A DNA stretch of 64,000 nt from Oikopleura dioica (lineage: Eukaryota > Animalia > Chordata): contig OU015567.1 of the NCBI GenBank assembly GCA_907165135.1, positions 8,494,001 to 8,558,000 of the forward strand, in the 5' to 3' direction. Below, in pieces: positions 1 through 64,000 of this stretch (position 1 is its first letter; each line of letters starts with the position of its first letter). The notes beneath the pieces were generated by a model. It was not told where the DNA came from. It worked only from the letters and a program-made list of their open reading frames with translations, and made no database searches. The translations under genes and the position numbers were made by a program.

Positions 1-791
1 TTTGCTGAAGGATAGGGTCACGATAAGATCGGATTTTTAAGGTGCAAAAAGGGGAAGCCGAAACCGCAGCGTAAAAATCTGAATAAAAAGCCTCTCCGGT
101 GTGCTACAAAACGAGAAAGCCGCCTGCGGCTTGCGGGTTTCAAGGCTAAAAGAAGGGAGTGCGGCTCTTCTATTTTTCTTACGATTCTAACGATTTTGCT
201 TACTTTCTCTGATGTCCTGCAAAAGAAATAAGACAAAAAAGAATTTTGATGAAACTAGGAACTTGAAGTTCTTCGTCTCATAAAATTAGTTTGTTTTTCT
301 AATGAAATATTGTGTCGTGTTCTTTTAACAGAAAGATTATTGATCGTGCCTTCTTTTTAGAAGAAGCATAAATAGTTAGCGGTTAGCTAACTATTTACGC
401 AAGGTAAGCAGCCCTCTTTTGGACTGCTCCTTGACTTCTTCAGTCAGCGGGATTTTTACCTCATCGCTCCAGCTAAAGAAAAATAAGTTGGATTCCCAAA
501 ATTTTAAAAATTACCTCTCAGAATTCGGCGTCGGACCTTCCTTGTTCATGCCAAGGCAGTGAACTGAATGAAAGAGAGTCGATTTTGCCCTGACAACAAC
601 TTCAGTTCTAGAGAAGCGCGAGTTTTTCCTGGAAAAATGGTAATCTGGAGATTTTTTCCATCATTAGCTTGTTTCCGACAAAAAGGCTCTAGAGAAGAAA
701 ATGGGATTGTAGGATGCACTTATTTTTTAATAAAATTGTTGATTCAGAGAAACCGACTATAAATCGATAGTATTTTGACCCTTGAAACCAG

Positions 792-3700
792 GTCGAGCGC
801 TCAATGCTCAGAAGACGAAAGCAAGTCGAAGCAAAACTTGAAGAAAACGAGTACCTGGTCGCTTATTCAACCTTCCCCCGCCTCGGCTGCGAGAAATTCA
901 CCATCCCAGAAGTCGTCATCAATGACCCGGTCACCGACAATCCTTTCACTCAGTCGGAATTCTTCCCCGAACGCGCAATCAACCGCCATCCCCGCTTTCC
1001 AACCCTTTCTCAAAATATTCGACACCGAAGAGGAAAAAAGGTCGAAATCAACATTCCACTAATGATCGATGAAAACACAAGTCGGCCGTTCAGAAGCGAA
1101 GGATTGAAAACGGAGGAAAGCCGACGCGCCCAAATGGACGATCATATTTATATGGACGCGATGGGTTTCGGGATGGGCAATTCCTGTCTCCAAGTCACTT
1201 TTCAAGCGAGCTCGATTTGCGAGGCCAAGCATTTGTACGATCAGTTACTGGGCTCGCATATTTTTAGTTATTGGAGTTCGGAATAAAATTAGTCAGTCAT
1301 AGAGAGGTATCTTTAGGGACACAAGAAATACGCTAGTAATATATCCAATCTCTTGAACTCTGTAGACATGTTGTCGAGCCCAGACAAGTTAATTCCAATG
1401 ACTCCAATAATGCTCGCGATATCAGCCGCTTCTCCGATATTCCGCGGCCTCTTAGCCGATGTTGACACTCGTTGGTCAGTAATTTCTGCCTCTGTCGATT
1501 GTCGAACCGAGGAGGAAAAAGGCTCAGTGCCGCTTAAAAACGACAAATACGTCATTCCAAAGAGTCGTTACGCGTCTGTCAGCTCGTATCTTATGGACGA
1601 GAACCAAAAGTACAACGATATGAAACTCGTTATCAACCCTGAAGCGGAGAAAAAGCTGCTCGATGCGGGAATGGATCCAGTTTTGGCAACGCATTTTGCG
1701 CATTTATTCATCAGGGACCCGGTTACTCTTTGGGGCAACAAGTAAGTTCAGATCGGTTTACTTCGGATGGGAAAGATGAATTAATTATTAGAATATATTT
1801 GGATGATGAGAAAGAGTCCGATCACTTCGAGAATATTCAATCGACAAACTGGCAAACGCTGAGATTCAAGCCGCCACCACCGAACTCGCCCATCGGCTGG
1901 CGAGTTGAATTTAGACCGATGGAGGTTCAATTCACCGAGTTTGAAAACGCTGCCCATTCCATTTTCATCGTGCTTCTTACACGCGTTATTTTAAGGTAGC
2001 TTTCAACATTTTTACTGTATCGATAAAATTTTAGTTACCACCTGAACCTGACCGTCCCAATCTCAAAAGTAGAAGAAAACATGAAACGAGCAGAACACCG
2101 TGACGCCGTTTTGAAGCAAAAATTCTACTTCCGAACTAATCCTGACGAAGAAACGCCAAAGATCCTCGAACTCAGCTGTGACGAAGTCATAAACGGAGGA
2201 AGAGGATTTTTCGGTCTCATTCCATACATGAGAAAGTACTTGGACGACTCTGGCACTGATATTAAGACGAGATGTAAAATTCTGGTGAGTTTACTGGTGT
2301 TTATTTGATTTAATGAGTATATCAGAGTATGGCGAGTGTTTGATAAATGAAAATATTTTTTGATTCAGGAAACTATCTTCAATTTTTTCTATAAATTATA
2401 GACTCAATTATTGAGTTAGAGATGAAGTAGTTTATGATTTCAGTACGAAATTCTAACTCATTCCTTTTTTTCCGATTGCGGTTAGTTCTTTCCGTTTTTC
2501 TTTTCTTGCTTCGACGCATTGTCTCGATCATTTAATCGTTTTAGTTGATCTTCCATCTCTTCTTCCTCATCACTGATGTCTGTGTAATCCGAGTCGGATA
2601 AGGAAGGGTCGAGCATCAGTGGGTCTTCCTTGCCAAATGTGTATGGCTTCATCAGGACATCCACGTGCGAGTGAAGACCTTTTTTGACTCCCTTGTTCAC
2701 TAAAATAGCTTGTTAGTTTGAAAATAAGAGTTTGATTGAACCTTTTTTTCTTGGCTGGGGAGTTTGAGCGTAGTCCTCAAATCCAGGGATCGAAACGCAA
2801 GCAAATTTCCGCATTTCATCGGTTCCCTCCCTCCCGAATCGCGCCAATAGCACTTTTATTTTCATTTTCTTCTCTTTGAAATCAGCCATGTAGAGAAAAG
2901 TGAAGATGTGATAACGGTGGCGGATCTTGAGTCGGACTTTGATGGCGAAAGTCCGATGGTGGTAGTCAGTCTGAGTATCCGTGCAAGTAGGGAAGTACAC
3001 TGGGTACTCCCAGCCTTCTTTGGGCGACGGAATCTTGTACCAGTCTGGTTCTTTGTTGTGGATCGGGCAGGGCATCTTTTCCAAGTCCCCGCTGTTCATT
3101 TGAACATTCACTTTCTTCAGGTTATCCAGTCGTTGCCGAGCTTGATTATAAAAGATATTAACTTTCCTTATATTTCAGTAGAGCTCACCGTTTCGTATCT
3201 TTTCCGCAGCGGCTTCTTTTTCCATTGCATTCTGAGCCGAAGTAGCCTTCTTTCCTTTGTTTACCCACTTATCTCGTACTTCCTCTTTTTTCGGAGTCAT
3301 TATATGTAAAATTATTTAATAATTCGATTAAAATTGTAACCCTTAGCATAGCTGGCGATTTTTGCTTCCATCGCCGTGGTCATTTGCTCGATCGCTTTGT
3401 TCGCCTCGTCGACGACTTCCTCTGGCACATGCCCGTCTTTGAAACACTTGCTCTTGTAAAACTCGATCTTCTCCCGAGCTTTCTGGATTTCCGACATTCC
3501 GTTGTCTAATCTCTTCTTGTGATCCGCCAGTTCCTTTTCGCTCAGATTCTGTCGCTTGGAAAGATCTGGGAATCTCGCACAATCTTCATTGATTTTTTTT
3601 ATAATCGTCTTCGGAAGAGTCACTGTTTTCTTCGGGGGCTTCGCGACTTTTGGCTTCTTCGTCTTTTTCATCCCCTAAAGTAAAGTTTAAACATGATCGT

Positions 3701-4973
3701 GTTAAAAGCTCGACCAATCAGCGACTTGAAATATATGTTCGCTATTGTCGCTACTCGGTGTAGAATTTACCTTTGTGTTGTTGTTTCTGGGTGGGTGCAT
3801 GTTGCAAATTTGTTTCGGCGCCTCGATCACTGTAGTTTCAATAGGAATCCCATCACTGTTCCTCGTTGTCCTTGTGACGCAATTTTCATGATCTGTGGAT
3901 CCGCATCGAGAGCATTTCTTGATCCCTAAGGCAATTAGTAATACACAAAAAATGGTCTCTTTTACCTGGGTAGCTTCCAAGTCGTTCTTCTACTGGAGGC
4001 CGAGGTTTTCCATACAAATTCTCTCTTGCTTCTGTGTGAGGGGTGTCAGTATTTCAATAGTCTAGCAGACAGAAACTAAATTCACGGAAATTTCGACCTG
4101 AACTACGACCCTGGCTTTGATTTCCTCCTCGGACATGTTAAAAAGCGTTCTATTTTCGTGTTATTTTCAAACTCTTTTTTTTTCTCAAGGAAATTTAGTC
4201 GTTGGAAATAACACGTGCTTATAAGCATTCGGCCCCAAATGATCCTTGACCTGGTTGAGCAACTCCTTGTACTTGGGAAAGTACTCTTCTTGTTTTCCTT
4301 CGCGCATCTCTTTCGCCTTTTCCATGATAAGTCTCTCGGCCTCCAGCCGCCGAGCGGACTTTGGCTTGTCAGACATTTCGCTCGACTAAAATGAATTTTT
4401 TTTTCCCGGCGCTGGATAAACATAATCTAGAGATATCGAGATCTCAAACACAGGAAGCAATATTTTTGCGCGACTACTCCGAATCTATAAGTTTTTTTCT
4501 TGTAGAAAATTTTATAAAAGTCAAAAAAATACAAACATATTGATAAAGTATTGCCCATAATTTATTATTGGTAATTTTTCCAAGAATGTACTTGCGGCAT
4601 ATTCCTCGTATCAAAATATCGTCATCAACAGCCGTGAAAACTATTCAGAATAGATTAAAACCGCATTAATATGCACTTTGTTAATAAAACCATCCAAAAC
4701 TAACCTATTTTCAGTGCTACCTCGATTTTGTTTCACTGCGCGCGAGTGGGAAACTGAAAACTACGGCAAATTGGATGCGAAATTTTGTCATGAGCCACCC
4801 GGACTACAAGAAGGATTCTGTTGTTTCTGACAAAATTACTTACGATTTGACTGTGCTCGCCGATAAGATTGTTCAAGGAAAACATCATGGTAAGATTTGA
4901 CAAACAATAATGGCGCTAGAAATGTGTGTGTTTAGATGCGACTCTACTGCCGAAGCGAAATGACTGTTTTTGA
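792..4973 (+). CDS. GCLC: Glutamate-cysteine ligase catalytic subunit, 3' part (exons ~792-1244/1251, ~1384/1389-1741, 1792-1995, 2035-2284, 4715-4889, 4936-4973); 5' exons lie upstream of the window
   Basis: Translations match GCLC motifs: [84 protein letters not shown]. The C-terminal exon [37 protein letters not shown] joins in phase 0 across intron 2285-4714. Confidence 0.95.
2482..4376 (-). CDS. Uncharacterised multi-exon Lys/Glu-rich protein nested antisense in the GCLC intron; contains [12 protein letters not shown] (zinc-knuckle-like); 5' structure uncertain
   Basis: ORF segments 3702-3980, 3312-3671, 2713-3111 and 2482-2700 are linked in consistent phase by mostly 40-55-nt GT-AG introns. 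The link to the 4185-4376 ORF could not be resolved. Confidence 0.6.
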
Positions 4974-7900
4974 TGAAGGCGTCGTGAATGTTCTTTTTAA
5001 TTTGATTAAGTTGCTGTGTATAATGATTGTTCCCAAGTAAGCTTCTGAATATGTTCTGAAATTTCGATTTCCAATCTCAAGGCATGTCAATCCTGTACTT
5101 ATTTCCATAATATATATTTAAAATCTTTTCAAATCAACTGGCGCTTTTCTACTTTATCGCGAGAGGAATTCAGCTTCATACAGTTCTTATCGAATCAGAT
5201 ACAGTATAAAAAGCAGGTCATAAGGATAGTCAAAGTTGAAGTGCTGACTTGAGGGGCATCGAGGTCATTCAATATGAAGGGTCGACTTTCAGGAATAAGA
5301 TGGAAGCTGACAGTGACCTGGCGTGACTGGGACGACTTCCCAAAGTCCTCCAACAAGGCCGACATTGAAGCATCATCAATACCGTATTGAAAATAGGAAA
5401 GAGATCCTATCTGCCACGTGGTGGAAACAGTGCATGTTGTTAACCGATAGACGGAGACGTAGAGAAACAAATAAATTAATAATAAATCAACGAGGAGGAG
5501 TATAAACTTGGCGTCGTGTGAATAAACGCGTTGATTTTTTAAAAAAGAAAAGAATGAAGAAATATTTTGTATTTGTTGCTTTGGCTATTTCGAGTTTAAC
5601 ACGCACAGATGCGCACAGAACTACGAATAATATGGACATCAGGAGAGGATAGTCGGTAGAGTCCTTGGAGTTTCTTGAAATCAAGGAAGAGTGCTCTGAT
5701 TATCCAAAATAAGAGGAAGTTTCATGCAAGAATTAGGCAGTGATTCCAAAACATTTGAACCCGATTCAAGTGAGAAACAAGCAAAATAAGCATTCAATCA
5801 TGTATTCAATCTACTAGATATTATGGACATGGTCAGCCGTATTTTGTCATTTGATAACCCAGATTTGGAATCCTCAAAAAGGCCTCGATCCTTCAGATTC
5901 GAACGATAATGCAACTCCTGTATCTGATCCCCTCTCACTTTTCAATGTTCTTCTTGGTTCCAAATACATGTGACAATCGTTTTTTCCTGAGCAATAAATA
6001 CTTCGCTGTTTCCGGATTGATGCATCTTTGCCTTCTTTTTTCAGAAAAGTGGCGAGAAAGTGTTTGGTTTTGAAACCAAGTCCCTAATTTGCGCTAATAG
6101 TCCTCAATTTGCAGAACCGTCAGAACTCTGTTCTGGTCGATTAGGCGGCGAGTGTCGGTAAGCGCTCACTTCTAGGCTAGAATAACAGACCGATTTGGCA
6201 CACACTGCAGCGGTGCATTTGTTGGAGTGTTCAGGCAAGATAAACATCAGTGCACCGCTAATTTGCTTTTGATATTAACACTGGCGCTTGAAGCCGTTCT
6301 GAGATTCACGCTGGGAAAGATGGATCATTAATCCCTTTGATATACATTCAATACATAAAATTATGTTTACTCATCTCTCTTTGCATGTGGCCTGCAGAAA
6401 GTCATCTTGTTCGATTTTGAAAATCGCCCTGTTTTCGCAACTTTAATCCAATTCAGCCGCACATGAGCTGTAATACGGCTCAGAAGGAGTATGAATCCTG
6501 TTGTCCCTAATTTCAAATTTGCGATGGCTCAAAATTACCACGGTTGAGTCTTTTCTCGCTCTGACGATTATTTCGTTAGTGTTTTGGATTAGCCCCCGTT
6601 ACCCGTCATTATGGCGATTTAGCTCATTAGGCACCCAGGGAAGTTATTTCTATTCGAGCAAAGTGTGAGGGGAGCGCGATTAGTCTCCTGCTGCTTGGCG
6701 ACAATACAGAATTAATATCACGTGGAACATACTTTTTGACATGGAACTTTTTCCAATTTCATAGTTTGAGTTGGTTTTAAGGGTGTTCTTAGCTTTTTTT
6801 CATAAAAAAGTCTAAAATAAATCCCGGTTTTTGAATCATGAATTCTACGGACCAAAAATTAGGGTTCATGTTGAGTTTTAAAAGTTCAGTTTTTTTGGAA
6901 TATGCGATGCTCATTTCTATCGAAACCGCCAGGTAGTTTCAGGTGGTAAAGAGGAAGTGTTTAGCAGCTGGGCGGGTGTTTAACATTGTCCACAACTCGA
7001 CTAGTCTATTATATCTTCCTTTACAAAGGCGGCGTCGAGTATCTGGATAATAGTTGAGGCGTTTCCGATTTGGATTAAGATTTTCGCAGAGCCCTGTGTA
7101 GTTGGCAGCCCTTGCGCTCAGCCACTTCCGCCAGTAAGGGTCCAAAACCATTTGGCTAAATTCGAAAGACTCCTTTTGTCCACAGCTGAAACGTTTTTGT
7201 TGGCGACTTCCGATGATTACTTTTTCATTTGAAAATGGTGCTAGTTGATGTCATTTTCTCATCGTTAACTTTTGTGACGAAGATGTTTGGTTTGTGTATT
7301 TGTGTCTGTATAAAATGAACATCTTAACCCATCTAGTATGACTGTATATCTTTGACTATCGCACACTTATAATTTCATGGAGCTGACCATGAATTCAATA
7401 AAATCCCCCGTGGATTTGATTTTCTTTGTATATTTTCGCCGGGTCAAGGGGTTCTCAAAGGGCCATTCTGTAAAGCTACTGTAGCAGGTTCGATCGTTGA
7501 ACATGTATTGTTCGGAAAAGCGGTTGACGAATCGAAGATGACAGGAGCTGTCGGAATGAGTTAGCCATTGTACAAGTTAGCATTGTTAGTTATAGCTGGA
7601 ACCAATGGCCGATTTTATGCACGAAATACTAAATAACTTTCAATCACTTCACCTGGCTAAGTTTGGCATTGTACGGCCTCGCAGGGTGCTAATCGTAGAA
7701 AATAACAGAAAAGAAAAGAACCTCCTTGAATAGCCCAGTTGAAAACAAATCCGCTAAAGGAGACACACTGACACTTTTCGAATTACTAATTGGACTACTG
7801 TATTATCAAGTACTGTGTTGATAAATGGCCCTGAGAAAAAGAAGCGAGCAAGTTAGATAAACTCACTTCCGCTCAGCAAGCTTCAAAGGATTACCGGAAC

Positions 7901-8760
7901 ATGCATCATTTGTCAAGAGGAGTGAAAAATTAGGGCTCACTGGGAATTAGGAATTGTGAAAAATTAGCAAAAAATGCAGCGCTAGAATCAGATAAGGCGG
8001 CACTCTTCCCACAGCTTAGCTCGGGAACAGTGAAAGCGGCCGACCATAAATCCGTTTTGTTTACTGCAAGTGCAATTTTATGGGACTTTACATAACTACT
8101 TTTTTTTGCCTTTGAGATTTGTATTTGAAAACAAATTGAGAATGAAGTTTTTTATCAGGCTTATCAATAATTGCCTATTATCATGTAAGACTCAAATGAA
8201 AGCTATTAAGAGTAAAAAATTATTGAATAAATATTAATTTTCAAATTGTCGATTTTCATAATTTTGGTTCCTGTAACTCACGATTCGCGAAAAATTTATT
8301 TCGAGGAAGAAAAATGGCCAGGTGATTTGAGTATCGACCTTCCTTCCCACTGAGCGCATGGCGAAATTCGCGTGTAACTGTAATGGCAGGTGCAGCTGGA
8401 TCAATCTCTGGCTGCGAATTCCGAAAATTAGCAGCTATCTTATGAAATCGGAATTCCACTCAATGCAACGTCGTACATGGCGATTTTTGAAATACTGTTT
8501 CTCGTGAACTACGTCTCTCTCCTCTTCCTTGGCGATATGGATAATCGTGTCGATCGCGTCCTGAATTCAGAGACACTGGCGATTTTGGTTTCAAAATTAG
8601 CAGATCAATCCGGTGACACACCGCAAAAGTGCTCTTATCAAAGCCGGAAGAGACGTCACAGTTATAGCCGCTATACTTTTGCACATCTCGTCGTTTGCGG
8701 CCTCCTTGGAATTTTCAAGGCGAGATAGTTGCATGAACACTTCGCAAAATTTTCAGTTAA

Positions 8761-9216
8761 CGCCGAAACGCAGGGCGACCAATTAATTGGTACAAGGCCG
8801 TTTAATACCTCATAACTCAACTTTTACTTTACGCTAGAAAAAAATGAACCCCCACTTATGGAGCTCCTTTTTATCGAGGAATTCGATTCCAGCGTCAAAA
8901 AAAAATTTTTTTGAAAATTTTTGATTTTAGCTATTGAACGAAGTTTTGAACTCGGATATTTTTATATTCTTTCAACAATAGATCGCCATTACGTCGTTAT
9001 TCGACACATTTGGAAATTCGCATATTTACTCATATTTATGTTTTAATATGGGTAAAATATGGGGATGAAATTGAAGCTAAGCGTCTGAGAATTATTTATC
9101 TCTATCATTTATTCAGTAAATTTGACAGTTTCATTGTTAAAAAGGGGTAAAAGGGGCATACCAATTAATTGGTACGATCTGCGTTCAACCTTGAAAAAAT
9201 TTTATGCGTTCCGGCG
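8761..9216. mobile_element. Non-autonomous TIR element (MITE) flanked by TTAA; piggyBac-like
   Basis: TTAA at 8757-8760 and 9217-9220. Termini CGCCGAAACGCA and TGCGTTCCGGCG are inverted repeats with one mismatch. Subterminal ACCAATTAATTGGT palindromes occur near both ends. Confidence 0.7.
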
Positions 9217-9841
9217 TTAAATACTCATTTAGGGGTCTCAAGTTTTACTAGGTTATCAATTTACATTTTGAAAAGAAGTTTCTACGATTTTGAATAAAGA
9301 ATATTTCGTTTTATCCTCACCAAGCAGCTTGATAAAGAATTTCTCAAAAACATCAAGAGTTTTTTAAGAAATCATCATCTCCCTTGAGAGCCATTATAGC
9401 AATTCTTCCGCTACCCCTGCTGGCCCATTCATTGTCATCGCCGTCTGATCCGCCGATGCTCGTCCTTTTCGAGTTTTGTTTCCGGCTTTCGTCTTTCAAG
9501 TTACACGAAGACCGATGCTGCTGACCTTGAGAAATATATTTGGTAAACAATTAAATCGTTTGTGATGTGGAGCAGTGCCCATTGAGCTAGGAACAGGGCG
9601 GAAAATCGCTCCGCGCAGCTGACAAGCCTGAATCTTCACTCATCTTCTCGCCATTGGCGCTAGAGCGGCTCCAGTTCCGAACAGCGCCGCCACCGGCTCG
9701 TTTAGTCTTCCGGAGCTTTATAAGTCCCCTCTTCATCGATAATAGCATCATTATAATTCGAAATAACTCAGAGCAAAACGCAAAAATACTCAAAACAAAA
9801 CTTTTTGAAAACCAGAAAAACAGAAACAGAAACCAACAAAA

Positions 9842-10895
9842 ATGTTCAGTCTTTTCAACTCTGCCGCAGCTTTGACTGCAGCGGCTGCTGCTCCAGCTAT
9901 GCCTTCTCTTTTCCCTTTTTCGCCAACTTCGGTAGCTCAGCTTTGCACCGTCCTCGAAGAAACTGGCGACTACGACAGATTGGCTCGATTTCTCTGGAGT
10001 CTTCCCGCTCTTCCACCAATTTTAGACGCCCTTGCTAACGATGAAATTCTCCTCAGAGCTCGAGCAGTTGTTGCTTATCATCAGGTAATTACAAGCTCAT
10101 GAAAAACTTTTTTTCTAAGAGAACATCTTTAGGGAAACTTTCGCGAACTCTACCGCATCGTCGAGTCCAAACGATTCTCAAAAGCTCACCACAGTAAACT
10201 CCAAGAACTCTGGCTCGAAGCCCACTATGGCGAAGCAGAAGCAACTCGAGGTCGATCTTTGGGCCCAGTCGACAAATACCGAATCCGCAAAAAGTACCCA
10301 CTTCCTCGAACGATCTGGGATGGCGAGCAGAAATCGCACTGCTTCAAGGAGCGCACAAGAACTCTTCTCCGCGAAAGTTACATCAAGGATCCCTACCCAA
10401 ATCCAACCAAAAAGAGAGAACTTGCCGAACAGACAAATCTGACTCCGACTCAAGTTGGCAACTGGTTCAAGAATCGACGACAGCGGGATCGAGCAGCCGC
10501 AGCTAAATCTCGGTAAGCAATGTTATGATACCATTTTCGGGAATAACTGATAAAAAAGACAAAGATTTTCTTTAAAACTTCTTAGCCGTTTCAATTTCTC
10601 TAATCGATATTTTAGACTTCCTCTTGACGCCTCTCCAGACTCCGGCACCGCTGGTTCCGTGATCGAAATCCCCTCCTTCCCACCATCTTCACCCGTTTCT
10701 TCGACGCTTTCTATCACTCCCGAGAAGAAATTCAAGCTCTTCACTCCCTACGATCTCACTCCAAACGACTCCTGCGGCACTGCTGCTTCCAACCCTTCAG
10801 TGACAAGTGAGGAGGAAATTGACTTCGAGGAAGACGAAGATGACGAGCTCGACATCATTGTCGACGAAAAAGACGACGAGAACTTGCAGATCTAA
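9842..10895 (+). CDS. Six3/6: SIX3/6 (Optix) class homeobox protein; exons 9842-10084, 10133-10512, 10616-10895
   Basis: SIX domain ([57 protein letters not shown]). The homeodomain starts with [11 protein letters not shown] and ends [19 protein letters not shown], the Six3/6 signature. Introns are GT-AG. Confidence 0.93.
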
Positions 10896-11130
10896 ATAAC
10901 GAATCTGAAATTATTCTTCTATTTGTAAAACCTTTCTTCATTTTTGTACATCTTCAACCCATTCATCCTGTTTTCATAATACAGTCAAATTCTGCATGAA
11001 AAATAACTTGTGTTAGATTTGAAATTTCGAAATATAAACTACGAATCTACAGTAAGATCAAGCAACTATTCAAATATGCTCCACTTGTCGTAACAAAAAA
11101 CATCTGAAGAGGAACCCCGCGGAGAATACC

Positions 11131-11460
11131 TAGGGCCCACACGCAAAGAAAAAATCGGTGACCGCATGGTTCTATGTAAAAACCACCAATATGAAAAATG
11201 TAGCTCTTAAAATTCTGGTCAAGAAAAGATAAAAAAAACTGGAACGCGTAATTGAAAAATCTAGAGAAAAACGCGAAAAACGGACTTCCATATATGGTAA
11301 TGAAATTTGATCGCATGCCCCTAGGCTACCAAAAATTTTTTTGAGGGTAGATTTTTATGCGCATATTACGATGAGCAAATAAAAACTGGAACGCGTAATT
11401 ATAAATTTCGAGATATTCGCCTCTAAAGCCGAAAATTGGCCTCTTTGCGTGTGGACCCTA
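11131..11460. mobile_element. hAT-like MITE (330 bp)
   Basis: TIRs TAGGG(C/T)CCACACGCAAAGA at both ends, perfect 8-bp TSD AGAATACC (11123-11130, 11461-11468), and an internal direct repeat AAAACTGGAACGCGTAATT present twice. Confidence 0.85.
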
Positions 11461-13917
11461 AGAATACCCTTCTTGGCACCTTCACTCGCACTTATCCGCT
11501 TTCATTTTTCGATGATTACTTATGTTGAAGAGTTTTTTTCAGTAAAAATCAATGAGTTTGTGTCAGGCGGGCGCTTCAACTCGGACAGATGAGTCTTCCT
11601 TGATTTCAAGGCTGAGAAATAATATATTTCATACATCTTTTTCGTTGTCGAATTGCCTCCTGTTTTTCAAAATTCATGACCGGTCTCTTTTTTGTGAATT
11701 TAGATTAATCGCGTTATGAGAATCATTTTGATGAAACACAAGAATAAATCTTAATTAGCTTGCGTGAAGATCGCATTTTCAGACTTTTCAATGTCATCAA
11801 AAGTAAACTAATAACGGCGTAACCCTAACCCTAACGGTTAGGGCCTAACCCCTTATTTGTCAACTTTTGTGAGCATTACATTTTTTTTTTATTTTGGAAT
11901 TTTCGCTTTATTTGAAAGATCTTCCGATAGGAAAGCAGATCATCTTCCTTGTTAGAATCTGGTTGAGCCTTTGCAACCAAATGAACCGTTTTTTCGTGTT
12001 TTTGCTCCCGTGAAAGTGAAGGCCAACGAAATGACCTCAATCCGACTAGACAGTGTTTCGAGAGACTTGTCGGAGACTTGTTATGCATTTGCACTTTCAC
12101 TTTAGTGGAATTTCTTGGTCCGGCGTTCTTAATAGTGCGCACTTTCTCCTTTACCGTATAGAGTCTATACGGTATAGTGTAAAGCACGGTTTTCAGTCAC
12201 CATAATCAGAGATGAAAAAATAACTTTCCATGGATTTCAGTGGATCTTAAACACTAGTCAGCCAAGGTAAAAGAAAAATGTATTTTTATAGTCCTTCCAC
12301 CTATCCTACTCTAGTTGGTTTTCCTTACAATGCTTAACAATATTAATTGACAATTATAGTAGTACGTTGTAAGAACTTTGTTGTTAAAACGTGCGATAAG
12401 GAAGTCAACACATTGAATCCGCCTAGTCAATGTTTTGAAAAACTTGAACGGGGCTTGTTATGCAAAGTGGAATTTCATGTTGCGGGATTCTCAGCAGCCT
12501 GTCTCCTTTCCTAAGTTCTTTTTCGTGAGCACTATTGACCATAAGAAATGTGACGGGAATCCGTAAGCTTCCTTCAAAAGTCACCAGAAAAGTATTGAAA
12601 AAATTGCACTCTTATTAATTTTTCAAAATTATTTGAGTCATTAAAACGATGTTTTTGGTAATTATCACTTAATTTCCGTTTAAATTTGTACCTCAACTTT
12701 GCCAGAGTAGCTTGAATATTCTAACTCTTGAATTTTGAGCCTAAATAAAATACTGTGGTGATAACAAAGGTCGCACGTTGTTGAACAAGCATCCTTTCAT
12801 GGATTCACGGGGAAGTTTCCAACAAGGATATTGGCTTAGGTAATTCAATAATTAAAATTGCTTGATTTGCGAAATTTCCTTCAGTTGATCCGTAAATATT
12901 TTGAAACTCTAACGATAGGTCAGAACTCTACCATTTCTGCCAGAAGGATTCTAGTAAACGTGAATACTAACGTTTTTTAAATAAATAGTTTAATGTCTGA
13001 CAATTAGATTCCGCGGAATTGAAACCGCGTTCACATGACAAGTACGCAAGTCTGCAAAATCCACTGTTGGCACTTGGCTTCATGTTTGGTATCGTGACGA
13101 GCGTACGCGTAATTATAATTGGTCACAATTATAGAACCGATCAAGTTTTTAGGAAAACACGCACCTGGGCGCAAGGTAGGTAATTTTATAATTGTCAATT
13201 ATCAATTAACAATTGTGGACTCATCCGATTACGAACCCGGTTAAAAATTATCTGGATCGACAGAGATAGCACACGCCATGGCCCATGGGGCTTGATCTTT
13301 TGTCCCTTTTCATATTTTTTTTATTTTATATTTGTTTTAATTTATGTTGAATGGGAAAATTGACGTCCGGGAATATTACCAACTACAGTTATTGTATCAG
13401 GGTCTCCTTATCTCGTCACAAATAGACACAGCCTGTAGCTACTTATACCGACACATCAAGCTGAACTATTCGTGAACTCCAAGACAGAAAAGTCCGATTA
13501 TGAATTGATTGCAGAAGAGGTTGTCCGGCTGGTTTTAGGTTGACACTTATTGAACCATTTCGTCATTATTTTCGTAGGAATCAAAGCGCCGTAGGAATCA
13601 AATGAATCCCTCCTTGTATAGGAATCTACGAGCGCTGTGATTTTCTGGTCCGTATACGGTAAACGTTCCAACTTTAAATTAAATGGAATTAGAATTATCG
13701 ATTATTGCAAACGATTTTAGAATATTCAAAAATTTATTTCGACATTGAAGATCGAGTTGTATGTTACTTGTAACAACAAGTAGAAATGGTGGCGCAGTCG
13801 ACGCAACGTCAGTAGTTTGACTTTATAACCGGAGGGCCTAGTTTCTAATGCTTATAAACGAGGTGCTTTCAGATATTTATTAGAAGAAAAGAGAGATCGT
13901 TTTTCTTCGTCGTAAAG

Positions 13918-16625
13918 ATGAAACTTCTATCAACGCTTTTAGCTTGTGCTCTTGGTAAGTAAAACTACTCGTACGGCTAAGATATCATTTCCTTACTATG
14001 GGGGTAGATAAAGTAAAAAAAACCGTTTTCGGTCGTTATTTTAATTTTTAGCCGATCGAGGTCACACGGAAGATGAGCTCAACACGATCATCGCTGCCCA
14101 CAGAATGATTCGAAACGGCCCACTTACCGATGCTGTCTCTAGCAGCTTGTCAAGTGTGGAAGCATTCGCTTTAGAATCCGTTGAATCTTTTGGCAGTCAA
14201 CGATCCTTTTCTGACGCCGAAAAGATCGTTTCAATGGCGAGAAACATCACCAACCCATCATCCAGCGAACGAGCTGGCTACTCCGATGCTGACGATGAGT
14301 GCGATTCAGAATACCCCTTCATCGATGGACGATGCAATCATCCTTCTGGAAACGGACAGCCGCTACAAACTTACGCTCGTCTGCTGCCAGCCTCTTACTG
14401 CGATGGATATGGCTCCCCAAGATGCTCTTCCGATGGACAGCCTTTGCCAAACCCACGCGAAGTCTCCGTCTATCTTCGCAGCAAATTCGACCCCGCTGAC
14501 CGACCGAACAAGAAAACCAGTCATTTTCTGAACGTCGCGGGCCAGTTCATCACACATACAGTCCTCAAGACTCCAGATCGTAAATCGATCGCGACTTGTG
14601 GCTGCGAAGAAAATAAACATTGCCTCAACTGGTCGACAGAGAATGATGCTGTTTTCGCGGAGACCGAGTGCAATTTCATCACGCGATCGTCAGTTTCCCT
14701 CGGAAACTATGATGGAAATCTCGTTTTGGAGCAGGTCAATCAGCTGACTGGAACATTTCAAGGTAAGAAGATATTTAACAAAAGGAACCAACAAGTAAAT
14801 CTTTAGCCGGCGTCATTTACGGTTTTTCCGAGCACCATTTGAACGCCCTTCGTCTCCCGGGAACTCCCTTCATCGATGGAAACGACATGACGATCGGCGG
14901 CGATGTGCTCCCAAGAACAAAAACAATCAACGCCCGCGACAGCTCCTTCATGAATGTAACAACTCCCTTCGAGTTGAATCCGGGACTCAACGAACGCGGC
15001 TACCCGTCTTTCGTCTCTGGTGACCCTAGAGCTTTTGAAAATGCTTTTCTCGGCAGCTTCCACGTTCTTTTCCACAGGACTGGTTGATTTTTTGCTAAGA
15101 ATGTTTCGTAAATTATTTCAGCGAGCGTCATGACATGTTTCAATACTAAACTTTCATATATTTTCGCTCCATAGTGCACACGTTGTTGACCAAAAACATC
15201 ATCAATTTTTATGGTTGCAAATAACATAAAAATTGAGATGAACACGACTAAGGATAATTATCAAAAACATTCACCAGCCTAGGCAATTTGTACCACAAAC
15301 ATAACCGACATATTTTATTGTTATTACTAAAACACTTAGATCAAGCCAGTTTAAGACTTCACAATGTAGTTGCACAAGAACTTCAAAACGTTTTCCCCAA
15401 CGCTGACAACGAGTACATTTTCAACGAGGCCCGCAAATTCAACATCGCGATTCAGCAAAAGATGCTTTACGAAGAAATGATCCCTGCGCTCTTTGCCGAA
15501 AACTTGGAAAAATTTGATGGAGGATCACTCAAGTCTTCTGATGTTCCGATCTTCCAGTCTGAAGACAGACCGATTGGACCTGTAGTCTTCAATGAGTTTA
15601 CTACGTCTGCTTTCCGAATCGCTCATTCCGAGCAGCCTAATCACGTGGTCTCAGCAGACTCAAACTACAACATCACCCGCCAAGCCGAGCTCAAAGACAA
15701 CTTCTTCGACCCGCATGTGATGATGCTTGACGGACCAGGTGCAATTTGCCGTGGCGCTGCCAAGTTCCAGTCTCTCTCCGCCGGACCATCTTTTGCCGAC
15801 TCGGTTCATCACAACTTGCTGAAGCCACACACAGCTTCGTTCGGAACTGATCTTTTCGCGATCAACATTGCTCGTGGCCGAGATCACGGAATCGAAGGAT
15901 ACAAAGCTTACTTCGACCTTTTCAAGAAAGATCCTGAATGTGCAAAACTCTACCGCGGCTGGGACGGAATGATGCCAAAATGGCGAAGTCTTATCAGAAA
16001 CCAATATCGAGAGCGAGAAGAAGACGTCGATCTCTACGTCGGTCTGCTCATGGAAGAACATCTCCCCGGCGCTGCCACTGGGCCAACTGCTTCGTGCATA
16101 ATGATGAAACAGTTCAAAAACTCGAAAACTGAAGATCGCTGGTTCTACGAAAACGACAATTTCTGGAAGAGTCGCGCCAAGTTCGATCTCGTCAAAAAAA
16201 TCGACGTCGCCACGGTCATGTGTATGACTTTAGAAAACATGGAAAGCGTTCCTGATATGCCATTCATTGCCGAGGGATCCGAAATTCTTGGACGAAAGAG
16301 GCAAATGGTTAAATGCGCGGACTTGCTCAGAAACGTTGACTTCAAAAAATCATACGGACTCGACATCAACAAAAAGGGCGAAGAACTGTTAGACGCCATT
16401 GAAAAAGGGCTCAAAGACGCCGGAGCTAGAAATCCGGACAAGAACGTGAAACAAATCAAAAAGATCATGAAAAGATTCGACTGGATGAGCGAGAATGCCA
16501 ATGTAGTCGGATGCGAGAATCCTGCTGGAGCGGGAATCGGAGCCGGAGACCACTCTTATTTTGACTTCGCTGTTGCAGGAGCTGATAGAAATATTTTCAC
16601 CTTAATTTCTAAGAAATACTTTTAG
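13918..16625 (+). CDS. Secreted animal heme peroxidase (peroxidase-cyclooxygenase superfamily, peroxinectin/TPO-like); exons 13918-13954, 14052-14762, 14807-15077, 15356-16625
   Basis: Signal peptide MKLLSTLLACALA; GRCNH; GQFITH (distal Gln/His); EQVNQLT; GDPRAFEN; FHRLHN (after splicing); SAFRIAHS (proximal His); NIARGRDHGI; DVDLYVGLLME; DRWFYEN. Confidence 0.92.
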
Positions 16626-17099
16626 GAATAATTTCATTTTACACGTCGAAAAATGATTAAAGATTTTTATCCCTCAAAGACTTCGACATTTGCTACTCGA
16701 TTAAAAAATACATTGAATTCACTTTGAAGGGATTCTACGACGATTTTGTCTGCCTCGATAATGCTCCATCTCGAAAGCTGCAAAACTTCTCTCGTCACGT
16801 GAATAAAGCAAACAAGATTTTCAATAGGGCGAAGGGAAAACTTGGTTGCTTCGGAGAACGTCGCTGATTGCATATTTCTGAGCTTCATAATTTGTATTTT
16901 TAATAAATTGAAACTATATCATAAAAGGACTGTCTCTACAATAAGCTGATTTATTTATGAATATGAAAGCATTCAAATCAATAAAACTTATGTACATAAC
17001 AGAGTGGCAGGAAGACGAGGTATCTAAGACTTGACTGAGACTTGTGAGTGAAGACGAGAAAGAGTGGCAGCGTTATTTCGTAACCTTGTAAAGGAGCAT

Positions 17100-20000
17100 T
17101 TACGGTGTTGGCGATTCTGTTAAACTCCGGGAACGCGAGCGATGAGCGTGCCTCCTTTTCAGCACCAGTTCGCTTTCTTGCTCTTCAGTTGGCTCTCGAT
17201 ATCTTGAGTAAGGATTGTATGCTTGCCGATGTGGATGCTCAAACTCTTCAATTCGGGGGCCATAAGACGAGCCATCGTCAATCAGTCCAGTTTCAGAGTT
17301 CCAGAAGAGATCTTTCGACAAGTCTGGCATGTAAGCAGGCCTAAAAGATGCATCCGAGCGGCATTCCGGAGCGGTTCCTTCCACTTTGCACACGCATTTG
17401 ACTCCTTGAGCAGTCGTCCAAGGCTCGTGAAGGGGATGCGCGATAGCCTTGGTTTTTCATTGATAAGTTGGGGATAAAATGAGGGCGACTTACGCTTGTG
17501 TTGTCTTCGTAACATGCCAAGTTGCTTTGATCGCGGGTGGTGAAATCTTTAGTCGTCGGGGTAGAGTCGAACTCGTGGTTGTTTCCCGATCGACCAGTTG
17601 CTTTTATTCCGAGAGTGATGGTGATCATATATTTTGTTCCAGGTTTAATATTGCTAAATGAGAGTTAATAAAAGTCTCAAACTGATTTACAGACTTGATT
17701 CTGGCAGCTTGAGTCATTTCCGAATTTCTTCTTTCGATCGGCTTGTGGCCTACTTGGGGCATTTTGCATTCACCTCTGCACCTGAAAATCAACAACAGTC
17801 ATTTATGCCAGACTTTATCAAACTTACTCTTCCTCTTCTATAGAAATATACGCAATTTCAGTTATATCATCTCTTTTTGGATAGGGCCATTTCCAAAAGA
17901 AAAGAATTTCTGTGCTCAAAACTTGCCGCAACTCTGTATCAATGGCAGGAGCTGCTCTTGTTCGTTGAGTGATGGTTGTTCGTCGTTTTGGGCCAGTTTT
18001 GAAGCTGCAATGCATGTCGATCTCGTACTCCGAAAATGGCTCCAGATTCAACAGTTTGTAAGGACTTAATTTGAAAGATCAGAAAAAGATAGAAGATCTG
18101 ACCGAACCTGTTTGCATTTTCGACCGTTCCAGCAACAGCTCCAGCTGTACTGTACGTTAATTTAATATCACTGCAGTGCCTGTTTGCCTTTTCAAATTCA
18201 AGCTCGATGAAATCTTCGCCAAAACTCTTGACCTGTACTTCTCTTACAGTATATCTCTTCGTAACTCTTCGCGATCTGTCACAATGATATTTTTCCGAGT
18301 CTTGACAAGAAAGTCCAAAAACGATGAGTCGGTAGTCTCTTCCTGGAATGATATTTTGGAAGACAACTTTTGTTTCGATTCCGACAAGTGGGACGACTTT
18401 GGTTTTTGCTGATCCGCCGCCGACTGTTGCAAGTGAGACTTTAAATGACTGAATTGACTGAGCACGGTTTTTCAAGGGTCTTGAGGTCAGAATAGCGCTA
18501 GAAAAAAAGAATCAGATATTTCCTGAGTTCTTTTGCTTACGTTATAGTTCCCGCTTCTTCATCAGCAACAATATCAACCGTCGGTTTCGGAATTATTTTC
18601 GGAATTCGCTGTTCAATAAGAGTTTCTTTTGAAGCATGAGGCAGAGCTTCGCAAGTATCAATACTCTTCTCGTTGCAACAGCTGCATTGGTTACAGTTGC
18701 ACAGGTCTTCATTTCCGTCGGAGTAGTCAGCATAGCCATAGTCGCCGTAGGCTTGGTATGGGCCGTAGTTGCCGTAATTGTAAGAATAAGGAGAAGAGTA
18801 GGGCAGATTGGAGCCGAAGAGAAATTTGTTGTAACTCGTGCAATTTACATTCTTTACAGCGCTCACCAGAAATCTATTGAAAAAAAATTTACCTGTATTT
18901 TCTATTCAATCTTGAAATAAACCTGTATTGGGTGCCCGAATCGACAGTATCTTCGTAACAAAGGACATTGCTCTGCTTCGTGAACTGAGAGCACATGACC
19001 TGCGCTGTGCGCGTGATTTCTTTGGGTCGAATAGTTGTGGAAACTCGTGTCGAGCCGCGCTCCTTGATGACTTCGTACTCGTTTGCTCCCTTGATGCCTT
19101 CCCACGTGAAAACAATAAAATTGCTCGACAGAAATCTGAGAATTATGTTATCTTCGTTGACAGCGGGCACTTTTGTTACACCAAGAGTTCTAGCAATATC
19201 CGATTGTCGGCTCAAATCTCCTTGGAATGCCTCTAAAATGAGCTTAGTTACAGAGATGGGTGGAAATAAACTCACCCAAAGAGAGGGTATAAGAAGTCGA
19301 TGGATCGAGTTTGCCAAGGGTATATTTTTTGATGTTGTTCTTATTATCAAAATAAGCGAAAATCTTTGTTGGCTGTGAAACGTCGCTGCTCCATGAAAGT
19401 TTGTACCGCGTGATTCTTGCTTTTGGAGGAGTCCATTCAAGAGTTATCTCGTCGCTCGTGCACTCAGTCACTCTGAGATCAACAATTGGATCGATTTCAG
19501 TTGAAAAGTTGAAAATCGCAGGAGGAGTTTTTATATCTTCGCCAGTGTTCACATCGACTAAAGGGATGACCCCATAGACCTGAAGAATGTTTGATTATTT
19601 TTTTTTGTGATTCTAATGGACCTCGATGTTGTATTTTTGTCCTGGATCAAGGCCCTCAATGTCCAAGACCTGGACTTGTTTCCGTGTCTCTAATCCGTAC
19701 TGATCTTTCGGCAAGGTATATCTCGGGTCGAAGTGATCAATCACTTGTGAGGAGCGAGGATCATACGGATCAGACATAACTCGAATGTGGTAGTCCCTAA
19801 CGGGCGCATCTGGATTCTCCCATTTGATCGTGATTGTATTTTCTTTTCGATAGTTCATTTCAACTCGCAGCGCTTTGGGACGATCGGGTGCGGTTTGGAC
19901 GATTGTTGAAAGTGCTTCTGATGGAATTTGTTTGTTATCGACTAGGACTAAGGCTCGGAGCTGGATTTCATATTGTCGGCCGGGTAAAATCATCGGAATG

Positions 20001-23000
20001 AGGATATATCGGGAATCTTGACCTGTTGGAATTGGGTACGTTTGGGACTCTCTCACGTGATCATCAGTCAAGTCAGAAACATTAACTAGGTATCGGATGA
20101 CTGCAACAGATGGTGGATTCCAGGTCACACTTGCAGTGTTGTTTCCATGGAGCTTGACGACCAAATCAGTTGGATTTCGTGAAAGTACTGTTCCTTTTAT
20201 TTCGGCAAAGTTGGAAACAAGTCGATGACCCCGCTCTTCAAAAATTGAAGCAACTTTGATCGTGTATTCTTGATTTTCTTCCAGTCCCAAGCTCCTTGTC
20301 TGATAAATATTACACGGATTCTTGTGGCGGTGGGGGCAATAACGAGTCGCCCCGTGATGCAGTCGGTCGATTTTACTCGTTTCTTCGTTGATGAGCTTGT
20401 TATTCTTCCATGTTTGCACCTTGAAATGAGTCACTGGCCCGTCTGGCTCTAGCCATTGAAAATCAAGTCTTCCGGAGCTTGTACTCGTGATGAAAATCAA
20501 TTCCATCGGGGCATCGAGTTTCGTAAAGATCGAAATTTGCTCACAACGTCCTTCTTGTAAACTGTCATCAACTTCCACAAGCGCGGAAATATTAACGGAA
20601 TATTCAGTTCCTGGCTCTAGTCCGCTCGTCCTCCATGTTTGCTCGTTTTTATTGGAAACGTGGTTGATTCTGTTGATTTGGAAGCCATGATTTATGTCGA
20701 TTTTGTATTTTCTGATTTCCACATTTTTGTCGAGAACAGGTTTTTTCCAAGAAATAGCGAAGCCGTCTTCATTGGTCTCAACGAGTTGAAGAGCTCGAGG
20801 CGGCGGAATCGATGTCAAATGCTCACCGAACGCGGCATCGGAGTATTTTCCATTTCGTTTTGCTTTCACATTCACTCTTAATAAGTTTGATGAGCATAAT
20901 TGGAAAAAAGAACTTTTGACTTTTCTTTTTGATTAATGTGTCGATTACCTGTAAAGTGTTGCTTCTGATAAATCAGAGAAAGTAACTGATGTGCGTCCCT
21001 TGTCAACCCTCTCGTGCTTGATGACTTTTCCAGTCTCTACCTCAAGACATTCAACGAGATACTCTTCAACATAAATCGCGCTTTTGCGGTTCAAAACACA
21101 ACTTTAATTTATCTCAACTATTAAACTGTTTTTGAACTGTGCCTTGGATGCCACGTGACTTCAAGTTCATTTTGTCCTCTCTCGACAAAGTCAATTTTAG
21201 ACGGTTTTGGAATCGCAGTCGCCGCAGTGATCGAAGTCGCCAGCGATTTCAGCGGCGGTTGATTGTTGCGCGGAATTATAGCAGCGACAGAAATATCATA
21301 GTCTCGTCCAGCTACGAGCCCTTTTATCACCAGATTTTTCTCGCTTGTATTTTCTGCTTCCGGCGCGCCTCCCTGCTTGCTTTTGTAAATGACTCGGTAC
21401 GACGGATTTTTAGTTTGACTGTTGTCTTTCCAGATGATGTGGAGATAGTCGGAGCCCGAGTCGACCACTTGAAGACCAGAAATAGCTTCAGGAGGCATTT
21501 GGAAATTGTAAACGGCTTGTTCAGACATCCCGCCCTTGTCAGACACGCCTGTGAGCTTGACACTGTACATGTCCAGTGGATACAGTTTGTTAAATACAAA
21601 GGACCAAACTCTTTGGCCATTAATCATCTTCTGATTGAGACCGTTTCTTTGATTCACAACAAACTCTGGAATGAAGTGAGAAGGCTCCGAACTACCGACG
21701 AACATTCGAAACTCATTTACATCGCTTCTCTCAAATTTATCCCAAATAAATTCCGCTGACGTTGATGTGATAACTCGAGAATGTTTGAAATTTTGTGGCG
21801 CGATTTCTAGCGTTTTGAAAGCAACAGACTCTTTCGGTGACTCCCCACTATTTACGATTGCCACAACGTCGATCACATAATTTTTGAAGGGTCGAAGATT
21901 CGTTAGTTTTCTATAAGTATCTCCCCCTGGAATTTCTTGTGAGTTGCCGTCTTGATCCGAGACCCTCCATTTCTGAGGAAAGCCATCTCTCGGTGACCAT
22001 CTAATGGTTGCTGTGGTGGAGGTTACCTCTAGAACTTCCAGGCCAGTTGCTCCAGCCACATTTGCAGGTTGCATTTCGATTTCACGGACAAATACGTCAG
22101 ATTCTATCTGCTCGTCGCCGAATCGAACTATCGCTACTGCTGTCAGTTTTGAGACGCCCGATGGAATGTTGGGAATCGTCAGAGTTTGTTCAACACCAGG
22201 TTGTAGATTTTGATTCTTGAAAACATCGACATTGTTGAGTGAAATCTTCACTTGGACGTTTTGGGCGTTGTTGAGCGAGGTTCTCCATTTGATTGTTGCT
22301 CTCGGGAAATCGCTTTCGACGGAAAGAACTTGCGGTGCTTCGGGTTTTGTGTACGCGAAAATTGGTTGCTGGTTGGTTCGACCGTTGAGGGTGTAATCTG
22401 CGCGAATGCGGTAGCGTTTACCAGGAGTGAGGCTCGTGAATTGAACATAAGAATTTCTTCCCTGCATCCAATGATTTGTAGGAAGCTCGGTTCCTCTGTC
22501 AGTTTCGAGGTAAACAATCACATTCCCTGCCAGAGGTGGCAGCCAAGTCACAACAATCGTGTCTGTGGACCTTTTTTCGACAACTTCTTCGAATCCATCA
22601 ACTCGGAGAATGGGCGGAATTGTCTTCTCAATCGAAACTTCCCCATTTTCTCCAATCAATCCAGTAAGAGTCAATATGGACTCAGAGTAAGAATTCACGC
22701 CGCTAAAAACCACTTGAGTTGCAAATTTGGGAGCAGTTTCTTCTAGCGGCTCATTATTGTTCCAACTCAACTTGGCGACCCATTTTTCAATGGAGGGCAT
22801 TCGTAACCAATTCACAATCAATTTATTTTCTTCCCGGTTTGTTGAGAGGCGCCTTTTCAGGGTTTCGAAGATTTTCATTGCCTTTTCGAGATTGATTGGT
22901 TCACTCGGTTGGTTTGATTTTGAGCCATTTTGATCCTTGGCGAAAACGGAGATTACATTCGGTCCTGATTTTCGGACAGGCATTGTGAACGTTTTGCTTC

Positions 23001-26000
23001 GAATATTGTGCGATCTTTCGTTGTATTCAACTACATAATCACTTGTCGACCCGGTCCAGCTTACTTGAACCATTGGGTCGTCGTTTTTATCGGCAAAGAC
23101 CCGGTAGTTCACATCTGCGATTGACAAGGGCTTGGTGTGGAAAGTGAGTTCTCTTGGGGCAGAGCGCATTCCATTTTTTTCGACAAAAATTCTCAGTGTA
23201 TATTGCGTAGATGGAGAAAGATCTTTCCACTGAAAACTAGTTGAACTCGGATAAAGTGGGATTTCCTCAGATGTTCTGTATGGCTTCTTTTGAAGAATGT
23301 AGCCCTCAGCGTTTTTTACTGGCTCCCAGGAGATCTCAGCTGCCATGGCGTAAATCTTTGAAGCTCGAATATTTCCAACTCGTGGGGGAGGGTCGATTTT
23401 TGTCGAAGCGGTAGAAACAGGAACGACTGAGTTTTCATTTTGAATGCTGAATCGGAAAGAAGCTGGTTCTTCTGCGCTGCCGAGGACCATCACCTGAGCT
23501 TCATAATCATGACCTGGATTGAGTTCATTGGCACGAATCGCGTAAAACTGAGTGTTTCGCGTTACCCAATCTGGCCAAGAGCGGCCAACTTCGCGCCATC
23601 GAAGACGATAAGCGACATTTTGATCGGATTGAAAATTTTCCTTGAACTTCCAAGTCAAATTGTATTGACTGTTTGCCGGGCTTTTACTTCGTGAAGTGAA
23701 CATCAAAGGATTCGGAATGTTAACTCGGCTCACGACTTCGCCAGCGTCAAGTCGATTTGCTCCCCAAATTTCAACAGAACAGATGTATTCGCCTTCTAAG
23801 TCTTTGTCTGGTCTCGTGAGTTCAAGATATTGCTTGTTCTTGTTCCATTTTGGGGAGTATTTTTCGAAGTCGTTGTCGAAGGCGTATGAGTATTGACTCG
23901 TCGCTTCGTAGAGCTTTCTTCTTTGGTTTTTGTTTTTGATGAACCAGGTTATCAATGGATCCCCTCGCGAAGAGACGGTCCTGTCGTAATCGCAGTGAAG
24001 CTTGATCGTGTCGCCTAAAGTATCGACATTCGACGAACGGACATCCAAAGAGCGAATATTTCGTTTATTCACGCAATTTGGCTCTCTATTCTTGGGTGGA
24101 AAGCAATAAAATGAGATTTAGGTTAACTTGCCCGATTTAAATAGTAGTTTGCTCGCCCAAGTCCTGTCATGAAAAGAGAGACATTTACAGTAATGAACTT
24201 GGCCGTTATGAATTTCATCCCAAGTTTCACCGATAGGCTTGTAGCTGCCTGTATTCGTCTTGCAATAATTGTTGTCTGTGCAATGCCATTTTCCATTTCC
24301 TCCGCCGGTGCATTCACAATATTTTGGCCGAGAATCTCTGTTGTCGATCCAAGTTGATCCAGGCTCGTATTTTCTGATTTCGTTGCCAAATTGGTCTGAA
24401 AACATTATGAACAAAAATTTATTATGAAATGAAGGCTTACATTCGCAAATGTCTGGATACACGCACTTCCACTGAGTATCCGGGAAGCAAGTGCAAATCA
24501 TTTCTTTATTTGTCGATTCTTGCATCGCCTTCCATTTTTCTCCCACTTTGTAGCTGTGCTTGTTGTGGACGCAGACTTGCTCGCAGAAACCGTATGATTT
24601 GTCCTTATCGTAATTGGAAGTGGTGGCGCACCATTTTTGATGGCTGCTCTCGGTTATGCCTTCTTCTGTGCATTCGTTGAACACTTTTCCATTGTAGAAA
24701 AAGGGAAAGTGGCAGAGAGCGGATTCTAAGAACGTGAAAGCTTCTTTTGTTTTCAAGACCTACCTGAGTTGCCATGAACAGTAACAATCGTAGCCGGGTC
24801 ATTCTCAGTGTATTCTTCCTTCGTCTGAATACAGTAGCCCCAGTCGTTCTGAGACCTTCCAATCTGACAAAACTGCTTGCCTCCTCTAGGCGCGCAATTG
24901 AACCAAGCTTTTCCATTGTAAAAGAACGGAATGCGACACTCTTTGATTTCGTTGTCTTCGTTGAGTGCGTGAAACTTGCAGTCCGCTTGTTTTCCGTTGC
25001 ATTTGCACAACTGAAAGGGAAATATTTTTGAGTCAGTCGAAAGAGAAAAGTTTCAATCAGGGAATTTCTTTTGTTCGGAAATGGCGACTGGAGTCATCAA
25101 TTTGAATTATTTGACTGGCAAAACTCGTTGATGGAGATTAATTTGTCGACTTTTAGGCGTCTTTACGCTACATTCCGACGTTGACCGCATTTTTATTGGA
25201 AAAAGAAAAGAATTGAAGAATTGATCTTTATTTACCTGCATTCCTCCGAAATCCGGATTGTACTGTAACCAGGACTGTTCATTCGAATACTTTACTCCGT
25301 CTAAATCTTTAAAAATGGCTTGAGAAAACAAGCCATAAATCATTTTTACGGTTTGGCCGTATTAATATGTTCCGGATATGTATCGGATCTGTTCGAGCTA
25401 TTTTTAGATCGTGTGAGCTATTTTCGTTTTCAGCCGCAGATGCGACACGATTTTAAAAAAATTATTCTCAAGACTGGCCTTGGCATCCTATTTGGCGATT
25501 GCGATACTGAGGAACATCGGGGGAATTGTCATCGGAGCATTCGTAGTGTCCATTTCCTTATTTAGGTGCACTAATGATTCTTTTACTGAAGACCAAATCG
25601 ATTGACCAATAAAAATGAGGATTATGAAACTCGTTAACGAGACTAGTAACTATAGCACCAAACCCTTCGCAATGACAAACTTGCGATTTGCCATTACTGT
25701 TGGTCGATTTCCAAGACTCGCCTTTGTGGTAATTCGTCGATGTCTGCTTATCAAAGCATCTGTCGCCGGTACTGCAGCTTGTCGATACTTTTCTACCATT
25801 GGCGACGCAGATACAGTCGAATTCTTGCCCGTTTGGCTTGGTCAGCAACCACTCTTCACCGACCTTTCGCCACGTTCCCAAAGCTGAGTCTTTTTCGATG
25901 CAAGTTTCGTCCCGCAAAACGCACTGTATGCTCCCTCTTCCTTGACCTAGACATCGGCACATCTCGATTTGGCCACTTGGGGATCTTCGATCAAAGGTGT

Positions 26001-26218
26001 TTCCAGGCGCGACATATTCTTGAGTTCTAGTGTCGAAGCAAAAGCCTCTTTTTGCGCGACTGTCGTTTTGTGGCAATGTGTACTCGGATACCTTCAACGG
26101 GTTAAAAATAAGAAGAAGCATGAACTAGTTTTTGATGCAGTTAAATTTTGATTAACCCTAACTTTCGCTGGGCTTCAACATTTTGCACTAATAGGAGCGC
26201 ATAAAGTCCAGTTTTCAT
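17100..26218 (-). CDS. Fn: Fibronectin (tunicate type): signal peptide, ~4 FN1, 2 FN2, 3 FN1, 1 Ig, many FN3 repeats, Tyr/Gly- and Cys-rich insert, further FN3, C-terminal FN1; many exons
   Basis: FN1 repeats (e.g. CFDKQTSTNYHKGESWK...CHC); FN2 (CHFPFFYNGKVFNECT...WCATTSNYDKDKSYGFC); Ig domain (LHCDY...ITWF...EGEYICSV); FN3 repeats with W and LxPxxxY motifs in ORFs 21121-24072, 19613-20875, 18889-19552 and 17939-18475. ATG with signal peptide at 26218, stop at 17100. Confidence 0.9.
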
Positions 26219-27096
26219 TTGATCTCTTCTTTATCTGCAGAATTCCGAAATTCTCTGAGATTTTCTTTGTTGTCTTCAAGTTAGTCTCTTTTATTCTTTG
26301 AGTGATTTAGTAGTTGGAAAAATTCTGCTCCGGTCGGCTTCATAAAAGTACTCCTATCGTGGCGCTAGAGTTAGATAATTGGTTTTTCCCGATTCTGGTA
26401 GAAGGGTTTTCTTTTCGCGCGCTCACTCTGATTCGACCTAATTTGAATAAACAAATTCAAATTGGCCAAAGCCAAATTCTCGTCTAAAGGATAAAGTGGG
26501 ATGATGACCCTGGCTTGGCGAGGAAATCCGGGATTGGAAATGTCAAAATCGTAAGGCTTCGTATTTTTGACAGACGAGAAAGAGACGAGCAGGAATGTGA
26601 TGGATGGGTTAGGCGCCGACCAGTGGTCGCCATGATTGACGCAAATCTGATCAATTAGGCACCTTTAATAATCCATAAAACTCGAAATGATAATAACAGC
26701 ACTTCCGGACAAGCAACACCTTCAAAGAACAACAACAAGCAAATTGTCCTCTAACAAATATATTTTTCAATTCATTCTAGGAGAATGACAACATTTTTCT
26801 TTTAAATTTTAGTCAAATTTGCTTATTCAGTGAAAAGATTACGACTTGAAGACAACAAGGACTCTTCAAGAACTCCTCGAAGAAAAGCCCACTCAAAATT
26901 TTTGAGTCAAAAACTATCATTAAATCTTCTTCTCTTGAGTAATCGTGTTTTCTTCCTAAAAAATAAAACATATCCCAAAATGTTCTCTTTGAAATTTGAG
27001 AAAAAAAAATCAAAAAAGTTACTTACCTTATTACCAATTACATAACAAAACTTTTCAACCGGAAGTCTTTGATTTATCATATAAATCCTTTTTAAA

Positions 27097-28272
27097 ATGA
27101 CAACGCTTTTTACCTCAGAAGAGGAATCAGTCCTGAAAGTGGAGCTTCAACCTGGCTTCATCGGGCCAAAAAGAGAAAGACGACACATTTCTGTCGGAAC
27201 ATTCTATGGAGAGACATTTTCAATCGGCCTTTTCGCCGCCCTCCCAAACATGTTTTTTACTCCACTGGATTTGGCAAAAGTGCGAATGCAATCTAATCCG
27301 TTCAAAAATACTTCGATCCGGCAAGCTTTGAAAAACGGGAAGATTTACAGAGGAGTCAGTGCTTACACTCTCCAGGCTTGCCTCACAGCCGCCACGCGGT
27401 TTACGTCGTTTACGTTCATCACTTACGAGTTACAAGAACGAGGATTCAAATATGAAACACCCCAGAAAGTAGCTTCAGCTGTAGCTGCTTCGATTTTGGG
27501 CATTTTTGTTGCATCGCCGATGGAACAGATAAAAGTGGTGCTTCAACGGCTAGGGTGGGCAAATTTTTTGAGCAGAAGATCGATGATCATTTTCGAAAGT
27601 TTTTTTTTCTATTATTATTTACTAAAAACTTTGGAAATCGTTTTTAATTCGTCCAGAACATCACTTCCAAATTCTTTAATTTGAGAATTTTGTCCACCCT
27701 AGTGTAAAGAAGTCCTAAACCGATAACACTTGGAAAAGCAGTAAGCCATATTGTTGAAATGAGAGGCTACAGTGGCTTCTGGAGAGCCTTGAAACCGAGA
27801 CTTATCAGAAACATTATGTTTGATTCGATCAACATGGTCCTTTTTGCTCAAACAAAAGAATATCTCGACAAGAAAAGGTAGAAAAAATAAGTGAAGATTT
27901 AATTAAACATATTCAGACCGAAAGATGAGCATGAAGGTTTTCTGGATAAGTTCATGAGACTTTTGGTGATTGGAACTTTTTGCGGCACGATTTCTTGCAT
28001 GATTTCTTATCCATTCGATTCAATGGCGCTTGTTATGAACCAAAGGCCCACTCTCAGGTACCAAGAGTTTTCTTCTTTGCCTTATCGCTTTTAGTTTCGT
28101 GAACTCCTTTCGAATCTGTCGGCAAAAAGGCTTTTACAACGGAATATCCGCGCGCTGCTCCTACATAGGAATTCAACTTGCGCTTTCGTGGATTATTTTC
28201 GACGCTTTGAAAACTGCCCTCGACCATGACCTGGCTATTGTTCAGTCTTTTTCTAATAAATTTTCTATATAA
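27097..28272 (+). CDS. Mitochondrial carrier family (SLC25) protein, multi-exon
   Basis: Three PX[DE]XX[KR]-type signatures (TPLDLAKVRMQ, SPMEQIKVVLQ, degenerate SYPFDSM) and GFWRALKPR / GFYNGISAR repeats across exons. Substrate subfamily not assigned. Confidence 0.85.
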
Positions 28273-28431
28273 AACTTTCCTTCTAGGTTTGTTTGACTCT
28301 ATAATTTTGATAAGAAGACGTCATTTTGAGTGTTAGTTAGTTTTTGTATATTTTATTTCTCGTCAAAAGATTAAAAGTGCACAGAAAAGATTTTAGCAGC
28401 AGCAGCATTTTCGTGAATCGTTATTTTGAAG

Positions 28432-29236
28432 CTAGTTTTCCTCGTCGAAGGCTTCGCTTTTGAGATTGAGCAAAGTGACAACGAAGTCTTCCTCATCTGA
28501 TGCATCGTCTTCTTCTTCTTCTGAGAGTTGGATATTTTCGACAGCTGCGTTCGCCTTGATATTGTCGATTATCTCGGTCTCGGATTTGTAGAGCCGCATC
28601 TTTTCTTCGAGTTTTTGTTGAAGCTCCGTGATTCTTTCTTGAAGATCCATGATGTCCGCCGAATGCTCGCGCCTTGCCTCATTGTGCTCCTTGAGTAATC
28701 GCATGTAGCGTGATCGCTTCTCCGCAATCTTGTCTTGTCCTGCTGCGTTTTGGGAAAACATCGGACGAGAGCCTTCATCGACACTTGGAACCGAGAAGCT
28801 TTCTTGTGTTTGGGGAGCTCGTTCTTTCGTAATCGTTGCTTCTTTCACTTGATTGTGTTTTGTTTGGCCACGTTTGCGGGTAGAGACGGTCTTTTCTCCT
28901 GGTAAGGCTTTTTTCGCTTTCCTAAAAATCAAATTAGTATAAATTCTTCATCTTTGTGTACAATCATTATCATTTCTTTACTTACTTGTAATGATATCTT
29001 CGCATGTTAAACCATTTACTGAGATAATGGATCGGGACATCAAGTTCGGAAGCAAGTTCTTCCCTTTCTTGTCTTGTTGGGTACGGTTGCTTCTCAAATG
29101 CTTGTCTCATGAGTTCTTTTGTATTTTCGCTGGCGATATAAGATCCTTTCCTCATGACGTTCTTTTTCTGCGTCTATTTTTGTCTTAATGGATTGATGTT
29201 TAGATTTGACTTGTAGATTTAATTCACTCCCTTCAT
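28432..29236 (-). CDS. Divergent homeobox protein with coiled-coil and acidic C-terminus; exons 29236-29228, 29173-28986, 28921-28432
   Basis: Exon 2 (too short for the ORF track) translates MRKGSYIASENTKELMRQAFEKQPYPTRQEREELASELDVPIHYLSKWFNMRRYHYK, a homeodomain pattern (F..PYP...REELA..L......WF..RR). GT-AG introns join it in frame to ORF 28432-28932. Confidence 0.75.
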
Positions 29237-29276
29237 ATATACCCACTGTGCTCGAATAGAGGGCGCTGTCATACAG

Positions 29277-29491
29277 TGTAGTGGTGATACCAATTAGAGG
29301 ATCATTAACTATCTAATCCACGCATTCCCTCTCCCAACTCCCGCTGTGCCACCAACCATCTTACCGACTGTATCTCCCGGCTCATCCCTTTGCACAAGTT
29401 CACAGCCTATATAAACTGACCTCCAGTCCGAATAAACTATCAGTCTTCTCTACTTTCGAGAGTTCTCTTTCCTCAATTAGTTCCCACTATA
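29277..29491 (+). repeat. 5' LTR (TG...TA)
   Basis: Identical by eye to 38568-38782; TATATAAA at 29408 and AATAAA at 29431. Confidence 0.95.
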
Positions 29492-29682
29492 TTTTGGTGA
29501 CTGAACTCTTCGAAACCTACAAGCTCCCGAACCGCTCGACATTTCTCTACACGAGATTTTTAATCAAGAGATACATCATCAAATATTCTAGAGATCAAAG
29601 AGATATCAGGAAAGGGGAATTTACATTTAGAAACTAATTTCTGTCGCCTATTCTGACTGATCATAGGCACAGATTTATCATT

Positions 29683-31131
29683 ATGAAACCTAAAAGCATA
29701 TTAAAGAAAACGAAAATAACGGAAGATAATTTTCCAAAATCGATCCTACTAGGATTAGGCACGGGGGTTAGGACCGAGATTCTCGCGCGCCTTGTTAGAC
29801 AATATGGAAGTTTATTTAAATATGAATCGACTACTACTAAAGAAGAAATGGTCACTTTTTTGAAAACAAAAGGCTCGTCTTTTTCGGCGCTCGTCTGTGA
29901 CCTTGAGGATGAGAAGGACGATCAACTGTATGTTTTTGTCATCCCTATCGCTATGAACGGAAGCGAATCGAATCAACCGATTCCGGCTTATAAAACATTC
30001 ATTACAAATCTGAAACGGAGAACAGATGAATACCTTTCTAAATATTCAAATAGACTTTCTGTTGAAACCCTTAAAAGTAGCGCTTTCATTAAAAACAAGG
30101 ACGCGAACGTCAAGGAACTTATTAAAGGGTTAATTGAGACGCCCGCTACTTTTGAACATTGTTGCGTTCATCAAGTCCCACTGGCTGATGCAGCGCTTTC
30201 TAGTGAATCTGCCGACGATACGGATAGTGAACCTTTCGATAGACCCCGCTCATGCCCAACGTCATCTTCTGATGACCCTCTTCGTAAGATGGCTTCAGCA
30301 TTCGAAAGAATGACTATAAGTAATTATGACAAAGCAGCAAATACTTTCGGAAAAAATATTGATTTACCGAAGTTCAATTACACCGACAGTAGTGACGTTT
30401 GGGTTAATAAGGCTACCACGTTACTTAGATTAGGCGGCACTCGATCTGAAAGAGTCATGGTCTCGTATTTGACTTCTAAGTTACCCGAGGATATCCAAGA
30501 TCTGGTCATACAAGAACTAAATTCACAAACTATCATTACGATAGGAGTCTTCGCTGACATTTTACGTAAATGTACTAAGGTCGATGATGGGGTTATGGCC
30601 AGGACGCTTCAGGAACTTATTTTCGATCCGGCTAAATTTTCCAATTTCCGCTTATTTTACTATCGAATCCGCTCGCTTGTCACAAATTCATACTCTGGAA
30701 TGGATGAGGATAATATTAATCGGATCGCAATTAAGGAATTCCGTTTGAAGGTCCCAAAGGTAGTAGCTAACGATCCGGTTTTTAATACTACTTACAATGA
30801 ATCCCCACTGGATATCGTAGAATTGGCCCAGAACATTTATGACCGTAGTAAAAAGGGACGGACAGAAACCCTCGATCATATCCCTAATCCCAAAACGGCC
30901 CCAAGAGGTAAATATGGTGCTTCACGTGAAACCAGATCTTGCCATTTTTGTAAGAAACAAGGTCATCTTATCAAGGATTGCCGGACATTAAAATACAAAA
31001 TGAGCAATTCCCAGGGAAAGGCCCAACGCTCTGAAAAATCGGATTCACCAAAGAAAATCATTTGTAAGCGGTGCGGCAAACCTGGCCACAAGTCGCCCGA
31101 GTGCAGGGCCCCCTTCCCAATGAGCAAGTAA
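29683..31131 (+). CDS. gag: Gag with two CCHC zinc knuckles
   Basis: CHFCKKQGHLIKDC and CKRCGKPGHKSPEC near the C-terminus; first ORF after the PBS. Confidence 0.93.
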   Translation: MKPKSILKKTKITEDNFPKSILLGLGTGVRTEILARLVRQYGSLFKYESTTTKEEMVTFLKTKGSSFSALVCDLEDEKDDQLYVFVIPIAMNGSESNQPIPAYKTFITNLKRRTDEYLSKYSNRLSVETLKSSAFIKNKDANVKELIKGLIETPATFEHCCVHQVPLADAALSSESADDTDSEPFDRPRSCPTSSSDDPLRKMASAFERMTISNYDKAANTFGKNIDLPKFNYTDSSDVWVNKATTLLRLGGTRSERVMVSYLTSKLPEDIQDLVIQELNSQTIITIGVFADILRKCTKVDDGVMARTLQELIFDPAKFSNFRLFYYRIRSLVTNSYSGMDEDNINRIAIKEFRLKVPKVVANDPVFNTTYNESPLDIVELAQNIYDRSKKGRTETLDHIPNPKTAPRGKYGASRETRSCHFCKKQGHLIKDCRTLKYKMSNSQGKAQRSEKSDSPKKIICKRCGKPGHKSPECRAPFPMSK

Positions 31132-31135
31132 ATTG

Positions 31136-34100
31136 ATGGCACTTCCGGAGCTTAGTTTTGATCTTATACAATATTCACCTAAATACCTATCTCTACCTGT
31201 ACAAAACTGTCTCTTAGACAGCGGAGCAACTCAAAATTATATTTCGAGGAAAATTTTACCAGATGAGATAAATCTAGATCGACTTACGAATCCTAAGCAA
31301 CTTACGAACGCGTTTCACGATGATCTTTCGATAATAAAATATACTGTCACTCTTAACATAAAGCTAGATTCTAACCTTGAGATTCCAAATATTACTTTCC
31401 ATGTGCTGGATAATATAATTTCTTACGAAGCAATCTTAGGATATTCATTCATAAAGTACCACCATGTAGACTTTAAGACACCCGCCATTCTAAACACTAT
31501 TTTTGAAAAGAAGGATATTGAAAATAACTTTACATTTAATGAATATATTGAAGGTAACTACTCAGATGAGGTAACTTTCCGACTGGTTCATAATTTATGT
31601 TTACCACCTCTGTCGGAAGAATGGGTGAAGGTGAAGCCCTCTAAAAAGTTAGATAAAACGCATCGATATAAGATAATGGCCACAGAAGAATTAGAGAAAA
31701 TGCAAGTTAATATAATGAACAATTTTGTGACAGCTAATAACCTTTGTTTACGGCTAAAGAATTACGGGCCCGATTTTGTCACGTTTTTATCGGGTGATAA
31801 TATCGCTATCAAAGCGCTAGATATAGATATTATTACGAGTTTCGAACACCTTAATTTCTTACTTGCTTCAAGCAAACTTCCGGAGTTCGAGCGCCACATC
31901 CATGAAAAAGAACTAAAAGAATGGAAGTCTCAGAGAGATGACCTCGTTGCAAAAACTTCAATTGACGGCGAACTCCGAAGGGTTCTTGAAGGTGTCCCTC
32001 TTGATTTTGTTGACGAACTCAGAACAAATTTAACAAAAGTTAGTTGGAATTTCTCTCGACACCTTGATGATGCTGGAATGAACAGTCACTACGTGGCTGA
32101 GTTGATATTAAATGATTCTGATCCGCCAACATTTTCGCCCGCTTATAAACCTGATAATACGATTCTTTGCCAAGTGGAAGAAAGAATGAAAAATTTAACA
32201 AAAAATCATATACTCGAGAAAACATGCTCTCCCTGGAATTCGCCCGCTTTATGGGTTAAAAAGAAAGACTCATCATTAAGACTCGTGAACAACTACAGCT
32301 CCGGTGGTAATAAAAGCCTCAATTCACGTTTACTTGTTCCAAAATACCCTTGTCTGCCCATACGCTCCGTACTCAGTTTAATTAGTTCTAATATTTCAAA
32401 AATCCACAATCTCTACCCAAATCGCCCAATTCGGTTTTCGAATTTGGATCTCAAAAACGGATATTTCTCAGTCGGGTTGAGGGAAAGTGACAGAGACTAC
32501 ACCTCGTTTTTATTTTCACATGCCCAGTACCGTTATAAACGCCTCGCTCAGGGGTTATCATCAGCGCCCTCTGTTTTTTCGTATTTTATGTCTCTTGTCA
32601 CCTCAGACATTGAAGGTAACGGTGATAAATTTTTCGTTCTAACATATTTAGATGATATAATCATCCTTTCCGCTGATATACACCATAATTTAGCAATAAA
32701 AAGAGTCTTAGAAAGACTTGTTCTTCATAATTTGGTCCTGTCGCTAAAAAAGTGCGAATTTTTCAAAGAGTCGGTCCTCTTCCTAGGTTTTCACATAACA
32801 GATAAAAATATTCTTCCCGATAAAAATAAGATACAAGGCATTCTCGATATTTCTTACCCTACTACACTTAAAGCTGCCCAAAAAACTCTAGGATTGTTCA
32901 ATTTTTATTCTCGCCAAATTCGTAACATGTCTTCTGACCTAAGTCCCTTAAGCAAAGCGATTGGTCTCGGTAAGGACTACGTTCTTACGAATGAAATAAA
33001 ATTAGCTATCGACAAAACCAAAGAAAATATTAAAAAAGGCACTTCTACTGCTCATCTAGAATACCCAGATAATGATTCTACCCGAGTGCTCTTTGTCGCT
33101 TGCGACACAAGTCTCAAAGCCACCGGTGCTATAATTGGAAATTGCGATCTAATAAACGACAGTATTTCGAACGTCTCTGTCGCAGCTTACTCAAGTAAAC
33201 GCCTTACTGAGCAAGAAAGTTTTTTGAGCTCGCGAGGCAGGGAGCTCGTGGGCTTGTCCACAGCTCTTCAGAATTTTAAAGACCTCCTTCCGAAAGACAG
33301 GCGTTTCGTCTGTTTTTGCGACCATAAATCTCTCGCCCAAATTTTTAATTCGGTTAATATGAAAGGTTCTGGATCTACACGTGTTCGACTTGCCTATTCA
33401 AGGGTTCTTGAGTACCCACTTATGGAAGTTCGCTTCCTTCGTTCAGATCATAATTTAATAGAAATAGCCGACACTTTATCTCGCCTCGATACTGTTGATT
33501 CAGAACCTCTTGATGTAACAATATTTCACCCACGTAATTACAAATCAGCTAATGAAGAGTCACTTAACAACGTAAAACTTCAATTCGCTAAACCGAAAAT
33601 TGACATTTCCGTCATTGTTGACGAGCAAAAAGCTGACGCTGAGTACAGTAAAATTAGAGATTCTCTAGAATCCGTTAATCCTAGTGCTAAAAATTCGGCG
33701 AAATACAGGTTATCGAATGATATTTTGTACCGAGCCGTTGGTAATTCCAAGAGATGGTTAATTGTTGTTCCACAAAAGTGCTCGCGTCAGCTCGTTGAGT
33801 ACTTTCATATCGTAACAGGCCACAGTGGCCGTGACTCCCTTAGTCTGAGGCTGAAGAAAGAACCACTTTTTATCCACAATAGAACAGGCCTAATTGCAGA
33901 TGTCATAAAAGGTTGTCTTTTATGCCACTTGCATCTACCCGAAAGGTTTTCAAAAAATGTTGAGGAGAGTCGAAAAATTGTTCCCGCTCTAACACCATAT
34001 TCTAAGATCTTCTTCGACTGTTTTGATGTTGTCCGCGAAGGCCGTACAGCCGTTTTTCTTTCATTCTTATGCGGATTTAGCAACAGAATTTCAGTCCGAA

Positions 34101-34978
34101 GAATACGTTCCAAAGCTAGCAAAGATATAGTCCCTGTAATGATGTGTCTACTCGTAGAATTCGGAACCTCAGGTCGGACCACGTGTACTAGCGATAACGG
34201 CAGTGAAAACTTGTCTGGTTCGATGCGCGTAGCTCTCGATAAGCTAAATTTATATCATACGCAAATTTCAGTAGCTAATTCGCGTGCGAATCGCGTAGAG
34301 CGCGCACATCGTTCACTAAGAAGTTTTTTGAGAACATGCGATTTTAGATTTCATGAAATTGACCATGTGGTACAACTATCTGCCGGAATGTACAATAATA
34401 AGCCGATGGCATCCTTAGGGAATCGTTCACCCAATCAAATCGCTCTAAATATCTCGCCGCCGCAAATTTTCGACCTCTACGAGTTGACTCAGGATTTAGA
34501 AGAAAATAAAATAGATATGGATGTAGCTGAATATCTCGTTCATTTTTCGGACATGCAGCGAGAAGTAGCCAAAGAAAAATATGATAATTACTGTATTGCT
34601 GACGGCTCACCAGAAATCCAACTAGAGCTCGATGATTTAGTTTTGATTAAACCCACCTCAATCGAATTAGGACATACTCGCCATAATACAGGCCCGTATC
34701 GGGTCGTTAAAATTTTGCAATTCGGATCTTATCAACTACAACATGTTCTTACCGGCCATCGCACCAAACGTAATCGTAGACATTTGCTAAGGATCAAGCT
34801 TGACGAAGTTGACATGAAAACACTAATGAATAAAGGTCTCTTTATTGAAAACGGCTATCTTAAAAACAATGTAGAAAACCCCCTAAAGGAAATTGCATCT
34901 TCGCCACTTGACACCGGGAATTTGAAGATCGATTCTACTCCGCACGTCCCAAAGTACAATTTACGGTCTCGAAAATGA
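31136..34978 (+). CDS. pol: Pol: aspartic protease, dUTPase-like spacer, reverse transcriptase, RNase H, integrase (gypsy order)
   Basis: LLDSGA; LDLKNGYF and YLDD; ACDTS...ELVG...CDH; HIVTGH...CLLC, FFDCFD...SDNG...RVERAH; GPY motif. Confidence 0.97.
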   Translation: MALPELSFDLIQYSPKYLSLPVQNCLLDSGATQNYISRKILPDEINLDRLTNPKQLTNAFHDDLSIIKYTVTLNIKLDSNLEIPNITFHVLDNIISYEAILGYSFIKYHHVDFKTPAILNTIFEKKDIENNFTFNEYIEGNYSDEVTFRLVHNLCLPPLSEEWVKVKPSKKLDKTHRYKIMATEELEKMQVNIMNNFVTANNLCLRLKNYGPDFVTFLSGDNIAIKALDIDIITSFEHLNFLLASSKLPEFERHIHEKELKEWKSQRDDLVAKTSIDGELRRVLEGVPLDFVDELRTNLTKVSWNFSRHLDDAGMNSHYVAELILNDSDPPTFSPAYKPDNTILCQVEERMKNLTKNHILEKTCSPWNSPALWVKKKDSSLRLVNNYSSGGNKSLNSRLLVPKYPCLPIRSVLSLISSNISKIHNLYPNRPIRFSNLDLKNGYFSVGLRESDRDYTSFLFSHAQYRYKRLAQGLSSAPSVFSYFMSLVTSDIEGNGDKFFVLTYLDDIIILSADIHHNLAIKRVLERLVLHNLVLSLKKCEFFKESVLFLGFHITDKNILPDKNKIQGILDISYPTTLKAAQKTLGLFNFYSRQIRNMSSDLSPLSKAIGLGKDYVLTNEIKLAIDKTKENIKKGTSTAHLEYPDNDSTRVLFVACDTSLKATGAIIGNCDLINDSISNVSVAAYSSKRLTEQESFLSSRGRELVGLSTALQNFKDLLPKDRRFVCFCDHKSLAQIFNSVNMKGSGSTRVRLAYSRVLEYPLMEVRFLRSDHNLIEIADTLSRLDTVDSEPLDVTIFHPRNYKSANEESLNNVKLQFAKPKIDISVIVDEQKADAEYSKIRDSLESVNPSAKNSAKYRLSNDILYRAVGNSKRWLIVVPQKCSRQLVEYFHIVTGHSGRDSLSLRLKKEPLFIHNRTGLIADVIKGCLLCHLHLPERFSKNVEESRKIVPALTPYSKIFFDCFDVVREGRTAVFLSFLCGFSNRISVRRIRSKASKDIVPVMMCLLVEFGTSGRTTCTSDNGSENLSGSMRVALDKLNLYHTQISVANSRANRVERAHRSLRSFLRTCDFRFHEIDHVVQLSAGMYNNKPMASLGNRSPNQIALNISPPQIFDLYELTQDLEENKIDMDVAEYLVHFSDMQREVAKEKYDNYCIADGSPEIQLELDDLVLIKPTSIELGHTRHNTGPYRVVKILQFGSYQLQHVLTGHRTKRNRRHLLRIKLDEVDMKTLMNKGLFIENGYLKNNVENPLKEIASSPLDTGNLKIDSTPHVPKYNLRSRK

Positions 34979-37251
34979 GGCTGTTTCTAGCGTTACTAAA
35001 TTCTCTAGGGTTAGTTTTAGCCAACACTTATTTTCTTTCAAATGATACAATAGACAGCTACTTGGTTTCTGATGTAACCGAGGCTAACTTAGCTCTAAAA
35101 ATGAGAAGCATTGTCATAAATGATAAAATTAACCTACAAAACTGTTTTTCGACCAGAACCAACTTAACGGAAGTTGCCATAGACCGGTTCAATAAACTCA
35201 CTGCGGATTGGACGCAAACTCAACCGCCGCCACTTGCGCCTGGTAAATTCGAGTTAATTCAAGGAATTCTAGCTACGTCTCCCCGTATTGAGGAGGTTAA
35301 TTTTCGAGATTCTAATGATACTGTTTTTAAAATGGGTGGAGGCAACGAGCGTAGAAATAACCTTCAAGGGAGAGATACCGATACTATTGAAATAAAGGAT
35401 TCATCAATTCTAGATAAAATGACGGATAGAGACCCCGACACTGTACTAAAACTAGGTTCTGGTTGTCATAAACGAGCTGGTTGGAACTTTTTTCAGTACA
35501 CGTTTGTTGTACAAGAGCATCCTAACTTCGTTATGGTCCAACTAGAAAAACAGGAAAATCGTTTCGGGGAAATGAAATTAATCACGCCCGATGGAGACAA
35601 ATTGTCACTACGTGAAATTTCCGTAGAAGAAAATGAGGAATATTTGTTTCTTGGTGCGCCTGTTCTCCAACCTATGGATATGAGTAAATTGTCGAAAAAT
35701 TATACGCTTAGCTTTTATTTATATACTTCTCCAGGCCATGAGGAAACAACTATTTTGATAGACAATCGAGAAACGCATACTGATAAAAATTGTGATGATT
35801 TCGGAATCATCGAAGTCTACCCCCTTATGGTTCAGGATTCGAGAATCTTGCACCGACAAAGAAGGCAATTTGGGGAAATAGTAGTTCCTTTAGTGGTTGC
35901 CGGACTAATGGGAGGTGAAGCAGTAGGATTAGGATATGAACACCATAGAGTTAATACTATAAAATCTGAAATCAAGGAAACCGATATAGATAGTTACAAT
36001 TTTGATGATGAGGCCGCAAAGGATATTGCGAATCTTAAAGTAAGCGTAGAACACGAAGAAAGTATGATAAAAACACTTCTTAAAAGTGAATGTCGTGACG
36101 AGAGAAATCTTGAAACGAAAATTTTCGAAACCTCCCTCATCCAACACTGGACTCTTTTCAGGGACAGTGTGGAAGATGTCATCGCTAGTCTTGTTTCTAA
36201 ATCACCGACATCGAAAGCTGCGGACCTCATCTCGAAAATTTGTACTAACCAAAACGGACTCGACCTGCCATGCCGCGATTTCTATAGATACCGAAATTTT
36301 CACTTTTCAGGCTTGACAGTCGAGTACGAACCGCATCAATTTCCGTCACTCATCATACATGTAGCGTACCAACTTCCTAAATTTAAGCCTTTCTCCAATA
36401 GTCTTTTGACATACAGTGCTCCAGTACCACTTAAATCTAATACTAAATCAAATTCTTATCTCTATGCTAACTACGATCTTCCTGAATCCATCAGTATTTT
36501 GGACGGGTACGCTTTTGATACTAGTTCTTGTCTCTTAGACCAATTTTCAAAGTCACGTTTTTGCTCTGAAAGAGATATCTACAAAGCTAATAACATTTGC
36601 GCTAATTCTATTGTATCCGGTAATTCTCTGACTAACTGTCACTCTTCATTCTATCACAGCTCGCAGCAATGCCAAATAATGCCCTATCCCAATCTTTTCC
36701 TGCTTAGCCACCACTCTGGATATAGAATTTTCAACCTAACGGACGGTAATGACATTTATCCGCAGATTGACTCGGATAATCCATTAACGCCCAATATCAC
36801 CTCCATCGCTAGAACTGAACATCCAATTCACATTGTCTGTGATAATTTCGCCTTTACCTCTGCATCAAAAAGTAATACCGAAGTAACTTCCTTCGTAAAC
36901 CTAAAAGACCTCGATTTTGAACCACTGTACAATCCAATCGATTTACAATCTGTTTATAATTCAATAGACGATTCCCACTTAAATGATATTAATTTACCAG
37001 ATCTTCAAAACAAAGCTAACAAATTTCGCTCTCTCCTCGGAAACACTTCTACCAGCGCTAAAGAATTCTCCCTTCTACTAACAATCTCAATTATTGGCTT
37101 AGTTATAATAATCACACTTTCGACAATTATCTATTGCTTATGTAAAAGGTTATTTAAACCAAATCCTGTAATTATAAATAATTCTGCTGACAGACCAACA
37201 ACTATTCCAACGCCTTTCGTTCGACGTCGATTTACTGACACATCTGTATAA
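34975..37251 (+). CDS. env: Env-like class I fusion glycoprotein
   Basis: Signal peptide MRLFLALLNSLGLVLA; furin site RQRR (35854-35865) followed by hydrophobic Gly-rich QFGEIVVPLVVAGLMGGEAVGLG; heptad-like region; Cys-rich region; C-terminal TM FSLLLTISIIGLVIIITLSTIIYCLC. Confidence 0.9.
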   Translation: MRLFLALLNSLGLVLANTYFLSNDTIDSYLVSDVTEANLALKMRSIVINDKINLQNCFSTRTNLTEVAIDRFNKLTADWTQTQPPPLAPGKFELIQGILATSPRIEEVNFRDSNDTVFKMGGGNERRNNLQGRDTDTIEIKDSSILDKMTDRDPDTVLKLGSGCHKRAGWNFFQYTFVVQEHPNFVMVQLEKQENRFGEMKLITPDGDKLSLREISVEENEEYLFLGAPVLQPMDMSKLSKNYTLSFYLYTSPGHEETTILIDNRETHTDKNCDDFGIIEVYPLMVQDSRILHRQRRQFGEIVVPLVVAGLMGGEAVGLGYEHHRVNTIKSEIKETDIDSYNFDDEAAKDIANLKVSVEHEESMIKTLLKSECRDERNLETKIFETSLIQHWTLFRDSVEDVIASLVSKSPTSKAADLISKICTNQNGLDLPCRDFYRYRNFHFSGLTVEYEPHQFPSLIIHVAYQLPKFKPFSNSLLTYSAPVPLKSNTKSNSYLYANYDLPESISILDGYAFDTSSCLLDQFSKSRFCSERDIYKANNICANSIVSGNSLTNCHSSFYHSSQQCQIMPYPNLFLLSHHSGYRIFNLTDGNDIYPQIDSDNPLTPNITSIARTEHPIHIVCDNFAFTSASKSNTEVTSFVNLKDLDFEPLYNPIDLQSVYNSIDDSHLNDINLPDLQNKANKFRSLLGNTSTSAKEFSLLLTISIIGLVIIITLSTIIYCLCKRLFKPNPVIINNSADRPTTIPTPFVRRRFTDTSV

Positions 37252-37374
37252 AGCAAAAGATGGCCTTAAAAGCCCAAAATCCGAAAATCTCTGAAAGTTG
37301 ATTCATAAAAATTCAAAATCAAAAAATCAAAAAAATGAACTTCTAGCTAGATTTTTCTTTGCTTGTTTACTCTG

Positions 37375-37620
37375 AAACCCTTATTTCCGCTCACGTGATC
37401 GCTACCTTGGTCACTTCTTTCTTATTTTTACCATGCTTACACCCTTAATTCGCTCTCATGACTTTTTGAAAAATTTTCTTTTTCGCTGAAATCATAGTGA
37501 TACCCTTATTTCAATCAAAGTGGTTATATTAAATCACCTCTTTTCCTGCATACACCCTTATTTCGCTCAATGACTTTGCATTGAAAGTCACCTTTTTATT
37601 ATGCTGATACCCTTAAAACA
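37375..37620 (+). repeat. Five degenerate 52-64-bp units sharing ACCCTTA(T/A)TT(CGCTC), several followed by a hairpin and a pyrimidine tract
   Basis: ACCCTTA at 37377, 37441, 37502, 37554 and 37609; perfect hairpin TGACTTT-GCATTG-AAAGTCA at 37571-37590. Confidence 0.7.
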
Positions 37621-37888
37621 CACATTCGCTTCGATTATATTTACTCGCTCACTGATTCTATGACTAAAAATATAAATGCTTATTAAAAATTTTAAAATAA
37701 TTAAAAGAAAAAAATAATGTTTAGCTCTAGAATTTCTGTTTTCCACATATTATTTACTATTTGACAGTACTACTATGCTCCTTTCATGCTTCAACCCTTA
37801 AGGGTCTACCCTTCGTTAAAAATTTTTCTTTCAACAACTTTCAATTTCTAAAACTACTTTTATTCGACTGGTCATTGGTCAGAACAAG

Positions 37889-38434
37889 TTAAAAGTACAC
37901 AACCAAAACTTTCGTAACGATGACAGGGAATGGAACCGTAGGGTTGAATGTCTTCACGCGGCACCATGGCATTGATCCTGGCCTTCTTCCATGCGATCGA
38001 TAGTCGACGCCTTCGTAATGCAACGTGCGGCACGCTCGATCCACCCGAAGTCCGTTTCGTACCGCGGGGGTCCAACAAAACATTGGCTTACCAACAAGAA
38101 ATTGAATCATCGGCTGATCCTGATTCGCACCCGCGCAAAACCGGAACATTTGTACCAAATCAATTCCAGGAATACAAATCCCAAACCAACCTCTATCCGA
38201 CGCCAAAGAAAAATCATCTGCTGCTAACCGTTGAATCCAGTTCCAATAAAATCGCATGGAAATATTCAGTTCGGTCGGGTCACGGTTCAAAAACTGGCGT
38301 CTCATGTCATTCTCTACGTCTTCTGGATCAGTTTCTTCGTCACTATGGTCGCTCAATTGATCGTGTCTCTCTGGAATGTCATCCCCGAAGACGGACCAAT
38401 CAGACTCAGAGTCGGAAGTCTCAATCAGCGTCAT
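37889..38434 (-). CDS. Putative antisense accessory protein of the LTR element (181 aa from ATG 38434): acidic N-terminus, W/C/R-rich C-terminal domain
   Basis: Long uninterrupted ORF between env and the PPT with protein-like compositional zoning; no recognisable family. Confidence 0.55.
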   Translation of the reverse strand: MTLIETSDSESDWSVFGDDIPERHDQLSDHSDEETDPEDVENDMRRQFLNRDPTELNISMRFYWNWIQRLAADDFSLASDRGWFGICIPGIDLVQMFRFCAGANQDQPMIQFLVGKPMFCWTPAVRNGLRVDRACRTLHYEGVDYRSHGRRPGSMPWCRVKTFNPTVPFPVIVTKVLVVYF

Positions 38435-38567
38435 TGCGAAAAAACGAACTTTTATTTTTCTCAAAAAGAAATTTTTGTTCTGATTCTGTGCCAAGCTTGC
38501 TTCTAATTATAAGTACCATTTTGTGTATTCTGATAATTACCCGCTTTTTTCCCGTCGGGGGGGTGGA

Positions 38568-38782
38568 TGTAGTGGTGATACCAATTAGAGGATCATTAAC
38601 TATCTAATCCACGCATTCCCTCTCCCAACTCCCGCTGTGCCACCAACCATCTTACCGACTGTATCTCCCGGCTCATCCCTTTGCACAAGTTCACAGCCTA
38701 TATAAACTGACCTCCAGTCCGAATAAACTATCAGTCTTCTCTACTTTCGAGAGTTCTCTTTCCTCAATTAGTTCCCACTATA
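38568..38782 (+). repeat. 3' LTR
   Basis: Identical to the 5' LTR; preceded by GGGGGGGTGGA and followed by TSD ACAG. Confidence 0.95.
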
Positions 38783-39282
38783 ACAGCATCAGCCTGGTTA
38801 GGGACCCAGCTGGTCAAAACTCGCTATCCCGCTGAGACTCAAAGTTTCCTGCGTTTTTTTGATAAGAATCTTGCTTAGTAAGCATCCTTCTCTCTTGAAA
38901 ATCGTATATTTGACCTGGTCCAGATCCTGACAGGACGAAACTACACTGTACTCCAGGACCATATCACTTGCTTATCAGCAATTAAATTTAAATTAAACAG
39001 CATAAATTAACCATAAAACAAGAAACATTTCAGATCTATCAAAAACATAATGCAATAAGCGCTTCAAATGCAGATCAAGTGATGATAATTGATTGTCGAG
39101 GCCGTTAAATTTTTATGAAGCGTAAGAATTGATGGCGGCCGTTTTTGGCGTTGTCGTTGCCGGCGGGGCTCTTCAGAATTGCTAGCTTTTCCAGAGATGC
39201 TCATTATTTCTGCATCGCTCCAAATTTGTCCGAAAATGGGTTCCTAAAAATATTTCAAGGAGAAAAAAGAGCACATGAGAAA

Positions 39283-41207
39283 ATGGAGGCGATCATCGTC
39301 GGATTGGGGGTGAACTACGCGGCCTCACTTGCAATCACTTTTACAAACAAGGTTTGAATAATAGTTTTTTCGGGAATTCTAAAAAAAATTTATCAGTGGA
39401 TTCTCACAAATCTGCCTCTTCCATCGGTCGCACTTGTTTGTTATCACTTTGCATGCACGTTTATTGCCCTGTATGCTCTGCAGCTTCTCGGCGTTTTTGC
39501 CCCAAAGCATGTGCCCGCGAAAAAGATTCTTCCACTCTCTCTCACTTTCTGTGGCTCAGTGGTCCTCACAAATTTATCCCTCAAATACAACACGATCGGC
39601 ACTTATCAAGGTACCAGCAACAATTCTGGCCGGTTTATGCCATTTTTCAGTCCTAAAATGCCTCGCCGATCCGCTTTTCATCGTGATCCAAACAGTTTTC
39701 TACGAAAAGCGATTTTCTCGTGCAATAAAGCTAACCATGGTGCCCATGATCGCTGGAATTGTCATTAATTCCGCGAACGATTTGATGTTCAGCAAAAATG
39801 GAACTATCGCGGCTCTGGCAGCAGTGCTGGTCACTTCTGTCTACACTGTGGTAGGTCCTGAAATCTTCTTCAGATTCTAAGTCATTTTAGTGGGTTCGCG
39901 AAAAACAAGAAGAACTCAATTTGACCCCAATGCAAATACTCTATTATCAAGCGCCGCAGAGCTGTATTCTCCTTCTCCCTGTTCTTTTTCTCGAGCTGGT
40001 TCTTTCTGGCTCTGAAATTTCCCTCTCGACCTTTATCCCAAGCGACGATTTAACAAAAGGAATGATGTTGGTAAACGGCCTTTCCGCCTTCACGGTCAAC
40101 CTTTTGACGTACTGGATTATCCGTCACACATCAGGTCTGCTTCCCACGTTTTCTATCTTCTTCAACCCCTTTTTCAAGTGATAACTTACGCAACATTTGG
40201 AAAATTAAAACTCTGCACAACCATGCTCATTGGCTTCATCAAGTTCAACGACCCGCTAGATACCTACCAGGTAAGCTCGTCTTTCCCAGAGTTAGAAATT
40301 TTCGTGACTCGCGAGCGGCTCTCTTGAGAGCGAGCGAGCACGAGCATGATGCTCTTCGTGCTCCCGAGCGCATTTATTTCAGCGTTCGCGCTCTTTGCGC
40401 TCGCGAGCACATTTCATTTCGCGCTCTCGCTCTCCTGGCTCCCGAGCACTGGTCAAATTTTGCTCTCGCTCGATTGGCTCCCGAGCTGAAAAATCTGACT
40501 CGCGAGCAGCTTTCAAGAACCTAAAATGATTCGACGACCCCGTAACTAATTCCAAATGAGTCCCTCTCTCAGAAGTTAGCACTTCGCGGTGGGCATCTTT
40601 TATCTGTTTACTCTCGGCTTTTCGCGTTCCGCTGCCGAGATAACTGATCTAATGAAGCTTCCAGAAAACGGAAAAACGAAAAATCGATCCACGAGAGAAA
40701 TTTATCTATCAAAGTGAATAATAATGCAAAAAATTGTTCTTTTAATTTTGCTCGCGAGCCGCTCGTGAGTCAATTCCATGGCGAGCACGAGAGCAGCCGC
40801 TCCCGCTCGTCTAGCTCCCGAGCATTGCCGACAAATGCGCTCGTGCTCTCCGCGCTCGCGAGCGGTTTCAAATTTGGGCTCGCGCTCTTTTGGCTCTCGA
40901 GCATATTCATTTTCATGCTCCCGCTCCCCGGCTCTCAGAGCAATAATATATTTTCGCTCTCGCTCTTTGCGCTCGCGAGCATTTGCGAGCATTTCAAACT
41001 CTGGTCTTTCCGCCGAGAGTAATTAATTATTACCAATTAAATAGTAAAATACCTTGCATCATAATTAATAATCATCAACGTTTTAAGCTGTTCGGGATAA
41101 TTCTCACCATGCTCGGCGTTTTTCTCTACACACTGCTCAAGCTGAATATATTCAACCACTTCAAAATGAGTTACTCGAAAATGATCAATTCCAATCACCA
41201 AGTCTGA
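39283..41207 (+). CDS. SLC35E3: Solute carrier family 35 member E3-like nucleotide-sugar transporter, multi-exon
   Basis: FTNKW, FCGSVVLTNLSLKYNTIGTYQ, QILYYQAP, VNLLTYWII, TFGKLKLC, FNDPL; the last exon LFGIILTMLGVFLYT follows a ~0.8-kb intron. Confidence 0.9.
40307..40990. repeat. Two blocks (40307-40510, 40750-40990) of a ~39-bp minisatellite with palindromic core GCTC(G/C)CGAGC in the last SLC35E3 intron
   Basis: Cores at 40360, 40399, 40438, 40477 and at 40814, 40854, 40893, 40931, 40971. Confidence 0.8.
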
Positions 41208-41391
41208 AAAACGCATCACACAAATTCTGCCAATACTCGAAAGAACTGGAAAATATACTCTTCTATGTACTCAAATTTGAAATTAGTATATATATAAACA
41301 TGGCTAGCAGTTACAGTAAAATCAGTACAGTATTCACAGAAAATAAAAGATGAATTTTAAGATTTGAAGATTTAAAAATTAAGATTAAAAA

Positions 41392-44008
41392 CTATCTATC
41401 CACATGTGGTTCAATCATTTCGCTGTCGGACATTTCTAGCTTCACCACGTCACCATTCTCGTTTTCTGTCGATTTTTGCTCCGATTCCGCTTTTGCTCGG
41501 AGAACATTCATTTTTGCATCTAAAGCAGCTTGACGAGCGAGGAAGTTTTTCTTTGGGCCTTTATTTCTCGTCGGAGTCGTGGTGACGGTCGCGTTTTCCT
41601 TTTGAGGAAGATCTTCGGGGGTCAGTTTGTCGACGATGATTTCCGGACTGGATTCACGGCCCTGCTGCGGACTCGGAGTTTTCCACTTGGAAGCATGACT
41701 TGGAGGCTGCGTCATTGGAGTTAAATTGAGTGGAGGGATTGACGGAAGATCGAGATTAAATTTGGGCAAAATCTGTGAAATGGAAAACGGATTTGTCGGG
41801 TTGACTGTTGTCGCCGGAGAAGCAGCTCCTAAGCTTGAAGCCAGTAGCCGGGCTTGAACTTGCAAACTCGCCAGATTCTGCCCGAGTAGATTTGAGACAT
41901 CAGGAATAAGTGCCTCTGGCGTAGGAACTACGGGCTCATGTACTTCAACTTCGACTCTATTAGATTTTTTCTTTGGCGCGTTGCAAATGCCGGTAAAAGT
42001 CTCACTCTCTCCAGAAATGGAAAGGGAAATTTTCACTTCCACTTTTTCGCCTTTTGCATTTGCCGATTGTAGCATTGAGAGGCATTTAGAACTAGCTTGA
42101 GTGGACCTGCCAATGATTTTGAGCCAGAGCTCGGGAGGACTCGCAACTGACGGCGTGCTGAATAATTAGATGTAACATCGAAATGTCGAATAATTTCAGT
42201 TTTTATACCTTTTTGAAAATGGCTGCAGCAACTCACTCGGGATCGATGGCCTTTTCGTCATCGACGGAGTCATGGTGATTCCATTGAAACTGGATAGTTT
42301 GACATTGCTGTCGAGCTCTGCCTGGGCGATCTTTGGAATTTCCGCTGTCTTCAAACATTTCACCTTTGACTTTTCGCTCGTCCCTCCTTTCACTGGTGTG
42401 ATTTTATAAGGAGAGGAAGTCGGGAACTGAATCAAGTTTGTAGTTGGCGTTTTTGGAGTTTGAGGTTGATTTTGAGACAGAGGAGTGACTGCTTCTTTCG
42501 CCTAAAAATAGTAGAAAAAAGGCGCTTTATCTAGCTCACCATTGAAAAAGCCGGTAAAGCAGCAAGTTCAGCAGTTTGCCTCTGAAATGCTTGAAGTAAC
42601 TGTAGCTGCAGCAGCGCGGAAGTGTCAATTCCAGCCGAGGTCAATAGACCATTTCCGATTTCTTGGTTTGCAGCGAGCCCAGCCGCTGCATTTAGCGCTT
42701 GATATTGCTGTAACAAGGCGGTCAACTCAGAGGACATCGATTCGGTGCTCGTGGAATTTATAATCGAACCCGTACTTTGGCCGGCTAGTGCTGCTTTGTG
42801 CGTCATTGGGAGGAGATGGAGCATATGAGCGGGCAGACAGCCTGTGTAGTTGTCTAGCTCTTTTCTACGCGCACCTAGGGGAAGGTCAGTATTTGGTTGC
42901 TGGGATAAAGGTCACCCTCCGAAGTAAATCTTAGGGTAAATGAGCCTTTAGTTAGTGTACGGCTAAGTCAAAATATAATAGTTACCTAGCTCATCAGCTG
43001 ATGGAGTAGCAGATTCAGCTTTCAAATCTTCGAAGGCTTCATATTTGGACTTTTTCGCTAAAGGAATGGAAAGATCTGGTGTCGAAGACTTTCTTTTGTT
43101 TAACAAACTGCAAAAGTCGTTTGAAACCTAAAAGGATATTTTCCAAAGATCTTTAGCAAAAACACTTACAGTAACTTGCGGGACACTGTTTCTCTTATTA
43201 CTTCCACTTTCCCACATGAGCCCTGCGTTTCCCAGGACTGGATTGACTCCCACTCTCTGTTTTCCATTTAGCGCTTCTGTCTGCGACTTGATCAAACTCT
43301 CGAGTCCGTGGAATTGGCCCAAAGCGGATAGCATGTCTCTCTCGATTTTGGATTTCGTTTCGTGCAGCGCTCCATTTCCATTGCTACTTGCACTGGCCAA
43401 CTCAATCTTCTTAAATGTCAAAATGAATTGGAAAGGGTTTTAGGATAGATTTGGATTACCTTCGCTTTGGAGCCTCGAGGGATGACGGTCGAGTGCGCCC
43501 GCTGCACGGTCGAGTGTGGACGCACTGTGACCAGCGATGAGTCGGGAGAAACATCGGATCCGACTACGGCGCCGGGCAGCTTCTCCGATGTCAACTGCGC
43601 TGTCCCCAAACCATCCGGTCGGCGGACCACCATTTTTGTTCCACTCCTAAAATAAACTTTTAAATCATAATTTAGGCGAAAATATTAATAGATATTGATC
43701 AATGATCATTAGTTATGATTCATAACTTATAATTCATAAGAACTCATTTCATAAAGACTTGCATATCGTCGATATGATATCGAAAAGCCCCTACCGAAGA
43801 ATGTCGACTAGAACAAGATTGTCAATGAAATTTAAATGTTATTTTTGACACTATTATTTTTTCAAATTATAATCGATAAGCCTTAGGCTTTCATAGAAAT
43901 CTTATAGACAAACAATAAAGCAAAAGTGTTTTCCCGAAGCTGCAAAAAGCCGTAAAGTACTCTTGAAACTTACTTGAGTAGTGGTTTTTCTCTCGCGTTA
44001 TGATCCAT
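41392..44008 (-). CDS. Uncharacterised multi-exon Ser/Thr/Ala/Gln-rich, probably nuclear protein
   Basis: ORF pieces 43418-43633, 43128-43421, 42531-42824, 42196-42435 and 41392-42075 are bounded by splice-like signals; candidate ATG at 44008; no family recognised. Confidence 0.6.
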
Positions 44009-44805
44009 GTGCGAATATTTCTCTTCGTTCTATATTTTCATGGGCGGCGGTTGTGCCGAAGTCATTGGCGCCCTGTTCGTGTGTGACGAGTTCTCGGAAG
44101 GCTCTTCTTCTCTCTTTCAAATTGCTCTTTCCACCTTCTTCTCTGGAACAAGGAGAACAGTGTCCGTCACGTGGAAACAAACTCGGCAAAGGCCGAAATT
44201 TGGAGGGCAGCCCACTTTCGCCCTTGGCGCTTTGAGCCAGTCGAAGCGATTTTGAGAAAAACGTGAAAATACTCGCAGGCAGGTGCCGACTTACTGCACT
44301 CGTGGGAAAATACAACAGAAGATATAATTCTATTTTATATTTTAATCACTAAGCGGCTTATTTAGGTCCCTCAGTCAAGTAAGAATGTAATCCGCTATAA
44401 ATCTATTTCTTTTAATCTCTTCAAGAAAAAGTTTGTTGGAGAAATATTTTTTGAAAAAAATATGAAGGGTAGGTCCTTAATTTCGATATAAAAAAGATCA
44501 CCTTGTCGCCTAAAATATTTTCTCTTCACAATTTTAATCACTAAAAGAAAGAATTTTTAAGAATTTTGACTCAATTCATCAAAATTTTCTTTGAATAAAA
44601 TTAATTCATTAATTTATAATGGAAAGAAAAAAGCTGATCTTGGTTGATATTTGATTTTTCGCGGAACATTCCGCGAACGGTCCCGGTTGTTGGCGTCGCG
44701 GTTCTCGGAAGGCATTGGCCCCGAAGGCGTTCAGATTCCGCGAAAACCGCACCGCTGCGACGCTCCCGACTTTTCCAAAAAAAACGCATCTTTCAAAGAT
44801 TATTT

Positions 44806-46726
44806 TTATTTATTATTATTCTCAGTACTTGTGTCTTTGGATGAATTTTTGCTTTTGAAAAATTTCATCACAGATCTTCTCTTTGTTTTCTTCGATTTTC
44901 CAACAGTGACGAAGGTTGAAGCCGGGGACGAAGGATCTTCGGGAGTTTCTTTTGGGCTTGGAGAAGTTAAACCGAGTTCTGAGGCGTCGAAATTGAGGTC
45001 GATGTTGAGAGGTACTACTGCTCGCGCGCGGGGCTTTTGATCTTTGAGGGAGGCAACACATTCGTCTGGCGTTTCGGGGTCTGAGTCGATGTGGTTGCTC
45101 GAGAGCACTACTTCGTCCAGCTTTCTCATCAGTTCATCCGACAACGATTGCCCCTGTTTGTAGAATATATCATCACAGTAGGCGTAAATCTTATATTTAC
45201 CTGTTTTATCAATTGATATTGTTCCCTTGCTTCCCTTATTTTCGCCATAAAACTGGAGCAATTTTCCTCAGTCGGAAAACTTATCGTCAAGCTCTGCTCA
45301 GGGCATCCATAAGGACCCACACTAACAAGAGTTATTTTCACCTGGTCGAATACGATCGGATAGAGCGTATCTGAAAATAAAAGTAAAAAAACCCATCGAA
45401 GCATTCATTTTACCGATTTTTAGAGGCGGAAAACAGAGAAATAGCTTCTTGACTTTCGACGATTTAACTGATGATTCTTGCGCAGTAAAGACCAAAAGAC
45501 AATCGGTCAAAATCTTCGTTAGTATTTTTTCCTTTTTGGGCAACAACAAGGTGACATCATCCCGCTCATCAAGGACCATTCGTTTTTGACCCTTCACTTG
45601 GCTTCCTGGAATCTCGCTAAAGGCATCAAAACCTTTTGCCGAGTAGAGAAGCATTTCGTTTCGGACAGTAGAGGTGTTCGGCGTCTAAAATTTGATTAAT
45701 AGAAGGACCCCCGGTAGACTTACTTTAATATAAAAGTCAAAATTGTTTCCAATGTACTGTTTGTTCAATTCCGACAATTTGACCCTGTTGTTTAGCCATC
45801 TGCAAAGAGCATCCGCTTTCTTGTGAACCTCTTCGAGTTTTTTCTTCGATTCTCCATCGTCATCGCAATATTTGATGATTGGGGTCAGCAACAGACCGTA
45901 TCTGGTAATTCTTTGATGAGGCGAGCAAAGGATCGATTCTAACGAGCCAAACATCACTCCGAGCGTCGCTCGTTGCTTTTCGCAAAGTTTGAGAAACTCT
46001 TTGAAAAGAAGATTTGTCTCTTCTTTTTCTCGTGCGTAATGCATCGCTTCCGATGCGCCGGAAAGGTATTTCAAATACGGTTTTTGCAGCCGCTCGCTCA
46101 GGCCATCATAAATCTCCAAAACTTGTGCTGCGTTCAGTGCTTTGCCAGAAGATTCAATATCCTTGATGATTGGGAGGAGGGTAGATTTCCACTCGTGCAG
46201 ATGTATTTGATAGAGCTCTTTGAGATTCAGCAACAGTTTGGCTATTTCCACGTCGATTAGGAGCCCTTGTTGTTGAATGTCGATCAAGAAGCCTTCAAAG
46301 TGCTCTCAAATGTATAGGCCTTTTGAAAGTTAGTTTCAGATAAGGGCTGGGGTTATACGAGAGCCTTATCCTATGTAGCAATCGAGTCCCATCTTCAGAT
46401 TCAAGATATAAACCCGCTCAGTCGTGAAAATTTCCCAAATCGCTTCCTGGAACGATTTGTTTCTTTTCTCCAATTGAGCCGCATCTTTGATGATTTCCTT
46501 CCAGTGCTTTGGCAGTGTCAGTAATTCAAGAGCTAAAATATTCAAAAGGTCAAATTTCGATCGAGAAAGTGAAAATTACCTTTTTCGTCGATGACAGATT
46601 GCTTCGTTCCCATTATTTCAGGCGGGAGTTTCGGAAAACCATTTCTATTTTTTAAAATTAGCACTTTTATCCCTAGTTTGTTTTTTACCTAGTGTAGCCT
46701 TGAAAAATCTCTTCAAGCTGCTCCAT
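44806..46726 (-). CDS. DH-PH Rho guanine nucleotide exchange factor (PLEKHG-like); ends approximate
   Basis: QEAIWEIFTTERVYILNL, PYLKYL, LESILCSPHQRITRYGLLLTPIIKY (DH); LTDCLLVFTA and LTISFPTEENCSSFMAKIREA (PH). Confidence 0.85.
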
Positions 46727-47355
46727 CTTTTCAGCTAAAAAACAAAAGGCTATAACTGAGAATTCTCAATTTCAAGTGAAGATGTTTTACAATCAAACGC
46801 CTAGAGCCAAAGCTAAACAAGCCCAGCACGACAATAACTACCACTTACACAAAGAGTGGTTAAACACACTCGTATTTAGTTGTAACATCGACAATTAATT
46901 TAAATTAATCGCAAAAATAAAACGAAAGAAAAGAGTTCTTTCTCTTTTGAAATAATTGACTAAGAGAGATGTTATCTTTTACCATCTATTGACGCTTGGC
47001 TGACCATTTTGAATATTTTTATATCCATATTTTTGTTGTTTTATTTCAGCCTTCTCTTCTTTGTAAAACAAAGATATACAAAAAGAATAAATATGGGAAG
47101 CAAAATCGATTGCGATTCATGTCAAGCGTTTGTCTTGTCACTTTCCTGGCATTTTATTATTACAATATTCGTTTGAAATATACTCGCTTTATAACCTAAT
47201 GATAACTTACATTTTACTAAAAAACGATTTGAACTTGGCTTTTTATATGAATGATTATTCGCCCCTGCCGCGGGGCAAATTCCACTTTTTTGGTGGAGGA
47301 GGACTCACCATTTTTCTCCTGACCACCAGAGCTAGAAAATATAACTCAGAGAAAA

Positions 47356-48267
47356 ATGGACGTTCCTCTTGGCTGGAACAAAGGAAAAAGCGTGACACTT
47401 GGCGCGACTGGAGTTATTCTCGGTCTTGCTGGGTCGATTTGCGCCTTCATCGCCTTTCTCAGTCAGAGCTGGTTGAATATTCCAACGCAGATAACTGAAG
47501 TCGAAGGAGCGGAACAAGGCGTAAGCGTTACGAATTTACTAGAATCGGAAGAGCGGCCGGATGCAGGAAACTACGGTCTCTGGTTCGTCAATAGCAGTCC
47601 CGACGTTCCGCTTTCTCTTTCAAAGCGATTCTACAATTGCAATGCCATTCCTTTCTCAGGTAAATAGACGAACTGAAATTGGGTTAACAAGGATCATAGT
47701 TTGTATGTATACTCGCGCGGGATTATTCTCCTCTTGCGTCCTCATCGTTCCCGCAATGCTCCTCGCTCTCCTTGCCGCCGCCGTTTTAGTCAGCAGAGGT
47801 CAACTTCAAACAACTGGAACTCTCGCTCGCGCCTCTAGGTATAAAAGGAAAGGGTAAACTTGACGATAACTTTTGCTTTTCTAGTGGTATGTTTTTGCTT
47901 TCATGCGTTGGTTGTACAGCTGGAATGCTGACTTTCACGCTCCAGCAAAGTATTTGCATTTCCACTTGCCCTCCTGAACACGAATACTATCCGCTTGTCT
48001 CCAACAACGAAGCCACCCTTGGTAACGAGCTCTAACTATTCCGATCTCTAACTCTTCTCCCTAGGCTACGCATTCTATCTTGGCTGGATCTCCTCCGGCC
48101 TGCTCCTTATGGCCGCTTCCGCATTATTAGCCCTCTCTTGCGAAGCTCAGACGCAGATTTCTCACTGTAACTCGGCCTTCAATATGGCCATTGAAAATCC
48201 AATGATGCGCGCTCAGCCACAAATTGGCGAAAGTCAAATGCTTACTGAATACTCCGGCAAAGTCTAG
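47356..48267 (+). CDS. Claudin/PMP-22 superfamily four-TM protein, multi-exon
   Basis: TM1 followed by SWL...NYGLW, three further hydrophobic segments, and LGYAFYLGW; stop at 48267. Confidence 0.7.
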
Positions 48268-48660
48268 CTTGTAAAAAACAACATTCCAAAATTCTAAACC
48301 CAGCACATTTTAATAAAAGTTGATAATTTTCACAAAAAGCGTATTTTTTATTCAAACATATATTCGCAAGTAGAAAGGAGAGGGTTAACGTGATAATCAT
48401 GGCATTGTAGAAAGAATCACCTTCTGGCGATTTTTCTTATCTGGTGTTCTGTTTGCAAGGTTAACGAGAAGGGGATATGAATTTGGAGAGATTATGGGCA
48501 GGGCGAGGGAATCTCACTGAGAGACATGATCTTTGGCTCGTACACTGAGTAGTTGTGGATTTCATCTCTGTCAGTTCTATAAAACATGAGAGCGAAGATA
48601 AATAATTGTATTAGTACCTGAGTTTTTGTTTGGTAATCTGCATATGTTGGAAGACTCGAG

Positions 48661-50838
48661 CTACGTGTCTTTGATTAGGTGAAAAAATTGGGCAAAAATT
48701 CCGAGTCCGAATCGCGCACGCTCAAAATCGTTTCACCGTTCCTTTGAAAATCGACTGTATAATTGACCTGCTTGATCATTTTTAGAAGCACTGTAGAAGC
48801 CATTTTCTTAAAAAATTCTCATATTTTGAAATCGAAATTGACGGCATACCAGAAGTCTTTGTAGAACGGGTCGGTCAGAAAACGCCACATTTTCATCCTC
48901 CAGATCGACGGACAGGAAAATTATCGCCATGATGAGAGGAAACTCTCGCATGTTTGATCCTTGCGTGAAAATGCTGAAGATAATCAGCTTGATGTCGCTA
49001 AAATTCGAATGACAAACGTAAGGATGAGTTACCAATACTTCAAAAGACTTGTCGGGACTCCGATTTCATTGTAGAAATCTACTGTTATATCCTCGCCGGT
49101 CAATTCGATGTGCGAATAATCCGTTGTGTTCGTGACCTTTTTCAGTGATTCCGACTATTCGATAATTTAACGCTTGAACGCATAAATATATATTTCTGTC
49201 AGGCCTTAGGGTGGACATCGGGGGCGTAGCCCCTTTGGTTAGGGTTAGGGTACAAATATTCGAATGATTCGAATCGAATCTGTATCACTTTCCGAGACAC
49301 CTCTAAGAACTTTGACGGCAAACCAGGATTTCGAAACAATTGTCTACAAAAAGAGGAAACTCAATTGTACTCAAGAATTTTCTTACATTCTTTGTCGACT
49401 CTGCCATGTCTTGAAAGCCGGGGATGTAGTCGATAAGGTATTTCAGACAAGTCTTGTGTAAGGAAAGAAAGTTCTTGTAAATCATCAGTTTTCCCAGTCG
49501 ATGATTTACATTCATTGCTTCTGTGATCTTCTTTTTCATGCTACAAAAGTGTTGAGAACAAACTAAAGTAAAAAATAATTACCTGAGTGATCGATCAATG
49601 ACCAGACTGGACATTTCTTTTCGAAGAAAATCAACTGGATTTGACCGCTCAGAAAGACATGAGTCCAAATAGCAGTTGTCCGGGATGATACCTTTCATAA
49701 AACAATAAAAAACTTGATGGTCAAAATTTTAAGAACCTTTCACATACGCTTCCCAAACATTCGAGAGCGAGACAAAAAAGTGCTCCTCGTAAGGGTCTAG
49801 CATCTTTTTAAGGATCTTCATATGATAATTTTTAGATAAGGCTCTATTGATATATAATTGAATTACCGCGTATATATATGTCTATTATAGTATATGATAT
49901 ATCATGTATTCTATATAAATGAATTTGAGTGATTGAAGATTTTTTCAATCCTTGACTGTTGCTCAAGAATTCGCGTGTCAATAAACTGTTGTCGTTTAGT
50001 GACGAGTACTGGTTTTATAACTATGATTCGTTTAGTTTGATCTTTATTAAAATTATTTGTCCAGGAACCCCCTAAATTAAAAATGGGAAATAATGTAGGG
50101 TCCGTTTTTAAATAGAGAAAAAAATCAGAAAATATGAACATGAGCTGGCAAATGAGATTCTGTCAAGTCCGGAGCTTGTCGCAGAGCTAGAGCATGGATT
50201 TGAAATTGATAGGATTTCTTTGCGATAAGAACCATTCTTCATAAAGTCCGAAAACCGCCCAGCACCCAAAAGATCAGTTACAAAACCATTCCTTGAAGGG
50301 TGTCTTCTGAGAATCGATTACTTTCTTCGGCAGTGTTCGGGGAGCTGCTCGGAGAACTTTGCGCGTTTGTGCTATCTGAACAAGTTTTCTTTTTGAGAAA
50401 CTTGTATCGCAAAATTTTTGAACCGAAGATGTCATTAGGCTAACCTATCGAGTCGCTTCTAAAATTGTTTGAAGCTCGCTTTGAGCAATTCTTTTTCACA
50501 GCCATTCCAGCGGCTTTACATGCCTAAAATTACGATTATTCTAAGGCATCTTTCATTCAAAAGATCTTGCCTTGAAGCGACAACTCCTACAGGCCCTCCT
50601 GCATTTGATACAGTCTGTTTCTTCGATGCAATTTTGCTTTCCGTTCGTCGAATTGCAGAAATATGTGATTCCCTCAAAAGTGACGCGCCGAAAGAAATAC
50701 ATGCAGCTTTTACAACTTCGCCCGCCATAAAGAAGGCCTGGATTCTTCTCTCCGCAAATTTGGCAATACTAAAGGCAGCAAGAATCAGCGAAGCCGAATG
50801 AAAAGAAGATTTACCAGAATTTCATTTTCTTTCATCAT
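48661..50838 (-). CDS. Divergent nuclear hormone receptor (C4 DBD plus LBD), many small exons; 3' end approximate (48470-48661)
   Basis: Exon 50768-50571 translates YCQICGEKNPGLLYGGRSCKSCMYFFRRVTFEGITYFCNSTNGKQNCIEETDCIKCRRACRSCRFK, then ACKAAGM. LBD-like KYLIDYIPGFQDMAESTKNTIVSKSW and LIMAIIFLSVD follow. Confidence 0.85.
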
Positions 50839-51327
50839 TTTGATTCCTATTCTGAGGCAAGAATGACTGCATTCTTTTCTTTTCCCCAAAATTATCTAAA
50901 AGGTACATTTCGTTTTTATGCTGACTTTTGATTTAACCTCGGAACCGCCGTTCTGTGGATCTTCTGGCATTATCACTCTCTATTACAAAATTATTATAAT
51001 GATGCCTTTTTTCAACAAAAAGTTGGTTGATACATTTTCAAAACGTAATCAAGTCCTCAAAATCGATGAGAGACACGCCTCGCGAGCGCCTTCGTAAATA
51101 CCATACTATCTTCTCAATCAACAATTTACAAAGATATGTACATTTTCTGATAGGCATTCAAGCATGTCCGTCGCGTGAGTGACGATTTCTTTTTCCTTGA
51201 GGATAGATTTATTGTTGGTTTATTCAAAAGTATCCAATACATTTTAGTGACTACAAGTGTTATAATCAGTATAACTCGACTTTCTTCAAATCGATAATTT
51301 AAAAAATTTAATCTTTTTGGAAACAAT

Positions 51328-52149
51328 TTATTTGACGATTTGGTGAACAATCTGGCTGTTAAGAAGCTTTGCCCCTTCGAGCGTTTCTCCTGTATCTTCC
51401 AAGAGCCTCGGCGGAAAACCACTCTTCAGAATGAAATTGGAGGAGAAACCATCACGGTGACCAACGTAGAGGAAAATGTCGCAAATGTGGTGATCGTTGT
51501 TGAACTCTTCAAAAATATTTTTGTTTAGTTATTCTAGTTTTTAAAGGTTTACCTTGCACGTGCTTTGATCCATCGTGAAAGCGAAATTGAATTTTTGTTC
51601 TTGGCTTTGTTGGATCAACTTGAATCGGGTTCGGAAATGTTTCCTCCGCCGCTTGAGGAATATTGAAAGCTTCTGGTGGGGGAGTTTGCCATTCTTCTCC
51701 GCCCAATCTATTTCCAGCGCCAGTAAAGGTCTCAACGCGGCCGATTTGGCTGAGAACTCGCTCCAATTTTGTCATGTCCGCTCCTTCGAATCTGTGCTCT
51801 CGCAGTTCTTTTCCGCCTTTGTAGAAAACGAACGTCGGGAGAGCTCGGATTCCATGTGAGTCGGCGACTTCGCTTCCGTCTCCTCGAGTGTCGCATTTGA
51901 AAAACTTGAGGATTAATTGTCTTCCTTGATTTCAAAGAGTCAATACCTTGATGTTTGGGTACGCGTTGCTGAGACTTTCGTACTCAGGGGCGATTCTCTT
52001 GCAGGGACCGCAGAATTGAGCCCAAAAGTCAATGACAGCAGGACTGAAATAAAGTCCCTTTAAAAAGAAATTATTATATAGAGAAAGAATTACCCGTTTC
52101 CAAGCTCTCTCAGAAAATGCTCCGGGGACTCGATGTTTATAACTCCCAT
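51328..52149 (-). CDS. Thioredoxin (CGPC) - SHP box - UBX domain fusion protein
   Basis: Spliced reading MGVINIESPEHF...VIDFWAQFCGPCKRIAPEYESLS...IRALPTFVFYKGGKEL...FEGAD, then FTGAGNRLGG, then TKIQFRFHDGSKHVQEFNNDHHICDIFLYV...FILKSGFPPRLL...LEGAKLLNSQIVHQ; stop at 51328. Confidence 0.85.
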
Positions 52150-52488
52150 TTTTCAAGTTCTCTTTTTAAAATGGACCAGTTTAAAATTGGTCAATTTGAA
52201 CAATGAGCAACGGCAAAAAGATGACGATGAATCCGCCTCTCTTGAATGATGCCGACTCGCTTCAACAATTACCGAATCTTGCCTTTGATTTGCCCAAGGT
52301 TCTTTTACGACTTTCATCATTCATAATTGTCATCGTAGGGACTCCCTACTAGGGAGGAACAGAATCCAAGAATTTTTGACATAACAAGGTTCTTATGAAA
52401 TAAACGTATTTGAAATTATACAAAGAGAACGACATTTTTGTAAAAATATTTTATTACTAGAAGCAAGAAGAAAGAAGAAAAGATATAT

Positions 52489-53783
52489 TTACAGTTTCTG
52501 TGACCAATCTGACATCGAAGTTGCTCCCTTCATCAAGAAATCGGCCATCGTTGATCCCATACTGAATCTTGGGTCTCTAATCTGTCATAAATAGAGATTA
52601 TTTTTGTAATCACTACGATAAAATTATGTGAATCCTATTATATGATCGTTTTAAGACCCTTTACAAAGGTCAGAATAGCAGCATTGTCGACAAACTGAAG
52701 GCTTTCCAGCACCAAGTGAACCTAATCTGCATTGATAGTTTGCCGGTCGATTATGCTAGAATCTTTTAGTTGGGAAGGTAAAAATCTTTTGTTACCGGGA
52801 AATTTTGTTCCTTTTCATTTTCACAAACATCTTTTGCCTTGCATCCCATCTCTACTGCCTCGAGCTCCCAGTTCCTCTTTCGAACAGTAGTGAAGCAACT
52901 CTGCTCGTTGCTCAGGCATTTGACCGCTTTTCCTTGATTCGCGCATTTTGCCCAGCTTGATGCGTGACATGTCCAGCATGTCAATCCGGAAAATTGAGAA
53001 TCTGGGATTCCATCTCCGTCTTCGTCCATGTTCAAGTTGTAGTTTCCTTGATTTTGTTATTTTTTCCGAGAGAAGATGGCCTATTTACCTGCATCAACGT
53101 TCGAGTCATTGTTGTCAATGAGCATTCCGTATTGGTCTCCAGGGTTGTTTCCGTAGTAAGTATAATTTCCTCCCAAGGTTGATGTAGGGTCGTAAACTGT
53201 TTTTGTCCAGCTAGATGTGGTCGTTGACGTTGTTGTTGTAACTGTAGTGGTTGTTGGCTCAGTCGTTGTTGTTTGTGTTATTGTTGTTGGCGCTCTTGAA
53301 TGGATTAAAATAATGAAGAATTTTTGATAAAACTAACCCATACGCGTCTGTTGTGATTACTTCCCCGGTTGTCGTTGTTGTATCAAGTGTTGTATCGGCA
53401 ATTGTTGTATCGGCAATTGTTGTATAACTCCCATCATTGTAAGCACCAGTTGTAGCAGTTGAAGCAGTACTTGTTTCAGCAGAAGTTGCTGTCGTCGAAG
53501 TCGTAGTGACAGCTGTAGTTGTCGAGGTTGATGTCGTCGTTGTTGTCGTCGAAGTTGTTGTGTATACCGTTGTTGTTGTCGCTTCCGAAGTTGTTGGAGC
53601 CTCAGTCGTTGTAGTTTGGTATTGGTTCTTCTTCTTCTTCTTGTTTCTGTTCTTTCTTCGTCCGAAATCGACATCGTTGATTCCGACTGGTCTGTCATCT
53701 GGGGCTGTTACAGTCGTCCAGGTTGTAGTTTCTTGCGCCGAAGCAACACTCAAAGCAGCCAAAAAGTTAAAAGAGAGTTTCAT
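52489..53783 (-). CDS. Secreted mucin-like Thr-rich protein with C-terminal Cys-rich (Ly6/three-finger-like) domain; candidate house/extracellular protein
   Basis: Signal peptide MKLSFNFLAALSVASA; poly-Thr tracts; LTCWTCHA...C...KC...SCFTTVRKR...MGCKAKDVCENEKEQNF...YQCR...SVCRQCCYSDLC. Confidence 0.8.
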
Positions 53784-54464
53784 TGTTGAAGAATTAAAAA
53801 AGCTCTTGATTCTTTGCTAACTTTCTTGTGCTATTCACAAGATAAGTAAGAATGTGTTTGTGGCTACTGAGGAGATTGAGCTTGGTTATAAGTGGAGCGT
53901 ATTTGCATAACTTGGGTGAATGCGACGAATCGATTCGGAGCGGGTGTTCCGTGATTCCGCCAAACCGACTTAAACCGGACAGCCATGCTCATTACGGATT
54001 CATCTTATGCGTTATGTGGTGCATTTTCCTGAAAGCGAGAAGTGCCTAATTAGCGATATCTGAACTTTATGAACATCTAATCAATCTAACTCTTTGTATT
54101 TGGAATCTACAGGAAGCAGCAATTGAAATGATAGCTGAATAATGGTCACCCTCTTAAAAATGCTAATCTAAAAAGATCACTTCGAGTACTTTTCAATTAT
54201 TGATAAAAAAAAGTCGAACAGCGGCGATGACATTAGTAGCGAAATATTTACGCTGAATTATGAATGATTCCTCGTATGACAGCATTTTATTTATAAAAGA
54301 AGACAGAAACGAGCTCTCTATATCGCTCAAGTTTGATGCTTTTACTGAGACACGCCATCAATTCTAAGCGAGTATTGACAATAGCACTCATTCTGAGAGA
54401 CTTCATCCTTCGTTTTTCCTTTTTTTTTCTCATTCTTATCCGATGTGCTAGACTGCTCTAGCAA

Positions 54465-57400
54465 ATGAGCAAAGAGACGGGCCCAGAAAGAAATAAAAAT
54501 CTACCCTAGTACTAACGAAATCCACAAAAGAAAAATTTCAAGCAATTAAAAATTCATCTTCTGGATCCCAATTTTCAAGCTTTTGGTACTTTCTTGGCTA
54601 CGTTGCTTACCTTATTATTGGCGCCCTGATTTTCATTGTTATTGAAAGTCCAAATGAAGTATGATTTTTTCTTCTTAGAAATTTTTTCTTAACTTTCCAA
54701 GCTGAAAAAATGCGCGGAAAAACGAGCACAATGGAAAGAAGAGCAAGAGACATTTGGAGACATGTACTTTTATACATTTGGCCTGAATGAGAAATTCTGC
54801 TCGGGAGTCAGGAGATACAAAGAGGTAAGAAAGAAGGCAGTCGAACTCGTCACTGCAACTGGAGGACTTCTGCAGGATTCAAATCGAGCACCGAATCCTG
54901 CTTTCAGTTTCATGAATTAGCGATTTGAGATAGCAGCGAATTTTTAAAATGTATCGAAAATTCGATCAATATCTTTTTGATATGAAAACGATAGATGAAA
55001 TGACGAGCTATTTTCAGACAAGTATGGGCCGGTTCGACAAGACTGTTGAGGACATGTTCTTTGAGTGGATGTCTCACGATTGTGACAGCCAGAGCAATAT
55101 TGCCCTTCAAGTAAAAAATACCTATCGAAAATCATAATTCAAATAATATTTCTTACACAGCAAAAGTATGATGAACTCTCGCAATCGTTAAAATTTGAGT
55201 ACGGCAATTTCTTCACGTTTGCACAGAACATCTCCGACCAGAAGAAGAACTTTGATGAGGAGACGATTGTTTTGAAAGGCGATGTACTAAGAAGCATAAT
55301 GCAGAAGTCGACGATGATGGTTGTAAGGTAGGGTCGGCCAAAAAAATTTTTTGATCTCCGATTCTTTCGAAACCAGTTTCAGTGGATTCGCGGTACTCAA
55401 AAACCTTTATAAACCAAAAATTGCTGAGATCCGATGTTCAGGTCTCATTCAAGGGCATTTTTTCCAAAAATTGGGACTTGATTTTGACATACTTCCTTTA
55501 AAAAATTAAATTCGCTATATTTTTAAGGTAAATGATATATTTGATTACACAATGTAATAGAGCAGGGTTCAAAGTATACAGGTCGTGAACAAAAAAGAGA
55601 TAGAAAACTCATGTACCATTTTTACGGAAGGGTGTTTTGTGCCAATAACCCTTTTATTTGGATAACTCAGGTACTCATTCATTCATAAATCAATAAAAAG
55701 AGATGTTTCAATTCCAAATTTTTGCTCATAGGTTAGATTAAACACTTGGAAATAACTTTGCTCTTACAGAATACTAATATGAGTTGGGGAATTTTTTAAA
55801 ATAATTTTTAAATAAAACTACTGGATATTTATGAGAACTTAAAAGTGAAAAAAAAAGTCTTTTAAGAAGACAAAAAAAGGATCAAAGTCTTATGTATATG
55901 TTTGAACGTTGATTAGAAGTTATAAACTAAGTATTGCGTTGGTATCATCAGTGATATTCATGAGAGTCTGATAACAGAGGATCTGTTGGTCGCTATCTGT
56001 ATCATTAATAGGTCTTAAATGACCTTCAGCAGTATAAATGTTCTTTCTAGTCGTTCAAATAACACAAAATGTCTTTTTGAATTATGCTTACATCATCAGA
56101 TGTCCTGCTACTGATACCAAGGTTCTGTAAGGTAATGTCTGTATTAGAAACGCTTATTCAGTGACTTCAAAAATAACATAAAGTAAGTTATAGGGCTAAA
56201 GATGCACGAAATTTCTTTTTGAATAATCCTCAAACTATCAGAAGTCCTCCAACTGATACCTATCATCTGTAAGTAAGTGTCTGTATAAGAAAGGCTTAGT
56301 CAATGACTCCGAAAATTGCATACATTCATTAACAGGGTTGAAGATGCATAAAATGTCTTTGAGAATAATCCTAAAAGTATCAGAAGTCCTCTAACTGATA
56401 CCAATCATCTGTAACTCAGTGTCTGTATTATAAAGGCTTAGTCAATGACTTCAAAACTTGCATACAGTCATTAACAGGGATAAAGATGGACAAAATGTTT
56501 TTTAGAATAATCCTCAAAGTATCAGAAGTCCTCAAACTCATCCCTATCATCTGTAAGACAGTGTCTGTATTAGAATGGCTTAGTCAATGATTTCCATAAT
56601 TGCATACAGTCATTTACAGGATTCAAGATGCACAAAATGTCTTTCAGAATAATCCTCAAAGTATCAGAAGTCCTCAAACTGATACCTATCATCTGTAAGT
56701 CAGTGTCAGTGTCACATGGACTCAGTTAGGTAACGGGCCAAGCCGACCCAAAGGGGAGGCCAGCCTCGTCTTTTGACCTCAGTCAGTTAAGGGGCCAAGC
56801 CGACCCGGAGGGAAGGCGAGCCTCGTTTCTTGGACTCAATTAGGTTAGGAGCCAAGCCGACCCGAAAAGGAGGCCAGCACCGTTTCTTGGATTCAGTAAG
56901 GTACGGGGCCAAGCCGACCCGAAGGGGAGGCCAGCCCCGTTTCTTGGATTCAGTGAGGAACGGGGCCAAGCCGACCCAAAAGGGAGGCCAGCCCCGTTTC
57001 TTGGATTCAGTTAGGTACGGGGCTGCTTGGTCTCTTTCACCCCTTCGCTTACGCTTCGCACAAAATATCAAATTCTCAAAAGCGGAAAAAGCGAAAATGT
57101 GACATTATTTATGATAAGGCAGTTACTTGTCGCTCTATATTATGGCGTCAATAAGAGTCTCAAAACAATTGTGATGTTGAATTCTGAGCACCTTATTTGA
57201 AAGATAAGAGCTTGCGCTCTCTTAGAAGCTTCGGGACCTCAGTTTGAGCCTGATAATTCGGCAAAAAAACAAGTTTTCGGGCTTTTCTTTAGGCGTAAGA
57301 GATGGTCGCCTTTTGTATCAAAAACTTTTGTGAATTTAGCCTTTCATATCGTCGATTTTATAATTATAGAATTTCTCTTAACAAATGGAAATTAAATTTT

Positions 57401-60173
57401 TAACCTCAAAAATTTTCACTTTTTTTCGCAATTCTACAGAAATTTTAGACCCCTGGGTAAGGCCGACCCGAAAAAAAGGCTAGCCCCCTTTCTTGAATTC
57501 AGTACGGGGCCAAGCCAACTCGAAGGGGAGGCCAGCCGTATCTCTCGAATTCGGTGAAGTAAGGCGCGAAAACGACCCGAAGGCGAGGCAAGCCCCGTCT
57601 CTTGAATTCAGTCAGGTAAGGGACCAACCAGACCCGTACCTAACTGAATCCAACAAACGGGGCTGGCCTCCCTTTTGGGTCGGCTTGGCCCCGCACCTAA
57701 CTGAATCCAAGAAACGGTGGTCGCCTCCCCTCCGGGTCGGCTTTACCTAACTGAATCCAAGAAACGGGGCTCGCCTTCCTTCCGGGTCGGCTTGGCTCCT
57801 AACCTAACTGAATCCAAGAAACGAGGCTGGCCTCCCTTTCGGGTCGGCTTGGCCCCTTGCCTAACTGAATCCATGAAACGGGGCTCGCCTTCATGCTGGG
57901 TCGGCTTGGCCCCTTACCTGACTGAATTCAAGAGACGAGGCTGGCATCCCTTTTTGGTCGGCTTGGCCCCTTACTTAACTCCGCAACTGGAGATCGACAA
58001 TTTTTGTCGATAAGACCTTTTACTCCCCTGTAATTATCCACCAAGCAGACCCGTACCTAACTGAATCCAAGAAATGGGGCTGGCCTCCCTTTTGGGTCGG
58101 CTTGGCCCCGTACCTAACTGAATCCATGTAACGGGGATGGCCCCCCTTCCGGGTCGGCTTGGTCCCTTACCTAACATAGTCCAAGAGACGGGGCTCGCCT
58201 TCCCTTCGGGTTGGCTTGGCCCCTTACTTTTACCATCCTTGACTGGTGCACCCGCTCTTAAGGGGTTTACTATCTGCGCAACCCACTGTACCTGACTGAA
58301 TTTAAGAGACGGGCTTATTTGCCTCAAGTCCTCCAGTAGTTGATCTTTCACCCGGGGTTCTTCGGAAGGTTTATGGAAGATAGTGACCGAAAGTGGTCAA
58401 TTGTGGCAGTTTGTGCCCAAGCAAGGCTATTTATATATTTTTTCGAATATTGGTCTTCAAGCAGATGGTCTTCTAGTAAGGGGGTCCTCCGGGAGGTCCT
58501 CCGGCAGAAAGTGACCGAAGTTGGTCAAATGTGGCAGTATGTTGCCATCCAAAGCTATTTATTTTTTTTTCTATTATTGGTCCTCCAGCAGTTTGTCTTC
58601 CAGTAAGGGGTCCTCCGGAAGGTCCTCCGGCAAAAAGTGGCCAAACTTGACCGAAGTCGGCAATCACTTGCCAATCAAGGCTTGATAGTTGGCGTAGCCG
58701 AAAATTTGATATTTAGAAACGTCCAAGATTCACGTTTTTAGTGACAAAAATCGCGATTTTCAAAAAATTCTAAAAAAATTTCCCCAACTCGCACAGACAA
58801 ATGGTTTTTACCATTCGAACCGTCTCGTTCTGCTCTTTCTAACGAGGTATAATTCGTAATTGAAACACGAGATCGATTTTTTTTTGGCCGACCCTATTGT
58901 AAGGTAAAGCTTATTTATTAAATATTTTGACAAAAATGATGTCACAAAGATGAAAAGCTACGTTGAACTTTATCTAAGAAAACCGTGAAAATTGTGTTCT
59001 GACCACTTTCCAACGCATTTATCATTTCATCTATTGATAGCAATCATTGTCCAACAACTCTTCATTTCTAGGAAATATACAGAGTTGGAAACAGCTTGCA
59101 ACATGAAGTGGAACTTTCACAACTCTCTCTTCTTCGCGGGCACTGTAGCCACCACTATTGGCTATGGAAAGCTGACTCCACAAACCGCTCTGGGCAGACT
59201 CTTCTGCATTGTATATTTATCTGTGGGGATACCTTATTTCGCGTTTCTGACCTCTACCTTGTCCGATAGCCTCAACGCCCAACTTGGAAGGAAAATTGGT
59301 CTCAAATTGATAACCTCGCAATTTAAAGAATTGATAGACCTTCTCTCAGGCTCGATATGAAGTTTCAGAAGTCAAAAGACAAAGAACGACACTTTCGTAT
59401 ATCTCCTTTTAAATTTCTTTACTTCGCGGGTGGCATTATTTTGATTCTAGCTGTCCCTTCTGCCGTCTTTACGATCTTAGAAGGCTGGTCAAAGGTATTC
59501 AATATGTCGATTTTAACTGTTCAAGCATCTTTTCTAGTTGGAATCGTTTTATTTTTCAATTATTTCCTTGTCAACAATCGGATTCGGCGACTACATCCCT
59601 CGCAATACTCCTCCTAACTCTATGGGTAACACTAGAATCTATCAAAATGAAGACGACCTACTTCAGCTACGCATGTCAAAAACAACATTGAGTGTTTGAA
59701 CGAGCTAGCGAACCCGATCCCGCCGAATCGCGAGGGTCAGATCTCAGCCTGCGTACCGGTAAAACTCGATAAAAAAGGCTGAAGCTAACCATTGTAAGAC
59801 AAAATACCCAGCAAAGGCAGAAGCGCTTTTCGAAATTTACAGAATTGGTTGTTTCTTGTGGCTCTCCTTTGGCTTACAGTGGCTAGGCGGGCTCATCTCT
59901 CAAATATGGTGAGTTCAAAGTTAGGTTCAAATAGAGACGCTACACTACATGTATACAACAACATCGTCAAATGAATAATTCAGCAATTCGCTGCGCAGCA
60001 CCAAGAAGAAATTATCAAAGCCGATATTTCGCTGCAGATATCTGGCCCGATTTCAAGCATTTCTCGCTCATCGCCACTCCTCGGTAATTGAATCATTACA
60101 GCAACCTGCATTAAGAAATACTTCTTCAGGGAGATGCTCTGTATTTAAACGACCTATAACAGTTATAGTATAA
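54465..60173 (+). CDS. Two-pore-domain (K2P/KCNK) potassium channel, copy A, interrupted by a 3.6-kb intronic element
   Basis: TM1 (YLIIGALIFIVIESPNE), P1 WNFHNSLFFAGTVATTIGYG, P2 SFYFSIISLSTIGFGDY; near-identical to copy B. Confidence 0.85.
56030..56710. repeat. 142-bp AT-rich tandem repeat, ~5 copies
   Basis: (T/C)ATCAGA(A/T)GTCCT recurs at 56094, 56236, 56378, 56520 and 56662. Confidence 0.85.
56716..58320. repeat. 57-bp GC-rich tandem repeat arrays in both orientations
   Basis: GCCAAGCCGACCC at 57-bp spacing from 56736 to 56964; further degenerate forward copies 57455-57640; reverse-complement copies ~57640-57980 and ~58050-58310. Confidence 0.9.
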
Positions 60174-60802
60174 CTTATAGGCTATAAGATAAGGACGAAG
60201 CTTGGAAATAAAGTTATTCGCAGATTCACTTTATTTGAATTCGTTTTCAACATTTCTTGTTCATTTATTTTCAATAAGTTGTTTTTCTGGCAACATGTTA
60301 TGTACAAAAATGGCACACTGTTAGTATAAATAATTGAAGATGCTTGCTTGTAGGTTAGAATTGTTGGAAACTTTATTTGATGATAGTTAAAAGGGCTTTA
60401 TGAAACAGAATCTACATGAAATATTATTGATGGACGGAAGTTAGCGACGATATTGGAATTGAAGTGTGAATGGAATATTTTGGAAAGTGCAACTTTTCTC
60501 TGTATATCGGCAACTAACTCCACGGGTCATGCTCGTTGAGTCTTCTGAAAGAGTGAAAATGGCTGCAGCTGTTTTCTCCAAGAGCCAGTGAAGAGTTGAA
60601 GAAATTCGGGTTTAAGTTGAATAAACGCTCGCAAACTTGGAAGACAGAAACGAGCTCTCTATATCGCTCAAGTTTGATGCTTTTACTGAGACACGCCATC
60701 AATTCTAAGCGAGTATTGACAATAGCACTCATTTTGAGAGACTCCATCCTTCGTTTTTCCTTTTTTCTCATTCTTATCCGATGTGTTAGACTGCTCTAGC
60801 AG

Positions 60803-62826
60803 ATGAGCAAAGAGACGGGCCCAGAAAGAAATAAAATCAAGCCTTCTACTAACGAACTTCATAAAAGAAAAATTTCAAGCAATTAAAAATTCATCTTCTG
60901 GATCCCAATTTTCAAGCTTTTGGTACTTTCTTGGCTTCGTTGCTTACCTTATTATTGGCGCCCTGATTTTCATTGTTATTGAAAGTCCAAATGAAGTATG
61001 ATTTTTTCTTCTTAGAAATTTTTCTTAACTTTCCAAGCTGAAAAAATGCGCGGAAAAACGAGCACAATGGAAAGAAGAGCAAGAGACATTTGGAGACATG
61101 TACTTTTATACATTTGGCCTGAATGGGAAATTCTGCTCGGGAGTCAGGAGATACAAAGAGGTAATCAAAGGATTCGAATCGACCACCGAGTCGTTATTTC
61201 CATTGCATGAATAGACATGTCGTTGATGAAATGACGAGCTATTTTCAGACAAGTATGGGCCGGTTCGACAAAACTGTTGAGGACATGTTCTTTGAGTGGA
61301 TGTCTCACGATTGTGACAGCCAGAGCAATATTGCCCTTCAAGTAAAACGGAGCTATCAAAAATCATTTTTCAAATAATATTTCTTACACAGCAAAAGTAT
61401 GATGAACTCTCGCAATCGTTAAAGTTTGAGTATGGCAATTTCTTCACGTTTGCACAGAACATTTCCGACCAGAAGAAGAACTTTGACGAGGAGACGATTG
61501 TTTTGAAAGGCGATGTACTAAGAAGCATAATGCAGAAATCGACGATGATGGTTGTGAGGTAAAGCTTATTTATTAAATATTTTGACAAAAATGATGTCAC
61601 AACGATGAAAAGCTACGTTTAACTTTATCTAAGAAAACCGTGAAAATTGTGCTCTGGCCACTTTCCAACGCATTTATCATTTCATCTATTGATAGCAATC
61701 GTTGTCCAACAACTCTACATTTCTAGGAAATATACGGAGCTGGAAACAGCTTGCAACATGAAGTGGAACTTTCATAACTCTCTCTTCTTCGCGGGCACTG
61801 TAGCCACCACTATTGGATATGGAAAACTGACTCCACAAACCGCGCTCGGCAGACTTTTTTGCATTGTTTATTTATCTGTGGGGATCCCTTATTTCGCGTT
61901 TCTGACGTCTACCTTGTCCGATAGCCTCAACGCCCAACTTGGAAGGAAAATTGGTCTCAAATTAATAACTTCACAATTTAAAGAATTGATGGACCTTCTC
62001 TCAGGCTCGATATGAAGTTTCAGAAGTCAAAAGACAAAGAACGACACTTTCGCATATCTCCTTTTAAATTTCTTTACTTCGCGGGTGGCATTATTTTGAT
62101 TCTAGCTGTCCCTTCTGCCGTCTTTACGATCTTAGAAGGCTGGTCAAAGGTATTCAATATATCGATATCAGCTGTTCAAGCATCTTTTCTAGTTGGAATC
62201 GTTTTATTTTTCAATTATTTCCTTGTCAACAATCGGATTCGGCGACTACATCCCTCGCAATACTCCTCCTAACTCTATGGGTAACACTAGAATCTATCAA
62301 AATGAAGACGACCTACTTCAGCTACGCATGTCAAAAACAACATTGAGTGCTTGAACGAGCTAGCGAACCCGATCCCGCCGAATCGCGAGGGTCAGATCTC
62401 AGCCTGCGTACCGGTAAAACTCGATAAAAAAAGGCTGAAGCTAACCATTGTAAGACAAAATACCCAGCAAAGGCAGAAGCGCTTTTCGAAATTTACAGAA
62501 TTGGTTGTTTCTTGTGGCTCTCCTTTGGCTTACAGTGGCTTGGTGGGCTCATCTCTCAAATATGGTGAGTTCAAAGTTAGGTTCAAATAGAGACGCAACA
62601 CTACATATATACAATAGCATCGTCAAATGAATAATTAAGCAATTCGCTGCGCAGCACCAAGAAGAAATTATCAAAGCCGATATTTCGCTGCAGATATCTG
62701 GCCCGATTTCAAGCATTTCTCGCTCATCGCCACTCCTCGGTAATCGAATCATTACGGCAACCTGCATTAAGAAATACTTCTTCAGGGAGATGCTCTGTAT
62801 TTAAACGACCTATAACTTATAGGTAG
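60803..62826 (+). CDS. K2P potassium channel, copy B (tandem duplicate; may be frameshifted near 61160-61220)
   Basis: Same TM and pore motifs as copy A (TIGYG, TIGFG). It has a shorter segment than copy A before DEMTSYF. Its stop codon (62824-62826) lies in the TIR of the foldback element. Confidence 0.75.
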
Positions 62827-63770
62827 GTAAACTTGATGAAAAATGAGCTCTTTTTAGAGCTTATAAATCAGGGAATATAATACAGTTTTAGATTCCTCAG
62901 AAGCTGGGGATCATTTTGACTATTCATACTTGGGGGTTTTGCTCATGCCCTGAGGGGTTTTAGGCCTTCCAAAGTCCCGAAATTTGGCCAATCTAGGTTA
63001 GGGGCTCATAACTTTTCTTCTCCCCACTTCTGGAGAAAGCCCACTATATGAGCTTGTAGAGGAGGCTCTAACGGTTCAGAATATGTATAGAAAACCACCG
63101 GACACCCCCAATTCTAGAGCCTCTAGAAGGCCCGGAAGTTGAGGAAGTCACCGAAAAATCAGTACTTTTTTCCGAAAATAGAGTAAAAGTGCAATATTTT
63201 CATCGGAAATCGTTAGAAAAACGTTTTTAATGACATTCTGACGCACAAAATTTACTCTTGGGTCATTTGAGGTCACGTGGGGTCATATTGTGAGAAAAAA
63301 TTGAATTTCGTAAGAACTCACCCCGGGAGGACCCCAGACTAAATTTTGTACGTAAGAAAGTCATTTGAATGTTTTTCCAACGATTTCCGATGAAAATATT
63401 GCACTTTTACTCCATTTTCGTAAAAAAGTACTGATTTTTCGGTGACTTCCTCAACTTCCGGGCCTTATAGAGGCTCTAGAATGGGGGGTGTCCGGTGGTT
63501 TTCTATACATATTCTGAATCGTTAGAGCCTCCTCTACAAGCTCATATAGTGGGCTTTCTCCAGAAGTGGGGAGAAGAAAAGTTATGAGCCCCTAACTCAG
63601 ATTGGCCAAATTTCGGGACTTTGGAAGGCCCAAAACCCCTCAGGGCATGAGCAAAACCCCCAAGTATGAATAGTCAAAATGATCCCCAGCTTCTGAGGAA
63701 TCTAAAACTGTATTATATTCCCTGATTTATAAGCTCTAAAAAGAGCTCATTTTTCATCGAGTTTACCTAC
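62823..63770. mobile_element. Foldback/large-TIR non-autonomous element (948 bp; ~410-bp inverted arms, ~125-bp spacer)
   Basis: Arms 62823-~63234 and ~63360-63770 are near-perfect reverse complements starting GTAGGTAAAC; TTATAG is duplicated at 62817-62822 and 63771-63776; the element is absent at the paralogous site near 60175. Confidence 0.9.
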
Positions 63771-63776
63771 TTATAG

Positions 63777-64000
63777 GCTATAAGATAAGGACGAAGATTG
63801 GAAATAAAGTTATTCGCAGATTCACTTTATTTGAATTCGTTTTCAAGATTTCTTGTTCATTTATTTTCAATAAGTTGTTTTTCTGGCAACATGTTATGTA
63901 CAAAAATGGCACACTGTTAGTATAAATAATTGAAGATGCTTGCTTGTAGGTTAGAATTGTTGGAAACTTTATTTGATGATAGTTAAAAGGGCTTTATGAA
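63777..64000. repeat. Second copy of the intergenic segment starting at ~60181, suggesting the K2P tandem unit continues beyond the window
   Basis: GCTATAAGATAAGGACGAAG...GGGCTTTATGAA matches 60181-60405 nearly base for base. Confidence 0.85.

Follow-up and report, generated by a model that had tools for sequence, protein, structure and literature searches.

Here, we describe a 181-aa open reading frame (ORF; P0001) on the minus strand between the env-like gene and the 3′ long terminal repeat (LTR) of an env-bearing Ty3/gypsy element of Oikopleura dioica, which is very likely to be a real gene. Our preferred reading, to which we assign a probability of roughly 0.4, is that it is an accessory gene driven by a small promoter of its own, placed immediately interior to the polypurine tract (PPT), and that its soluble product would bind and weaken a host factor of silencing or restriction. 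The DNA analyzed, hereafter the window, comprises 64,000 nucleotides (positions 8,494,001 to 8,558,000 of contig OU015567.1, assembly GCA_907165135.1), and unless a locus is named all coordinates refer to it.

The element is intact, extends from 29277 to 38782, belongs to the Metaviridae and shows the PR-RT-RH-IN order in pol. For comparison, 4 Pol relatives were obtained among 7994 candidates scored, and their alignment retrieved 29 metagenome loci (L numbers), drawn from 37 of 189 matching stretches; loci that were too short, too distant or broken were left unused. The parts of the element are as follows.

29273–29276, plus strand: left copy of the 4-bp target-site duplication (TSD; right copy at 38783–38786), from comparison of the flanks
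29277–29491, plus strand: 5′ LTR, 215 nt, 100% identical to the 3′ LTR
29495–29507, plus strand: primer-binding-site-like stretch, 3′ end approximate; the same TGG-starting motif is present in L001, L005, L007, L010, L013 and L015
29683–31131, plus strand: gag, 482 aa, with CCHC knuckles (Pfam zf-CCHC)
31136–34978, plus strand: pol, 1280 aa from its own ATG (Pfam protease, RT, RNase H and integrase)
34975–37251, plus strand: env-like ORF, 758 aa, with a hydrophobic N-terminus, an RQRR furin-type site and a C-terminal hydrophobic segment
37252–37888, no strand: AT-rich spacer, 31% GC, from base composition
37889–38434, minus strand: putative accessory ORF in antisense, running from the ATG at 38434 to the stop at 37889 (181 aa), on a TpA-poor island of 48% GC
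37948–38607, plus strand: overlapping 219-aa ORF, absent from the initial annotation and likely a by-product
38557–38567, plus strand: PPT, from sequence
38568–38782, plus strand: 3′ LTR, 215 nt, 100% identical to the 5′ LTR

The identical LTRs, the TSD, gag, pol and the env-like third ORF bear out the env-bearing gypsy setting proposed in the initial annotation. When checked for the features of a fusion glycoprotein, the env-like product showed 14 cysteines besides its furin-type site and hydrophobic ends; Pfam and PDB sequence searches with it gave no match and a word search no homolog, and pol and env had no match among viral and prokaryote contigs. Both LTRs end in TA (29490–29491 and 38781–38782) rather than the usual CA, despite the clean TSD. 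Pol has its own methionine right after the gag stop, kept in all four full-length Pols of the alignment, and the env ATG at 34975 overlaps the pol stop at 34976–34978, an arrangement that suggests separate initiation or stop-restart, rather than frameshifting, for pol and env.

The gag-pol-env layout, near-identical LTRs and 4-bp TSD are shared with the Tor elements, as described in the available text of Henriet et al. 2015 (PMC4402516). The nearest Pols are 51–53% identical, and the putative membership in Tor was judged from published descriptions of the family. The Env lacks the N-[L/V]-G motif of Tor3b/Tor4b and the Tor4b-type space between pol and env is absent; the subgroup is possibly Tor3a-like. 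Downstream of the element, at 39288–40300 on the plus strand, lies a neighboring host gene with GT-AG introns of about 40 nt (read by eye), which we take to be probably an SLC35-type transporter. In four of six RNA runs, reads of the same species label are less than 95% alike over this gene, most less than 90%, in line with diverged populations (data set X10 gave none), and host DNA at 40350–40984 carries a repeat with a 39-nt period.

The antisense ORF is intact and has the acidic N-terminus first reported for it; the measured gap between its ATG and the 3′ LTR is 133 nt, in agreement with the earlier figure of ~130 bp. Dinucleotide shuffling seldom produced a minus-strand ATG ORF of this length (≥181 aa): the whole 3′ region gave one in 2 of 5000 trials, the GC patch in 0 of 5000 and segment-wise shuffling in 3 of 5000; on either strand, the three schemes gave 10, 9 and 33 per 5000. 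Antisense ATG ORFs within the coding regions of three elements are no longer than 78–87 aa.

A counterpart is present in L003, whose Pol is 47% and Env 30–31% identical to those of the window element, with four-fold sites identical at 53 of 193 positions in pol and 20 of 70 in env, that is, saturated. In L003, the env stop and an AT-rich spacer are followed by a 50% GC island, which carries in the same slot a minus-strand ORF of 178 aa whose start lies 189 nt inward of the LTR; such an ORF appeared in 1 of 5000 shuffles. The post-env interval is visible in two env-bearing loci, and the antisense ORF is found in one of them (L003, not L006). In a quick-mode Pol tree of 14 rows, the L003 group is nearest to the window by path, with a clade joining the two unresolved.

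Base composition sets the ORF apart. Its island is flanked by stretches of 31% and 36% GC, and at the ATG the GC content steps from 0.50 to 0.27 in the window and from 0.43 to 0.20 in L003. The observed/expected ratio of junction TpA is 0.56 for the window ORF and 0.38 for the L003 ORF, as against 0.91–1.05 for gag, pol and env of the window; other cargo genes in the relatives give 0.51–0.58. The pol and env of L003 are also somewhat TpA-poor (0.66 and 0.79), which weakens TpA depletion as a signal of capture.

The same region bears on whether the minus-strand frame is a chance opening, or the shadow of the 219-aa plus-strand ORF as the real gene. The plus frame is open across the overlap beyond what synonymous resampling yields (P 0.004), the same phase is stop-poor in L003 (3 stops versus 9.1 expected, P 0.0006), and by a crude amino-acid-composition score the minus frame did not stand out from the other five; AlphaFold gave no fold for the minus-strand product (see below). 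Against this, the plus phase does contain those three stops in L003, and neither L003 plus ORF, with boundaries cut by us, was matched in the protein collection. Junction TpA depletion reduces stops in the plus phase, and the RING gene of L006, described below, is depleted likewise (0.56). The GC island, moreover, ends at the minus-strand ATG, and the plus ORF continues through AT-rich DNA into the LTR. We consider this explanation distinctly improbable: since the plus phase is interrupted in L003 and TpA depletion largely accounts for its openness, the 219-aa ORF is likely a by-product.

The case for a promoter belonging to the gene itself comes from short motifs around the ORF, all predicted from sequence.

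37859–37864, minus strand: AATAAA, predicted antisense poly(A) signal, 24 nt after the ORF stop (L003 counterpart 30 nt after)
38455–38467, minus strand: leader element of 13 nt, shared unchanged with L003; the window and the 29 loci together contain just 2 copies, and the mean expected by chance in the window is 0.07
38481–38483, minus strand: TCA initiator-like site, predicted antisense start, from the motif
38504–38511, minus strand: TATA-like box, 30 nt before the initiator A (29 nt in L003 and L001)
38517–38519, minus strand: out-of-frame upstream ATG, with a 32-codon frame that extends past the ORF start

Three elements, those of the window, L003 and L001, have the TATA-like/TCA pair in the stretch from the PPT to the ORF; in L001, which is permuted, no more than ~180 nt upstream of the PPT can be seen. 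The preferred TATA position in O. dioica is 28–31 bp upstream, according to the available part of PMC6389100. The 13-mer stands 33 nt (window) and 30 nt (L003) ahead of the ATG; the exact string is absent from L001, whose contig ends without an ATG. Backgrounds for these motif tests, all of them post hoc, were as follows: among 4382 TCA sites of AT-rich DNA, 114 have the TATA-to-TCA spacing; a shared 13-nt string was reached in 0 of 20,000 spacer-window pairs and in 4 and 3 of 3029 AT-rich windows; and AATAAA is present in 5% and 11% of spacer windows. The 13-mer was also considered as a trans-splice acceptor; it holds AG followed by A, and the AG is missing at that place in L001.

The upstream ATGs all precede the predicted start, the one in the window sitting between the PPT and the TATA-like box. 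Because its out-of-frame reading overlaps the true start, an RNA begun in the LTR would be expected to translate the ORF poorly. An internal promoter is thus more likely than one in the LTR. The initial annotation had proposed a gene driven by the 3′ LTR after the manner of HTLV-1 HBZ. HBZ has a bZIP domain, and its acidic N-terminus is an activation domain; HIV-1 ASP overlaps env. HBZ, APH-2 and ASP are, like the window ORF, antisense genes near the 3′ LTR of env-bearing retroelements, and their promoters are described in the available sections of PMC10186651 as TATA-less and inside the LTR, whereas the window sequence favors an internal start. Given the TATA-like/TCA pair in three elements, the overlapping upstream ATG, the TATA-less LTR promoter of HBZ and the missing bZIP, the LTR-driven arrangement is not favored, and the likeness to HBZ is one of position.

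Sequence searches with P0001 were blank throughout, in keeping with the earlier remark that no homolog was recognizable. A word-index search yielded 7 candidates, none at E 0.01; comparison with 1.84 billion representatives gave none at E 0.001; the ESM Atlas, PHROGs and NCBIfam, as well as metagenome and viral contigs, produced no match; no Pfam family was hit at E 0.1, bZIP and TRP28 (PF04195) included; and the best PDB sequence match had E 0.12. The L003 protein (P0033) was likewise blank in the Atlas, NCBIfam, the PDB and viral contigs, with best E values of 0.25 in Pfam, where TRP28 was absent, and 0.13 in PHROGs. Single-sequence AlphaFold models had no usable fold (pLDDT 35 for P0001 and 33 for the L003 protein), and Rfam gave only a sub-threshold snoRNA match (25.7 versus 50 bits).

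Nor were the two proteins detectably similar to each other: BLASTP between them gave E 5.5, shuffle Z scores ranged from −0.4 to 1.8, and a profile of five L003-family proteins did not match P0001, although it reported 723 of 1000 shuffles. Their only common traits are size, a tail that is acidic and rich in Ser, a low share of Lys and a high share of aromatic residues. The net charge is −14 over the first 40 aa of P0001 and −6 over the first 20 aa of the L003 protein, and the scarcity of Lys is weak (3 versus 5.6 and 2 versus 4.2 expected). Neither shows a signal peptide-like start or a strong hydrophobic segment (maximal KD19 1.42 and 0.95), and no clear basic cluster was found. The compact domain rich in W, C, H and R that had been described for P0001 can be retained only as a modest enrichment (W6, C5, H4, R16), and no metal-binding family matched. 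Two histories would account for this: divergence at a faster rate than env, or two separate captures that came under one promoter.

Protein-level constraint can be assessed in the L003 family. All five records of its protein cluster are 178 aa long, including CBY42236.1, an “unnamed protein product [Oikopleura dioica]” that is a gene model and not proof of expression. Their 15 substitutions, at 14 columns, have a mean BLOSUM score of +0.6, versus −0.5 to −0.6 for neutral single-base changes (P 0.003–0.005, for protein records pre-selected as called genes at ≥90% identity); the comparison value for an env pair is +0.08. Because the two proteins are not detectably related, selection is demonstrated in this way for the L003 family and not for the window ORF.

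In the window family, the ORF is covered without substitution by contigs of X3 and X4 (four of seven data sets compared, among the matches listed), and an X6 contig over 37824–38442 has, among the matches listed, no substitution and one 1-nt gap at an unlisted place. These spanning copies are near-identical in env too and are thus uninformative on selection. Also among the matches listed, X3 and X4 have contigs ~87–89% alike in env, the alignment of contigs of similar depth breaks off at 37871 and 37853, shortly before the ORF is reached, depth is flat across the ORF, and at an 80% threshold only the near-identical family covers it. From the diverged env contigs and the alignments that end just before the ORF, we infer a sister subfamily in which the ORF region is less than 80% alike or different.

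Taken with the positional conservation in L003 and the common cis signals, the conservative substitutions of the L003 family and the host-like TpA depletion support the suggestion in the initial annotation of an accessory or captured gene. How far capture alone would suffice is a separate matter. The ORF might be a passenger, host- or virus-derived and expressed but useless to the element, with the window and L003 genes taken up separately under one promoter. The host-like TpA depletion, the dissimilarity of the two proteins and the varied cargo of the relatives suit such a history; the search of 1.84 billion representatives, in which no cellular homolog appeared, speaks against it, as do the conservative substitutions and the retention of cis signals across saturated divergence, and we regard it as quite improbable.

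That these promoter- and poly(A)-like signals are kept better than the protein raises another alternative, in which the antisense RNA rather than a protein matters, limiting the element by base-pairing with genomic and env RNAs in their 3′ UTR or by interfering with the 3′ LTR. Precedents are the non-coding antisense RNAs of micropia (PMC7264820, available part) and the often nuclear retroviral antisense RNAs (PMC10186651, available part). The equal ORF length, the acidic tail and the protein-level constraint would be left unexplained, and among the readings weighed here we rate this one lowest.

Other elements retrieved through Pol carry various genes in the corresponding 3′ slot. In L006 (Pol 38%), a sense RING-H2 gene occupies the interval behind env (7735–8199, plus strand; E 3e-14), at a distance of 0.5 kb; its N-terminus is rich in Cys, and 63 nt upstream it has a TATA box of its own. 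Neither a PPT nor an LTR was found downstream of this gene, which is thus only a putative part of the element. L015 (4213–5004, plus strand), and L016 in the same way, has an uninterrupted TFIIB-like ORF (Pfam TFIIB, E 8e-40, plus a zinc ribbon) immediately ahead of the PPT (5079); it belongs to a cluster of 18 members, and the L015 locus has no intact env ORF. For an LTR retrotransposon to carry a basal transcription factor may be more surprising than the antisense ORF itself. The 3′ region of L015/L016 also contains a 78-nt tandem array (L015, 2264–2652), as in Retand elements. L010 (86–1105, plus strand) has a 339-aa ORF without known family just before its PPT (1317), filed as O. dioica CBY15375.1, and a 66% relative lies directly after pol in L013 (5580–6608); we read this ORF as another cargo gene. 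In L004 (4306–4737), L007 (6396–6824) and L009 (4118–4405), ORFs of 95–143 aa with one hydrophobic segment stand in place of env, reminiscent, as a lead only, of the small membrane proteins of env-less infectious elements; no minus-strand ATG ORF above 56 aa was found in the available parts of these three loci.

Among these, the TFIIB-like gene in the slot before the PPT bears on the possibility that the ORF is a real antisense gene whose protein regulates transcription or RNA export of its own element, in the manner of HBZ, Tas, Grande gene23 or Rev, the acidic tail being an activation domain. The acidic and aromatic N-terminal tail of both proteins is compatible with that role, and GENE23 of Grande is nuclear with its own promoter (PMC7264820, available part). 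bZIP, zinc-finger and other DNA- or RNA-binding families were unmatched, however, the proteins have no clear basic cluster, and divergence faster than env would suit a conflict with the host better. A regulator is the most serious of the competing explanations, and we consider it rather unlikely.

We return to the preferred reading, an accessory gene directed against the host, which can be laid out in four steps of differing strength. Translation of the ORF is, in our judgment, highly probable. Given translation, RNA polymerase II would fairly probably start at the TCA, which the TATA-like box precedes by 30 nt and which lies ~47 nt ahead of the ATG; the RNA would end past the AATAAA at 37859–37864, giving an mRNA of ~0.6 kb. 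Such an mRNA would overlap only the 3′ UTR of the genomic and env RNAs and would be independent of the 5′ LTR; its product would be a soluble protein of ~21 kDa. The gene would have arrived as cargo in a slot filled otherwise in relatives, and would since evolve faster than env or be swapped. In the last and weakest step, the acidic, aromatic, Ser-rich tail and the compact C-terminal domain may work as retroviral accessory proteins do, serving as an adaptor on a factor of host defence in those somatic cells that express Tor elements. The fast turnover, the independence from the 5′ LTR and the kinds of cargo in relatives suggest such an adaptor, directed against silencing or restriction by the host; nothing in the analysis points to a particular host partner.

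The closest known arrangement is found in other gypsy elements rather than in retroviruses. The antisense ORF had been called unusual for Metaviridae, which overstates the case, as pol-to-3′ LTR antisense ORFs are common in plant Retand, Grande and RIRE2 elements and in fungal Boty, according to the available parts of PMC7264820 and PMC11963269. In maize Grande (gene23), rice RIRE2, Silene Retand (TRP28) and fungal Boty, the antisense ORF lies between the coding genes and the 3′ LTR, as in the window (PMC7264820, PMC11963269, same parts). Since an internal promoter is more likely, the window ORF is more like Grande gene23 than HBZ; the Grande ORF has its own upstream promoter (PMC7264820, in the text available), whereas the internal promoter of the window is predicted from motifs alone. 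The window differs from these antisense ORFs of the 3′ region (aORF-3R) in its animal host, the presence of env, a short (1.3 kb) 3′ region and a compact predicted TATA/Inr unit, and its ORF, unlike those of Retand and Grande, has no TRP28 or other Pfam domain.

Within animals, the ORF3s of bdelloid LTR retrotransposons offer the nearest likeness to the relatives of the window element, being varied, family-specific cargo in the 3′ slot of Ty3/gypsy elements; those ORF3s encode env, GDSL, DEDDy, CC or TM products in place of env, typically from spliced messages, whereas the window ORF is antisense and additional to env (PMC5408684, available part). Tor3b and Tor4b use an internal env promoter (PMC4402516, available text). 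No antisense or fourth gene is described in the available parts of the Tor literature (PMC4402516 and the eLife survey PMC13524379). Our literature search found no report of an antisense ORF in an env-bearing animal element, and Volff 2004 or the supplement of Henriet et al. may show the ORF.

More speculatively, and with less probability than the preferred reading, env-bearing tunicate Ty3/gypsy elements may be “complex” retroelements with a conserved antisense cassette (TATA, initiator, leader and poly(A) signal) inside the PPT, loaded with unrelated, homolog-less host-antagonist genes that are swapped, as their sisters load TFIIB-like or RING E3 genes; we consider this possible though unlikely. 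If true, it would be an invertebrate parallel to retroviral accessory genes and possibly a source of new protein folds. Complex vertebrate retroviruses are known to carry antisense accessory genes, as are gypsy elements of plants and fungi, and what the genes do in gypsy elements is still a question. The window element, young, env-bearing and hosted by a tractable chordate, offers a compact version that makes this function testable, and reporter injection and in situ methods exist for Oikopleura (PMC4402516, available text). At least one of these genes, CBY42236.1, stands in the records as a host gene without a name, and the antisense gene may show how Tor elements persist in a genome purged of most transposons.
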